Assembly (NCBI GenBank): GCA_945788225.1 | Contig: CALZLD010000001.1 | Coordinates: forward strand, 1 to 46,718 | Direction of reading: 5' to 3' | Length of the DNA stretch: 46,718 nt | Origin: an uncultured Clostridia bacterium | GTDB lineage: Bacteria; Bacillota; Clostridia; Oscillospirales; Ruminococcaceae | In this document: piece after piece, positions 1 through 46,718 of the stretch | Layout of the letters: every line of letters starts with the position of its first letter | How positions within the stretch are numbered: position 1 is the first letter of the stretch | The notes under the pieces: model-generated | Database searches by the model: none | The model's input: the letters and a program-made list of their open reading frames with translations, nothing else | What the model was told of the DNA's origin: nothing | Translations under genes and position numbers: made by a program

Positions 1-363
1 AGGTTCTACTCCGAGATTTTCAAGAGCAAAGGCAACATCTTCTTCAACTATCGTTGCGACTATCTGATTATCGGGGTTCTGAAAAACCATTCCGACGCGC
101 TGTCTTATATCAAAGAGCCTTTCATCATCGGCGGCATTTATTCCGTCAACGAATATTTCGCCCTTGTTCGCTGTTAATATAGCGTTGAAATGCTTGGCGA
201 TAGTTGACTTTCCCGAACCATTATGTCCGAGAACGGCAACAAATTCTCCTCTTTTTATATCAAGCGAAACGCCCTTTAAAACCTCTTTTATAGGTGCATC
301 CTCTTCAAAGCTTTCACTCTGATAGTGGAACCATACATTTTTTGCTTCGATTATATTATCCAT
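1..363 (-). CDS. ecfA: ABC-type ATPase, probably an energy-coupling factor (ECF) transporter ATPase; partial, C-terminus lies outside the window
   Basis: Minus-strand reading frame running off the window edge. Translation starts MDNIIEAKNVWFHYQSES and contains Walker A GHNGSGKST, then VGMVFQNPDNQ. The ATG at 361-363 is preceded by GGAAGTG. The ABC ATPase call is secure; the ECF assignment rests on N-terminal resemblance only. Confidence 0.7.
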   Translation of the reverse strand, partial: MDNIIEAKNVWFHYQSESFEEDAPIKEVLKGVSLDIKRGEFVAVLGHNGSGKSTIAKHFNAILTANKGEIFVDGINAADDERLFDIRQRVGMVFQNPDNQIVATIVEEDVAFALENLGVEP

Positions 364-387
364 TTTACACTTCCGATTAATTTGTAT

Positions 388-1257
388 TTATCTGTTTTCT
401 TCCCACATCGCTGTACTTCCGCAGGGAAGACACATTTCGCTTTTTTCGCAGATAAGACCTATTTCGTCTGCCGAGATTTTTCCGTCAAAACGCTTACCGA
501 CGGTTTCACCGAGAATATATGACATAACGGACGGTGAAAGTCCCGTTGTATAGCTATTAAGAAGGAAAAAGAGCGGTTTGTCGGAAAGAACTCCCGCACA
601 AAGATTGACAAGGTCATATATGCAGTCTTCAAGCTTCCAGACTTCTCCGCCGGGACCTCTGCCGTAGGAGGGAGGGTCCATAATAACAGCGTCGTATTTT
701 CTTCCTCTTTTTATTTCACGATTAACAAACTTTTCGCAGTCGTCTACTATCCAGCGTATCGGCTTTTCGGACAGTCCCGATGAAGCGGCATTCTCTCTTG
801 CCCACTGGACCATCCCCTTTGAAGCGTCAACATGACATACCGACGCTCCTGCCGAGGCGCAGGCAAGCGTTGCTCCGCCTGTATAAGCAAAAAGATTGAG
901 AACGCTTATTTCTCTTCCTGCATTTTTTATTTTTTCTCGCATAAAGTCCCAGTTTACAGCCTGCTCGGGAAAAAGCCCCGTATGCTTGAAGCCTGTGGGT
1001 TTTATGTTAAAGGTGAGGTCTTTATAGCTTATCTGCCATTCGGCAGGAAATTTCTTTTTAAAGTCCCAACAGCCGCCTCCCTTTGAGGAACGGTTATATC
1101 TTGCGTGGACATTTCCCCAAAGCTTCGGGTCTTTTTCGGTCTTCCAGATAACCTGTGGGTCAGGTCTTGCAAGGATAATGTCTCCCCACATTTCAAGCTT
1201 TTCGCCCGAAGAGGTATCAAGAAGGCGATAATCTTTCCAATCCTGCGTTGTTCTCAT
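388..1257 (-). CDS. Class I SAM-dependent methyltransferase (RlmI/YwbD-like rRNA methyltransferase family)
   Basis: 289-aa ORF. Contains the SAM-binding motif region VLNLFAYTGGATLACA and the DPPSYGRG motif typical of RlmI/RlmK-type methyltransferases. ATG at 1255-1257 with an AGGGAG RBS. Lies 10 nt downstream of glmM. Confidence 0.75.
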   Translation of the reverse strand: MRTTQDWKDYRLLDTSSGEKLEMWGDIILARPDPQVIWKTEKDPKLWGNVHARYNRSSKGGGCWDFKKKFPAEWQISYKDLTFNIKPTGFKHTGLFPEQAVNWDFMREKIKNAGREISVLNLFAYTGGATLACASAGASVCHVDASKGMVQWARENAASSGLSEKPIRWIVDDCEKFVNREIKRGRKYDAVIMDPPSYGRGPGGEVWKLEDCIYDLVNLCAGVLSDKPLFFLLNSYTTGLSPSVMSYILGETVGKRFDGKISADEIGLICEKSEMCLPCGSTAMWEENR

Positions 1258-1267
1258 TTTACGCTCC

Positions 1268-2623
1268 CTAAACCATAATTTTCTTGACTGTATCTGCTAT
1301 TTCCTCGGCAATAGCGTTAATCTCATTCTGTTCTCTGCCCTCGACCATAACTCTTATCAAAGGCTCTGTTCCGCTTTCACGGACGAGTATTCTGCCGTCG
1401 TCGCCGAGTTTTTTCTCGTTCTTTACGATACACTCTGTAATTTCTTTTATTTCACCGAGTTTATTTTTCCATTCTGCTTTTATCTTTACATTGACAAGCA
1501 CCTGCGGATAACGCTCCATAACAGAAGCAAGCTCGGACATTTTTTTGCCCGATTGTTTATAAAACGAAAGAAGCTTTGCCGCAGAAAGTTCTCCGTCGCC
1601 TGTTGTTGCGTTGTCAAGGAAAATGATATGTCCAGACTGCTCTCCGCCTAAGTTGAAGTTACCTTCTTTCATTCTTTCAAGAACATATCTGTCGCCGACT
1701 TTTGTACTTTCAACAGAAATATCATTCTCTTTTGCAAATTTCTTAAAACCGATATTTGTCATAACGGTAACTACTGCTGTACTGTTTTTAAGCGTTCCGT
1801 CGCTGTTCATAGCCTTTGCAAAAATTGCTATCAGCTTATCACCGTCAACTATCTCTCCGTTTTCATCTACGGCAAGGCATCTGTCTGCGTCGCCGTCAAA
1901 GGCAACGCCCAAGTCGCACTTGTTTTCTTTGACAAAAGCGCAGAGATTTTCCATATGAGTAGAACCGCATTTATCGTTGATATTTGTGCCGTCGGGCGAA
2001 GAACCGATACAGAGAACATCTGCTCCCATCTGTGAGAAAAGCTTTTTCGCAGTAACGGAAGAACTTCCCTCGGCACAGTCAACAGCAAGCTTTATTCCTG
2101 AAAGGTCTGTCGGAACTGCCGATTTGATATAGTCGATATATTCATCGGCGGCGGTTTCTTTTCTCGTTATTCTGCCGACTTCTGTTCCGTTTTTAAGATT
2201 TTCCGTAAGCACTTCGGGAGTATCGAGAATAAGAGCCTCGATTTCTTCCTCGATTTCATCGGAGAGCTTATAGCCGTCGTGAGCAAAAAGCTTTATGCCG
2301 TTAAATTCAACGCTGTTATGCGATGCGGAAATCATCACTCCAGCGTCGGCATTATATTTTTTAACAAGCATTGCAACCGCAGGCGTGGGGACAACTCCCA
2401 GAATAACAGCGTCCGCTCCGACAGAGCAGATACCGGCGCAAAGAGCCGATTCAAGAATATCCGATGAAATTCTTGTGTCTTTTCCGATAAAAATTTTTGC
2501 TTTATGGGCTGTATGCTTTGTAAGAACAAGCGCCGCCGCTCTGCCTATCTGCATTGCGGTCTCGCAGGTGAGTTCAGTTATCGCCACTCCCCTTGCGCCG
2601 TCTGTTCCGAATAATCTTGCCAT
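1268..2623 (-). CDS. glmM: Phosphoglucosamine mutase
   Basis: The track ORF is 508 aa, but the conserved GlmM N-terminus MARLFGTDGARGVA begins at the ATG at 2621-2623. The active-site serine loop is present (ISASHNSVEFNGIK). The upstream 57 codons overlap the ruvB 3' end and are not conserved-looking. Confidence 0.93.
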   Translation of the reverse strand: MARLFGTDGARGVAITELTCETAMQIGRAAALVLTKHTAHKAKIFIGKDTRISSDILESALCAGICSVGADAVILGVVPTPAVAMLVKKYNADAGVMISASHNSVEFNGIKLFAHDGYKLSDEIEEEIEALILDTPEVLTENLKNGTEVGRITRKETAADEYIDYIKSAVPTDLSGIKLAVDCAEGSSSVTAKKLFSQMGADVLCIGSSPDGTNINDKCGSTHMENLCAFVKENKCDLGVAFDGDADRCLAVDENGEIVDGDKLIAIFAKAMNSDGTLKNSTAVVTVMTNIGFKKFAKENDISVESTKVGDRYVLERMKEGNFNLGGEQSGHIIFLDNATTGDGELSAAKLLSFYKQSGKKMSELASVMERYPQVLVNVKIKAEWKNKLGEIKEITECIVKNEKKLGDDGRILVRESGTEPLIRVMVEGREQNEINAIAEEIADTVKKIMV

Positions 2624-2642
2624 TGATTTTTCTCCTTTCAGT

Positions 2643-3701
2643 TTACAAAAGACTTTGCTGTCCGTCGTCGGACGAGCCTGAACCTTCCTTTTTATATCCA
2701 AGGTGTTCATATGCAAGAGCAGTGGCGCATCTTCCGCGCGGAGTTCTTGAAATAAAGCCAAGCTGCATAAGATAAGGCTCGCAGACATCTTCAAGAGTGA
2801 CTGACTCTTCGCCTATTGCGGAGGCAAGGGTTTCAAGTCCGACAGGTCCGCCGTTATAGCCTTTGATAATCATTTCAAGCATACGCTTATCGAGAGTGTC
2901 AAGCCCCAATGAGTCTATTTCAAGTCTGTCAAGAGCGACAGAAGCTATATCCTTTGTGATAATCCCGTTGCCCATAACCTCGGCAAAGTCGCGGACTCTT
3001 TTTAAAAGTCGGTTTGCAATACGGGGTGTTCCTCTTGAACGCTTTGCTATTTCCATAGCGCCGTCCTTTTCGCAGGAAATACCGAGAACCCCACTACTGC
3101 GCATAACTATTTCACAAAGCTGTTCGTGGGTATACATTTCAAGGCGCATTACCATTCCGAAGCGGTCGCGGAGAGGTGAAGTAAGCTGACCTGCTCTTGT
3201 TGTTGCTCCGACAAGAGTAAATTTAGGCAAGTCAATTCTTATCGACTGAGCAGAAGGCCCTTTACCGATAATGATATCAAGGGCGCAGTCTTCAAGCGCG
3301 GGATAGAGTATTTCTTCAATAGCTCTTGACAGACGGTGAATTTCGTCAATGAAAAGAACATCATTCTCGGAAAGGTTTGTAAGAAGCGCCGCAAGGTCGC
3401 CCGGCTTTTCTATTGCAGGTCCTGAGGTTATTCTGATATTAACACCCATCTCGTGAGCGATAATTGCCGAGAGAGTTGTCTTTCCGAGTCCGGGAGGGCC
3501 GTAAAGAAGAACATGGTCGAGGGGTTCTCCTCTTTGCTTTGCGGCTTCTATAAAAATCTTCAGATTTTCTTTTACCTTATCCTGACCTATGTATTCGTCA
3601 AGAGTTTTGGGGCGCAATGAAAAATCTATGTCGGTATCTTCCCTTGTGGCTTCGGGAGTAACCATTCTGTCCTCAAAATTGATTTCTCCTGCTTCGAGCA
3701 T
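2643..3701 (-). CDS. ruvB: Holliday junction branch migration DNA helicase RuvB
   Basis: 352 aa. Has the AAA+ Walker [19 protein letters not shown] and an RuvB-type C-terminal winged helix. ATG with an AAGGAAGTGA RBS. Confidence 0.96.
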
Positions 3702-3719
3702 TGTTTCACTTCCTTAAAT

Positions 3720-4328
3720 TTACTTCTTATTTCTTCCGATAAGCTGTAATGATTTTCTAATAAGTTCGGGAGCGGAAAGAGCCGGGTCAAGCGTTGAAAC
3801 AACCGACGCCGCTTCTGTCTGAGAGTATCCGAGAACGACAAGTGCGGAAATTGCTTCGCTCACTGCTCCGCCCTGATTTGCTGTTGTAAATTCGGCAACG
3901 GACGCACTTTCTGCTGATAACTGTTCCTTGGCGATTTTATCTTTAAGTTCAAGAATAATTCTCTGAGCAAGCTTTGGACCTACTCCCTTTGTTTTTGTGA
4001 ACGCCTTTGCGTCGCCCGTTGCAACGGAAAGAGCGAATTTTTCAGGTGTGGTATCCGAAAGAATTGCAAGCGCAGTACGAGGTCCCGCTCCCGAAACGGA
4101 AAGGAGCATTTTAAAGCAGGCAAGCTCGTTCTGTGAATAAAAGCCGAAAAGCTCGACAGCGTCTTCTCTGACATGAAGATAAGTAAAAAGTTTTACCGTA
4201 TCTCCTATTGCTCCTATCTGTGAAAGTGTTGAAAAGGTCGTACGGCAGGCATATCCCACTCCCGAAGCTTCAATAACCGCAAGGTTCTGTTCTGTGTGGA
4301 CAAGCTCGCCCTTTATGCTGTAAATCAT
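3720..4328 (-). CDS. ruvA: Holliday junction DNA helicase subunit RuvA
   Basis: 202 aa. N-terminus MIYSIKGELV, and a helix-hairpin-helix region LLSVSGAGPRTALAIL..KGVGPKLAQRIILEL typical of RuvA. Sits immediately upstream of ruvB. Confidence 0.95.
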   Translation of the reverse strand: MIYSIKGELVHTEQNLAVIEASGVGYACRTTFSTLSQIGAIGDTVKLFTYLHVREDAVELFGFYSQNELACFKMLLSVSGAGPRTALAILSDTTPEKFALSVATGDAKAFTKTKGVGPKLAQRIILELKDKIAKEQLSAESASVAEFTTANQGGAVSEAISALVVLGYSQTEAASVVSTLDPALSAPELIRKSLQLIGRNKK

Positions 4329-4334
4329 AATATT

Positions 4335-4835
4335 CTATTCTCCTATTTTGTGATATATACGCTGTGAGTTCATTGTGTGTCCGTGACATATTGCGATGGC
4401 AAGCGCGTCGGCAGTATCGTCGGGCTTTGGAACAGACGCAAGACAGAGGATTTTTCTTGTCATTTCCATTACCTGCTTTTTTTCGGCTCTGCCGTATCCG
4501 ACAACAGACTGCTTGACCTGCAACGGAGTATATTCCGTAATGGGAACTGCCCGCTGAGCCGCCGCAAGAATTGTAACTCCCCTTGCCTGAGCAACATCGA
4601 TACCTGTTTTCTGGTTGGTGTTGAAATAAAGCTTTTCAATAGCCATTGTATCGGGGCGGTATGTATCGAGAATTGTGCACATATCGCGGTAAATATCGGA
4701 TAATCTTTCATAAAAAGGGGTGTGAGCCTCGGTGGTGATTGCTCCGAAAGCTATTGTTTTAAAGCTTCTTCCATCATATTCAAGAACGCCGTATCCTATT
4801 ATGGCATATCCGGGGTCTATTCCGAGAATACGCAA
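4335..4835 (-). CDS. ruvC: Crossover junction endodeoxyribonuclease RuvC
   Basis: The conserved RuvC N-terminus (M)RILGIDPGYAIIGYGV begins at the TTG at 4833-4835, 6 nt after a GGGGGTG RBS. The 243-aa track ORF extends into the AT-rich promoter region and is probably an artefact. The start codon choice is the uncertain part. Confidence 0.88.
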   Translation of the reverse strand: MRILGIDPGYAIIGYGVLEYDGRSFKTIAFGAITTEAHTPFYERLSDIYRDMCTILDTYRPDTMAIEKLYFNTNQKTGIDVAQARGVTILAAAQRAVPITEYTPLQVKQSVVGYGRAEKKQVMEMTRKILCLASVPKPDDTADALAIAICHGHTMNSQRIYHKIGE

Positions 4836-4980
4836 AGCAACACCCCCATAAAAGTAAAATTTATCCAGCATATACAAACATCTGCATATTAACGATTTAT
4901 TATACCATATTATTGTGATAATATCAAGTTTTTGGCGGAAGAATTTTTTTGTCTTTAAATACAGATTTACCCAAAAATTA

Positions 4981-5009
4981 TTGCAATAGCTGAAAAAAGA
5001 ATGTATAAT
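4981..5009 (+). promoter_or_regulatory. Sigma-A type promoter for ispDF
   Basis: TTGCAA (4981-4986), 17-nt spacer, then TGTATAAT extended -10 (TATAAT at 5004-5009). Lies about 30 nt upstream of the ispD ATG. Confidence 0.6.
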
Positions 5010-5040
5010 TATTCTGACAGAACAGAGAAAGGGTGCTTTT

Positions 5041-5733
5041 ATGGCTTTAAACGATACAACCGTCATAATTGCTGCGGCGGGCAGCGCTTCAAGAATGAAA
5101 GGCGAGGATAAGCTCCTTGCCGACCTTTGCGGAAAATCGGTTATTGCAAGAACTATTCTTGCATTCGAGAACGCTCCGTCTGTTGCGGAGATAATAATTG
5201 TAACAAAGGAAAAGAAAATTCCTCAGTATGAAATGATTGTCGCTTCTTGCGGAGCAACAAAAGTCAAGAATATCGTCGCAGGAGGAGAAACAAGGCAGCA
5301 GTCTGTTATAAACGGGCTTAAAGCTTCGGAGTGTGAAAGCACGATGATTGCCGTTCACGATGGAGCAAGACCTCTTGTAAGCACCGAACTGATTGAAAAA
5401 GCTATTGCAGACGCAAGGATATTCGGAGGAGCAACGCTTGGTGTTCCCGTCAAGGATACTGTCAAGGTAGTTGACGGAGGACTTGTTACCGATACGCCCG
5501 ACCGTTCAAAGCTTTATCTTATACAGACTCCGCAGGTGTTCAAGAAAACGATATATGTCGACGGAGTGAATTTTGCCATCGCTCACGGTCTTGACTTTAC
5601 GGATGATTGCCAGCTCGTCGAAGCGGTATGCGGAAAAATCGCCGTTACAGAGAGCGATTACCGCAACATAAAGATAACTACTCCCGACGACCTTATTATC
5701 GCAAGAGCGATGTTAGGCGGTGACGAAAAATAA
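5041..5733 (+). CDS. ispD: 2-C-methyl-D-erythritol 4-phosphate cytidylyltransferase
   Basis: 230 aa. N-terminal AAGSASRM nucleotide-binding loop, VHDGARP and LIQTPQVF motifs typical of IspD. Its stop overlaps the ispF start (TAATG). Confidence 0.93.
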
Positions 5734-6209
5734 TGAGAATAGGTCACGGATACGATGTTCACAAACTAGTTGAAAACAGAAAACTGATTTTGGGCGGAGT
5801 GGAAATTCCGTATGAGAAAGGGCTTCTCGGACATTCGGACGCGGATGTTCTTGTTCACGCTGTAATGGACAGTATTCTGGGTGCTCTTGCGCTTGGTGAT
5901 ATAGGCATGCATTTCCCTGATAACGATGAAAATTACAAAGACGCGAACAGCATTGAACTTCTTAAAAAAGTTTGCGGAATAATGAGCGAAAAGGGATATA
6001 AGCTCGGCAATATCGACACAACGATAATATGTCAGGAGCCAAAGCTTGCGCCTTTTATTGAAAAAATGCGTGACAATATTGCAAAGGCTTTGAATTGTGA
6101 TGTAGGTTCTGTAAGCGTAAAGGCCACTACCGAGGAAAAGCTTGGATTTACAGGAAGTAAAGAAGGCATTTCAGCCCACGCTGTTTGTCTTTTGGAGGAA
6201 TTAAAATGA
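5733..6209 (+). CDS. ispF: 2-C-methyl-D-erythritol 2,4-cyclodiphosphate synthase
   Basis: 158 aa. [12 protein letters not shown] and [11 protein letters not shown] zinc-ligand motifs characteristic of IspF. Confidence 0.95.
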
Positions 6210-6760
6210 CGGAAAGAGAAAAAATGCTCTCAGGAGAGTTATATATGCCCGAAGACGAAGAGCTTTCGGAGCTAAGGCTCAAAGCAAGGCTTTTATGTGA
6301 AAAATTCAATAAAACTTCTGTTACGGAGCTTGACGAAAGAACTGCGATATTAAAAGAGCTATTCGGAAATGTCGGCGGAAGAATTTATATTGAGCCTGAT
6401 TTTCATTGCGATTATGGCTGTAACATATATGTCGGAGATAATTTTTATGCAAACTTCGGATGCGTTATACTCGATGTTGCGGAAGTGAAAATCGGCAGAA
6501 ACTGTTTTCTTGCCCCCGGAGTTGTTATTGCGACGGCAACTCATCCGAAAAGAGCAAGTGAACGCTATAACGGTCTTGAACTTGCAAAGCCTATCACAAT
6601 AGGCGATGATTGCTGGATAGGCGCAAGGGCTGTTATTAATCCCGGAGTAACGCTCGGAAACGGCGTTGTTGTCGCCTCGGGAGCGGTTGTCACAAAGAAT
6701 TTCGGGGATAATGTGGTCATAGGCGGTGTTCCCGCAAAATTAATTTCCGAGATAGATTGA
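6206..6760 (+). CDS. maa: Sugar O-acetyltransferase (maltose/galactoside acetyltransferase family, left-handed beta-helix)
   Basis: The N-terminal [27 protein letters not shown] is the typical Mac/Maa N-terminal domain, followed by hexapeptide repeats ([31 protein letters not shown]). Start chosen at the ATG at 6206, behind a GGAGGA RBS, rather than the track start at 6185. Confidence 0.85.
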
Positions 6761-6781
6761 TTTTATTATTGGAGGATTTTT

Positions 6782-7378
6782 ATGAAAAGGCTTTCGCTCG
6801 TTTACCCTGTTATCACATACCGTTCAAAGCTTAAAAGAAATTTAGGCTTTGTTGTCACGGAAGACTGGATAGTAGGTCAGCTTTATACCGATAACACGGG
6901 AAATAAATATCTTCTTGCCGCTCCACCCGAAAACGAAGAGCACCAGCGGTTTTATGATGTTTCAAATCTAAGACAGGAAACAATAGGAGTAATTTCTCCA
7001 TTTAAAACAAATACCGATAAGCCTATCTTTGACGGTGATATTATATCTGTCGTTGCGTATAACGGAGTCGTGAACGATACCCCTCAGAATGTTATGGGAA
7101 TTGACGGAGAAAGCGTTATGGTTGAAAAAGAGCGTCAGATCTCTATTCCCGAAAATGCCGAGATAACCTTTTCTGCAGAGGGAATAGTAAGAAATTACAA
7201 CGGAAATTTCTTTTTTGAATATGCGGATTTTGAAAAGGTTTCGCTGGGAACGGCTACTATTCCTCTTTATCAATTCTATACGCCCGATTTTGTCCCCATC
7301 GAAAATCATATTATTGACATTATCGGAAATATTTATGATAACCCACAGCTTTCACAGCAGATTTTGTATTATACATAA
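6782..7378 (+). CDS. YopX-like domain protein (phage-associated family), function unknown
   Basis: 198 aa. C-terminal IIGNIYDNPQL closely matches the IGNIhxNPELL signature ending YopX-family proteins. Also has the upstream DGDII beta-barrel motif. GGAGGA RBS. Confidence 0.55.
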   Translation: MKRLSLVYPVITYRSKLKRNLGFVVTEDWIVGQLYTDNTGNKYLLAAPPENEEHQRFYDVSNLRQETIGVISPFKTNTDKPIFDGDIISVVAYNGVVNDTPQNVMGIDGESVMVEKERQISIPENAEITFSAEGIVRNYNGNFFFEYADFEKVSLGTATIPLYQFYTPDFVPIENHIIDIIGNIYDNPQLSQQILYYT

Positions 7379-7380
7379 AC

Positions 7381-7417
7381 AAAAAGAGTACCATATCTGA
7401 TATGGTACTCTTTTTTT
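7381..7417. terminator. Bidirectional rho-independent terminator
   Basis: AAAAAGAGTACCATAT-ctg-ATATGGTACTCTTTTTTT: a 12-bp perfect stem flanked by an A-run and a T-run. Sits between convergent genes. Confidence 0.9.
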
Positions 7418-7418
7418 A

Positions 7419-9515
7419 TCATTTTCTGTTGTCGCTGTCAATCGGCTTTGGAACGGGAGCCGACGCTCCGCTCTTTGCGGATGAGGCAAATCCGAAATTC
7501 GATTTGCCGTGCTTCTTTACGCCGTACATTGCTTCGTCCGCCGCATTGAGCAATTCTTCGCAGTTCTTGCCGTTTTCGTTGAAGTGGGCAATACCTATAG
7601 AACAGTTAATAGAAAGATGCTCGCCCGTTGATTCGGATGTGAAGCCCTTGGACATTGTCTTTATAAGGTCGCCCGCAACATCAGCGGGAGCAACATTCGG
7701 AACATTGATACAAGCAACAAATTCGTCGCCTCCGAAACGACCTGCAAAGCCTCTCTCAAATGTGAGTTCTTTCAAGGTGTCGGCTGTAAATTTGAGTACT
7801 TCGTCGCCGCAGGCGTGGCCAAAATCATCGTTGAAGTGCTTGAAATCGTCAAGGTCGATAAACATAATAAAGCTGTTATATTTGCGGACGGTCGAGAGCT
7901 CAAACTCATTGGCAAGTGCCTTGATAAAGCTTTCTCTGTTATAAACCTGAGTCAGAGCGTCAAAGTTTGCTCTCTGGATAAGACGCATTTCATCGCGCTT
8001 TTCACGGTCAATGTCAACTATGACGCCGATAAGCTTGGTGGGAACATCGTCACGGTCAAAGAACTTTGTGGCACGGATGAGCACCCACGCAAAGTCGCCG
8101 TAGATATTCTGGAATCGGTATTCGCCCTGAAGATAGTTGGAGCCTGTGCCCAAAATTCTGTCAAGGTCGGCAAAATATCTTTCACGGTCGTCCTTATGTA
8201 TTCTCAGCTTATAGAAAAAGCTGTCCTGAATATCGTCCGATTTAGGTCTGAAACTGAACTTTTTGTTGAAATTATTTGAAACATAGACAGTCTGTTTTGA
8301 GAAGTTAATCTCAAACACAATATTGTTTGTCATTTCAACAATGGTACGGTAACGCTGTTCGCTTTCAAAAACATCGTCAAACATCGCGTTGAACGCTCTG
8401 CCTATCTGACCGTATTCATCATAGGAATCAACATCAAATCTTGCCTTCTGGTCTCCTCTGCTCTTTTTGGTGAGAACATTGACAATATTGAGAATAGGCT
8501 TTGAAAAATAAATCACAAAGAACACGATAATTGCAGTTTCAAGAACAAAGCATACAACCGTCGCAATCTTGAAAGCGGTCGTGTTGATGTTGAGTTCTTT
8601 GGCAATATCATTTCTGCCGACTATTGTAACAAGCTTCCAGTTTGTTCCGCAGATGCCTGTAATATGAACAAATTCGGTTGTGCGGTCTATATCTGTTTTT
8701 TCAAATATTTCATTGTCGGATAAATCTGCTCTGGAAAAAATATCCGTATATACAGAGAAGTTGTTATCTTTTTTATACTCGCTTGCCTTTCCGCTTGAAA
8801 GCGAAAGAATGTTTTGATAAGCGTCGGTTATTCCGCCTGTTGACGAACCTATAACCTTTGTATCAAAGAGATTTTTCTGTATCTGGGTTGTTGTGCAAAG
8901 CTGAACGAATGTTCCGACATTATTTTCATCGTATGTAATATTCCTGCAAACAAGGAATGCCGCGGTGGTTGTTCCGCCAACCTTGATATTGATGAAATCA
9001 GATACTCCCCCGCTGTTTGACGCAAGCGAAATTCTGTCGGGATCATCGGAGATAACTGACAGATATTCATCGCACCCCTCGGACATTACGATGACATTGC
9101 CCTCAGCGTCAAGAATAACGGCAAGCTCGACATTCGGATTGCTTTGTTGATATGAATTGACCGAATTCTGAACATAAGCTTTGATATCGTCAAGTCGGCT
9201 GTAATCGGGATGATAAGGTCTGTCATAAGGCGACATTGACATAATCGCAGTGTAAGAGGAAATATCTTTATTTATGGCTATATTTCTGCCGTGGTTCTGT
9301 AATTCATTGACAAAAGAGCCGACCATCTCCGCTCTTGCCGAAGCTGAACTGCATATAACCTGCATTGCTGCGGAATCGACGGCATCCGAAGATTCTTTAA
9401 AAGCAACTATATTGAAAATCGCCATTGCAATCAAAGCAATAAGCGCCATTGCAAGCGCAAATTTTGTTGTAATTTTCAGAATGTCGCCCCCTTTTTCGGA
9501 AATATCAATATACAC
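7419..9515 (-). CDS. Sensor diguanylate cyclase (TM, large extracytoplasmic Cache-like region, TM, HAMP, PAS, GGDEF)
   Basis: 698 aa. Two hydrophobic segments bracket about 280 aa. The C-terminal GGDEF domain has an intact RFGGDEF active site and YNRESF. The start is uncertain: the track start is a GTG without an RBS, and an AAAGGGGG RBS sits just inside the ORF. Confidence 0.85.
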   Translation of the reverse strand: MYIDISEKGGDILKITTKFALAMALIALIAMAIFNIVAFKESSDAVDSAAMQVICSSASARAEMVGSFVNELQNHGRNIAINKDISSYTAIMSMSPYDRPYHPDYSRLDDIKAYVQNSVNSYQQSNPNVELAVILDAEGNVIVMSEGCDEYLSVISDDPDRISLASNSGGVSDFINIKVGGTTTAAFLVCRNITYDENNVGTFVQLCTTTQIQKNLFDTKVIGSSTGGITDAYQNILSLSSGKASEYKKDNNFSVYTDIFSRADLSDNEIFEKTDIDRTTEFVHITGICGTNWKLVTIVGRNDIAKELNINTTAFKIATVVCFVLETAIIVFFVIYFSKPILNIVNVLTKKSRGDQKARFDVDSYDEYGQIGRAFNAMFDDVFESEQRYRTIVEMTNNIVFEINFSKQTVYVSNNFNKKFSFRPKSDDIQDSFFYKLRIHKDDRERYFADLDRILGTGSNYLQGEYRFQNIYGDFAWVLIRATKFFDRDDVPTKLIGVIVDIDREKRDEMRLIQRANFDALTQVYNRESFIKALANEFELSTVRKYNSFIMFIDLDDFKHFNDDFGHACGDEVLKFTADTLKELTFERGFAGRFGGDEFVACINVPNVAPADVAGDLIKTMSKGFTSESTGEHLSINCSIGIAHFNENGKNCEELLNAADEAMYGVKKHGKSNFGFASSAKSGASAPVPKPIDSDNRK

Positions 9516-9607
9516 TTATACTCATATTACATTATAATGCAAAAATGATAATTTGTAAAGTATTTTTTTAAATATTTTACTAAAATAAAATATATATTTT
9601 CAAAGCC

Positions 9608-9640
9608 AAAGCCGTCTGGGATATATTCCCAAACGGCTTT
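9608..9640 (-). terminator. Probable terminator of the glycoside hydrolase gene
   Basis: AAAGCCGTcTGGG-atatatt-CCCAaACGGCTTT hairpin, 12 nt past the stop codon. Confidence 0.6.
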
Positions 9641-9651
9641 AAAAATCGTTA

Positions 9652-11514
9652 TCATTCTTTTTTCTCACTTTTAAGCTCATTGACAAAGAGATATATCATT
9701 CCCGCCGCAGTAAGAGCCGCAAAAAATATAGCTCCTGCTTTGAGCAGAGATAATGCAGTCAAAGGCTTTCTGTCACCTTCGCCATTATTGTCAGATGTTG
9801 TGGAAATGCTTCCGTCTGTAACAAATATTTCCGAAACAGTCGTTGTCGGAAGGGGCTTTTCGGTAGCGATAGAAGTAACCGTGGTTGTATCGCCTGTGTT
9901 TTCTGAAAATGGAAGCATAGGAGAAAGCGAGACAAGCATAACGCTGTAAGGTTCAAGCTCAACGGTGATTTCATCGCCGAATACCGAAAACGACTCACCC
10001 TCTGCTATCTCAGGTCTGCCATCGGAAAAGCCGAAAGTCTTTGCAGATGTATATTTGTATTCGGAAGATATTTCTACATTTATTGTTTCTGTAAGGCTAT
10101 CGCTCTTATTGGCAAGAATTATATTGAGAGTACCCTCGTTGTCTATTGCGGCAAAGGACGAGCAGAGTTCATTGTTGCTGTTGTCGGCTCTGACGCTGAC
10201 ATTTCCGAAGTTTCCTCCCCTGCCGTCAAAATTTGTGAAGAGATTTATCGCGGAATACTGATATACCGAGTCTGAATTTTTCTCCGGAGAAAGACATGCA
10301 AGAAACACGCCCTCTTCTGCAAAGCAGCCGAGCGCTTCAACCTGAGCTATTCCTCCCGAGATATTTCCGCCGCCACCGAAATTATATTCGGTAAGGGATA
10401 ATTTTGTTCCCGGATAATACTCGTTTATTGAAGCCTGAAGAGTAGGCAGCAAGGGATAAAATTCCTTATACTCTCCGTCGTTTGTGTACGAACCGTCCCA
10501 TAAAGCTCTGACGGATTGTATTCTGAGTTTGTTTGCTTCGTTGGAATTTTCGGATATTATGCTCATTCCGTAAGAAGTTTTTTCATCGGGAAAATATTTT
10601 ACATCAAGGACATCGATAAGTCTTGAGCCTTTCGTTCCCGACTCCTGACAGATACGGTCCAGATAAAAATCAATAAACCAGCTGTATTCGTTTTTGTATT
10701 TATTCCATCCTGAGTTTTCGGGGAACGAAACACAGCTTTCAAGCGAACCGAAGCCGCCGCCTATGACAAGAGCGTTACTGTCGGATTTTTTTATGGTTTC
10801 GGCAAGAGAGATATTCTTTGAGATATACTCGTCAACGGTAAAATTTCCTGCTGCAAGAGGATATTCCTTTGCCCAGACAAAAGCGTCCCCTCCCATAGAA
10901 TAAGCGCTTACTCCGCCGAATGCGGCTTTGCCGTAATAGTTGATGATATAATTGAGATATTCGTCTATATATACGGCGTCGTCGGTTTTATCGGGAACAA
11001 GAGAATATTCGGAGCCTTTGTGATTATATGTCTTTATCCATCTGTCCGACGGGGCAACCTCGGAATTCAGCAAAGGACCGTTTGAGTCCGCAGAAACATA
11101 TCCAATCATCGGCAATGCGGCAATTGTAAATTCTATGCCGTTCTGCTTTGCCCTGGTCATAAGTCCGTCCGCCGCAACGGCAGGGTCAAAACTGAGGCGG
11201 CTGTATCTGTCTGAAATATAATCGCGGTTTGAGGCAAGATAGCTCTCGCCTGCGTTTGAGAAATTATTCTCCCAGTTATATGTCATAAAGTCATTGCCTG
11301 CCTGATTAAGGGCGGTTGTCTTTAAGCCTGAAAGAGAAGCGGTATCATTTATGCCGTAAATATATTTGCTTATAGCTTTTCTGTCGAGATTTGTGTCTAC
11401 CGTTACATTTATCTCATATTTTTCATCGGCAAAAGCATACTGCGCCGATGACAAAACCATTGCAAAAGCAGCCGAAAAGCAACACAACGACTTTAAAAAA
11501 GCATTTTTTCGCAT
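9652..11514 (-). CDS. Secreted glycoside hydrolase (GH44-like by motif recall) with a Thr-rich linker and a C-terminal transmembrane anchor
   Basis: 620 aa. N-terminal signal peptide (MRKNAFLKSLCCFSAAFAMVLSSAQYAFA). The YIYGIN..AGNDFMTYNWENNFSNAG motif resembles what I recall from GH44 endoglucanases/xyloglucanases. The C-terminus is a T/S-rich stretch followed by the hydrophobic helix ALSLLKAGAIFFAALTAAGMIYLF and a KSEKKE tail. The family assignment is from memory and unverified. Confidence 0.6.
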   Translation of the reverse strand: MRKNAFLKSLCCFSAAFAMVLSSAQYAFADEKYEINVTVDTNLDRKAISKYIYGINDTASLSGLKTTALNQAGNDFMTYNWENNFSNAGESYLASNRDYISDRYSRLSFDPAVAADGLMTRAKQNGIEFTIAALPMIGYVSADSNGPLLNSEVAPSDRWIKTYNHKGSEYSLVPDKTDDAVYIDEYLNYIINYYGKAAFGGVSAYSMGGDAFVWAKEYPLAAGNFTVDEYISKNISLAETIKKSDSNALVIGGGFGSLESCVSFPENSGWNKYKNEYSWFIDFYLDRICQESGTKGSRLIDVLDVKYFPDEKTSYGMSIISENSNEANKLRIQSVRALWDGSYTNDGEYKEFYPLLPTLQASINEYYPGTKLSLTEYNFGGGGNISGGIAQVEALGCFAEEGVFLACLSPEKNSDSVYQYSAINLFTNFDGRGGNFGNVSVRADNSNNELCSSFAAIDNEGTLNIILANKSDSLTETINVEISSEYKYTSAKTFGFSDGRPEIAEGESFSVFGDEITVELEPYSVMLVSLSPMLPFSENTGDTTTVTSIATEKPLPTTTVSEIFVTDGSISTTSDNNGEGDRKPLTALSLLKAGAIFFAALTAAGMIYLFVNELKSEKKE

Positions 11515-11555
11515 AACCGTCCTCCTTTTCTCATTCTTTAAAAAAATCGAAATAT

Positions 11556-11584
11556 ATTATATCACACGATAATGAAAAAGTCAA
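11556..11584 (-). promoter_or_regulatory. Sigma-A type promoter for the glycoside hydrolase gene
   Basis: On the minus strand: TTGACT, 17-nt spacer, TGATATAAT (extended -10). Confidence 0.6.
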
Positions 11585-11591
11585 ATAAAAT

Positions 11592-11619
11592 ACAGCGCCT
11601 GTATCACTACAAACGCTGT
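11592..11619 (-). terminator. Weak terminator downstream of glnN
   Basis: ACAGCG-16 nt-CGCTGT followed on the minus strand by ATTTTATTT. The stem is short, so confidence is low. Confidence 0.35.
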
Positions 11620-11626
11620 TGATTTT

Positions 11627-13729
11627 TTATACTCCGAAAAGAAGCTCGGCATAGGTCGGGAACGGCCACAATTTTTCAGGTACTATAGTTTCCATCTCGT
11701 CAGCCGAAGCGCGAAGAGAGTTCATCGCAGGGATGATTTCATCACGGCAAAATTCAGCAAGCTTCAACGAGTCGCTGAGTTTTGCAAATTCATTGAGCTT
11801 TTCTTCGAGAAGCTCTGTTTTTTGGAGAAGTTCATCAGTGAGAACGGAAAGTCTTTCTGCAAGCTTTGTTTCCGCTCCGCCCGAAAGACCTATCGCCTTT
11901 TTGGAAGATACTGTATCGCAAAGCTGTTTTGTAAATTCTATTCCCGCGGGCAGAATTTCCTTTCTTGCCATATCTGTCATTGTGAGAGCTTCGATATGAA
12001 TAAGCTTGCTGTAATTTTCAATGAGTATTTCGTATCTTGACTGAACCTCGGACTTTGTGAAAATCTTGAACTTTTCAAACATCTTTATGTTCTTGTCGTC
12101 GGTATAATGAGGCAGACAGTCAACGGTTGTCGGATAATTCTTAAGGCCTCTCTTTTCGGCTTCCTTAACCCATTCCTCAGAATAGTTGTTTCCGTTAAAA
12201 ATAACCCTTTTATGCTCTTTGAGAGTTTCTGAAAGAAGCTTGCTGAGTTCCGTTGTAAAGTCGTCAGCCTTTTCAAGACGGTCGGCAAACTCGCAGAGTT
12301 CTTCCGCCACTATTGTATTGAGCATAACATTTGAGCAGGAAATAGAGTCCGCAGAGCCGAGCGAACGAAACTCAAACTTATTGCCCGTGAATGCAAAGGG
12401 AGAAGTTCTGTTGCGGTCGGTGGTATCTTTGGGGAAATTCGGGAGAGCCTCAACTCCTATAACAAATTCCTTTTTCTTATTGGATTTGATAAGCTTTCCA
12501 CTTTCAAGAGCCTCGACAATTTTTTCAAGCTCGTCGCCGAGAAAAATAGATACTATTGCGGGCGGAGCCTCAGCCGCGCCGAGACGATGGTCATTTCCTG
12601 CGCTTGCTACAGAGATACGCAGAAGGTCGGCATATTCGTCAACACCTTTGATTATTGCGCACAGAAAAGTCAGGAACTGAAAATTCCTGCTCGGAGAGTT
12701 TCCCGGTTCAAGAAGGTTCTGACCGTCGTTTGTGACAAGTGCCCAGTTATTATGCTTTCCGCTTCCGTTTACTCCAGCAAAGGGCTTTTCGTGAAGAAGA
12801 CATACAAGACCGTGCTTACGGGCAACCTTCTTCATAACATCCATAGTAAGCTGATTCTGGTCTGCGGCGATATTTGCCGTTGTAAATATAGGGGCAAGCT
12901 CGTGCTGAGCGGGAGCCGCCTCGTTATGCTTTGTTTTCGAGAGTACTCCGAGTTTCCAGAGCTCGCAGTCAAGCTCTTTCATATACTCCGATACTCTGTC
13001 CTTTAACGAGCCGAAATAGTGGTCGTCCATTTCCTGTCCTTTGGGCGCTTTTGCTCCGAAAAGGGTTCTGCCGGCAAAGATAAGATCTTTTCTCTTATCA
13101 TAAGCGGCTTTGTCCACAAGAAAATATTCCTGCTCGGCACCTACGGTTGTACTTACTCTTGTTGCCGTGGTGTTTCCGAAAAGGCGGAGTATTCTTAAGG
13201 CCTGTTCACTTATTACCTCCATAGAGCGAAGAAGAGGAGTTTTTTTGTCAAGCACCTCGCCGCTGTATGAGCAGAAAGCGGTGGGAATATAAAGAGTTGT
13301 GTCCCTTACAAAAACATTCGAGGTAGGGTCCCACGCGGTATATCCCCTTGCTTCAAAGGTTGCGCGCAGACCGCCTGACGGAAAAGACGATGCGTCGGGC
13401 TCGCCCTTTATAAGCTCCTTGCCCGAAAATTCCATAATCACTCTGCCGTCCGTTGTGGGAGCTATGAACGAATCGTGCTTCTCGGCGGTTATACCTGTCA
13501 TAGGGTGAAACCAATGGGTATAGTGGGTAGCGCCCTTTTCAACCGCCCAATCCTTCATAGCGTTTGCGATGACTTCGGCAACATCGGTGTCAAGAGCGAC
13601 GCCAAGTTCCCTTGTGTTTTTCAGTGCCTTATAGACATTCTTTGGAAGTCTTTCTCTCATAATGGTTTCGTTGAAAACATTACAGCCGAAATATTCGGTC
13701 ACGCAAGAATTCTTTTCGGATATCTGCAT
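11627..13729 (-). CDS. glnN: Glutamine synthetase, type III
   Basis: About 700 aa, the size class of GSIII. Conserved GS catalytic region (EQEYFLVD, NGSGKHNNWAL, APPAIVSIFLGD). Start set at the ATG at 13727-13729, 7 nt after an AAGGGGGA RBS; the track ORF starts 11 codons earlier. Confidence 0.9.
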   Translation of the reverse strand: MQISEKNSCVTEYFGCNVFNETIMRERLPKNVYKALKNTRELGVALDTDVAEVIANAMKDWAVEKGATHYTHWFHPMTGITAEKHDSFIAPTTDGRVIMEFSGKELIKGEPDASSFPSGGLRATFEARGYTAWDPTSNVFVRDTTLYIPTAFCSYSGEVLDKKTPLLRSMEVISEQALRILRLFGNTTATRVSTTVGAEQEYFLVDKAAYDKRKDLIFAGRTLFGAKAPKGQEMDDHYFGSLKDRVSEYMKELDCELWKLGVLSKTKHNEAAPAQHELAPIFTTANIAADQNQLTMDVMKKVARKHGLVCLLHEKPFAGVNGSGKHNNWALVTNDGQNLLEPGNSPSRNFQFLTFLCAIIKGVDEYADLLRISVASAGNDHRLGAAEAPPAIVSIFLGDELEKIVEALESGKLIKSNKKKEFVIGVEALPNFPKDTTDRNRTSPFAFTGNKFEFRSLGSADSISCSNVMLNTIVAEELCEFADRLEKADDFTTELSKLLSETLKEHKRVIFNGNNYSEEWVKEAEKRGLKNYPTTVDCLPHYTDDKNIKMFEKFKIFTKSEVQSRYEILIENYSKLIHIEALTMTDMARKEILPAGIEFTKQLCDTVSSKKAIGLSGGAETKLAERLSVLTDELLQKTELLEEKLNEFAKLSDSLKLAEFCRDEIIPAMNSLRASADEMETIVPEKLWPFPTYAELLFGV

Positions 13730-13744
13730 CTGATGATCCCCCTT

Positions 13745-13792
13745 AAAATGAAAGCACTTCAATCCGACAGAGTTACTATCAAACTGAAGTGC
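13745..13792 (-). promoter_or_regulatory. Terminator-like hairpin in the glnN 5' leader (possible attenuator)
   Basis: On the minus strand: GCACTTCA-23 nt-TGAAGTGC followed by TTTCATTTT. It lies between the predicted promoter and the glnN RBS. Confidence 0.45.
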
Positions 13793-13809
13793 AGTGATTT
13801 ACTATTGAC

Positions 13810-13838
13810 ATTATATCATACGGCGCAGATTGTGTCAA
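13810..13838 (-). promoter_or_regulatory. Consensus sigma-A promoter for glnN
   Basis: On the minus strand: TTGACA (13838-13833), exactly 17 nt, TATAAT (13815-13810). Confidence 0.7.
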
Positions 13839-13897
13839 CACCGACAAATATAAATCATTTGTGATTTTGATTTGTCAAACTGTGCATTTTTCACAAG

Positions 13898-15760
13898 CTA
13901 TTTATAGTCGGGAGACTCCGCCGTTGCACGATACTCCGCAGCCTCTTTGAGCGTTGCGTTGAAATCGTCCTCGTCAAGCGGTTTACCGAGAAGATAACCC
14001 TGAACGCAGTCACAACCGCAATCGCGCAGGAAATTAAGCTGTTCTTCAACTTCTACTCCCTCTGCCACAACGAACAGATTCATATTATGCGCAAGAGAAA
14101 TTATCGAGCCGACAATTTCCTTTTCGGACTCGGCACGGTTGATGCCGTCAACAAAGGACTTATCAATCTTCAAGGTATCGATCGGGAGAGAGCGGAGATA
14201 ATGAAGCGACGAATAGCCTGTTCCGAAATCGTCAAGCGCTATGGATATTCCAAGTTCCTTTATCTTATTGAGAACTTCAACGGCGCTGTCGACGGACTTT
14301 ATGAAAACAGACTCAGTAATCTCTATTTCAAGATTTCTGCCGTAAACACCCGTTTCTTTCATAACGCTTTCAATAATATCGTAAAAATCGGGTTGCATAA
14401 GCTGAATTGTAGAAATATTGACGGAAAGAACTATATCATCAAGACCGTATGTATCCATAGCCGTGCGGAGCTTCCGACAAGCCTCACGGAAAATCCATGT
14501 GCCGAGCTCAATGATAAGACCTGTTTCCTCAGCCATAGGAATAAACTGTACGGGGCTGACAAGACCGAGTTCCTCTGAACGCCAGCGGACGAGAGCCTCA
14601 AAGCCGCGGAGCTTTTTGCCGTCGGGAGCGTGCTGGGGCTGGAACATAAGGTGAAATTCTTCTTTGTTAATACCTGCGACAAGGCTCGCCTCAAAGTCGA
14701 CCTTGCTCTGAATTTCTTCTTTCATCTCGTGGCTGAAAAATTCAACTCTGTTTCTTCCCTCGGACTTCGCTTTGTAAAGCGCCATATCGGCGCATTTAAG
14801 CAGTTCTGTTGAATCGCTTCCGTCTTTCGGATAAGCGGAAGCGCCGAAGCTTGCGTTAACCGATACCTCTTCATCCTCTATCTGAATCGGGGCGGAAATA
14901 GCTTTGCGGATTTCTTCGATATAATCAAGTATTTCAGCCTTTTCGATGTCACGCTGAATGAGAATTGCAAATTCGTCTCCGCTGAGTCTGCCGAACATAT
15001 CGTCGGAATCGAGTGTGGATGTTACACGCTGGGCAATTTTCTTTATTACAATATCGCCACGGTCGTGGCCTAAAATATCGTTGACTCTCTTGAAATTGTC
15101 AAGGTCGATGAACACAACGGTGAATTTCTTGTTCATCTTTGCTGAAAAGCTTATATGAAAGTCAAGTCTGTTGATTATCATTCTTCTGTTTGGAAGCTCG
15201 GTGAGTTCATCGAACAATGCCATGTGGTTGAGTCGTTCTTCGTTTTCTTTAATTACTCTTGACGACTCGATAAGCTGTTCGTTGATTTTTCTGACTTCCT
15301 CGTAGGCTTCCTCGGCTTCCTCGGCAAGCTTGATAAGTTCCTCGCGCTGTTCCTTTGCCTCTCTCATTGAATGATAGAGCTTTCTCATAATAACAAAAAG
15401 GAATGTAATGGAGATAATTGTTCCTATCGGGATAACTACACCCATCAACGAAAAAGGAACATCGGGAATAAGCATTGACAGAAAAACATTTGCTATGGAA
15501 AGAACGCTTAGAATAATAGCGGTAACATATCCCCTCTTATAATACCTGGCTGTAAGGACTATGGCGACAGCAACCTGCAACTGTGCTATTATGCTTTTAG
15601 CAAACATAACAGTAGTGAATGCCTGAACTACCATCATGAAAACATAAAGAAGGCACCAGAATACTATGAAGGCAATATCCTTTTTATTGCGTTCTTCAAT
15701 GACCTTTTCATCAGCCTCTTCGCCGACTATTTCATCAACGCAATCGGAAATATTCCGCAT
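13898..15760 (-). CDS. Membrane-bound GGDEF-EAL protein (c-di-GMP cyclase/phosphodiesterase; GGDEF motif is SGDEF)
   Basis: 620 aa. Has 4-5 N-terminal hydrophobic helices, a coiled-coil linker and a GGDEF domain with RLSGDEFAIL. The EAL domain has EALVRW, DDFGTGYSSL and KIDKSF motifs. ATG with an AAAGGGGTGA RBS. Confidence 0.88.
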   Translation of the reverse strand: MRNISDCVDEIVGEEADEKVIEERNKKDIAFIVFWCLLYVFMMVVQAFTTVMFAKSIIAQLQVAVAIVLTARYYKRGYVTAIILSVLSIANVFLSMLIPDVPFSLMGVVIPIGTIISITFLFVIMRKLYHSMREAKEQREELIKLAEEAEEAYEEVRKINEQLIESSRVIKENEERLNHMALFDELTELPNRRMIINRLDFHISFSAKMNKKFTVVFIDLDNFKRVNDILGHDRGDIVIKKIAQRVTSTLDSDDMFGRLSGDEFAILIQRDIEKAEILDYIEEIRKAISAPIQIEDEEVSVNASFGASAYPKDGSDSTELLKCADMALYKAKSEGRNRVEFFSHEMKEEIQSKVDFEASLVAGINKEEFHLMFQPQHAPDGKKLRGFEALVRWRSEELGLVSPVQFIPMAEETGLIIELGTWIFREACRKLRTAMDTYGLDDIVLSVNISTIQLMQPDFYDIIESVMKETGVYGRNLEIEITESVFIKSVDSAVEVLNKIKELGISIALDDFGTGYSSLHYLRSLPIDTLKIDKSFVDGINRAESEKEIVGSIISLAHNMNLFVVAEGVEVEEQLNFLRDCGCDCVQGYLLGKPLDEDDFNATLKEAAEYRATAESPDYK

Positions 15761-15939
15761 ATTCTGTCACCCCTTTCTTAGTTGTCTTCAAACTGCACGA
15801 ATTTATTGTAATTTTATCACCAAAGTTAATTTCAAGTCAACACTTTAACAATTAGTTTACAAATATTGCAAAAAGTCTTACCTTTTCAACATAACGGTCA
15901 AAATAAATTTGTAAAATATGCTATAACACAAAAATATAT

Positions 15940-15968
15940 TTGACAATTTTATAGTTATTTGTTATAAT
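15940..15968 (+). promoter_or_regulatory. Consensus sigma-A promoter for the dynamin-like operon
   Basis: TTGACA (15940-15945), 17-nt spacer, TGTTATAAT (TATAAT at 15963-15968, extended -10 TG). Lies about 60 nt upstream of the first ATG. Confidence 0.7.
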
Positions 15969-16029
15969 ATCAATATATGTATGCTCATTTCGCTGAATCG
16001 AAAAATACATTCAGTATCAGGAGGCTATT

Positions 16030-18111
16030 ATGAACCAGACCTTTGATTACGGAAGCTATTCCGCCTATAAAGAAACGGTGGAAACCCTTAAGGAAAGACT
16101 TACTCTTCTTATGCAGTATTGCGACTCTCTGGGACTTGAACGAACCTCGAAGTCTATTGCGGCAACGATAGAAAAAGTTGCGCAGGAGCATTTTGAGGTT
16201 GCTATTGTCGGCGAGTTCAAAAGAGGAAAATCGACCCTTATCAACGCGATGCTCGGACAGGAAGTTCTTCCTGCCGATGTTCTTCCCGCTACGGCGACAT
16301 TGAACAGAGTTACATACAGTGAAACTCCTTATGTTACAATTGAATACAAAAGCGGAGAAAAAGAAAGCGTTGATATTGCAGAGCTTGCAAATTATGTTAC
16401 AAAGCTTTCATTTGAATCGGAACAGAAAGCTGAGACCATAAAAGAAGCTACGGTTTATTACGACACCGACTTCTGCAAAAACAATGTCGATATTATCGAC
16501 ACTCCGGGTCTCAACGATGACGAGCAGATGACAAATGTTACATTGTCAATACTGCCTGAAATTGACGCCGCTGTTTTTGTAATCAGCGCAAATTCTCCTT
16601 TTTCCCAGTTTGAAAAGGAATTTCTTGAAAAGAAGATGCTGACGAGCGACCTCGGAAGAATAATTTTCGCAGTAAACTGCTTCGGCACCTTTGCGCGCGA
16701 GGACGAGGAACGCATCGTTGAAACTGTCCGCAAGCGTATCGGACAGTATGTTATGGACAAAGCCAAGGCGGTTATGGGCGAGGATTCTAAGGAATTTGCA
16801 GTCTATAAGCGCAAGATAGGTCTTCCCAAGGTTATAGGAGTATATGCAAAGAAAGCCCTCGTTGCAAAACAGACGGGCGACGCCGCTATGCTTGAAGAAA
16901 GTAACTTCCCCGTTTTCGAGCATACGCTTGAATCTCTGCTCACAAAGGACAGAGGTTCTATCACCTTACAGATGCTTGCAAACAAGATTATCAGTTCAGG
17001 TTCGGAGCTTATCAACTCTACTGTTCTTCGCGAAAACGCACTTCTTATGGAAACAGACGAGTTCCTTGAAAAATATCAGGCTGCCATAGATGAAATCGAG
17101 GATATCCGAACCAAGAAGCGTGAAGAATTTGTAAGAATCAACGAGGCCGCAAACAAGGCATTCACCGACTTGCAGCCTATCCTTGACGATTACTGGGTTC
17201 AGATTGAAGACACCGCAATGCAGGTTATCGACGAATTCCCGATGACATCGGAAGACCTCAAGCGTGACAGAATGAAGCTTGTCAACGCAAAACTTACCGA
17301 AAAGATAAGAGAAAGCATCGAAAACAAGGCACAGCTCATCTGTGAACAGATTCAGAATGAGATTAACATTGCCCTTTCGGACGAAGCGGAGCGTCTGCAA
17401 TCCTTCGAGGACGAATTCTTTGCGTCGGTTAACCGAATTCAAGAGATGTTCTCTGTTCCCGAGCGCCCTGTTAATCAGGTTATCGGCTCGGCAATAGGCT
17501 CTATCATAAACTTTGGCGTCGGCGGAATATTCATCGGCTTCCGCGAGGCAGGCGTCAAGGGTGCGCTCTTAGGCGGAGTTACAGGCTTTGCAGGATTCTA
17601 TGCAACATTCTTTGCGGCTATTTATCTTGCCGGAGCGCTCGGAATTGCAACAGCGGGACCTGTTACTCTCTGCGTTATCGCTATAGCAGGTATAGCAGGA
17701 ACATTCTCGGGCAAGTTCTCGGTTGACAAACTGCTCGTTCAGGAAAGAATAGAAAAGTACAAGGCTGATTTCAAGTCGACCGTTAAAAAGCAGTTCAAGG
17801 AAATGAAAATTAATTCGGACTTCTCGGAAACTGTTCGTCAGCAGGTATTCAATTCGTTTGAAGGACTCAAAGCAAAGCTTGAAAGCGAAACCGAGGTCAT
17901 CCTTGAAGATACACAGAAAACCCTTGACAACCTCAACAAGCTCAAGGCTGAACAGAAAGAACTTTCGGATTCCGAGAGAGAATGGCTCAGAAGCGTTGCA
18001 GAGTATGTCGGCGGTCTTCTTGCCGAGGCTTACGGTCTTTATCAGACCATTACAAAAGTCGAGGAAGAAACCGTTGCGGGAACTGATGAAGAAGAAGCTC
18101 AGACTGTATAA
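16030..18111 (+). CDS. Dynamin-family GTPase (bacterial dynamin-like protein) with an internal glycine-rich double transmembrane hairpin
   Basis: 693 aa. P-loop GEFKRGKSTLINAMLG (16210-), G3 DTPGLND (16498-), and a long helical stalk. Hydrophobic Gly-rich segment GSAIGSIINFGVGGIFIGF...GALLGGVTGFAGFYATFFAAIYLAGALGIATAGPVTLCVIAIAGIAG (about 17478-17720). Coiled-coil C-terminus with an acidic tail. AGGAGG RBS. Confidence 0.85.
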   Translation: MNQTFDYGSYSAYKETVETLKERLTLLMQYCDSLGLERTSKSIAATIEKVAQEHFEVAIVGEFKRGKSTLINAMLGQEVLPADVLPATATLNRVTYSETPYVTIEYKSGEKESVDIAELANYVTKLSFESEQKAETIKEATVYYDTDFCKNNVDIIDTPGLNDDEQMTNVTLSILPEIDAAVFVISANSPFSQFEKEFLEKKMLTSDLGRIIFAVNCFGTFAREDEERIVETVRKRIGQYVMDKAKAVMGEDSKEFAVYKRKIGLPKVIGVYAKKALVAKQTGDAAMLEESNFPVFEHTLESLLTKDRGSITLQMLANKIISSGSELINSTVLRENALLMETDEFLEKYQAAIDEIEDIRTKKREEFVRINEAANKAFTDLQPILDDYWVQIEDTAMQVIDEFPMTSEDLKRDRMKLVNAKLTEKIRESIENKAQLICEQIQNEINIALSDEAERLQSFEDEFFASVNRIQEMFSVPERPVNQVIGSAIGSIINFGVGGIFIGFREAGVKGALLGGVTGFAGFYATFFAAIYLAGALGIATAGPVTLCVIAIAGIAGTFSGKFSVDKLLVQERIEKYKADFKSTVKKQFKEMKINSDFSETVRQQVFNSFEGLKAKLESETEVILEDTQKTLDNLNKLKAEQKELSDSEREWLRSVAEYVGGLLAEAYGLYQTITKVEEETVAGTDEEEAQTV

Positions 18112-18151
18112 CTTATGTTCTGTTTAAATAACCATTAAGGAGGCCGACTCG

Positions 18152-19138
18152 ATGAGTTCAGCTATTGAATATGAAAATCCCTTGCTTAAAATAGACACAA
18201 GCTTTCAGTCCTATCTTATTCTTCATTCACTTACTCCGAAGATTACATCGGAAAGCGTTAATTACGCCTTTCAGACAGAATGTCTCTCAAGGCAGTCTCT
18301 GAATAGCATCACGGGCTGGAATAAGCTTGTAAAATCAATCACCTCAACCGATATGCCCTCAGTTATGAAAAGATATTTTGACGGAGCTGTGACGGTTGAC
18401 GGTTGGAATAACACAAAAATATACGACATTGCAAAAACCTGTGCGGAAAGGTTAAAGGCGCGTCTGCCTGCCATTATGATAAACACAAAAATCCAGACGC
18501 CTGAACTTGTTGCGGTTTTTGCAGAGGGTATTGAACCCTGCATAATAATGACAAAATCACTTGTCGGAATGTGCAGTGAAGAAGAACTTGTATTTGTTCT
18601 TGCAACGGGTATTTCGAGAACGCACAACAACCACTGCATCTATAATTTTATCGCCCCGTACATAGGCTTTGCCGACGGTAACGAAAGACAGAAAAACTTT
18701 ACGCGTATCGAAAGCATACCGAAGCAGCTCAATTATATTATGACGGATTGGGCGCGCTTTGCAGATGTAACAAACGACCGCGCTGTTATGATTTGTCTTG
18801 ACGAACCCGAAAGGTTCCCGTTTATTCTCAAATCGCTGTCCGATAAGAAAATACCGCTCTTTATGAATTATGACAATGATGAGAAGTTCAAACCCGAGAG
18901 CGTTATTGACGACTATAACAAAACTGTAAAATTCACGGCGGCGAGGGACCTTAATATTCCGCCCGAAACAACAAGGGCAGAAAGAAGAATACTGTGCGCG
19001 CTTGAATTTTTAAACTGCGAAATATATTACAACTGCCGCAGCGACATCAGTTCAGAAGGCCGCGGACATATTGTAAACAAGCCGATGATAGACCTTCGTT
19101 GTGACATTATTATCGGCGCTTCCAAGGGGGTTGAGTAA
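18152..19138 (+). CDS. Hypothetical protein resembling an M48-family metallopeptidase with the HExxH and third-ligand motifs replaced (predicted pseudo-peptidase)
   Basis: 328 aa with a TAAGGAGG RBS. The segment PELVAVFAEGIEPCIIMTKSLVGMCSEEELVFVLATGISRTHNNH follows the M48 pattern (lnAFa.G..p.Ivvt.gL...l..eEl.fVLaHElgHi.n.H), but HELGH is TGISR. The downstream WARFADVTNDRA matches the E..ADr region with the Glu replaced by Ala. This is motif-level recognition only. Confidence 0.45.
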   Translation: MSSAIEYENPLLKIDTSFQSYLILHSLTPKITSESVNYAFQTECLSRQSLNSITGWNKLVKSITSTDMPSVMKRYFDGAVTVDGWNNTKIYDIAKTCAERLKARLPAIMINTKIQTPELVAVFAEGIEPCIIMTKSLVGMCSEEELVFVLATGISRTHNNHCIYNFIAPYIGFADGNERQKNFTRIESIPKQLNYIMTDWARFADVTNDRAVMICLDEPERFPFILKSLSDKKIPLFMNYDNDEKFKPESVIDDYNKTVKFTAARDLNIPPETTRAERRILCALEFLNCEIYYNCRSDISSEGRGHIVNKPMIDLRCDIIIGASKGVE

Positions 19139-19139
19139 T

Positions 19140-20912
19140 ATGGATAACGAAAAGATAACAAGTCAGTCCGCGCTCAATCTCGACAATGCGTTAAAATGTA
19201 TCGAATTTGTTCAGAACAGCTATCAGAGCCTTATCAACGACAAGGAACTCTGTGAGATTTTGGGCGATGAATTCTCTGCCAGAATGAAAGAGTGGGACAG
19301 CGTTATAACAAAGCGCCGCAACGAACCTTTTTCTCTTGTAATACTCGGAGATTTCAAGCGCGGAAAAAGTACGATAATTAACGCAATTTTAGGAAAGCAG
19401 CTTGCTCCCGTCAACGCCGCGCCCGAAACCTTTACAATCAATACGATTTCTTACGGCGAAAAGCCATCGGTAACGGCAATTCTTAAAAACGGGATTAAAA
19501 AGGAACTTACTATAAACGACCTTGTGCGTGACCGTCTTGAACAGATAATGCAGACTCTTCCCTCTCCTATTGATTATGTGGATGTGAGGGACAATGCTGA
19601 AATTCTGAAAGAGGTAAGGATAGTCGATACCCCCGGTCTTTCGGATATGAACGACCTTGATCAGCAGGTTCAGGATTATCTTATCAACGCCGACGCCGTT
19701 ATTTATGTAGCGTCTGCCCTGCTTCCGTTTTCCGAATCGGAGCAGATGTTCCTTGCAACGCATGTTGCACCGCAGAAATTCGGCAAGATATATGTTCTTG
19801 TCAATATGATTGACGCGCTCAATTCAAGAGAGGACATTGACAAAATACTCACGAGAGTAGCAAACTGCTGTCAGCAGATTGTTCCGAACGCTGTTGTTTA
19901 CGGTATCAGCGGTATCGACGAATTCAAGAGAAAGACAGACGCTCCGAGGGCCGACCTCAAAGGTTTTCAGGAGTATTATGAAACGGAATTCTTCAAGTTT
20001 GAGCGTTCTCTGCGCCGTGATATTATTACGCAGAAGGACTATCTGAGAGTTCAGCGTGTTCTCACCATGCAGGAAATAATGCTTGAAGATACCGCCGCGA
20101 GAGTTGATATGATATCCGAAGTTTCTGCTCTTGACAAGCAAAAGCTTGATACTCTTATGGAGGGTTTTCAGCAGGAAGGTGCAAATCTTAATGCAGCTAT
20201 CGAGGCAAACAGACCTAAGCTTCTTTTAAGCATTGCAGAGATGAAGCAGGAAGCTGAACGCTGGATGTATGAATTCTTCTCAAAGCTGCGTGAAGATATT
20301 GTGGCTTGCAGAAACGAAGTTACCGCAGAAGATGTTGAAGCGCATTTTCACTCCTATCTTATGGATAAAGTCGGCGAAGCTTACCGCAAATGCATCGAGG
20401 CTCACCAGGCGAGAACCGACGCTCTTATCGAAAGAATGAGCAGAGACCTTGCCAAAAAGCTGGGCATTGGCAATCTTGCCGTAAACGCCGCAAGCGGCGG
20501 AAATGTCAGCGACTATATGCGCGAAGTAAACGAGCAGGTAGCAAAGTCGGTAAAGAATGTTACGGGCAAGGGTTCGGGAACATTCCCCTCGGCTACAATT
20601 TCGTCTTTCAAGCTTATTTTAAGAACAAAGAAGCGTTCAGACATTATTGATGTTACGCTTGAAAAGTTTGACGAGATAAGAAACAGCACTGTCAAGGACC
20701 TTTCGGTTGCCTATGCAACTCTTGAAGAAAAAGCGTTAAAGCGTTTTGACAATCTTTATGAGACTCAGCTCAATATGGGCAAGGACGCTATAAATCAGAC
20801 CAAGGAAATCCTTGACAAGACCGATAATGAAAAGATGTCGAGTGTTTTTGAAAAAACAAGAACGGTTCTTGATAATGCAAGAAACGCTCTCAATGAAACT
20901 GCTTTTGTTTAA
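19140..20912 (+). CDS. Dynamin-family GTPase (bacterial dynamin-like protein), soluble partner
   Basis: 590 aa from the ATG at 19140, 1 nt after the preceding stop and behind an AGGGGG RBS. P-loop GDFKRGKSTIINAILG, G3 DTPGLSD, G4-like VNMID, and a long helical C-terminal half. No hydrophobic segment. The track ORF start at 19101 overlaps the previous gene and is less likely. Confidence 0.85.
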   Translation: MDNEKITSQSALNLDNALKCIEFVQNSYQSLINDKELCEILGDEFSARMKEWDSVITKRRNEPFSLVILGDFKRGKSTIINAILGKQLAPVNAAPETFTINTISYGEKPSVTAILKNGIKKELTINDLVRDRLEQIMQTLPSPIDYVDVRDNAEILKEVRIVDTPGLSDMNDLDQQVQDYLINADAVIYVASALLPFSESEQMFLATHVAPQKFGKIYVLVNMIDALNSREDIDKILTRVANCCQQIVPNAVVYGISGIDEFKRKTDAPRADLKGFQEYYETEFFKFERSLRRDIITQKDYLRVQRVLTMQEIMLEDTAARVDMISEVSALDKQKLDTLMEGFQQEGANLNAAIEANRPKLLLSIAEMKQEAERWMYEFFSKLREDIVACRNEVTAEDVEAHFHSYLMDKVGEAYRKCIEAHQARTDALIERMSRDLAKKLGIGNLAVNAASGGNVSDYMREVNEQVAKSVKNVTGKGSGTFPSATISSFKLILRTKKRSDIIDVTLEKFDEIRNSTVKDLSVAYATLEEKALKRFDNLYETQLNMGKDAINQTKEILDKTDNEKMSSVFEKTRTVLDNARNALNETAFV

Positions 20913-20920
20913 TAATATGA

Positions 20921-20960
20921 AAACAAGCCTGAGAAGACTGCAATCTTCTCGGGCTTGTTT
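20921..20960. terminator. Strong bidirectional terminator
   Basis: AAACAAGCCTGAGAAGA-ctgcaa-TCTTCTCGGGCTTGTTT: about a 16-bp stem with A/T-rich flanks. Sits between the convergent dynamin operon and the GNAT gene. Confidence 0.9.
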
Positions 20961-21520
20961 TATATTGTCCATTCTCCGAATATGACATTAGGCTGATTTG
21001 TGCTATGTTCTCCGATAATCTTTTCCATCCATATCATATCGTACCATTTATTGAATTTATAGCCGCACTTATGAAATGTTCCTACAAGCTTAAACCCCAG
21101 TTTCTGATGAAAAAGCATACTGTCATTTGTCAGATATTCATCTGCTTCTTGTATATATGCAATGCAAGCATTCAGGTTAAGCACGCCCATTTTGCATAAC
21201 GACTTTTCAAGAATGTCATAAAGCGCTGTTCCAACGCCTGAATGTCGTTTGTCTTTTCTGACATATATTGTTGTCTCAACAGACCAATCATAAGCGGCTC
21301 TCCCCTTAAATGCTCCCGCATAGGCATAACCCAGAATTTTGCCGCTGTTATCAACTGCTTTTATGTAAGGATATTTAGCTGATATTTTTCTTATCCGTTC
21401 TGCAAACTCCTCAACGGATGGCACTTCATATTCAAAAGAAATAGCGGTTTTTTCAACATAAGGAGCATAGATTTCCAACAGTTCTTTTGCGTCCCCTTCA
21501 TATACTCTTTCAATCTTCAA
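20960..21520 (-). CDS. GNAT family N-acetyltransferase (phosphinothricin/YncA-like)
   Basis: 186 aa. Early ISFEYEVPSVEEF motif and acetyl-CoA binding region RHSGVGTALYDILE typical of the PAT/YncA subgroup. TTG start 6 nt after a GGGGGAG RBS. Confidence 0.8.
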   Translation of the reverse strand: MKIERVYEGDAKELLEIYAPYVEKTAISFEYEVPSVEEFAERIRKISAKYPYIKAVDNSGKILGYAYAGAFKGRAAYDWSVETTIYVRKDKRHSGVGTALYDILEKSLCKMGVLNLNACIAYIQEADEYLTNDSMLFHQKLGFKLVGTFHKCGYKFNKWYDMIWMEKIIGEHSTNQPNVIFGEWTI

Positions 21521-21593
21521 TTAGTTCTCCCCCACATCCCGATTTATAAATCAGCTTATTATAACACCAAAGAATAATAAAGTCAATAAAACA

Positions 21594-21628
21594 AAAAGTC
21601 ACTTTTGAAATATCCAAAAGTGACTTTT
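21594..21628 (-). terminator. Terminator of mgtE
   Basis: AAAAGTCACTTTTG-aaatatc-CAAAAGTGACTTTT: perfect 14-bp stem, 8 nt past the mgtE stop. Confidence 0.85.
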
Positions 21629-21635
21629 ATTGTAA

Positions 21636-22991
21636 TTACAGATGTAAAAGAGCCGTTGCTGTTCCGAAATAAACAAGAAGCGAGAGAGCGTCGACCATTG
21701 TTGTAATGAATGGGCTCGCCATAACGGCAGGGTCAAAGCCGATTTTTTTTGCAAGCATAGGCAAAGAACAACCGATAACCTTTGCAACGATTACCGTAAT
21801 CACAAGAGTGAGACAAACGGTGAGAGAAATCATAATTCCCGCTCTGTCAAGCAGTATGAGCTTGACAAAATTTGCGGCGGCAAGAGTAAGTCCGCAAAGA
21901 ACGGCAACTCGGATTTCCTTCCATATAACTCTGAAAATATCCCTGAATTCAATCTCATTAAGGGAAAGTCCTCTTATGATGGTAACAGAAGCCTGACTAC
22001 CCGAATTTCCTCCCGTGTCCATAAGCATAGGAATAAATGCGGTCAATGCAACCTGAGCCGCCAATGCAGACTCAAACGATGTGATGATAAGTCCCGTAAA
22101 TGTCGCTGAAATCATAAGGAGCAGAAGCCACGGGATACGCTTTTTCCATGTTTCAAAAACGCCCGTTTTAAGATACGGCTTATCGGTAGGAGTGATAGCC
22201 GCCATCATTTCGATATCCTCGGTGGTTTCTTCTTCAATGACATCGATAGCGTCATCGAAGGTTACAATTCCGACAAGGCGTGTTTCCTTATCAACAACAG
22301 GCAAAGCCATAAAGTTGTACTTACTGAGCATCTGGGCAACTTCTTCCTGGTCGGTGTGAGTATCGACGCAGATGACATTTGTTTCCATAATGTTTTCTAC
22401 GACATCGTCATCGTCGGCAACAAGAAGGTCTTTAAGAGAAAGCATACCGATAAGAGTTCTGTTCTGGTCGGTAACATAGCAGGTGTAAATCGTTTCCTTA
22501 TCAACGCAGGTTCTTCTGATACGCTTTATCGCTTCTTCAACCGTCATCTGAGGTCTCAAACTCAGATACTCGGTAGTCATAATGCTTCCTGCGCTGTCCT
22601 CGGGATATTTGAGTATTTCGTTTATCATTTTGCGAAGCTCAGGGTCCGCCTGCTTCAAAACCCTGTTTACAACATTTGCGGGCATTTCTTCAACGATGTC
22701 AACCGCGTCGTCGACATAAAGCTCATCAACGACAGCTTTAAGCTCAGCGTCGCTGAATCCTTTAATCAGAAGTTCCTGCATATCGTCGTCCATTTCAACA
22801 AAAGCCTCTGCAGCAAGTTCCTTTGGCAGAAGTCTGAAAAGAAGCGGCAGTTTTTCCTCCTGAATATCGTTAAAAATTGCGGCAATATCGGCAGGGTTTA
22901 TCGTGTTCAAAATGTCGCGCAGAGAAGAATATTTCTTTTCTTCAAGCAAAATTTCAATGGTTGAAGAAAATCCCTTGAAATTATCCCCCAT
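21636..22991 (-). CDS. mgtE: Magnesium transporter MgtE
   Basis: About 451 aa. N-domain, tandem CBS domains and a C-terminal 5-TM MgtE channel with the PMLMDTGGNSGSQ motif. Start set at the second ATG (22991), 7 nt from AGGAGG. The first ATG (22997) is only 1 nt from the RBS. Confidence 0.93.
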   Translation of the reverse strand: MGDNFKGFSSTIEILLEEKKYSSLRDILNTINPADIAAIFNDIQEEKLPLLFRLLPKELAAEAFVEMDDDMQELLIKGFSDAELKAVVDELYVDDAVDIVEEMPANVVNRVLKQADPELRKMINEILKYPEDSAGSIMTTEYLSLRPQMTVEEAIKRIRRTCVDKETIYTCYVTDQNRTLIGMLSLKDLLVADDDDVVENIMETNVICVDTHTDQEEVAQMLSKYNFMALPVVDKETRLVGIVTFDDAIDVIEEETTEDIEMMAAITPTDKPYLKTGVFETWKKRIPWLLLLMISATFTGLIITSFESALAAQVALTAFIPMLMDTGGNSGSQASVTIIRGLSLNEIEFRDIFRVIWKEIRVAVLCGLTLAAANFVKLILLDRAGIMISLTVCLTLVITVIVAKVIGCSLPMLAKKIGFDPAVMASPFITTMVDALSLLVYFGTATALLHL

Positions 22992-23039
22992 TTTCATTCC
23001 TCCTTTACAAATTGAAAGAGAGGAAGTAATACGGACGCA

Positions 23040-23217
23040 ACCACAAAAAGCCGTTTTGCTTATATATTAAGGCGATCGGAACGAACGCCCGACAAAACGG
23101 TTTTACTGCGGCATACGCCGCTACTTCGTCCCGGTTTTCCGCCGTTACCAGCGTCCATTCCTTTCACCTCCGAATTCATCATAAGGTTAGACAAGATATA
23201 TTTTTGCCTAACCTTAT
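23040..23217 (-). promoter_or_regulatory. Structured 5' leader of mgtE; candidate M-box (ykoK) Mg2+ riboswitch with a terminator-like expression platform
   Basis: About 225-nt untranslated leader. The minus strand reads ..UUCGGAGGUGAAAGGAAUGGACGCUGGUAACGGCGGAAAACCGGGACGAAG..GCCGCAGUAAAACCG... This loosely parallels the M-box conserved blocks GGUGAGG / ACGCUGCUGCC..AAA / GACGC / GUGCUAAAGCUC. It is followed by CCGTTTTG...CAAAACGG-CTTTTTGTGG. Context (mgtE) fits. The match is by eye only. Confidence 0.45.
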
Positions 23218-23219
23218 AT

Positions 23220-23248
23220 ATTTTATCACGGCGACAAAAAAATGTCAA
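23220..23248 (-). promoter_or_regulatory. Sigma-A promoter for the mgtE leader
   Basis: On the minus strand: TTGACA (23248-23243), 17 nt, TAAAAT (23225-23220). Confidence 0.6.
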
Positions 23249-23250
23249 CG

Positions 23251-23290
23251 AAAAAAATGACCTTTTTGGCAAAATAATGTCAAAAAGGTC
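23251..23290 (-). terminator. Terminator of the ABC exporter operon
   Basis: On the minus strand: GACCTTTTTG-12 nt-CAAAAAGGTC followed by a T7 run. Starts 8 nt past the stop codon. Confidence 0.8.
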
Positions 23291-23297
23291 GATTTTT

Positions 23298-25184
23298 TTA
23301 AGAAAGTTCGAACATTCCCGTATAAAGCTGATAATATTTGCCTTTTTGTGCAATAAGCTCGTCGTGGTTTCCTCTTTCGATGATTTTTCCATGTTCAAGA
23401 ACCATTATTGCGTGGGAATTTCTTACTGTTGAAAGCCTGTGGGCGATAACAAATACCGTTCTGCCCTCCATCAGACTGTCCATTCCCTTTTCGATAAGAG
23501 CCTCAGTTCTTGTGTCGATAGAGCTTGTCGCTTCGTCAAGGATAAGCACGGGAGGGTCGGCGACCGCCGCTCTTGCGATTGATATAAGCTGACGCTGACC
23601 TTGTGAAAGATTTGCGCCGTCGGCTGTGAGCAATGTGTCATACCCCATAGGAAGATGCTTTATAAATGAATGTGCGTTTGCAAGCTTTGCCGCATTGATA
23701 CATTCTTCATCAGTAGCGTCAAGCTTGCCGTAACGGATATTGTCCATAACTGTTCCCGTGAACAGATGAGTGTCCTGCAAAACCATTGAAAGAGAACGGC
23801 GAAGGTCCGCTTTTTTGATTTTGTTGATATTTATTCCGTCGTATCTGATTTTTCCGTCGGGGACATCATAAAAACGATTGATAAGATTTGTTATCGTTGT
23901 CTTTCCCGCTCCTGTTGAGCCGACAAAGGCTATCTTCTGCCCTTCTTTCGCCCAGAGCGTTATGCCGTTAAGAACCGTCTTGTTTTCTTCATATCCGAAG
24001 TAAACATCGTCAAACTCAACATTTCCTTCAAGCTTTGTATAGGTGAGCGTGCCGTCTCCGTGAGGATGCTTCCAAGCCCAGATACCCGTTCTCTTTTCAG
24101 ACTCGGTGATTGTTCCGTCGGGAGCAATCTTTGCATTGACAAGAGTTACATAGCCGTCGTCGGTTTCGGGCTGTTCATCAATGGTGTTGAAAATTCTTTC
24201 AGCGCCTGCCATAGCTATAAGAATATTGTTGAACTGCTGTGAAATTTGAGTAATAGGCATAAAGAACGATTTTGTAAGCTGGACAAAGGTCGCAACCGTT
24301 CCGAGAGTAAGCATTCCGTTTATCGCCATTATTCCGCCCACAACAGCTGTAACGGCGTAATGCACATGCGACAAGTTGCCCATAACGGGCATAAGGATAT
24401 TCGCAAAGGTATTCGCCTTTGTTGCGGCGTCACAAAGATTTTCATTGATTTTGTCAAATTCGGATTTAACTGTATCTTCGTGACAGAAAACCTTGACAAC
24501 CTTCTGGCCTTCAATCATTTCTTCGATATAGCCGTTGACCTTGCCTATTTCTTCTTGCTGTTTCTTGAAGTACTTTCCGCTGTTTCCTCCGATTTTTCCT
24601 ATAAGGAACATTACAAGAACAAGCATAAGAACAACAAGAATTGTCAGTTGCCAGCTTAAAACAAGCATTGATACGAAAACAGCTATAACACTGAGCGTTG
24701 TTGTAAAAATCTGAGAAATACTGCTGCTGAGCATTTCACGCAGAGCGTCGACATCGTTGGTGAAACGGCTCATCAGTTCGCCGTGAGTATGTGTATCAAA
24801 GTATTTTATCGGCAGCTTTTGAAGATTGACAAAAAGCTCGGTCCTGATTTTGTGGAGTATTCTCGTTGACATATAAAGCATTGTTTTATTGAGAACGAAA
24901 GTTGATACCGCTCCGACAACATACATTGCCGCTACTCCGAGAACCGCCAGACCGAAATCTGCGATTGTGGGCGCTCCGGGAGCATTTTTGATTATCGGCT
25001 CAATATAGGTGTCAATAAGTTCTCTTAAAAACAGCGTTCCTACTACCGAAGCAGCTGAGCTGAATATCGCGCAGAAAATTGCAAGGACAAGTCTCGGTTT
25101 ATAGTCCTTGTAGTAGGAAAAGAGCCTTGAAAAAATCTTTTTCATATTTTTCGGAGCGTCGGGTGTTCTTCCTTTTTTCGGCAT
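23298..25184 (-). CDS. ABC transporter permease/ATP-binding protein (type I exporter half-transporter)
   Basis: 628 aa. Six-helix TMD followed by an NBD with Walker A GSTGAGKTT, signature LSQGQRQL and Walker B ILILDEATS. Confidence 0.9.
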   Translation of the reverse strand: MPKKGRTPDAPKNMKKIFSRLFSYYKDYKPRLVLAIFCAIFSSAASVVGTLFLRELIDTYIEPIIKNAPGAPTIADFGLAVLGVAAMYVVGAVSTFVLNKTMLYMSTRILHKIRTELFVNLQKLPIKYFDTHTHGELMSRFTNDVDALREMLSSSISQIFTTTLSVIAVFVSMLVLSWQLTILVVLMLVLVMFLIGKIGGNSGKYFKKQQEEIGKVNGYIEEMIEGQKVVKVFCHEDTVKSEFDKINENLCDAATKANTFANILMPVMGNLSHVHYAVTAVVGGIMAINGMLTLGTVATFVQLTKSFFMPITQISQQFNNILIAMAGAERIFNTIDEQPETDDGYVTLVNAKIAPDGTITESEKRTGIWAWKHPHGDGTLTYTKLEGNVEFDDVYFGYEENKTVLNGITLWAKEGQKIAFVGSTGAGKTTITNLINRFYDVPDGKIRYDGININKIKKADLRRSLSMVLQDTHLFTGTVMDNIRYGKLDATDEECINAAKLANAHSFIKHLPMGYDTLLTADGANLSQGQRQLISIARAAVADPPVLILDEATSSIDTRTEALIEKGMDSLMEGRTVFVIAHRLSTVRNSHAIMVLEHGKIIERGNHDELIAQKGKYYQLYTGMFELS

Positions 25185-25186
25185 AA

Positions 25187-26911
25187 TTACTCAGCTCCTT
25201 TCTGCTGAGAGTCAAATACCTCTCTGTAAATTTTGTTGCTTTCAAGAAGCTCTTCGTGAGTTCCGACAGCGTTAATCTTTCCGTCGTCAAGTACGATTAT
25301 CCTGTCGGCGTCCGAAGCGGATGAAATTCTCTGGGCAATGATAATTGTTGTTGTACCCGAAAGCTTTTCTCTGAAAGATTTTCTTATCTTGCTGTCGGTT
25401 GCCGTGTCAACTGCGCTTGTGCTGTCGTCAAGAATAACGATTTTAGGCTTTTTGAGAAGCGCTCTTGCTATACAAAGACGCTGTTTCTGTCCGCCCGAAA
25501 CATTTACGCCGCCCTGACCTAAATCAGTGTCGTAGCCATCGGGGAATGACATAATGAAATCGTGAGCCTCTGCCGATTTGCAGGCCTCGATGATTTCTTC
25601 GTCCGTTGCGTTTTCATTGCCCCATTTGAGATTATCGCGTATCGTTCCCGAAAAGAGAACATTCTTCTGCAAAACCATTGCAACGGAATTTCTGAGTGCG
25701 TCAAGCGAATAATCCTTGACATTTCTTCCGCCGACCTTTACCTCTCCGTCAAGAACATCATAAAGTCTTGGAATAAGCTGAACAAGAGTTGTCTTTGACG
25801 AACCTGTTCCTCCGATAATACCTATCGTTTCGCCTGATTTTATGCTGATATTGATATTTTCAAGAGTAAGCTTTTCCTTATCCTTTGAATAGCTGAAATT
25901 TACATTTTCAAATTCAACAGAACCGTCCTCAACGGTTGTAACGCCCTCTGAATTATCGGAAATATCGGTCTGTTCGTCAAAAACCTCGACAATTCTTTCC
26001 ATCGACGCCCTTGAAAGAACGAGTGTGACAAAAATCATCGAAATCATCATAAGCGATGTAAGTATCTGCATAATGTAGGTGATAAAACCGAGAAGCTCGC
26101 CCGATTGCATAGTTCCAGCTACCATAAGATTTCCGCCGAACCAGTAAACAGCAAGGGTACAACCGTATACAACAAGCATCATTATGGGCATTCCGAATAT
26201 AATAACGCCTTCTGCCTTATACTGCATATCCATAAGCTTTTTTGACGCTTCGCGGAATTTTTCGCTTTCGTGGTCTTCTCTTACAAACGCCTTGACAACT
26301 CTTATTCCGATAAGGTTTTCCTGGACGCTGGCATTAAGCGCATCGTACTTTTTGAGCATTTTTTCAAAAAGAGGAAAAGCCGTTGTCATAATGATAATAA
26401 TTGCCACTGAAAGAACCGGAATAGCAACAAGGAATATGAGCGCTAACTGAGAATTTATCCTGAAAGCCTCAATAGTTGCAATAATCAGCATTATGGGCGC
26501 TCTTACAAGAAGCCTTATAACCATCATATAGGACATCTGAGTGTTTGTGACATCGGTAGTAAGCCTTGTAATAAGGCTTGCGGTACTGAATTTGTCAACA
26601 TTGGCAAAGGAGAAATCCTGTACCTTATCAAAAAGCTTTTTTCTGACATTCTTTGCAAAGCCCATTGCCGCTTCTGCCGCAAATTTGCCCGATAATGCTC
26701 CGAACATAAGCGAAATTATTGCCATAACTACCATAACAACGCCCATTTTGGCAACATATCGGATATCGCCGTTTCGTATTCCCCTGTCGACAATCTCAAC
26801 CATAACAAGCGGAATTGTCGTTTCGAGAATAACCTCGCCGATGACCATAATCGGAGCAAGTATCGACTGTTTAAGATACTTTCCGACGCACGACGAAAGT
26901 TTTTTTATCAT
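25187..26911 (-). CDS. ABC transporter permease/ATP-binding protein (type I exporter half-transporter; partner of the downstream gene)
   Basis: About 574 aa. TMD plus an NBD with GGTGSSKTT, VSGGQKQRL and IVILDDSTSA. Start set at the ATG at 26911, 7 nt after a GGGGAGGA RBS. The stop is 2 nt before the next ABC gene start, suggesting a heterodimeric pair. Confidence 0.9.
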   Translation of the reverse strand: MIKKLSSCVGKYLKQSILAPIMVIGEVILETTIPLVMVEIVDRGIRNGDIRYVAKMGVVMVVMAIISLMFGALSGKFAAEAAMGFAKNVRKKLFDKVQDFSFANVDKFSTASLITRLTTDVTNTQMSYMMVIRLLVRAPIMLIIATIEAFRINSQLALIFLVAIPVLSVAIIIIMTTAFPLFEKMLKKYDALNASVQENLIGIRVVKAFVREDHESEKFREASKKLMDMQYKAEGVIIFGMPIMMLVVYGCTLAVYWFGGNLMVAGTMQSGELLGFITYIMQILTSLMMISMIFVTLVLSRASMERIVEVFDEQTDISDNSEGVTTVEDGSVEFENVNFSYSKDKEKLTLENINISIKSGETIGIIGGTGSSKTTLVQLIPRLYDVLDGEVKVGGRNVKDYSLDALRNSVAMVLQKNVLFSGTIRDNLKWGNENATDEEIIEACKSAEAHDFIMSFPDGYDTDLGQGGVNVSGGQKQRLCIARALLKKPKIVILDDSTSAVDTATDSKIRKSFREKLSGTTTIIIAQRISSASDADRIIVLDDGKINAVGTHEELLESNKIYREVFDSQQKGAE

Positions 26912-27087
26912 TCTGTTATCCTCCCCTGTATTCATTTTTTCACATATACAATTATACTATTTTTTGTTTTTATTGTAAATAACTAATAAAATTATTTATT
27001 AAATTTTGTCACAATACACAATATACAAGTTGTTGAAGCGCAAAGCAATTCAGCATTTTTCCTTTGATTTCACACAGTTTTCACATA

Positions 27088-27121
27088 AAATAAACGACGA
27101 CATTTTAAGAAGTGTCGCCGC
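27088..27121 (-). terminator. Terminator of the flavodoxin-ybaK operon
   Basis: On the minus strand: GCGGCGACA-cttcttaaaa-TGTCGTCGT followed by TTATTTT. Confidence 0.7.
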
Positions 27122-27128
27122 TTTTATC

Positions 27129-27605
27129 CTATGTTAAATCCGAGTATTCAAAGCCGAGAATTTTTTCAAGGTCAGATGGAGAAATTTCAACCTGATAGCC
27201 TATCTTCCCCGCACTGAAAAATATTGTATCAAAAAGCTCGGCTGTTTCATCAAAAAAGGTTCTGAACTGTTTTTTCATACCAATCGGCGAACATCCGCCA
27301 TGGATATAACCCGTAAGCCCCAAAAGCTCCTTTGACTTTACCATCGCTATTGATTTTTCGCCTGCCGACGAAGCCGCTTTTTTAAGGTCAAGCTCTTTAT
27401 CTACGGGTATTACAAAGACATAATGCTCGCCCGATTTTCCGACTGTTACCAGAGTTTTGAAAACCTGCTCATAGCTTTGTCCCAAGACATCCGCTACTTC
27501 TGTTCCCGAAAGAGCGTCCGTATCAGCGTATGAGTGGCTATGATACGGGATTTTTGCGCTGTCAAGTATTCGCATTACATTTGTTTTTTCTTCTTTTTTT
27601 GCCAT
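27129..27605 (-). CDS. ybaK: Cys-tRNA(Pro)/Cys-tRNA(Cys) deacylase YbaK
   Basis: 158 aa. MAKKEEKTNVMRILDSAKIPY N-terminus and the GYIHGGCSPIGMKK motif characteristic of YbaK trans-editing proteins. Confidence 0.85.
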   Translation of the reverse strand: MAKKEEKTNVMRILDSAKIPYHSHSYADTDALSGTEVADVLGQSYEQVFKTLVTVGKSGEHYVFVIPVDKELDLKKAASSAGEKSIAMVKSKELLGLTGYIHGGCSPIGMKKQFRTFFDETAELFDTIFFSAGKIGYQVEISPSDLEKILGFEYSDLT

Positions 27606-27619
27606 AAGAAATCTCCGTT

Positions 27620-28315
27620 TTAATTATTCTTCCAGGGCTTTTTACCGTTTGTCCAGCCCATTTCGTGCCAATAATTTTTATCAGCCTCGTTCCAGCCGTT
27701 TTTCTGCATAAGACTCATCATAAAAAAGAATGCTCCCGTTTTAATTCCGGGGGTGATTTTTCCGTTTCGGCTTTTTATCTTTTTTGCAATAACATCGGTT
27801 TTATGCTCTATTGTCTTTTTTATTTTTTCGGATATAGAATTCCAGTTGATTGCCTGAACATTAACACCTATGTTATATATTTTAGGCACTCCCCAGAAAA
27901 ATAAACTGTCCGCCATATCTTTATTTGTGGACTTTGTTCCTCCGCCTGCGGCTGTTGAGATGCAGACAGCCTGCTTTGTGAACATTTCTCCTCTCGGACG
28001 GTGAACCATCCACATATATCCATAATGGTCAAGGAAGGATTTCATTGCTCCCGTTGCGTGATAAACATAAACGGGACTTGCAAAAATGAGAAGGTCCGCC
28101 TCAAACATCGCTTTACTTATAGGCAAAAGTTTTTCATAGTGCGGACAATTTTCTTCGCCTTTCATAAAGCAGGAAGTACATCCGAGACAAATTTCTGAAA
28201 AATCTCGGGGCAGAAAAAATTCGATTATCTCCCCTCCTACTTTTTCGGCAAGTATTCTTGCAATATGATATGTAGAGCCTTTGTGGCTTTGACCGTGAAT
28301 AATTGTTATTTTCAT
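27620..28315 (-). CDS. Flavodoxin-like fold NAD(P)H-dependent FMN reductase family protein
   Basis: 231 aa. MKITIIHGQSHKGSTY N-terminal FMN-binding loop, a CxxC..C cluster (CLGCTSCFMKGEENCP) and a SPVYVYHATGAMKSFLD motif typical of iron-sulfur flavoprotein/FMN_red proteins. Confidence 0.75.
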   Translation of the reverse strand: MKITIIHGQSHKGSTYHIARILAEKVGGEIIEFFLPRDFSEICLGCTSCFMKGEENCPHYEKLLPISKAMFEADLLIFASPVYVYHATGAMKSFLDHYGYMWMVHRPRGEMFTKQAVCISTAAGGGTKSTNKDMADSLFFWGVPKIYNIGVNVQAINWNSISEKIKKTIEHKTDVIAKKIKSRNGKITPGIKTGAFFFMMSLMQKNGWNEADKNYWHEMGWTNGKKPWKNN

Positions 28316-28337
28316 AAAATTCTCCTTTAAAATGGAT

Positions 28338-28366
28338 AAAACACTCCGATTTATACAGAGTGTTTT
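28338..28366 (-). terminator. Terminator following tmRNA
   Basis: AAAACACTC-cgatttataca-GAGTGTTTT hairpin, 8 nt past the tmRNA CCA end. Confidence 0.8.
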
Positions 28367-28373
28367 TAAAAAT

Positions 28374-28727
28374 TGGTGGAGGCGAGGGGAATTGAACCCC
28401 TGTCCGAAAACCTATCCATACAGTTTTCTCCGAGCGCAGTCTTTTGTTTAAAATTCCCTTGCCTTAACGCCAAAAGACAGGCTTCAAGGCTTGGTAGCCC
28501 TCAATACAGCCGCAGGGCGAGAGCGTTCCCTGCGGTCGTTCACCACTAATCGACGCCTGAGCCGCAGCCGTGGTACTCAGCGGTCAGACGCAGGCTGACT
28601 TAGGCAGCCTGAAGTTCGTAATTATTGTTAGCGTTTATATTTAAACACAATTATCGGTTTTATAGAGGTCCGATTCCTCTGCTCGCTTGCCATACTTCAA
28701 AATCCCCGTCGAAGCCTTTACGCCCCC
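28374..28727 (-). ncRNA. ssrA: tmRNA (SsrA), about 354 nt, encoded tag ANNNYELQAA
   Basis: The minus strand starts GGGGGCGTAAAGGCTTCGACGGGGATTTTGAAG and ends GGACAGGGGTTCAATTCCCCTCGCCTCCACCA (tRNA-Ala-like acceptor/T-arm). Internal tag frame GCT AAC AAT AAT TAC GAA CTT CAG GCT GCC TAA (28632-28600) follows TTTAAATATAAAC, as in Bacillus tmRNA. Confidence 0.95.
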
Positions 28728-28734
28728 TTGGATT

Positions 28735-29193
28735 TTATCGCAGACGCTCCTTAACGGAACGCTCGATTTCACGCTTTGCGTCACGCCTTGCGATGTCTTC
28801 TCGCTTATCGTGAAGCTTTTTACCTTTACAAAGACCTACCTGCATCTTTACACGGGAGTCTTTAAAATAAAGTGAAAGAGGGATAAGAGTAAGCCCTTCC
28901 TGCTTTATTTTGCCGAAAAGAGAGTTGATTTCTTTGCGGTGCATAAGAAGCTTTCTCACTCTGAAAGGGTCTTTATTAAATATATTACCCTTTTCATAAG
29001 GTGAAATATGCATACCCTTGACAAAAAGCTCGCCGTTGTCAATAGAACACCAGCTGTCCTTTAAGTTTACTCCGCCGTTTCTTATGGACTTGACTTCTGT
29101 TCCGACTAGTTCTATTCCTGCTTCAAAGCTTTCAAGAACAAAATACTCGTGCCTTGCCTGTCTGTTTTCGGATATGTTTTTTATCTGTGCCAA
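28735..29193 (-). CDS. smpB: SsrA-binding protein SmpB
   Basis: 152 aa. [20 protein letters not shown] and a basic C-terminal tail typical of SmpB. TTG start 6 nt after a GGGAGGTGA RBS. Directly upstream of ssrA. Confidence 0.95.
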
Positions 29194-29268
29194 ACCAACT
29201 CACCTCCCTCGGTAGTTAAACTATTATACCACAATAAAAATGTTTGTCAAGAGGATTTTTAAAAAAAT

Positions 29269-29300
29269 TCGGGTATCGGACTTCAGACGCCCGATACCCG
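29269..29300 (-). terminator. Terminator of the CAP-domain lipoprotein gene
   Basis: CGGGTATCGG-acttcagacg-CCGATACCCG with a T7 run on the minus strand. Confidence 0.85.
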
Positions 29301-29308
29301 TAAAAATC

Positions 29309-30163
29309 TTATTGAATAGATGTTATTCCGCGCTTTGTTTCGGCAAATTCGATTATAAAATAGTATCTTCCGCTTGATGATTTAGAAATACCGACTCCCA
29401 TATAGTTCCACTGGGGCATATCTATTATAGCTTTATGTCCTGACGATTTCATCCATATTCCGTTAACTATGTAATCGGGGTCGAGTTTATTGCCCGTTCC
29501 GCCAGGATTCCAATTAGCCATAATTTCGCCAAAATCACGGAGAGAGGATTTTATTCCGACATCTTCAAGGACGGTATTATATTTTCTTCCGTCGGGACGG
29601 TCGTGCGTGAAGGATGTCACGCTTTCAACAGAGCGTATCTGAGCGGCGTTTGTAAGATAAACGCTGACCTGACATTCCTGCAAGCCTTTGCTTTTTCTGT
29701 AAGAATTAACAATAGCGGCAATTTCATCAGCTGCCTCAACATAAGCGGCAGGAGTTGTTCTTGTCGGTGCGGGAGGAGGAGTTGTGGTTGTGGCAACCGT
29801 TGTAGTGGTAACGGGTGTAGTTGTGGTTTCAGGTGTAGTTGTAGTTTCGGGTGTAGTAGTGGTTTCGGGTGTAGTTGTAGTCTCGGGTGTTGTAGTTGTT
29901 TCGGGAGTTGTAGTGGTTTCTGGTGTTGTTGTAGTTTCCTCGGTTGTTGTCTCTTCAGTTGTGGTTTCTTCGGGAAGAGTTGTGGTTGTTTCTGCGGTTG
30001 TAGCTTCTGTTTCTGTTATATCGGAAACGGGAGTAGTTGTTTCATCTGTTACCGCAACTGTTTCGGCAGAAGTTGACTGCGGCTCGTTGACGGTCGTTGA
30101 AGAGCAAGCGGAAAGCAAAGCCGCAACAAGTATCAAAGCCGACAGCTTAGTATATTTTTTCAT
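29309..30163 (-). CDS. Lipoprotein with a Thr/Glu/Pro-rich repeat linker and a C-terminal CAP/SCP (YkwD-like) domain
   Basis: Start at the ATG at 30163 (AAGGGGA RBS) gives MKKYTKLSALILVAALLSAC|SS, a lipobox. It is followed by (PETTTT)x7 and related T/E-rich sequence. The C-terminus has AAYVEAADEIAAIVNSYRKSKGL...SSGHKAIIDMPQWNYMGVG, typical of bacterial CAP domains. The track ORF start at 30265 is upstream of the RBS. Confidence 0.8.
   Translation of the reverse strand: MKKYTKLSALILVAALLSACSSTTVNEPQSTSAETVAVTDETTTPVSDITETEATTAETTTTLPEETTTEETTTEETTTTPETTTTPETTTTPETTTTPETTTTPETTTTPETTTTPVTTTTVATTTTPPPAPTRTTPAAYVEAADEIAAIVNSYRKSKGLQECQVSVYLTNAAQIRSVESVTSFTHDRPDGRKYNTVLEDVGIKSSLRDFGEIMANWNPGGTGNKLDPDYIVNGIWMKSSGHKAIIDMPQWNYMGVGISKSSSGRYYFIIEFAETKRGITSIQ
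29814..29939 (-). repeat. In-frame 18-bp tandem repeat, 7 copies (encodes PETTTT x7)
   Basis: Plus strand: consecutive GGTGTAGTTGTRGTTTCN units with a few synonymous-type differences. It is flanked by more degenerate T/E-rich coding sequence, about 29770-30060. Confidence 0.9.
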
Positions 30164-30288
30164 AAAAATATCCCCTTTGAAATCATGATTGTAAATTATA
30201 CCACAAAATGACAGAAAAATCAAGACTATTGAAAAGATGTCATTGTTATTGTATAATATTATCATAAATTATTAAAGAGGACTATAAT

Positions 30289-31638
30289 ATGTTTAACAAA
30301 AACGATATAATTGAACTTGAAATAACAGATATTACCGACGAAGGAAACGGAGTGGGAAAACACGACGGATTTGCTGTATTTGTTCCTTTTGCGGCTGTCG
30401 GCGACAAGCTTTCAGTAAAAATTGTAAAAATACAAAAAAGCTTTGCCTATGGGATAATCGATAGCGTTATCTCACCATCAGAAGCAAGAATTGAAAACGA
30501 CTGCGCTGTTTTTAAAAAATGCGGAGGATGTTCGTTAAGGCATATTTCCTATGAAGCCGAGCTTGCTGTCAAGGAAAATATCGTGAAAAATGCATTCAAG
30601 CGCATCGGTGGAATTGACGCGGAATTTGACAAAATTTTAGGCTGTGATGAAATATATCACTATCGGAACAAGGCGCAGTACCCCGTTGCAAAGACTGAAA
30701 ACGGAGCTGTTTTTGGATTTTACGCTATGAGAAGCCACAGAGTCATACCCTTTTCAAATTGTCTTTTGCAACCTGAAATTTTCGGTGAAATATCAGAAAA
30801 AGTGCTTGAAATTGCTGTTAAAAAAGGGATAACTCCTTATGATGAAAATACTAACACAGGTCTTTTAAGGCACATTTTTTTAAGGCGCGGATACCACACG
30901 GGAGAGATAATGCTCTGTCTTATTGTAAGAAAAAACTGCGAAAGAGAAATAAAATCTCTTGCAAATGAAATTGTCGCTCTCTTCCCCGATATTAAAACAG
31001 TTGTTATGAATATAAACCCCGACAGAACAAATGTGATTATGGGCAGAAGTTCTAAGGCTGTATTCGGTGACGGATATATCTTTGATACAATGTGCGGTAA
31101 CAGAATAAAACTCGCGCCCGAAGCGTTTTATCAGGTAAATACCGCTCAGGCGGAAAAGCTCTACAATATCGCGGCGGAGTATGCGGATTTAAAGGGTGAT
31201 GAAACGCTCCTTGACCTCTATTGCGGCGCGGGAACGATAGGTCTTTCTATGGCAGACAAGGTGAAGAAGCTCATCGGCGTTGAAATCATTCCCGAAGCAA
31301 TTGAGAACGCAAAAGAGAATGCAGATGATAACGGCATAAAAAACGCCGAGTTTATATGCGGAGACGCAGGAACCGTGGCAACAAAGTTAATTACCGATGG
31401 TGTTAAGCCTGATATTATCGTACTGGACCCTGCAAGAAAGGGTTGCGACAGCATTGCTATTGACGCGATATTAAAGATGTCGCCCGAAAAAATAGTTTAC
31501 ATTTCCTGCAACCCTGCGACCTGTGCAAGAGATTTGAGGCTGTTATGCGAAAAGGGGTATAATGTCAAAAAAGCAAGGGCTGTGGATATGTTCCCGAGGA
31601 CAAATCATGTGGAGTGTGTTTCACTTCTCACAAAATAA
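30289..31638 (+). CDS. rlmD: 23S rRNA (uracil-C5)-methyltransferase, RumA/RlmD family (TRAM domain, Fe-S cluster, SAM MTase)
   Basis: 449 aa. N-terminal TRAM domain, Cys cluster C..CGGC, a SAM motif LDLYCGAGTIG and the catalytic YISCNPAT motif. Confidence 0.88.
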   Translation: MFNKNDIIELEITDITDEGNGVGKHDGFAVFVPFAAVGDKLSVKIVKIQKSFAYGIIDSVISPSEARIENDCAVFKKCGGCSLRHISYEAELAVKENIVKNAFKRIGGIDAEFDKILGCDEIYHYRNKAQYPVAKTENGAVFGFYAMRSHRVIPFSNCLLQPEIFGEISEKVLEIAVKKGITPYDENTNTGLLRHIFLRRGYHTGEIMLCLIVRKNCEREIKSLANEIVALFPDIKTVVMNINPDRTNVIMGRSSKAVFGDGYIFDTMCGNRIKLAPEAFYQVNTAQAEKLYNIAAEYADLKGDETLLDLYCGAGTIGLSMADKVKKLIGVEIIPEAIENAKENADDNGIKNAEFICGDAGTVATKLITDGVKPDIIVLDPARKGCDSIAIDAILKMSPEKIVYISCNPATCARDLRLLCEKGYNVKKARAVDMFPRTNHVECVSLLTK

Positions 31639-31644
31639 AAAAAG

Positions 31645-31673
31645 AAACCGTACTTATAAAAAAGTACGGTTTT
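31645..31673. terminator. Bidirectional terminator
   Basis: AAACCGTACTT-ataaaa-AAGTACGGTTT with flanking A- and T-runs. Sits between convergent genes. Confidence 0.88.
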
Positions 31674-31676
31674 ATT

Positions 31677-32075
31677 TTAGCTTTCGAGTTCATATTCTTC
31701 CACTATTTCGTCAACCGTTAGCCCATAGGTATCTTCATCATAGCCTTTGAACTCAAAATAATCTGAAATAATCTTTTTAATATCATTCGGTTGTCTTACC
31801 GAAGCTGAGCAGTCCGAAAGGTCGGAGTCGAAGCCTTCATCATCACAAACATATATACTGCCGTCTTTACGGATATTTCGACAATAATAGCAGTCTTCGA
31901 TGTATTCCCGTGCATCGTCGCTGTTTTCGGGAAAAGGCATGGTATCAAGCGTTATCATTTCTTCTTTTGTGGCAATTATTTTAATTTTAATGGCAGATTG
32001 CTCTATGCCGTTGATTTTAACGATAACATCTTTGAATTCAAGCTTTTCTCCGTCAACGGTAAAGACTTTTTTCAT
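31677..32075 (-). CDS. Hypothetical small acidic protein
   Basis: 132-aa ORF with an AAAAGGAG RBS and coherent composition (very acidic, four Cys). I do not recognise any family. Confidence 0.5.
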   Translation of the reverse strand: MKKVFTVDGEKLEFKDVIVKINGIEQSAIKIKIIATKEEMITLDTMPFPENSDDAREYIEDCYYCRNIRKDGSIYVCDDEGFDSDLSDCSASVRQPNDIKKIISDYFEFKGYDEDTYGLTVDEIVEEYELES

Positions 32076-32091
32076 TATATCGGCTCCTTTT

Positions 32092-32133
32092 GCAAAAAGC
32101 TATGCAAATCGTTTAAGATTTACATAGCTTTGC
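32092..32133 (-). terminator. Weak or partial terminator after atpC
   Basis: On the minus strand: GCAAAGCTATG-18 nt-CATAGCTTTTTGC. There is no clean T-run beyond the stem, so read-through into the downstream small ORF is possible. Confidence 0.35.
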
Positions 32134-32140
32134 ATTTATC

Positions 32141-32548
32141 CTATCCATTGCGGCTGACATTTATTCTGTTGAGCGCACGCTTTAATTTTGCTTGCGCGCG
32201 GTCAAATTCTACGCCGCTTGTGTGGATTTTGATTTTTTCTCTTGCGTCCTCTTCGGAACGCTTTGCGTGTTCGATGTCGATTTCGTCCGCCCATTCAACA
32301 GCTGTTGCAAGAATGACAACGCCTTCTTTTGAGACCTTTATCGTTCCGCCTGAAACAGCGGCTGTTCTGAAAGAGCCGTCCTGCATTTTGACCTTTAACG
32401 GTCCCGACGGAAGAACTGCAACATAGTCGATATGCTTTGCAAGAATTCCGACATCGCCGACGGTTGTGCGGACGATGATATTCTCGGTTTCGCCGTCAAA
32501 GAAAAGCTTTTCGGGAGTAATTACCTTCAGCTTAAATGCTGCTGACAT
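32141..32548 (-). CDS. atpC: F0F1 ATP synthase subunit epsilon
   Basis: 135 aa. FKLKVITPEKLFFDGE start typical of epsilon. Last gene of the atp operon. Confidence 0.92.
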   Translation of the reverse strand: MSAAFKLKVITPEKLFFDGETENIIVRTTVGDVGILAKHIDYVAVLPSGPLKVKMQDGSFRTAAVSGGTIKVSKEGVVILATAVEWADEIDIEHAKRSEEDAREKIKIHTSGVEFDRAQAKLKRALNRINVSRNG

Positions 32549-32560
32549 AGATATTCCTCC

Positions 32561-33964
<1,404 letters not shown>

Positions 33965-33983
33965 TCAACTCCTTAATCTGAGT

Positions 33984-34856
33984 TTAGCTCTGAACCTGAG
34001 CGCCGCCGACTATCTCGGTAATTTCCTGAGTAATAGACGCCTGACGGGCTCTGTTATAAACAAGCTGTAATTCTCCTATAATTTCGCCTGCGTTGTCGGA
34101 AGCGGATTCCATAGCAGTTCTTCTTGCAGCCTGTTCAGCCGCAAAGCTGTCAACAATCGCTCCGAAAAGTATTCCCGTTATATATCCGGGGACAATGCTG
34201 TCGAAAACCGCCTCAGCCGACGGCTCGTATTCGGTAAGCCCCGTTGCCTTTCCGCCTTTTGTTATTTCCCCGACTTCAAGAGGAAGAAGAACATAGGATT
34301 TTGTTTCCTGAGTAAGAGTGTTGAGGAACGAAGTATAGAAAAGCTCGATACTGTCGCAAAGACCGTTCATATAATGTCCCATAATAGTCTGAACTATATC
34401 GGACGATTCATAAATAGAAATGCCCTCGGCTATTTCGGAATATTTTGCTCTGACAGTAAATTCACGCTTTTCAAAATATTCGACCGACTTTTTGCCGATA
34501 GCGACGATTTCGACTGTCTTTCCCGTTGCGGATATTTCCTGCGCTCTGCGGTAAGCAAGCTTTAAGATATTCGAGTTAAAGCCGCCCGCAAGTCCCCTGT
34601 CGCCTGCAATTACTATGAGAAGAACTGTTCTTATCTCACGCTTTTTTGTAAAGACAGATGAAAATTCGGGTGCGTTCCTGCTTATCTCGCACATTGTATC
34701 ATAGAGGGTGTCGAAAAAAAGTCTTGCGTTATCGGCGCGTTCCTTTGCTTTTCTCAGCTTTGACGACGCAACAAGCTGCATTGCCTTTGTTATCTGCATT
34801 GTCGATTCGATACTTTTGATACGACGCTTGATGTCTTTCATATTAGACGCTGCCAT
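33984..34856 (-). CDS. atpG: F0F1 ATP synthase subunit gamma
   Basis: 290 aa. IKSIESTMQITKAMQLVASSKLRKA N-terminus and a C-terminal ITQEITEIVGGA motif. Confidence 0.95.
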   Translation of the reverse strand: MAASNMKDIKRRIKSIESTMQITKAMQLVASSKLRKAKERADNARLFFDTLYDTMCEISRNAPEFSSVFTKKREIRTVLLIVIAGDRGLAGGFNSNILKLAYRRAQEISATGKTVEIVAIGKKSVEYFEKREFTVRAKYSEIAEGISIYESSDIVQTIMGHYMNGLCDSIELFYTSFLNTLTQETKSYVLLPLEVGEITKGGKATGLTEYEPSAEAVFDSIVPGYITGILFGAIVDSFAAEQAARRTAMESASDNAGEIIGELQLVYNRARQASITQEITEIVGGAQVQS

Positions 34857-34896
34857 TTACGGTTTTCACCTCGATTTCAAATACATAGTGGAAGAT

Positions 34897-36414
34897 TTAT
34901 GTGCGCTCGGATATGAATTTTGAAACAAATTCATCGAGTGCGGTTTTCATCTCTTCTTCGATTTCGGGTGTGAGATCCTTCTTGGCTTTAAGTCCGCTGA
35001 TGATGTCGGGATGTGTTGTATCAACATAATCAAAAAGTTCTTTTTCAAATTCGGCAACTGCTGTTGTCGGAATTGAATGGAGATAGTTGTTTGTTACGGC
35101 GTAAATAATGATTACCTGATGTTCAACGGTAAGCGGTGAGTTTCTTCCCTGCTTCAACACTTCAACAACTCGTTCTCCTCTTGCAAGGCTTGCCTTTGTG
35201 TCAGCGTCAAGGTCGGAGCCGAACTGAGAGAACGCCTGCAATTCACGATACTGCGAATAGGTGAGCTTCAATGAGCCCGAAACTTTCTTCATCGCCTTTA
35301 TCTGTGCGTTTCCTCCAACTCGCGATACAGAGATACCGGGGTTAACGGCAGGTCTTACGCCTGAGTTGAAAAGGTCGGTTTCAAGGAATATCTGACCGTC
35401 TGTGATGGAGATGACATTTGTGGGAATATATGCGGAAACATCTCCTGCCTGAGTTTCGATGATGGGAAGCGCTGTGAGTGAACCTCCGCCGTAGTTTTCA
35501 TTAAGGTTGCACGCTCTTTCAAGAAGTCTTGAATGGAGATAGAATACATCTCCGGGGTAAGCTTCTCGTCCGGGCGGGCGTTTAAGCAGAAGCGACAGTG
35601 CGCGGTAAGCGACAGCGTGCTTTGAAAGGTCGTCATAAACGCAAAGAACATCTTTGCCCTTTGACATAAAGTATTCACCCATTGCACAACCTGCATAGGG
35701 AGCGATATACTGCAACGGTGCAAGCTCGGACGCTGTTGCCGAAACGACGATAGTGTAATCCATAGCACCGTTTTTGGTGAGCGTTTCAACGACATTTGCA
35801 ACCGTTGAACGCTTCTGTCCTATTGCGACATAGATACAGATTACATCCTTGTCCTTCTGGTTGATGATTGTATCGAGAGCTATTGCGGTCTTACCTGTCT
35901 GGCGGTCGCCGATGATAAGCTCACGCTGACCTCTGCCGATAGGAATCATAGAGTCGATAGCCTTGATGCCTGTCTGCAAAGGAACATTAACTGATTTTCT
36001 TGTGATGATACCCGGAGCTATCTGTTCGATAGGACGGGTTTCTGTCGTGAGGATAGGTCCTTTACCGTCGATTGCCTGTCCCAAAGAGTTTACTACTCTT
36101 CCGAGAAGTTCTTCGCCGACGGGAACGGAAACGATTTTTCCTGTACGCTTTACGGTGTCGCCCTCTTTGATGCCTTTATCGTCGCCGAGCATAACCGCTC
36201 CGACAAATTCCTGTTCAAGGTTGAGAGCCATTCCGTAAACGCCGTTTCCAAACTCGAGAAGTTCGTTTGACATACACTTCTCAAGCCCATGAATATTTGC
36301 AATACCGTCGCCGACGGTGACAACCGTGCCGATGTCGGTATTTTCGATCTTATTGCCGTAATTTTTGATTTCTTCTTTAATAAGACCTATTATTTCATCT
36401 GGGCGCAAATTCAA
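34897..36414 (-). CDS. atpA: F0F1 ATP synthase subunit alpha
   Basis: Walker [10 protein letters not shown] plus conserved alpha-subunit blocks. Start set at the TTG at 36414, giving the canonical MNLRPDEI, 8 nt after a GAAAGGTG RBS. The track start, GTG at 36423, overlaps the RBS. Confidence 0.95.
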
Positions 36415-36441
36415 TTTGTTCACACCTTTCGGTTTAAAAAT

Positions 36442-36984
36442 TTATGCTATTATCGACTTTACAGCGTTTCTTACGCCTTCAAGGCGCGTCTTTACGCTGG
36501 AATCCATACGGGTGTTGCCATAATCGAGAACAATTCCTCCGAGAATGGATTTGTCGATTTGCGGGATGAGTGTAACTTTTTTTCCGCTTACGCTTTCAAG
36601 CTTTGCTTTGAGCTTTGCGGACAGTTCCGCCGAAAGCTCCTCCGATGTTGTAACCCTGACTTCGATTATTCCGTTATAATCGTTGTAAAGAGCTCTGAGT
36701 CTGTCGGCTATTCCGCGGATATAAGACGAACGGTTCTTTTCTGTTATCACAAAAAGAAAGTTCAGGGTATATTCCGAAACTTTGCCATTAAAAACACGCT
36801 CGATAACGCTCTTTTTTTCGTCAAGAGGGATTGTGGGAGAGGAAAGCAGTTTTAAAAAATCGGTGTTGTTGCCCAAAATGTCGGCAACATCAAAAATTTC
36901 GTTGCAGAGAGTATCAAGACAGTTCTGTTCTTCGCCAAGCTTGAAAACAGCTTCGGCGTATGTTTGTTCAACCATTCCTGCCAT
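36442..36984 (-). CDS. atpH: F0F1 ATP synthase subunit delta (OSCP)
   Basis: 180 aa. Positioned between atpF and atpA, with an OSCP-like sequence (YAEAVFKLGEE..., GGIVLDYGNTRMDSSVK). Its start overlaps the atpF stop by 1 nt. Confidence 0.9.
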   Translation of the reverse strand: MAGMVEQTYAEAVFKLGEEQNCLDTLCNEIFDVADILGNNTDFLKLLSSPTIPLDEKKSVIERVFNGKVSEYTLNFLFVITEKNRSSYIRGIADRLRALYNDYNGIIEVRVTTSEELSAELSAKLKAKLESVSGKKVTLIPQIDKSILGGIVLDYGNTRMDSSVKTRLEGVRNAVKSIIA

Positions 36985-37529
36985 TACAGCTCACCTACAT
37001 TTTCAATAAATTCCTCGATAAGCCTGTCGTTATCCTTTGAGGTTATTTCTTTTTCAACAACCTTTTCGGCAACGGCTATTGCTATATCGGAAATTTCGTC
37101 CTTAATCTGATTTACTGCGCGCTTCTTTTCACGCTCGATATCTTCGTTTGCTCTGCTGATAATGCCTGCGGCTTCGTTCTTTGCCGCGAAAACAATTTCA
37201 TCGGAGCGCTGCTGAGCCTTTACGGTAGCGTTTCTGATAATATCTGCGGATTCTTCCTTTGCGGCGCGGAGCTTTTCATCGTATTCGGCTTCAAGAGCCT
37301 TTGCGTTTTCCTTAGCCTTGTCCGCCTCGGAGTAGGTATCCTCCACATATTTTTTTCTGTCGTCAAGAATCTGATTGACCTTGCCGAAAAGAAAATGCTT
37401 TATTACCAGAAAGAGTATCAGAGTGTTAAGGAGAGTTCCGATAATAGTACCGAGGTCGATCGACAAGAATTCAAGGTTAAGACCTGTACCTGCCGACGCT
37501 ATGCACGGTATTATCATTTCAACGCTCAT
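36984..37529 (-). CDS. atpF: F0F1 ATP synthase subunit b
   Basis: 181 aa. Single N-terminal TM helix, then a long charged helix (AEYDEKLRAAKEESADII...). Confidence 0.88.
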   Translation of the reverse strand: MSVEMIIPCIASAGTGLNLEFLSIDLGTIIGTLLNTLILFLVIKHFLFGKVNQILDDRKKYVEDTYSEADKAKENAKALEAEYDEKLRAAKEESADIIRNATVKAQQRSDEIVFAAKNEAAGIISRANEDIEREKKRAVNQIKDEISDIAIAVAEKVVEKEITSKDNDRLIEEFIENVGEL

Positions 37530-37544
37530 ATAATCCTCCCGCTA

Positions 37545-37871
<327 letters not shown>

Positions 37872-38639
37872 TTATTTTTTGTCGTCGGGAATACAGTTTC
37901 CGACATTTGCCATTGTCAGCATAATGAAAATGAAAGCCTGCATAAATCCGCTGAACAGGTCAAAGTATACAGAAAGAACCGCAGGAATACCTATCTGCAA
38001 TACGCCTATTCTGATTTCGCCCATACTGAAATACAGATGAAGCTTTGCCGAAAGATTTGCGAGCGCCCAATAGATGAGAGCTGTGATAACCATACCGCCC
38101 GCAACATTTCCGAAGTGACGAAGTCCCATCGAGATAGGCGTCATAATCTCAGAGAAGATGTTCATAGGCGTCATCACAAAGATAGGCTCGGTGAAGCTTT
38201 TTAGATAACCACCGAAACCGCTGTATTTGAGCTTGGTGTAGGTTATCATTACAAGACAGATAAGAGCCCACGCAATAGTTACGCTTGCGTCCGCAGTCAC
38301 TGAACGAAGCCCTAACAGACTGACTAAACTTCCCGTTATGGAAAAGACGAATATCGTAGCAATGTAAGGTGCATAGACAAGATGAGAAGGTCCCATATTA
38401 TCCTTAACAAGCTTATTGACGGTTTCGACTATCCATTCGGCGACAATCTGCCTTTTTGTCGGGATTTTTTTCATTCCGTGAGTGAGCCATATAACAAAAA
38501 TACTGATAGCAACAACCAGCACAAAGCCTATGACAACGGATTCGGTGATGTTTATTCTTCCGACTATCGGCAAGTCAAAATAAAACAGCACACCCGGTCC
38601 GCTAACTCCTCCGAAATCGCCCGACTGAGCAAATCCCAT
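37872..38639 (-). CDS. atpB: F0F1 ATP synthase subunit a
   Basis: 255 aa polytopic membrane protein with the conserved LGLRHFGNVAGG (essential Arg) helix. Confidence 0.92.
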   Translation of the reverse strand: MGFAQSGDFGGVSGPGVLFYFDLPIVGRINITESVVIGFVLVVAISIFVIWLTHGMKKIPTKRQIVAEWIVETVNKLVKDNMGPSHLVYAPYIATIFVFSITGSLVSLLGLRSVTADASVTIAWALICLVMITYTKLKYSGFGGYLKSFTEPIFVMTPMNIFSEIMTPISMGLRHFGNVAGGMVITALIYWALANLSAKLHLYFSMGEIRIGVLQIGIPAVLSVYFDLFSGFMQAFIFIMLTMANVGNCIPDDKK

Positions 38640-38640
38640 A

Positions 38641-39039
38641 TTATTTCCCCTCCTTTTTATGTGAAATAGATGACTTTATCATATATATCGGCTTGACATA
38701 AAGAAAGGGGATGACCACTCCTATAGTGTCAAACAAATCCGATATAAGCGAAAGGAATATGACGACAGCTACGATAAGGCTGCGCAGGATATAGCTTGTC
38801 GCCATTTTGTTTTTTGCTCTTTTTTCGTTTTTGTCAAGAGCAAAGCGTTTGAGAGCCAACTCAACATCAGAGCCTAAAACACAAAGATTAAGTATCAGCG
38901 CTACACTGCCGAGCAGCAGTCCCAGAAACATTGAAAGAGTAACGCCTTTAAAAATAAAAGAAATCAGATAAACTGCAATATCGGCGATAAAAACGCAGGG
39001 AACGATAAATTTAAGCTCATTTTTTATCATTTTGCTCAA
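38641..39039 (-). CDS. atpI: ATP synthase subunit I (AtpI)
   Basis: About 130-aa four-helix hydrophobic protein immediately upstream of atpB. TTG start 8 nt after an AAGGGGGA RBS. The call is based on position and topology. Confidence 0.7.
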   Translation of the reverse strand: MSKMIKNELKFIVPCVFIADIAVYLISFIFKGVTLSMFLGLLLGSVALILNLCVLGSDVELALKRFALDKNEKRAKNKMATSYILRSLIVAVVIFLSLISDLFDTIGVVIPFLYVKPIYMIKSSISHKKEGK

Positions 39040-39280
39040 TATTTTTATCCCCCTTTTTATTATCCATCATTTTGATGAAAACTCTTGCAAGAGAGACAGC
39101 GTCCGCCGCGGCAAGAGAAAAAGCAAGAATAATCGCCACAATCGTTATCCAATCCCCGAGCGAAAATTTTGTCTTCAAATAATCGGCAAGGAGAATACAA
39201 ACGATAAACGGGGTTATTATCCCGACAGAAAACTGAAGCCCGTAGTAGAAGTATTTGAGAGCATTCGCAAGTTTATTCAA
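39017..39280 (-). CDS. AtpZ/AtpR-like small membrane protein (first gene of the atp operon)
   Basis: 87 aa with two hydrophobic helices. TTG start 6 nt after GGGGGA. It overlaps the atpI start. Position and size fit AtpZ/AtpR family proteins. Confidence 0.6.
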   Translation of the reverse strand: MNKLANALKYFYYGLQFSVGIITPFIVCILLADYLKTKFSLGDWITIVAIILAFSLAAADAVSLARVFIKMMDNKKGDKNIEQNDKK

Positions 39281-39322
39281 AATAAATCCCCCGATAGATT
39301 TGCAGAAAAGTTAAAATTATTA

Positions 39323-39351
39323 TTGACATTTTATGATTGAGATAGTATAAT
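39323..39351 (+). promoter_or_regulatory. Consensus sigma-A promoter for tRNA-Leu(UAA)
   Basis: TTGACA (39323-39328), 17 nt, TATAAT (39346-39351). The tRNA starts 12 nt downstream. Confidence 0.75.
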
Positions 39352-39362
39352 ATCTATGTTGT

Positions 39363-39449
39363 GCCGCTGTGGTGGAATTGGTAGACACAAGGGACTTAAA
39401 ATCCCTCGCCGTTAAAAGCGTACCGGTTCGAGTCCGGTTAGCGGCACCA
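39363..39449 (+). tRNA. tRNA-Leu (anticodon UAA), class II with long variable arm, CCA encoded
   Basis: GCCGCTG acceptor pairs with TAGCGGC. Anticodon loop CTTAAAA, T-arm GGTTCGAGTCC, and a long variable arm. Confidence 0.95.
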
Positions 39450-39459
39450 GATTTGTGCT

Positions 39460-39496
39460 CCGGGCTTGTCTTATCGACAGGCTCGGCTTATTTTTT
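39460..39496 (+). terminator. Terminator after tRNA-Leu(UAA)
   Basis: CCGGGCTTGTC-ttatc-GACAGGCTCGG followed by CTTATTTTTT. Confidence 0.65.
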
Positions 39497-39598
39497 ATTT
39501 ATTCACTGTTACCAATAATATCTTAATGATTATATCATACTTTGAACAGAATGTCAACATAAACGGTGACATTTTAGGTCGAATAAAGCAATAAAAAA

Positions 39599-39648
39599 GC
39601 TTGTCGGAAAGGATGGCAAACAAAAGCCGTCACCCCTTTCTGACAAGC
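39599..39648. terminator. Bidirectional terminator (serves dfx on the minus strand)
   Basis: GCTTGTCGGAAAGG-22 nt-CCTTTCTGACAAGC: 14-bp stem with one G-U pair, and T-runs on both strands. Confidence 0.7.
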
Positions 39649-39683
39649 GTTATTTTTATTATGATAAAAGCCTTTTTAAAAAC

Positions 39684-40058
39684 TTATGCCTTCCAGAGAC
39701 CGTGAAGATTGCAGTAAGCGTAAACAGCCTCTACCTCGTCGCCGTCGCAGAGCGCAAAGCAAACCTCGGGAGCGTCCCCTGCTTTAAGCTCTTTACGCTG
39801 ATTTCCGAATTTTGTTTTAAGTGAAACCCACTCAATGAGATGCTCTTCTGTCATCGGGTGAGCAACTTCTCCGATTTTAACTGTTACCTTGCCGTTTTCA
39901 ACTGTGTAAACGGGAACATGCTTTTCTGTTGCGGCGTCGGTTGAGCAAGGGATGATTTCCTGCATATTCTCTCCACAACACTTAACGGGTACTCCCACAT
40001 TTTTAACCATTGCAATTATCTGACCGCAATGCGCGCAACGATAAAATTTCATTTCCAT
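39684..40058 (-). CDS. dfx: Desulfoferrodoxin (2Fe superoxide reductase)
   Basis: About 124 aa. N-terminal desulforedoxin-like CxxC...CC site (YRCAHCGQ..VKCCGENM). Centre II ligands are present (EKHVP, HPMTEEHLIEW, YCNLHGLW). Start at the ATG at 40058 or 40052, behind GGAGGAA. The 165-aa track ORF runs into the upstream tRNA gene and is an artefact. Confidence 0.92.
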   Translation of the reverse strand: MEMKFYRCAHCGQIIAMVKNVGVPVKCCGENMQEIIPCSTDAATEKHVPVYTVENGKVTVKIGEVAHPMTEEHLIEWVSLKTKFGNQRKELKAGDAPEVCFALCDGDEVEAVYAYCNLHGLWKA

Positions 40059-40091
40059 AAATAATTCCTCCAAATTCCATAAAAAATACAT

Positions 40092-40120
40092 AACCGCTCC
40101 GTCTTTAAAACAGAGCGGTT
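40092..40120 (-). terminator. Hairpin/terminator between tRNA-Leu(CAA) and dfx
   Basis: On the minus strand: AACCGCTC-13 nt-GAGCGGTT followed by ATGTATTTTTT. Confidence 0.6.
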
Positions 40121-40137
40121 CTTGCAGATTGCTCTGC

Positions 40138-40224
40138 TGGTACCGGTGGTCGGGCTCGAACCGACACGGTGTCGCCACCACGGGATTTTGAGTCCAGCAC
40201 GTCTACCAATTCCATCACACCGGC
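40138..40224 (-). tRNA. tRNA-Leu (anticodon CAA), class II, CCA encoded
   Basis: The minus strand reads GCCGGTGTGATGGAATTGGTAGACGTGCTGGACTCAAAATCCCGT...GGTTCGAGCCCGACCACCGGTACCA. It has anticodon loop CTCAAAA and a long variable arm. Confidence 0.95.
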
Positions 40225-40251
40225 ATATAGGACAAAACATTCGCCTTAAAA

Positions 40252-40575
40252 TCAAATCTTAGGCATAATAAGATACCCTAACCCCTGAGTTGAGACCTGC
40301 GTTGTTTCTCCCAGAAGCTTATCGAAAAATGTGGCGTCAAGCTGAATGAGGAAATACCATACTATTCCGACAAACAATGCGATAAACAAAAGAACAAGTA
40401 TCACGCCGACAATGGTCTTCAAAACTTCCTCGACAAAAAGCTTTTTGGGGTGAAGAAGTTCCTCGGGCATCTGAGGTTCTTTTTTAGGCGGCTTTGAAGG
40501 CTTTTTCTGGTCTGATGAAAGTTCAAGAGTATCCTTGATTTCTTCAGTTGTTGCGGTATCAGCCAAGCAAAGCAC
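40252..40575 (-). CDS. Hypothetical single-pass membrane protein
   Basis: About 105 aa. Charged Lys/Glu/Pro-rich N-terminus, then one TM helix (IVGVILVLLFIALFVGIVWYFLI). The start is either the GTG at 40575 or, more likely, the TTG at 40566, 6 nt after AGGGGGTG. Confidence 0.5.
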   Translation of the reverse strand: MLCLADTATTEEIKDTLELSSDQKKPSKPPKKEPQMPEELLHPKKLFVEEVLKTIVGVILVLLFIALFVGIVWYFLIQLDATFFDKLLGETTQVSTQGLGYLIMPKI

Positions 40576-40701
40576 CCCCTATGAACCTTTCAATTTTGTC
40601 TAAGATACATTTTATATCATTTTTGCTTATTTGTCAACAGTTGAAAGAGAAAAAAATTTATGCTAATATAGTGATAGCAGAAAACAAAGCAAGGTGAGAA
40701 A

Positions 40702-41085
40702 ATGAAAAACAAAAAGCTGAAAATTATCGCTGTGATACTTCCTATTCTAGCGGTCACGGGTTTTCTTGTTCTCAAACTGAACATTGATTTTTTTCTGTCG
40801 CTTTTGCCGAAATTCTGCGTTTTTTATATTACTACGGGGTATCAATGCTTTGCCTGCGGAAATACACGAAGCGTTCTTTCGATACTGCGCGGAGATATAA
40901 TATCCGCTATAAAGTTCAATCCTGCGATACCGATAATTTTAGCGTTGCTGATTATGCTCTATATTGAGCTTTTTGCTCTCGCGTTTTTTGATAAAAAAAT
41001 CAAGGTTGTTCCAAGGAATACGGTTTTCTGGATAATATTTGCCGTTGTGCTTTTCTTATATTATATTCTGAGAAATTTTGTATGA
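40702..41085 (+). CDS. DUF2752 family membrane protein
   Basis: 127 aa. Has the CFACGNTRS motif (CxxCGxTR signature of DUF2752) between hydrophobic helices. AAGGTGAG RBS. Confidence 0.7.
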   Translation: MKNKKLKIIAVILPILAVTGFLVLKLNIDFFLSLLPKFCVFYITTGYQCFACGNTRSVLSILRGDIISAIKFNPAIPIILALLIMLYIELFALAFFDKKIKVVPRNTVFWIIFAVVLFLYYILRNFV

Positions 41086-41089
41086 AAAA

Positions 41090-41113
41090 TCCGCTCTGAA
41101 TTTTCAGAGCGGA
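41090..41113. terminator. Bidirectional terminator
   Basis: TCCGCTCTGAA-tt-TTCAGAGCGGA with flanking A5 and TTTTGTTTTT. Sits between the convergent DUF2752 gene and carB. Confidence 0.88.
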
Positions 41114-41121
41114 TTTTGTTT

Positions 41122-44100
41122 TTATTCGATTTCGCTGTGGAACTGCTGAAGGGACTTGACTGTCTTTCCTCTGCCGTGCTTAACTGATTTTATTCCTTCA
41201 AGAGTTGCCTTTGCGGCAGCCATTGTTGTAACATAGAACACACGCTTGCGGATAGCGTTCTTTCTGATGTAGCTGTCGTCCTCTTTACCCTGCTTGTTAT
41301 CGGGAGTATTGATGATAATATCAATCTTGCCGTTTGAAATAGCGTCAAGGATATTAGGTCTGCCCTGCTGTAATTTTGCAATCTTTTCAGCCTTGATGCC
41401 GTTCTTTGTGATAAGGTCGTATGTTCCGCCCGTTGCAAGAATATTAAATCCACATTCTTCAAAGCCCTTTGCAATCTCAACAACCTCGGGCTTGTCGCCG
41501 TCGTTTACGCTGATAAGAACTGTTCCCGAAAGAGCGATTTTTGTCTGAGTAGCTTCCTGCGCCTTGAAATATGCCTCGCCGAAGTTATCGGACATTCCGA
41601 GAACTTCGCCCGTTGAACGCATTTCAGGTCCGAGCAGGGGGTCAACCTCAGAGAACATATTGAACGGGAATACCGCTTCTTTAACTCCGTAGTGATTGAA
41701 TTTTCTCTCTTTGAGTGCAGGAACGGGAGAAGGTCTGCCCGTAAGCGGAGCTGTAATAATTTCTGTTGCTATCTTCACCATCTTGATATTGCAAACCTTT
41801 GATACAAGAGGAACTGTTCTCGACGCACGGGGATTTGCTTCAAGAACATAAACCTTGCCGTCCTCTATTGCATACTGCATATTCATAAGTCCGCGGACAT
41901 CCATTTCCTTGGCAATCTTCTTTGTATATTCCTTTATTGTTGCAACATTTTCGGGAGAAATATTAAGCGAAGGAAGAATACAAGCGGAGTCGCCCGAATG
42001 GATACCTGCAAGCTCGATATGCTCCATAACTGCGGGAACAAATACATTTTCACCGTCGCTTATTGCGTCTGCTTCACATTCTGTTGCGTTATGCAAAAAT
42101 CTGTCAACAAGGATTGGTCTGTCGGGGGTTACTCCTACCGCCGCTTTCATATAGATTCTGAGTCCTTCTTCATCGTGAACAACTTCCATTCCGCGTCCGC
42201 CAAGAACATAAGACGGGCGGACCATTACGGGATAGCCTATTCTGTTTGCGATTTCGATAGCGTCCTCAACGGTAACAGCCATTCCCGACTCGGGCATAGG
42301 AATTTCGAGCTTTTCCATCATAGCTCGGAAAAGGTCTCTGTCCTCGGCAAAGTCAATAGTTTCGGGAGTTGTTCCGAGGATATTCACACCCGCTTTTTTA
42401 AGGTCTGCCGCAAGGTTGAGAGGCGTCTGTCCTCCGAACTGAGCGATAACTCCGACGGGCTTTTCTTTTTCGTGGATAGCGAGAACATCTTCAAGAGTGA
42501 GAGGTTCAAAATAAAGCTTGTCCGAGGTGTCATAGTCGGTAGAAACGGTTTCGGGGTTGCAGTTTATCATAATCGTTTCAAATCCGAGTTCGCGAAGAGC
42601 ATTTGCCGCGTGAACACAGCAGTAGTCGAATTCGATACCCTGTCCTATTCTGTTGGGGCCTGAACCTAAAATCATAACCTTGGGCTTTCCGACAGAAGCA
42701 ACGCTCTTATCCTCGGGAATATTGTATGATGAGTAGTAGTATGCAGAGTCCTTAGTTCCGCTTACATGAACGCCTTCCCACGCTTCTGTTATGCCATATT
42801 CGGTTCTCTTTTCACGGATTTCTGTTTCGGTAACATCGAGTATCTGAGAGAGGTATTTATCTGAAAAGCCGTCCTTTTTAGCCTGCAAGAGAGCGTCCTT
42901 TTCAGGAACTTTGCCCTTGTTTGCAAGAAGCGCGTTTTCTTCATCAACAAGCTCTTTCATCTGATTGATAAAATATTTTTTAATCTTTGTGAGCTCAAAG
43001 AGTTCGTCGACGGTTGCACCCTTTCTGAGAGCCTCATACATAATGAACTGACGCTCGGAAGTGGGGGTATGGAGCATTGCGATAAGCTCGTCTTTTGTCT
43101 TTTTGTTGTAATCACTTGCAAAGCCTAAGCCGTATCTTCCCTTTTCAAGACTTCTTATAGCCTTCTGGAAAGCTTCCTTATAGGTTTTGCCGATACTCAT
43201 AACCTCGCCGACTGCTTTCATCTGTGTACCGAGCTTATCCTCGGCGTTCTTGAACTTTTCAAATGCCCAACGAGCGAATTTGATAACTATATAATCTCCG
43301 TCGGGATGATATTTGTCAAGTGTGCCGTACTTTCCGCAAGGGATCTCGTCAAGAGTAAGTCCCGTAGCAAGCATTGCGGAAACAAGCGCTATGGGGAAAC
43401 CTGTTGCCTTTGACGCAAGTGCCGAAGAACGCGAGGTTCTGGGGTTGATTTCTATAACGATAATTCTGCCGTCATCTGTATTTCTTGCAAACTGAACATT
43501 TGTTCCGCCTATTACCTCGATAGCGTCAACGATTTTATAAGCCTGACGCTGAAGCTCTTTCTGAACATCCTCGGGAATTGTAAGCATAGGAGCGGAGCAG
43601 AAGCTGTCGCCCGTGTGTACTCCGAGAGGGTCGATATTTTCGATAAAGCATACAGTTATCATATTACCCTTGCGGTCGCGGACAACTTCGAGTTCAAGTT
43701 CTTCCCAGCCGAGAATTGACTCCTCTACAAGAACCTGTCCGACAAGCGAAGCCTGAAGTCCTCTTGCGCAGACTGTTTTGAGCTCGTCAACATTATAAAC
43801 AATTCCTCCGCCTGTTCCGCCCATTGTGTAAGCAGGACGAAGAACAACGGGATAACCGAGCTTATCGGCAATAGCAAGAGCCTCGTCAACGGAATATGCA
43901 ACCTCGCTTCTTGCCATCTGGATGCCAAGGCTGTCCATTGTCTTTTTGAATTCTATTCTGTCCTCGCCGCGCTCAATAGCGTCAACCTGAACGCCGATTA
44001 CTTCGACATTGTATTTATCGAGGACGCCGAGTTTTGCAAGTTCGGAACAGAGGTTGAGTCCCGACTGACCGCCAAGGTTGGGAAGAAGGCAATCGGGGCG

Positions 44101-44337
44101 TTCCTTTTCGATAATTTCTTCAAGACGAGTCGCATTAAGCGGTTCAATATATGTAACATCCGCTATTTCAGGGTCCGTCATAATCGTTGCGGGGTTTGAG
44201 TTGACAAGGACTATTTCATAGCCAAGCTTTCTCAGAGCCTTGCAAGCCTGCGTGCCCGAATAGTCGAATTCACAAGCCTGTCCGATGATAATGGGACCTG
44301 AACCGATAATAAGGACCTTTTTCTTTTTGTTTTCCAT
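41122..44337 (-). CDS. carB: Carbamoyl-phosphate synthase large subunit
   Basis: 1071 aa. Duplicated ATP-grasp halves (IIGSGPIIIGQACEFDYSGTQA / ILGSGPNRIGQGIEFDYCCVHA) and a C-terminal MGS-like allosteric domain. Confidence 0.97.
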   Translation of the reverse strand: MENKKKKVLIIGSGPIIIGQACEFDYSGTQACKALRKLGYEIVLVNSNPATIMTDPEIADVTYIEPLNATRLEEIIEKERPDCLLPNLGGQSGLNLCSELAKLGVLDKYNVEVIGVQVDAIERGEDRIEFKKTMDSLGIQMARSEVAYSVDEALAIADKLGYPVVLRPAYTMGGTGGGIVYNVDELKTVCARGLQASLVGQVLVEESILGWEELELEVVRDRKGNMITVCFIENIDPLGVHTGDSFCSAPMLTIPEDVQKELQRQAYKIVDAIEVIGGTNVQFARNTDDGRIIVIEINPRTSRSSALASKATGFPIALVSAMLATGLTLDEIPCGKYGTLDKYHPDGDYIVIKFARWAFEKFKNAEDKLGTQMKAVGEVMSIGKTYKEAFQKAIRSLEKGRYGLGFASDYNKKTKDELIAMLHTPTSERQFIMYEALRKGATVDELFELTKIKKYFINQMKELVDEENALLANKGKVPEKDALLQAKKDGFSDKYLSQILDVTETEIREKRTEYGITEAWEGVHVSGTKDSAYYYSSYNIPEDKSVASVGKPKVMILGSGPNRIGQGIEFDYCCVHAANALRELGFETIMINCNPETVSTDYDTSDKLYFEPLTLEDVLAIHEKEKPVGVIAQFGGQTPLNLAADLKKAGVNILGTTPETIDFAEDRDLFRAMMEKLEIPMPESGMAVTVEDAIEIANRIGYPVMVRPSYVLGGRGMEVVHDEEGLRIYMKAAVGVTPDRPILVDRFLHNATECEADAISDGENVFVPAVMEHIELAGIHSGDSACILPSLNISPENVATIKEYTKKIAKEMDVRGLMNMQYAIEDGKVYVLEANPRASRTVPLVSKVCNIKMVKIATEIITAPLTGRPSPVPALKERKFNHYGVKEAVFPFNMFSEVDPLLGPEMRSTGEVLGMSDNFGEAYFKAQEATQTKIALSGTVLISVNDGDKPEVVEIAKGFEECGFNILATGGTYDLITKNGIKAEKIAKLQQGRPNILDAISNGKIDIIINTPDNKQGKEDDSYIRKNAIRKRVFYVTTMAAAKATLEGIKSVKHGRGKTVKSLQQFHSEIE

Positions 44338-44484
44338 ACTAAAACACTCCTTACAGAAATATATCGTTATAGGGATTTACCCTTTTTTAACATTTGTCAA
44401 AAAATTATCCTATCTTTTCTATTATATCATATATTGTCGCAAAAGAAAACAGATTTTGAAACTTTTTTAAAAAAATCCGAAAAA

Positions 44485-44503
44485 AGCGGTTTTTAATGCC
44501 GCT
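44485..44503 (-). terminator. Short terminator overlapping the regulator stop codon
   Basis: On the minus strand: (TA)AGCGG-cattaaaaa-CCGCT followed by TTTTTCGGATTTTTTT. Confidence 0.5.
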
Positions 44504-44883
44504 TAATCCGGATTTTTTGAATTTGATATATGTTTCTTTAATTTTTCAAAAGTAACGGCGCTTATGTCATGCTCAATACGGCAAGCGTCTTCAAGTGCTG
44601 TTTTTTCGTCAACGCCTATTTCAATGAGCCAGGCTGAAATAATCTGGTGGCGTTCATAAATAATACGGGCGTTTTCTTCTCCCTTTTCAGTGAGAAAAAT
44701 ATATCCGTTTTCATTAACGGTAATAAAACCGCCGTCTTTAAGATTTTTAACGGCTCTGCTCACGCTGGGTTTAGAAAAACCAAGCTCGTTGGCAACATCA
44801 ACAGAACGAACAGCAACGCCTTTTTCACGAAGAATAAGGATAGTTTCAAGATAATTCTCACCCGATTCGAGAAGTCTGGACAT
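44503..44883 (-). CDS. DtxR/MntR-family metal-dependent transcriptional regulator (short form, no SH3-like domain)
   Basis: About 126 aa. SGENYLETILIL, a winged-HTH (VDVANELGFSKPSVSRAVKNL) and a metal-site region (YERHQIISAWL...ACRIEHDIS). Start at the ATG at 44883, 6 nt after GGAGGTG; the track GTG at 44892 lies inside the RBS. Confidence 0.85.
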   Translation of the reverse strand: MSRLLESGENYLETILILREKGVAVRSVDVANELGFSKPSVSRAVKNLKDGGFITVNENGYIFLTEKGEENARIIYERHQIISAWLIEIGVDEKTALEDACRIEHDISAVTFEKLKKHISNSKNPD

Positions 44884-45011
44884 TCTGTTCACCTCCGCAA
44901 AGCTATACTTTTTAGATTATATCACAACGGCAAAGTAATTTCAAGAGTTTTTTATAGTTGAAATATTCCTTTAATATGTTATAATAATTATACACAATTC
45001 ACAATAGAAAA

Positions 45012-45039
45012 ACGGGTACCATAAAAATATGGTACCCGT
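45012..45039 (-). terminator. Terminator of the EAL-HDOD gene
   Basis: ACGGGTACCATA-aaaa-TATGGTACCCGT: perfect 12-bp stem, with a T-run on the minus strand. Confidence 0.85.
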
Positions 45040-45043
45040 AATT

Positions 45044-46258
45044 TTATGTTGACATAATTCCCGCCCAGATGTTGTTGACCTTTTCAACACATTCAAAGTA
45101 AATCTGAGCAATTTTGTCGGTTGGAATTTCAAGCTTTTCAGCCGCCTCAGTCATACTGTTCCAGTTTGCCTTCTCATAGCAGAGGATAACATCATACAGA
45201 AGACCGCATCTGCCTTCTCTTGAAATAAGGGCTTTCTTGATGTCCTCGGAAATGGGAAGTTCTTTCAGAGCTTCCTCCAAAGGAGTCTGAGTCAGCTTGC
45301 CGAGAGTTGAGAACATTCCGAGAAGATAAGCTTCTCCGCTGTCAATGGGAAGGTCCTTTGCGTGATTTGCAAGCTGTTCGGCAAAGTTTGCTCTTAAGAA
45401 CGAAAGTTTTATAAGTTCATCGGGCATCGAGCCGTCGCTTTGTCTGAAACTGAGAAGATAAATCCACTGTTTAAGCTGGCTTATTCCAAGAACAACAAGA
45501 GCCTGCTTGACGGTAGACGCTTTGTTGCGGAGCGCGAACCACGCGGAGTTGACAAGCTTTAAGAGCGCAAAGGTGAGCGTTACATCTCGGGAAATAATCT
45601 CGGATACTTCATCATAGTCTATCTCAGGCTTGGTAACGGCAACCATAAGAAGAAAGAAGTTGCCCTGCAAGAAGTCGGTCTTTTTAATGGTAGTGGGCAA
45701 TTTTTCAGCAACAAACGAGCCTTCAAAATAGTCACAGCCAAGCTCTGTCGCGGTATCGTAAGCCTCTTTCGTTTCTATATCATAAGCGATGATTTTCTTG
45801 TTGAAAGCCTTTGCAATTTTGATTATGCTGTCGTATGACGAGGTATCGCCGTAGCCGAAACAGAGTCTTATGTAGTCAACGCTGTCAAGAATGCCAAAAT
45901 ACCTAGGAAAGAACTGGAAATCGGTAATGGCTATCTTATAGCCTTTTTTGCGGTATTCTATAATAGTGTCGTTTGACTTGGGGTCGATAAGAATGGAATC
46001 CTCGACAACCATAACGAGCTTTTCGGGCAGAAACATTTCGGGGACTTTTCTTTCAAGCAGATTCCATGTAAAATTAAGAAAGATAGGCTTGTCGCCCGTC
46101 ATTGTGTCATTTCCTGCCTGCGTAAGTATATTTGAAACTGCATTTGCGGCGGCGTTTTCATCGTCGGGCGCATTCAGGGAATCGTCGCAGTAACGCATTT
46201 CGTATCCGAGAACCTTCTGGTCAGAGTCCATAATAGATTGACGAACCATATAAGCCAT
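45044..46258 (-). CDS. EAL plus HDOD domain signalling protein (YuxH/COG3434-like)
   Basis: About 404 aa from the ATG at 46258 (GGGAGG RBS). The N-terminal MVRQSIMDSDQKVLGYEMRY matches the ARQPIfD.n..v.gYELLfR start of EAL-HDOD proteins. The C-terminal half is HDOD-like (LKLVNSAWFALRNKASTVKQALVVLG). The track ORF adds 20 upstream codons. Confidence 0.75.
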   Translation of the reverse strand: MAYMVRQSIMDSDQKVLGYEMRYCDDSLNAPDDENAAANAVSNILTQAGNDTMTGDKPIFLNFTWNLLERKVPEMFLPEKLVMVVEDSILIDPKSNDTIIEYRKKGYKIAITDFQFFPRYFGILDSVDYIRLCFGYGDTSSYDSIIKIAKAFNKKIIAYDIETKEAYDTATELGCDYFEGSFVAEKLPTTIKKTDFLQGNFFLLMVAVTKPEIDYDEVSEIISRDVTLTFALLKLVNSAWFALRNKASTVKQALVVLGISQLKQWIYLLSFRQSDGSMPDELIKLSFLRANFAEQLANHAKDLPIDSGEAYLLGMFSTLGKLTQTPLEEALKELPISEDIKKALISREGRCGLLYDVILCYEKANWNSMTEAAEKLEIPTDKIAQIYFECVEKVNNIWAGIMST

Positions 46259-46437
46259 AAAAAAGACCTCCCATAAATTACTTATAGTAATTATACAATA
46301 ATCTGACGAACTTTTCAACCGTTTTTAAAAAATGCAGTTCTTGCATATTACATAAAAAACGGGGAACAAATCTATTGACTTTAACAATAAAATAAAGTAT
46401 ATTGATTTTATGCAATCAAAGCGAAAGGAACATTAAT

Positions 46438-46718
46438 ATGACCGATAACACCGCCACAGAAACAAAAGCGCTGCTTGTATCCGTCGATACGGGTGACTTT
46501 GATAATGAGCGTTCTCTTGAAGAACTTAAAGAGCTTGCCAAAACGGCAGAGGTCGAGGTTGCGGCTATACTTACTCAGAAGCGTCCTGCCATTGACAGCG
46601 CGACCTGTATAGGCGACGGAAAGCTTGCGGAGGCTCTTCCCATTATAGAAGAAACAGGGATAAATCTTGCGATTTTCGACCACGAGCTTACCGCAAATCA
46701 GACAAGAAACATAGAAAA
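46438..46718 (+). CDS. hflX: GTPase HflX (N-terminal part; continues beyond the window)
   Basis: The ATG at 46438 follows a GAAAGGAA RBS. Translation MTDNTATETKALLVSVDTGDFDNERSLEELKELAKTAEVEV...IGDGKLAE...LAIFDHELTANQTRNIE matches the HflX N-terminal domain pattern (GkgK.eEl......d..iFd.eLsp.Q.rNLe). Confidence 0.85.
   Translation, partial: MTDNTATETKALLVSVDTGDFDNERSLEELKELAKTAEVEVAAILTQKRPAIDSATCIGDGKLAEALPIIEETGINLAIFDHELTANQTRNIE

Follow-up and report, generated by a model that had tools for sequence, protein, structure and literature searches.

Bacterial dynamin-like proteins (DLPs) serve functions as diverse as fusion, fission, vesicles, FtsZ stabilisation and c-di-GMP control. The best solved homologue of the two GTPases described below is BDLP1 of Nostoc punctiforme (PDB 2j68/2j69/2w6d), which is built from N-terminal helices, a G domain, a helical neck and trunk, and a membrane paddle, and whose described partner is a tandem DLP. 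Campylobacter jejuni encodes an adjacent pair, DLP1/DLP2 (Cj-DLP1/2; PDB 5owv), in an operon with one accessory gene, and the two proteins form a heterotypic membrane-tethering complex. Paired or fused DLPs such as DynA and IniA/IniC are implicated in membrane repair, fission and fusion under envelope stress, and the Eleos system (LeoABC) comprises two dynamin-like proteins in an operon. OMA1 is a peptidase of the M48 family with a dynamin-like GTPase, OPA1, as its substrate (PMC2806285).

In a 46,718-nt stretch of DNA from an uncultured Clostridia bacterium (hereafter the window), an M48-like gene lies between two DLP genes in a compact operon with the following features (promoter and ribosome-binding sites were read from the sequence):

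15940-15968, plus strand: sigma-70-type promoter, TTGACA-17 nt-TATAAT, with an extended -10 TG upstream
16019-16024, plus strand: ribosome-binding site of gene 1, AGGAGG
16030-18111, plus strand: gene 1 (DLP1), predicted membrane-anchored BDLP/mitofusin-like GTPase, 693 aa
16210-16236, plus strand: gene 1 G1/P-loop, GEFKRGKST (aa 61-69), >95% conserved in 74 orthologues
16498-16512, plus strand: gene 1 G3 motif, DTPGL
16672-16689, plus strand: gene 1 degenerate G4 motif, VNCFGT, Asp219 replaced by Gly
17479-17718, plus strand: gene 1 Gly/Ala-rich hydrophobic hairpin or paddle (aa 484-563), predicted by Kyte-Doolittle hydropathy
18137-18143, plus strand: ribosome-binding site of gene 2, AAGGAGG
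18152-19138, plus strand: gene 2, predicted soluble M48-like pseudo-peptidase, 328 aa
18605-18619, plus strand: degenerate HExxH of gene 2, T152-G-I-S-R156 (TGISR), each position aligned with the HECGH carried by active relatives
18764-18766, plus strand: Asp205 of gene 2, replacing the third zinc ligand Glu (family AEVTCDRAG, here ADVTNDRAV)
19140-20912, plus strand: gene 3 (DLP2), predicted soluble dynamin-like GTPase, 590 aa from ATG
19347-19373, plus strand: gene 3 G1 motif, GDFKRGKST (aa 70-78)
19626-19640, plus strand: gene 3 G3 motif, DTPGL
19800-19814, plus strand: gene 3 G4 motif, VNMID
20921-20960, no strand assigned: bidirectional intrinsic terminator hairpin, common to the operon and a convergent GNAT gene

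The single three-gene, same-strand unit described in the first-pass annotation, running from promoter to terminator, holds in its coordinates and in its spacing (40 nt between genes 1 and 2; 1 nt between the gene 2 stop and the gene 3 start). Its promoter is the sole 12/12 consensus match across the 7 kb scanned (15000-22000). The terminator hairpin has a minimum free energy of -31.2 kcal/mol (z = -10.1), a value equalled by 0 of 200 shuffles, and its core stem was also detected on the minus strand. Annotation of the neighbours bore out the surroundings as unrelated housekeeping or signalling genes, and the GC content of the locus is native. An in-frame GTG lies at 19101, upstream of the gene 3 ATG; its use as a start is unlikely.

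Both outer genes matched Pfam Dynamin_N (E = 3.4e-31 for gene 1, which also matched Dynamin-like_hel_bact, and 1.3e-22 for gene 3), confirming, together with the P-loops and DTPGL motifs, the dynamin-family signatures initially noted. Against Nostoc BDLP1 (2j68), gene 1 aligned over its full length (residues 32-667, E = 2.4e-26) and gene 3 with E = 1.8e-17. Gene 1 is a BDLP/mitofusin-type GTPase with a hydrophobic hairpin: in 19-residue Kyte-Doolittle windows its hydrophobic stretches reach 2.08 and are confined to aa 484-563, and a hydrophobic segment scoring at least 1.6 was found in 135/135 DLPs encoded upstream of an M48-like gene. A hydropathy scan of gene 3 found no hydrophobic segment, and this gene encodes a second DLP with G1, G3 and G4 all intact. 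The initial view of two dynamin-like GTPases, gene 1 membrane-anchored and gene 3 soluble (both predicted), is therefore supported; that only gene 1 has hydrophobic segments stands, and a double-transmembrane hairpin is plausible, two or three such stretches being seen. Gene 1 lacks the guanine-specificity Asp of G4, which reads (N/T)xxD in DLP1 relatives, an absence that the first-pass annotation did not mention.

Gene 2 alone falls below the Pfam threshold (M48 E = 0.028). A profile search starting from it recovered 208 representatives, including HECGH-bearing proteins, and 36 of the 43 family members linked to gene 2 pass Peptidase_M48; the active-family profile matches HtpX (3cqb, 3.4e-9) and Ste24p. 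For an AF2 model (pLDDT 82.3), the best structural matches were BlaR1, BepA, HtpX and Ste24, with all top folds in the M48/M56 clan at weak fold-search E-values (0.07-0.5). Profile and structure searches thus put gene 2 within M48, and they agree with the alignment on the original description of an M48 scaffold that has lost its catalytic Glu and every zinc ligand by substitution; gene 2 is a true M48 homologue of HtpX/Ste24 fold. Its general base Glu is Gly, the three zinc ligands are Thr, Arg and Asp, and the HP...R motif that active members carry further downstream has gone as well. Gene 2 is under strong purifying selection despite the lost active site (pN 0.076 versus pS 0.651, dN/dS ~0.05). 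N159, H161 and D209-R210-A211 remain invariant, and active and degenerate members share 15 unvarying positions that lie away from the metal site.

Relatives of gene 2 with an active HECGH site occur in at least 518 species genomes from many phyla. The order gene-1-type DLP, M48, gene-3-type DLP, in which the first gene directly precedes the M48-like one, was found in 72 of 80 genome loci examined, with 4 more interrupted by contig ends, and spans Cyanobacteriota, Acidobacteriota, Chloroflexota, Pseudomonadota, Bacillota, Myxococcota and Planctomycetota. Many active-module loci also contain a third DLP and a zinc-ribbon protein, the latter being the only recurrent neighbour. In one 906-aa polypeptide (P0138), Peptidase_M48 is followed by Dynamin_N, a fusion that argues for a direct M48-DLP2 partnership, albeit as a singleton from one metagenome contig in which a lost stop codon or sequencing error is possible. 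An HtpX/Ste24-like peptidase gene between two DLP genes is apparently a widespread, undescribed bacterial operon: a literature search turned up no publication that connects bacterial DLPs with an M48 peptidase, and neither that search nor PADLOC returned a named system with this arrangement. The combination of a DLP pair with an M48-like pseudo-protease had been flagged as unfamiliar, and no matching published system emerged; the pairing itself stands, but the locus is not a one-off: it derives from a DLP-M48-DLP operon that is widespread and usually has an intact peptidase.

The window falls in a single monophyletic clade that is frequent in gut metagenomes and departs from active modules in four respects: its peptidase site is degenerate, the DLP1 G4 Asp is lost, the hydrophobic paddle of DLP2 is lost, and the additional genes are missing. 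These three genes, and no others, are conserved in further degenerate-clade loci (L001, L002, L083/84, L085-87, L088) and in ~40 metagenome loci; as had been proposed, the unit is autonomous, since the genes stay together in relatives with unrelated flanks. The window operon is a stripped-down gut-Clostridia version of the DLP-M48-DLP operon. NCFGT is found in DLP1 of the window, of L001, L083 and L088, and of 37/37 readable degenerate-clade metagenome loci; the G4 Asp is present in 72/72 DLP1 orthologues of active-peptidase modules. Two active-peptidase loci (L151 and L165) nevertheless have Gly at this position, so G4 loss and peptidase loss are separable. The combination of dead peptidase, G4 Asp-to-Gly change and loss of the DLP2 paddle is restricted to this monophyletic clade; it represents a single event in evolution and gives no statistical evidence that the changes are coupled. 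The dead peptidase is part of a lineage-specific package that includes the loss of the gene 1 G4 Asp. Across the family the peptidase site has been lost in this one large clade, separately in a group with a His-to-Arg change (P0033, P0157-160) and sporadically in single members, and catalysis appears to be repeatedly dispensable in the M48-like family.

We propose, giving the idea about an even chance, that the operon encodes a heteromeric three-subunit membrane-remodelling machine with a non-catalytic M48-like subunit, a derived member of the DLP1-M48-DLP2 family with a probable housekeeping role in maintenance or repair. DLP1 would reside in the cytoplasmic membrane, and the M48-like protein would serve without catalysis, as a stoichiometric adaptor or clamp; the sensor or adaptor role suggested for it in the first-pass annotation is plausible. 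With the remnant of its substrate groove, and with the motifs conserved at its N and C termini, it may grip a segment of a partner, most likely DLP2 or DLP1, and thereby govern heterotypic DLP1-DLP2 assembly on the membrane. DLP2 would run a bona fide GTPase cycle, with DLP1 serving as a low-specificity or regulatory nucleotide binder, and in modules with an ancestral or active peptidase this contact would instead lead to proteolysis, either of a DLP or of membrane proteins that have been damaged. A chaperone-like function that persists when the protease is dead is known for BepA, another M48 member. By analogy with DynA, IniA/IniC and Cj-DLP1/2, we consider a housekeeping task, maintaining or repairing membranes, the most likely role in the cell, ahead of dedicated phage defence; given the diversity of bacterial DLP roles, 'membrane repair' is to be read as a modal guess.

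The first-pass annotation favoured membrane-damage or phage sensing, and an anti-phage system of the Eleos (LeoA/LeoBC) or DynA kind, in which the DLP pair would sense or counter phage membrane damage or structures with the dead peptidase as sensor, could draw on the documented phage protection by dynamin pairs and DynA. We consider it unlikely. PADLOC matches to LeoA/LeoBC reached 70/60 bits (gene 1) and 45/40 bits (gene 3), but these weak scores reflect generic DLP-level similarity and gene 2 had no match. Eleos is a two-gene system with defence-gene neighbours in ~60% of cases, whereas the modules are flanked by core genes (GlnA, GH44, GGDEF-EAL, GNAT, MgtE, UvrAB, RF-1, sporulation genes) with the zinc-ribbon protein alone recurring, and no defence-island context was found, matches among 138 sampled flanking proteins being sporadic (GajA in 1/138). 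One degenerate-clade copy sits on a virome scaffold beside an integrase and a MazF-like toxin; against this, 2.9 million IMG/VR viral contigs contained no relatives, and plasmids carry only distant M48 relatives without DLP neighbours. Phylum-spanning spread with fixed gene order also resembles a cellular function, and the core-gene flanks, native GC content and absence of viral copies suggest housekeeping. That gene 2 is still an enzyme, with a non-canonical site formed by the conserved N159, H161, D205, D209 and R210 or by cysteines and using a different metal or mechanism, strikes us as quite improbable. The strong selection, the invariance of residues around the former active site in active and degenerate members, and the survival of the catalytic Glu and second His in deeper members of the clade (RECGH, CECGH) would fit such an enzyme, but the window protein has lost the base, the ligands and the HP...R motif, and the varied replacements among close relatives (TGISR, TAISR, TEISR; third ligand D, E or N) fit relaxed constraint at the metal site. 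We know of no M48 member that works without the catalytic Glu and zinc ligands.

A 620-aa membrane GGDEF-EAL protein is encoded on the minus strand at 13898-15760, its start ~270 nt upstream of gene 1, and the module might be its signalling partner, in the way that E. coli RdcA and RdcB activate the diguanylate cyclase DgcE; control of a membrane diguanylate cyclase by a dynamin-like GTPase together with a small accessory protein thus has a documented precedent, on which the title of a 2026 mBio article also bears. A GGDEF/EAL homologue was nearby in 0/80 metagenome and 2/80 genome loci, however, and the closest orthologous modules (L001, L083, L088) adjoin other genes, leaving this a very long shot. 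Least credible is a decaying relic in which the dead peptidase and G4-less DLP1 mark an operon heading for loss, with no current function. Several canonical residues have indeed been lost together, and the third DLP and zinc-ribbon protein are missing, but more than 40 independent loci preserve all three ORFs, with gene 2 down to ~33% identity, gene 2 is constrained as noted, and the perfect consensus promoter, strong ribosome-binding sites and strong terminator are retained.

The proposed three-subunit remodelling machine shares elements with each of the systems introduced above. BDLP1 has the same overall architecture but is not the orthologue; even the Nostoc DLPs encoded on either side of the M48 gene reach no more than 1e-17 to 1e-33 against 2j68. 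Gene 1 differs from BDLP1 in a longer Gly/Ala-rich hydrophobic hairpin and in the missing G4 Asp, and the tandem DLP described as the partner of BDLP1 comes without a peptidase. Similarity to the C. jejuni DLPs (5owv; 2e-13 for gene 1, 1.5e-8 for gene 3) is limited to the G domains, and their accessory gene is an HcpA-like beta-lactamase after the pair, not an M48 fold between the DLPs. Eleos, despite weak HMM matches, consists of two genes (the first of which may be split), is over-represented in defence islands and contains no peptidase-fold component. Mycobacterial IniA (2.6e-8) and the DynA model NF052648 show weak similarity, with NCBIfam scores far under the cut-offs (56 versus 1600 bits); B. 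subtilis DynA combines its two heads in one fused polypeptide, IniB, the accessory protein of the Ini operon, is not M48-like, and neither DynA nor IniA/IniC has a hydrophobic hairpin of the gene 1 kind. RdcA (YjdA/CrfC) is co-encoded with the ~300-aa RdcB and has a GGDEF-EAL partner, recalling the window's neighbour. RdcA is an unpaired soluble DLP, however, and RdcB is not known to be related in fold to M48; similarity covers just the P-loop region, at 2.5e-7, and the GGDEF-EAL adjacency is not a conserved feature of the modules. Gene 2 shares fold and family with HtpX, Ste24, BepA and OMA1, active relatives carrying HExxH and a downstream Glu; it and its family differ from these in being soluble, ~320 aa long and free of transmembrane segments, and gene 2 also in its replaced metal site. 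Through a likeness that may be convergent, OMA1 and OPA1 provide a functional parallel for the pairing of an M48 protein with dynamins.

The three genes lie on the plus strand between a single promoter and a hairpin, and both the coordinates and the operon anatomy assigned to them in the first-pass annotation were correct on recheck:

13898-15760, minus strand: GGDEF-EAL membrane protein, 620 aa, divergent from the operon promoter region
15940-15968: promoter TTGACA-17-TATAAT with an extended -10 TG, the sole 12/12 match in the 7 kb scanned
16030-18111, plus strand: gene 1 (DLP1, the hydrophobic dynamin-like protein), 693 aa
18152-19138, plus strand: gene 2 (M48-like pseudo-peptidase), 328 aa
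19140-20912, plus strand: gene 3 (DLP2, the soluble dynamin-like protein), 590 aa
~20921-20960: inverted repeat/terminator hairpin between gene 3 and a convergent GNAT gene

Genes 1 and 2 are separated by 40 nt and genes 2 and 3 by 1 nt, the latter spacing being common to all close orthologues, and AGGAGG-type ribosome-binding sites are located ahead of genes 1 and 2. The hairpin has a folding energy of -31.2 kcal/mol (z = -10.1), with 0/200 shuffles as good, and Rfam returned zero matches within the operon or its leader. The module has the same GC content as the remainder of the window, i.e. no GC anomaly. Its surroundings are indeed the unrelated housekeeping and signalling genes described previously, encoding the membrane GGDEF-EAL protein, a type III glutamine synthetase, GH44, GNAT, MgtE and ABC exporters. 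Another strong hairpin of the bidirectional terminator type, with a stem of 14-16 bp, is found at 21594-21628 between the GNAT and MgtE genes, and an 11/12 promoter match on the minus strand at 21586-21558. Ordinary features of the window include:

28374-28727, minus strand: tmRNA gene, tag peptide ANNNYELQAA
39363-39449, plus strand: tRNA-Leu gene, anticodon TAA
40138-40224, minus strand: tRNA-Leu gene, anticodon CAA

Pfam Dynamin_N matches (3.4e-31 for gene 1 and 1.3e-22 for gene 3), together with the P-loop and G3 motifs, bear out the earlier proposal that both genes encode dynamin-like GTPases. Residues 280-643 of gene 1 additionally correspond to Pfam Dynamin-like_hel_bact, the bacterial DLP helical domain. 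For both proteins the top solved homologue was Nostoc BDLP1 (gene 1 full-length at 2.4e-26, gene 3 at 1.8e-17), followed in the structure-database ranking by Cj-DLP1/2, mitofusins and IniA. The G1, G2 and G3 motifs are intact in gene 1 (GEFKRGKST, the conserved Thr in PATATLNR, and DTPGL) as well as in gene 3 (GDFKRGKST, PETFT and DTPGL), and gene 3 also conserves G4 (NMID). The G4 of gene 1 reads VNCFGT and departs from (N/T)KxD, the guanine-specificity Asp being replaced by Gly, a loss that the first-pass annotation had missed. By homology gene 1 still belongs to the dynamin family, with a nucleotide specificity that is in question. Hydrophobic segments occur solely in gene 1 (aa 484-563, Kyte-Doolittle up to 2.08) and in neither gene 2 nor gene 3, in line with the hairpin previously assigned to gene 1 only. 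Gene 1 thus combines a helical neck/trunk with a paddle or hairpin predicted to insert into the membrane, and for gene 3 we infer a helical stalk from length and alignment alone. Two DLP1 orthologues, from Pyrinomonadales (L020:3451-6855) and Pyrinomonadaceae (L025:3688-6951), reach ~1100 aa through an N-terminal extension of ~450 aa without a Pfam match.

Queried alone, gene 2 gave sub-threshold matches to M48 (Pfam E = 0.028), HtpX and BlaR1, and a word-based search retrieved just five close clusters; an identical protein is on record from an Oscillospiraceae MAG. A profile of these five clusters, run against 1.84 billion representatives, yielded 208 relatives, with HECGH proteins retrieved at 1e-36 to 1e-24. 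HExxH is absent in about a dozen of the relatives nearest to gene 2; nearly all others carry HECGH at ~residue 150 and AEVTCDRAG ~50 residues on. Pfam Peptidase_M48 (PF01435) was passed by 36/43 aligned family members (best E 6.5e-28), and the active-family profile matched HtpX (3cqb, 3.4e-9) and Ste24p by sequence, so that the M48 assignment of gene 2 is a transitive link via family members. The gene 2 profile itself had no meaningful match among PDB sequences. An AF2 model based on the five close orthologues was unusable (pLDDT 39.5) and was redone with a 27-sequence alignment, resulting in a confident model (pLDDT 82.3, pTM 0.81) whose top PDB matches, at weak E-values, all belonged to the M48/M56 clan (BlaR1, BepA, the HtpX domain, ZMPSTE24 and Ste24); superposition on the HtpX domain gave a target TM-score of 0.70 and an rmsd of 1.9 Å. 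Profile search, Pfam passes and modelled fold agree with the M48-like identity originally suggested for gene 2.

The further claim that every catalytic and zinc residue is substituted was upheld by column-by-column alignment, in which T152-G-I-S-R156 and A-D205-VTNDRA of gene 2 face HECGH and AEVTCDRAG, respectively. TGISR stands in place of HExxH, the third zinc ligand Glu is Asp205 (in ADVTNDRAV; E or N in close relatives), and the downstream HP...R motif is also missing. As read from this alignment, gene 2 retains neither the general base nor any of the three zinc ligands. Comparison with an 87%-identical orthologue gave a pN of 0.076, a pS of 0.651 and a dN/dS of ~0.05, and by this measure gene 2 is not decaying. 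Beyond the metal site, active and degenerate members share 15 invariant positions, among them those of an N-terminal NPxxxI..F..Y motif.

To place the trio in a wider context, we defined the operon as a hydrophobic gene-1-type DLP directly upstream and a gene-3-type DLP directly downstream of a soluble, ~320-aa M48-like gene on one strand, and scanned one genome per species using patterns from the active, HECGH-bearing family. At least 518 genomes contained a relative; the synteny figures rest on the best 80 genome loci and 80 metagenome loci. The best 80 genome loci derive from Cyanobacteriota (Nostoc, Fischerella, Hyella and others), Acidobacteriota, Chloroflexota, Pseudomonadota, Bacillota, Myxococcota and Planctomycetota. 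In 72/80 of them a gene-1-type DLP, the M48 gene and a gene-3-type DLP are directly adjacent on the same strand, which substantiates the predicted synteny of the three genes among relatives; of the other eight, four are truncated where the contig stops, and ORF-calling artefacts explain most of the remainder. The upstream DLPs matched gene 1 in phmmer down to 1e-197. The window has the same order, as do nearly all 80 metagenome loci wherever the contig is long enough. Soluble M48 relatives on plasmids are more distant (~29% identity) and lack DLP genes beside them, which argues that the M48-DLP linkage is specific to this subfamily. Nostoc BDLP1 (PDB 2j68) was rejected as an orthologue, since the Nostoc DLPs flanking the M48 gene are its paralogues.

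Many loci extend beyond this core, with three DLPs in total in 57/80 and four in 4 more; most of the extra DLPs are encoded upstream in the same orientation, and most are not strongly hydrophobic. A zinc-ribbon protein is encoded between the third DLP and DLP1 in 28 of the 80 loci, Clostridia included (e.g. L031:4462-4869, L052:4112-4885, L050:1599-2141 and L067:4011-4610, with ~24 further loci). With a third DLP, a zinc-ribbon protein, DLP1, M48 and DLP2, the active module of many Clostridia comprises five genes. A hydrophobic region is present at the C-terminus of some zinc-ribbon proteins, and for one of them a weak CD225/IFITM-like match was obtained. The window has the three-gene core only, without an intact HECGH...E, third DLP or zinc-ribbon protein. 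Fusions to zinc ribbons, TerB, TPR or a kinase occur among related soluble M48 proteins; in the distant gene 2 relatives P0131, P0093 and P0057, the partners are a Ser/Thr kinase with a double zinc ribbon, a zinc ribbon with TPR, or TerB. These partners fit stress- or membrane-associated roles. M48-zinc-ribbon fusions recur, echoing the zinc-ribbon neighbour of the DLP operons. Finally, P0138, a 906-aa singleton from a JGI metagenome, combines Peptidase_M48 (aa 79-263, HECGH intact) with a following Dynamin_N and DLP helical domain; it may be an M48-DLP fusion, may equally have arisen through loss of the stop codon separating two neighbouring genes, and could be an assembly artefact.

In an NJ tree, all close relatives of gene 2 fall into a single clade, where R, C, S, A or T takes the place of the first His; its most derived part is the subclade of the window (TGISR, TAISR, TEISR). 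A second, separate His-to-Arg group (P0033 and P0157-P0160, from JGI and Logan metagenomes) has RECGH with the third ligand Glu intact, and single losses occur sporadically, which shows that catalysis was given up more than once. P0033 is flanked by DLP genes, followed by a PrsW-family protease gene. Every degenerate locus of adequate length keeps the three-gene order (L001, L002, L083/84, L085-87 and L088), and scanning metagenomes brought a further 42 degenerate loci, many of human-gut origin, together with 38 active loci. No third DLP or zinc-ribbon gene was seen adjacent to the modules among the degenerate-clade loci examined, nor were neighbours conserved beyond the three genes, the GGDEF-EAL, GNAT, MgtE and GlnA genes of the window not being shared.

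The degenerate clade also differs in its DLPs. DLP1 has a G4 of NCFGT in 37/37 readable degenerate metagenome loci as well as in the window, L001, L083 and L088, whereas active loci keep the Asp in 72/72 and 25/27 cases. The two exceptions, the metagenome loci L151 and L165, encode an active-type peptidase (HECGH...E) and an upstream DLP with a G4 of NRLGQ (Asp to Gly), from which it follows that G4 loss arose there independently of peptidase degeneration. DLP2 of the degenerate clade has lost the SWTxxD motif and the hydrophobic paddle, its median maximal Kyte-Doolittle value being 0.88 versus 1.37 in active loci, with values of at least 1.6 in 0/39 versus 22/97. Since the clade is monophyletic, the co-occurrence of peptidase, G4, paddle and gene-content changes counts as one evolutionary event and is no statistical proof of coupling; correlated evolution of peptidase loss and G4 loss was rejected as a statistical claim.

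The first-pass annotation had hypothesised a membrane-damage or phage-sensing remodelling system; the context of the operon weighs against a role in phage defence. PADLOC scored genes 1 and 3 weakly, at 40-70 bits to LeoA/LeoBC models of ~560-600 positions, matched gene 2 to nothing and proposed no candidate covering the trio; curated family models likewise included none for DLP1-M48-DLP2. Eleos is a two-gene LeoA + LeoBC system of defence islands, often co-localised with known defence systems, whereas the window operon has three genes, weak Leo scores and housekeeping flanks and does not classify as Eleos. Core genes flank the window operon and its relatives, and among 138 flanking proteins from 65 loci (a sample rather than a formal enrichment test) the zinc ribbon was the sole recurrent family, matches to defence models being sporadic. 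No relatives turned up in IMG/VR. As DynA shows, a DLP with a housekeeping role can nevertheless influence the outcome for phages. Core flanks, sporadic defence matches and the lack of relatives in IMG/VR together favour a cellular membrane function over defence.

A mobile or viral origin was rejected as well, given the IMG/VR result, the failure to find a copy of the module in E. coli, the plasmid-borne M48 relatives without DLPs, and the native GC content. The sole record labelled as phage is the degenerate locus L088 (MT836781.1, UNVERIFIED 'Bacteriophage sp.'), a virome scaffold from human faeces:

L088, 175-4984, 5807-7228 and 8199-8678: module and adjoining genes; DLP of 685 aa (VNCFGT), M48-like protein of 325 aa (CECGR), DLP of 579 aa

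Here the module adjoins a tyrosine-recombinase-type integrase and a MazF/PemK-like toxin, and the scaffold is probably bacterial DNA bordering an integrated element, rather than a phage genome.

At the level of sequence, the analysis has shown that three proteins are encoded in one transcription unit and inherited together: a DLP predicted to be anchored in the membrane, a soluble DLP, and a conserved M48-fold protein that is putatively without catalytic activity. The three products may assemble into a heteromeric complex, in which the M48-like subunit would bind a DLP segment as an adaptor or clamp without catalysing a reaction, and the canonical GTPase cycle would fall to DLP2. Hints for such a complex are the 1-nt spacing of genes 2 and 3, repeated catalytic loss with the gene retained, P0138 and the M48 fusions. 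More broadly, DLP1-M48-DLP2 might constitute a widespread prokaryotic protease-dynamin axis, with a soluble HtpX/Ste24-like peptidase binding the DLP pair and, when active, regulating it proteolytically, a proposal that we consider rather unlikely at present. If true, the clade of the window would be a natural experiment in which interaction outlived catalysis and DLP1 became a regulatory partner that is G4-less and possibly not specific for GTP.

The broader result is the conserved operon, of which the window contains a natural pseudo-enzyme, G4-less version. The occurrence of a peptidase-fold gene between DLP genes in hundreds of species and many phyla points to a conserved third component, one that studies of BDLP1, Cj-DLP1/2, DynA, IniA/C and LeoABC have not addressed. 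The degenerate clade abounds in metagenomes from the human gut. Its comparison with active modules makes scaffold and catalytic functions separable, and its pairing of a canonical GTPase with a G4-less partner bears on the division of labour in heterotypic DLP pairs.

Bacterial operons that combine a DLP pair with an accessory gene are already known. Full-text searches of the openly accessible literature on bacterial DLPs found no partnership with an M48, HtpX-like or other metallopeptidase, and the pairing with an M48-like pseudo-protease is to that extent as undescribed as first supposed. DynA fuses two DLP units in ~1190 aa, whereas the window has two separate DLP genes, which reach 56 and 46 bits against the DynA-type model NF052648 (cut-off 1600). 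In E. coli RdcA/RdcB, a dynamin-like GTPase and an accessory protein activate a membrane diguanylate cyclase; the divergent GGDEF-EAL gene beside the window operon is reminiscent of this arrangement, with an adjacency that is not conserved in orthologous loci. The putative protease-dynamin axis has a functional parallel, with no homology claimed, in mitochondria, where the M48 peptidase OMA1 acts on the dynamin OPA1 (PMC2806285). By this likeness, protease control of dynamin-mediated membrane dynamics becomes testable in bacteria, namely in operon-bearing cyanobacteria and Clostridia that are available in culture.

Follow-up and report, generated by a model that had tools for sequence, protein, structure and literature searches.

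An M48-derived putative pseudo-peptidase encoded between two dynamin-like GTPase genes in an uncultured Clostridia bacterium

We analyzed a 46,718-nucleotide stretch of contig CALZLD010000001.1 (the window) from an uncultured Clostridia bacterium of the family Ruminococcaceae (assembly GCA_945788225.1), in which a gene of M48 peptidase ancestry, here termed X, lies between two genes for dynamin-like GTPases (DLPs) in a three-gene operon, DLP1, X and DLP2 (Table 1). The neighbors in the window are housekeeping genes (GSIII, MgtE, ABC transporters, CarB and GGDEF/EAL). The promoter-like site upstream of DLP1 agrees with the consensus at 12 of 12 positions and is the best-scoring one in the region; from this consensus match, it would be the likely operon promoter for DLP1-X-DLP2. 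The stop codon of X (TAA, 19136-19138) is separated from the DLP2 start codon (ATG at 19140) by a single nucleotide, in agreement with a preliminary description of this DNA, and the homologous DLP2 gene calls in two related loci (L001 and L002) also start 1 nt past X.

Table 1. Positions of the genes, expression signals and active-site columns of the DLP1-X-DLP2 locus in the window
Feature	Position	Strand	Basis
Sigma-70-type promoter-like site, TTGACA-17-TATAAT, TG-extended	15940..15968	+	Consensus match, 62 nt 5' of DLP1
DLP1 (BDLP1-type dynamin-like GTPase, 693 aa)	16030..18111	+	Pfam Dynamin_N, Dynamin-like_hel_bact
Ribosome-binding site of X, AAGGAGG	18137..18143	+	Read from sequence, 8 nt before ATG
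X (M48-fold putative pseudo-peptidase, soluble, 328 aa)	18152-19138	+	ORF, profile and fold evidence
Degenerate HExxH position, T152-G153-I154-S155-R156	18605..18619	+	hmmsearch alignment; hhalign against intact relatives
Asp205, third zinc ligand position	18764..18766	+	Glu in WSRxAEvTcDRAG of intact relatives
Thr273-Thr274, position of family-invariant His-Pro (HPxxxxRI motif)	18968..18973	+	hhalign, census
Ribosome-binding site of DLP2, AAGGGGG	19124..19130	+	Within 3' end of X
DLP2 (dynamin-like GTPase, 590 aa)	19140..20912	+	Pfam Dynamin_N

Both flanking genes had been described as dynamin-like, and this holds: the Pfam profile Dynamin_N matched DLP1 (3.4e-31) and DLP2 (1.3e-22), and DLP1 matched Nostoc BDLP (2j68) over its full length (E 2.4e-26), with DLP2 matching the same protein at E 1.8e-17. 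The G1 and G3 motifs are intact in the two proteins, with GEFKRGKS at residue 61 and DTPG at residue 157 of DLP1, and GDFKRGKS at residue 70 and DTPG at residue 163 of DLP2. DLP1 has a predicted membrane-anchoring hydrophobic stretch (windows from about residues 484-547; Kyte-Doolittle maximum 2.08), whereas DLP2 has no hydrophobic anchor and is predicted to be soluble. The locus thus resembles operon-paired DLPs of the Cj-DLP1/2 type: a single transcription unit encodes two DLPs that differ from each other, both keep their GTPase motifs, and one has a predicted membrane-binding element. Such side-by-side gene pairs are described as the rule in bacteria (PMC6104087; PMC5827413), and the pairs are thought to function in membrane repair (PMC6104087). 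In Campylobacter Cj-DLP1/Cj-DLP2, Nostoc BDLP 'Tandem A/B', LeoA/LeoBC and IniA/IniC, too, a single operon holds a pair of unlike DLP genes, and paired DLPs comprise one protein with a membrane-binding hydrophobic element and one without. In the window and a large set of its relatives, by contrast, a third gene of M48 origin separates the two and lies directly against DLP2, whereas papers on DLP pairs describe no peptidase-like component. Orthology between DLP1 of a Calothrix cassette and the crystallised Nostoc BDLP1 was considered and rejected, with an E-value (about 1e-30) at paralogue level.

Compared directly with Pfam PF01435, as the preliminary description had proposed, X reached 14.7 bits with an E-value of 0.028 and so fell short of the gathering score (20.3 bits); NCBIfam HtpX gave E 0.005. 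Neither X nor a 5-sequence profile retrieved an M48 chain when searched against PDB sequences, and the matches were noise alone (3nd1, E 0.3-0.7). A word-indexed protein search with X alone found five close homologues, and relatives with an intact active site were reached by exhaustive profile search; the genome scan used alignment A3, the 34-sequence alignment A2 being too diverse. These intact relatives match PF01435 at 1e-18 to 1e-30 (65-104 bits). When aligned by hhalign against them, profile A1 (X and four close relatives) gave 99.9 % and E 2.5e-34 over residues 7-323, column for column and with the motif order of M48: a beta-strand block, the active-site helix, the third-ligand helix (xxExxxDRAG) and a C-terminal HPxxxxRI block. 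Because the intact relatives are themselves PF01435 members, the M48 homology of X is secure. By profile comparison, X is homologous to M48 yet stands outside the curated PF01435 cut-off, the direct hit not being significant by itself.

The predicted structure agrees with the M48 derivation. An AF2 model based on a 125-sequence alignment had a pLDDT of 89.9 and a pTM of 0.86; the alignment is dominated by intact relatives, and the model thus represents the family fold rather than the details of the degenerate site (with a 5-sequence alignment, pLDDT was only 42.6). In a Foldseek search of the PDB with this model, the top nine matches were all M48 or M56 (probability 0.54-1.00), including HtpX (3cqb), Ste24p (4il3), ZMPSTE24 (2ypt), BlaR1 (8exq) and BepA (6ait), followed by selecase and jannalysin. 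Foldseek E-values were weak (0.05-0.3), although the ranking was consistent, and the HtpX match had a probability of 1.00, a TM-score of 0.70 on the target and an rmsd of 1.9. The modelled X has the M48/minigluzincin core fold, which is predicted to be common to X, M48 (HtpX, Ste24/ZMPSTE24, BepA and OMA1; PF01435) and M56 (BlaR1). X differs from HtpX, Ste24 and OMA1 in lacking transmembrane helices (Kyte-Doolittle maximum 1.38) and has no signal peptide-like segment; a membrane-embedded topology of the HtpX/Ste24 type was rejected because no hydrophobic segment was found. X also lacks the TPR domain of BepA, and it has family-specific N-terminal (~85 aa) and C-terminal (~50 aa, Cys-containing) regions.

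In M48, zinc has been described as coordinated by two His and one Glu together with a further His from a loop (10.1101/689117). The preliminary description had placed T-G-I-S-R at the HExxH position, and the profile alignments put T152-R156 there, with the first His replaced by Thr, the catalytic Glu by Gly and the second His by Arg. Positions 18590-18634 and 18746-18784 do encode VFVLATGISRTHNNH (X residues 147-161) and DWARFADVTNDRA (X residues 199-211). The second of these stretches had been read as E-x-x-A-D-R with Glu changed to Ala, but that register was off: in the family alignment, the M48 'AD' pairs with N208-D209 of X, not A204-D205, and the third-ligand Glu aligns with Asp205. Accordingly, the claim that all three metal ligands and the catalytic Glu were lost is right for both His and the catalytic Glu in the window, whereas the third ligand shows a conservative change from Glu to Asp, and two close relatives (L001 and L007) keep the catalytic Glu. 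Beyond that claim, a fourth conserved His has also gone: the His-Pro invariant throughout the intact set A5 is Thr-Thr in X, with Arg278/Arg279 kept. This His probably corresponds to H246 of BepA and H459 of ZMPSTE24, the residue through which a loop touches zinc or substrate in those proteins. X contains only four His (25, 158, 161 and 306), and a scan of the whole 328-aa sequence found neither HExxH nor HxxEH, so no intact HExxH lies elsewhere. By these alignments, X is without a canonical zinc site. It nevertheless retains E145, N159, H161, D209-R210-A211 and R279 around the former active site, and invariant positions close to that site were seen in an alignment of 125 sequences.

Eighty loci from Oscillospiraceae/Ruminococcus group together in a single clade, all of which has lost the first His and the His-Pro, and the five-member subclade containing the window is its most degenerate part; other lineages keep HECGH, which answers the question of whether orthologues are degenerate as well. 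In a neighbor-joining tree, the degenerate loci formed a single monophyletic clade nested among relatives with HECGH, Glu and His-Pro. Because of this topology, a stepwise loss is shown, at the level of the tree, to have begun once, at the base of the Oscillospiraceae/Ruminococcus clade, and to have gone furthest in the window's subclade. The reading frame of X is intact across 80+ genomes, and dN/dS was 0.059 (the window and L006) and 0.061 (L001 and L007) in two independent close pairs. With dN/dS of about 0.06, X is not a decaying gene. In terms of sequence, X has the attributes of a pseudoenzyme, namely homology to active enzymes, missing catalytic residues and purifying selection.

The order DLP1-X-DLP2 was found in every one of the 82 close loci with enough contig, and the tight junction noted earlier is conserved, since among 78 loci the gap between X and DLP2 measured 1 nt in 22 and did not exceed 19 nt in 65. 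All loci were collected through X as query. Intact relatives occur in Cyanobacteria, a Chloroflexota MAG and unassigned metagenome contigs; they were flanked by a DLP gene, located downstream, in 8 of 8 informative look-ups. Among the metagenome loci, in which the extents of X were set by domain envelopes, a DLP gene lay downstream of the M48 gene in 58 of 58: 53 were counted via a downstream-DLP filter, and the other five by coordinate inspection, each with a same-strand DLP after X. Judging from gene order, the module in which a dynamin gene comes directly after an M48 gene is widespread. It was not found in the searchable literature on DLPs combined with M48, peptidase or protease, and papers on DLP pairs did not mention a peptidase gene. 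Fusions of DLP2 occur among relatives, with an EAD1 adaptor domain in L088 and with a protein kinase in L092, and CHAT and caspase-like genes adjoin the cyanobacterial loci. A search of viral contigs gave no relatives.

X is probably a non-catalytic descendant of M48 zinc metallopeptidases that, judging from gene order and spacing, would serve as a dedicated partner of a heterotypic DLP pair. Most likely, it would act as an M48-fold subunit or regulator that binds the pair without catalysis. The former substrate cleft would most likely bind DLP2, and possibly DLP1, and Arg156 may occupy the former metal site. The closely spaced genes would yield X in a fixed proportion to DLP2, and, while membranes are being remodelled or repaired, X may tune how the pair assembles, hydrolyses GTP or is recruited to the membrane. 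At least in this Oscillospiraceae/Ruminococcus clade, the conserved role of the family would then be independent of peptide-bond hydrolysis. A possible chaperone activity of BepA beside its protease activity provides a precedent for a non-proteolytic role in M48 (preprint 10.1101/689117).

Alternatively, X may act apart from the DLPs, its clients being damaged proteins of the membrane or envelope that it would serve as a holdase or in a chaperone-like way, and shared stress would explain the operon. The chaperone activity discussed for BepA and the membrane repair role proposed for DLP pairs are consistent with this, as is the source annotation of intact relatives as 'Zn-dependent protease with chaperone function'. 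We consider this alternative unlikely, since the exact gene order and near-zero spacing are kept across Cyanobacteria, a Chloroflexota MAG and Oscillospiraceae, which is rare under mere co-regulation, and the absence of signal peptide-like and transmembrane segments leaves nothing to place X at the membrane.

It is also conceivable, if quite improbable, that X is still an enzyme, in which a remodelled site (T152, S155, T157, N159, H161, C162, Asp205 or other residues) acts on the DLPs or on a substrate linked to membrane stress, either by hydrolysis that needs no metal or uses it in a different way or by some other reaction. The replacement residues are invariant within the five-member subclade (A151, T152, I154, S155, T157, N159, H161 and C162), the conservation near the active site is family-wide, and potential ligands occur elsewhere in the clade (Cys at the first His, His at the second, and Asp or Cys at the third ligand position). 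Most clade members retain the Glu, and their ligand positions are occupied by Cys or His (CECGH, combined with D, C, N or Y), while the third-ligand position is Asp in 67 of 85 loci; a metal site may thus persist in altered form in some of these relatives, and the clade may have some residual chemistry. On the other hand, the replacements vary among subclades (CECGR, SECGR, CECGH and TxISR), leaving no one conserved alternative constellation. Even inside the window's own subclade, position 205 is Asp in the window, Glu in L002 and Asn in L001 and L007, and the catalytic Glu, still present in L001 and L007 (TEISR), is Gly or Ala in three of the five members. In addition, we know of no M48 or gluzincin mechanism that works without the two His, which counts against an enzymatic X.

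A third possibility is that DLP1-X-DLP2 serves in phage defense or conflict, as a module resembling Eleos (LeoA/LeoBC), and that its M48-like protein has a sensing or regulatory function there instead of being a housekeeping factor for membrane repair. The PADLOC models LeoA and LeoBC match DLP1 and DLP2 (4e-20 and 1.5e-12; overall 4e-20 to 6e-11), and the DLP2 fusions and the CHAT and caspase-like neighbors of relatives would fit such a role, but these scores are at the level expected of any bacterial DLP, X matches no PADLOC family, the window neighbors are housekeeping genes, and the viral contigs searched yielded no relatives, which together make this reading very unlikely. A role in conflict would be compatible with X as a non-catalytic partner of the DLP pair and does not exclude it. 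Finally, that the M48 resemblance arose by chance or that X is a decaying pseudogene, as the sub-threshold Pfam score and the PDB sequence searches without an M48 chain might hint, is scarcely credible and is refuted by the end-to-end hhalign match, the fold match, the low dN/dS and the intact frames.

OMA1 is an integral mitochondrial inner-membrane M48 protease that cleaves the dynamin-like GTPase OPA1. The linkage described here similarly ties an M48-family protein to a membrane-remodelling GTPase of the dynamin superfamily, which suggests, by analogy, that intact relatives have a relationship with their DLPs comparable to that of OMA1 with OPA1. For X itself the resemblance is analogy alone: X is soluble and without catalytic residues, whereas OMA1 is integral and acts by cleavage. 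X also parallels pseudoproteases such as the iRhoms: like X, they are homologues of active enzymes with replaced catalytic residues, purifying selection and a presumed binding or regulatory role, although they differ from X in fold and clan. To our knowledge, no M48-derived pseudoprotease is known so far. More tentatively, an M48-like protein followed by a DLP could constitute an ancient dedicated two-component module, often extended to DLP1-M48-DLP2, whose M48-fold subunit would regulate dynamin-like assembly structurally and could do without proteolysis, with the intact versions as a prokaryotic counterpart of OMA1-OPA1; this broader reading is possible but doubtful. If true, the Oscillospiraceae pseudo-peptidases would be a natural experiment showing that proteolysis can be dispensed with.

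Current models treat DLP pairs as self-sufficient. Here, numerous DLP operons prove to contain an additional gene, derived from M48 and adjoining DLP2; they belong to Cyanobacteria, to a Chloroflexota MAG, to Oscillospiraceae of gut and rumen, and to unassigned metagenome contigs. These results add a likely family of M48-derived pseudo-peptidases, with an intriguing analogy to OMA1/OPA1 in mitochondria. A whole clade has dismantled the protease site while the protein is still strongly constrained, which leads to the testable hypothesis that binding, not cleavage, would be its essential contribution.

The two genes enclosing X, DLP1 and DLP2, encode dynamin-like GTPases, as had been proposed, with intact P-loops (GEFKRGKS in DLP1 and GDFKRGKS in DLP2) and intact DTPG motifs, and the whole of DLP1 aligned with Nostoc BDLP (structure 2j68, E 2.4e-26). 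A long hydrophobic stretch was found in DLP1 (windows starting at approximately residues 484–547), and no hydrophobic segment was found in DLP2. The 1-nt gap between X and DLP2 was also correctly described, the X stop codon occupying 19136–19138. The longest possible DLP2 frame, from GTG 19101, would have a 38-nt overlap with X; the ATG is the more likely start, having its own ribosome-binding site and agreeing with the starts called for this gene in L001 and L002, two close relatives of the locus. Because of the gene spacing, the ribosome-binding sites, the promoter-like site, and the unrelated opposite-strand neighbors on both sides (a GGDEF-EAL protein gene; a GNAT acetyltransferase gene followed by MgtE), DLP1, X, and DLP2 look like one transcription unit. 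A hairpin separating DLP2 from the convergent GNAT gene may terminate both transcripts. The opposite strand carries two c-di-GMP signaling genes just upstream of the cassette, and the region between these two encodes a type III glutamine synthetase and a GH44 glycoside hydrolase.

Features of the X cassette and its surroundings in contig CALZLD010000001.1
Feature	Position	Strand	Remarks
HAMP-PAS-GGDEF gene	7419–9515	−	c-di-GMP signaling
Membrane GGDEF-EAL gene	13898–15760	−	c-di-GMP signaling
Promoter-like site	15940–15968		Perfect TTGACA-17-TATAAT consensus match upstream of DLP1
DLP1	16030–18111	+	693 aa; Pfam Dynamin_N, 3.4e-31
X	18152–19138	+	328 aa; AAGGAGG upstream at 18137–18143
DLP2 ribosome-binding site	19124–19130	+	AAGGGGG, inside X
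DLP2	19140–20912	+	590 aa, ATG at 19140; Pfam Dynamin_N, 1.3e-22
Hairpin GAGAAGATTGCAGTCTTCTC	20931–20950		Called by the scan on the minus strand only

The preliminary description, whose quoted peptides and coordinates were exact when checked on the sequence, had likened X to M48 peptidases and suggested a comparison with PF01435. The direct match fell below the gathering score (14.7 bits, E 0.028, against 20.3), NCBIfam HtpX matched at E 0.005, and PDB sequence searches with X returned no match; by itself, the direct profile evidence for M48 is weak. The resemblance instead held transitively, through relatives that keep HExxH (intact relatives). A word-indexed protein search gave four close relatives of X (52–87% identity), and an exhaustive profile search with a five-sequence query gave 208 proteins at E ≤1e-3, among which the nearest matches had G[CSRM]ECG[RKH] and the distant ones VIGHECGHIHNxH and WSRxAEVTCDRAG. 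The intact matches scored 65–104 bits against PF01435 (E 1e-18 to 1e-30) and are annotated in their sources as M48 family metallopeptidases. Profile–profile alignment (hhalign) of the window subclade (window, L006, L002, L001, and L007) with 25 intact relatives gave 99.9% probability (E 2.5e-34) over residues 7–323. An AF2 model of X from a 125-sequence family alignment was confident (pLDDT 89.9, pTM 0.86), and its best nine PDB matches were to HtpX, Ste24p, ZMPSTE24, BlaR1, and BepA, followed by minigluzincins; HtpX 3cqb matched with probability 1.00, a TM-score of 0.70 on the target, and an rmsd of 1.9 Å, with modest E-values for the structure matches (0.05–0.3). As the intact relatives are bona fide PF01435 members, and given the profile–profile alignment and the confident model with M48-type matches, homology of X to M48 is secure, yet X lies outside the curated Pfam cut-off. 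HtpX has transmembrane helices in the region between HExxH and the third-ligand helix, whereas X has no hydrophobic segment. In the cyanobacterial intact relatives P0157, P0183, and P0209, residues at approximately 175–200, between the same two elements, are mildly hydrophobic (Kyte-Doolittle 1.6–1.7); the equivalent stretch of X is hydrophilic.

The hmmsearch and hhalign registers agreed on the residue assignments at the catalytic site. T152, G153, and R156 of X occupy the positions of the first His, the catalytic Glu, and the second His of HExxH, in line with the reported replacement by T-G-I-S-R, and HExxH occurs nowhere in X, which has four His in total. The reported change of the third-ligand Glu to Ala was mistaken, as the wrong ‘AD’ had been matched; D205 aligns with this Glu. 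The C-terminal His-Pro motif, invariant in intact relatives, corresponds to T273–T274. A loop His contacts zinc or substrate in BepA (H246) and in ZMPSTE24 (H459) (10.1101/689117), and we infer that the His of His-Pro is its equivalent. Near the old site, E145, N159, D209, R210, and R279 are invariant in all 125 aligned sequences including X, and H161, W200, T207, and A211 are almost invariant. The cleft neighborhood has therefore been kept and the metal ligands are gone, as had been claimed for the scaffold and the canonical zinc site. X is filed here as a putative M48-derived pseudo-peptidase, not an M48 peptidase, because it is M48-homologous but lacks the defining catalytic features. Conservation in the 125-sequence family reaches at least 90% for C97, C215, and C317, and C289 (in the ‘CE’ block) does not vary within the window subclade and is the consensus residue family-wide; these four might bind a structural metal or be joined in disulfides. 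Intact relatives have an additional Cys within HECGH.

The X gene is not decaying: dN/dS was 0.059 (window vs L006) and 0.061 (L001 vs L007) in two independent pairs, and A151, T152, I154, S155, T157, N159, H161, and C162 of the degenerate motif are invariant within the five-member subclade. A one-genome-per-species scan gave 80 loci, all from Oscillospiraceae, Ruminococcus, Huintestinicola, or other Clostridia MAGs. All lacked His-Pro, with CECGR (32), CECGH (18), SECGR (13), or rarer variants at the HExxH position, where the window subclade has T[GAE]IS[RK]; the third-ligand column was D in 67 of 85 sequences. In a neighbor-joining tree, all Clostridia loci grouped as a single long-stemmed clade nested among relatives that have HECGH, Glu, and His-Pro, and the window subclade was sister to the rest. 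The simplest reading would be that the first His, His-Pro, and the Glu ligand underwent a single round of loss or change at the clade base, followed by further decay of the motif (second His, Glu, and Cys-Gly) in sublineages, that of the window most of all. In the CECGH Ruminococcus sublineage, the third-ligand position is variable: Cys (L062, L063, L066, L068, L070, and L078, each with CECGH), Tyr (L069, L072, and L083), Asn (L059 and L060), or Asp. A Cys/His/Cys combination may represent a modified metal site, and thus not every clade member need be metal-free. In L055 (5882–10767, MAG AnMBR.bin308), DLP1, X, and DLP2 are each fragmented, through either a frameshift error in the assembly or decay of the three genes together.

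All loci were retrieved via X homology. The order DLP1–X–DLP2 was found in every close locus with sufficient contig, and the gap from the X stop to the DLP2 ATG was 1 nt in 22 and ≤19 nt in 65 of the 78 loci. Eight look-ups of intact relatives were informative, and each of the eight showed the DLP-flanked arrangement; they cover Calothrix PCC 7507, an Ardenticatenaceae MAG, two long MAG contigs, a contig with planctomycete-type neighbors, a run-assembly contig, and two more. Retrieval with the intact profile gave 80 metagenome loci, 58 of them extending 1 kb or more downstream; 53 of these passed a same-strand downstream-DLP filter, and the remaining five also had a same-strand DLP after the X-like gene, overlapping the filter boundary in one and set back by approximately 1 kb in four, as an N-terminal fusion of the DLP would cause. 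A DLP lay immediately upstream in just 25 of 61 loci; the other 36, more distant intact relatives (among L131–L174, e.g., L142, L151, L155, L166, and L174), had only two genes, the M48-like one and then a DLP. Since the downstream DLP was found in all 58 loci and the upstream one in 25 of 61, the deeply conserved unit is the M48-like gene followed by a DLP2-type gene, with DLP1 a frequent third member. The pair may be an ancestral core to which DLP1 was added, because distant intact relatives often lack an upstream DLP.

Some cassettes carry further domains or neighbors. The DLP2-type gene of two intact relatives has an N-terminal fusion, to an EAD1 effector-associated domain (L088 3482–5992, Ardenticatenaceae MAG) or a Ser/Thr protein kinase domain (L092 6033–8777), which hints at signaling or conflict-system use of the module. 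Several have an extra DLP gene and a DZR/zinc-ribbon protein gene just upstream (L086 1126–3809 and L093 327–2924); a zinc-ribbon gene lies downstream in L092 (10890–11005), and a DZR/zinc-ribbon/Prok-RING protein is encoded a few kilobases upstream in L001 (1–715). Cyanobacterial cassettes adjoin caspase-like (Peptidase_C14-WD40) and CHAT-domain genes (L003 10683–14969 and L004 81–2564). No X relatives were found in viral contigs.

An Eleos-like defense module is possible and would be compatible with X being a DLP partner, but the window context is housekeeping; the LeoA and LeoBC PADLOC models match the DLPs at a generic level only, and PADLOC has no model for an M48 partner. If X were an independent chaperone merely co-regulated with the DLPs, its fixed gene order and spacing over distant lineages would be hard to explain. 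A remodeled active site with new chemistry is unlikely, because no common alternative residue constellation is conserved. Chance M48 similarity and a pseudogene are refuted.

Our analysis establishes that X is of M48 ancestry, has lost the canonical zinc site, is under purifying selection, and holds a fixed place in the operon, joined to DLP2, which intact orthologs occupy elsewhere. The role that holds the M48-like family beside DLP2 would need no proteolysis in the window’s clade. Most likely, X would bind DLP2, and perhaps DLP1, via the old substrate cleft, acting as a stoichiometric regulator or adaptor of a heterotypic DLP machine in membrane remodeling or repair. BepA, whose chaperone activity is discussed beside its protease activity (10.1101/689117), is a precedent for a non-proteolytic side of M48. 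Intact relatives may also cleave something, possibly the DLP itself. This would resemble, by analogy only, the action of OMA1 on OPA1.

Operon-paired DLP genes, as seen here, are well described (PMC6104087, PMC5827413), whereas an M48 or peptidase-like component in DLP operons is mentioned neither there nor in a 2025 Nostoc BDLP preprint, nor did targeted full-text searching of the open-access literature find one. To the described two-gene pairs, the window operon adds an M48-fold third gene. What would thus be new, judging from sequence, is a DLP operon whose dedicated third component has the M48 fold, a component present in the window in a predicted catalytically dead form.
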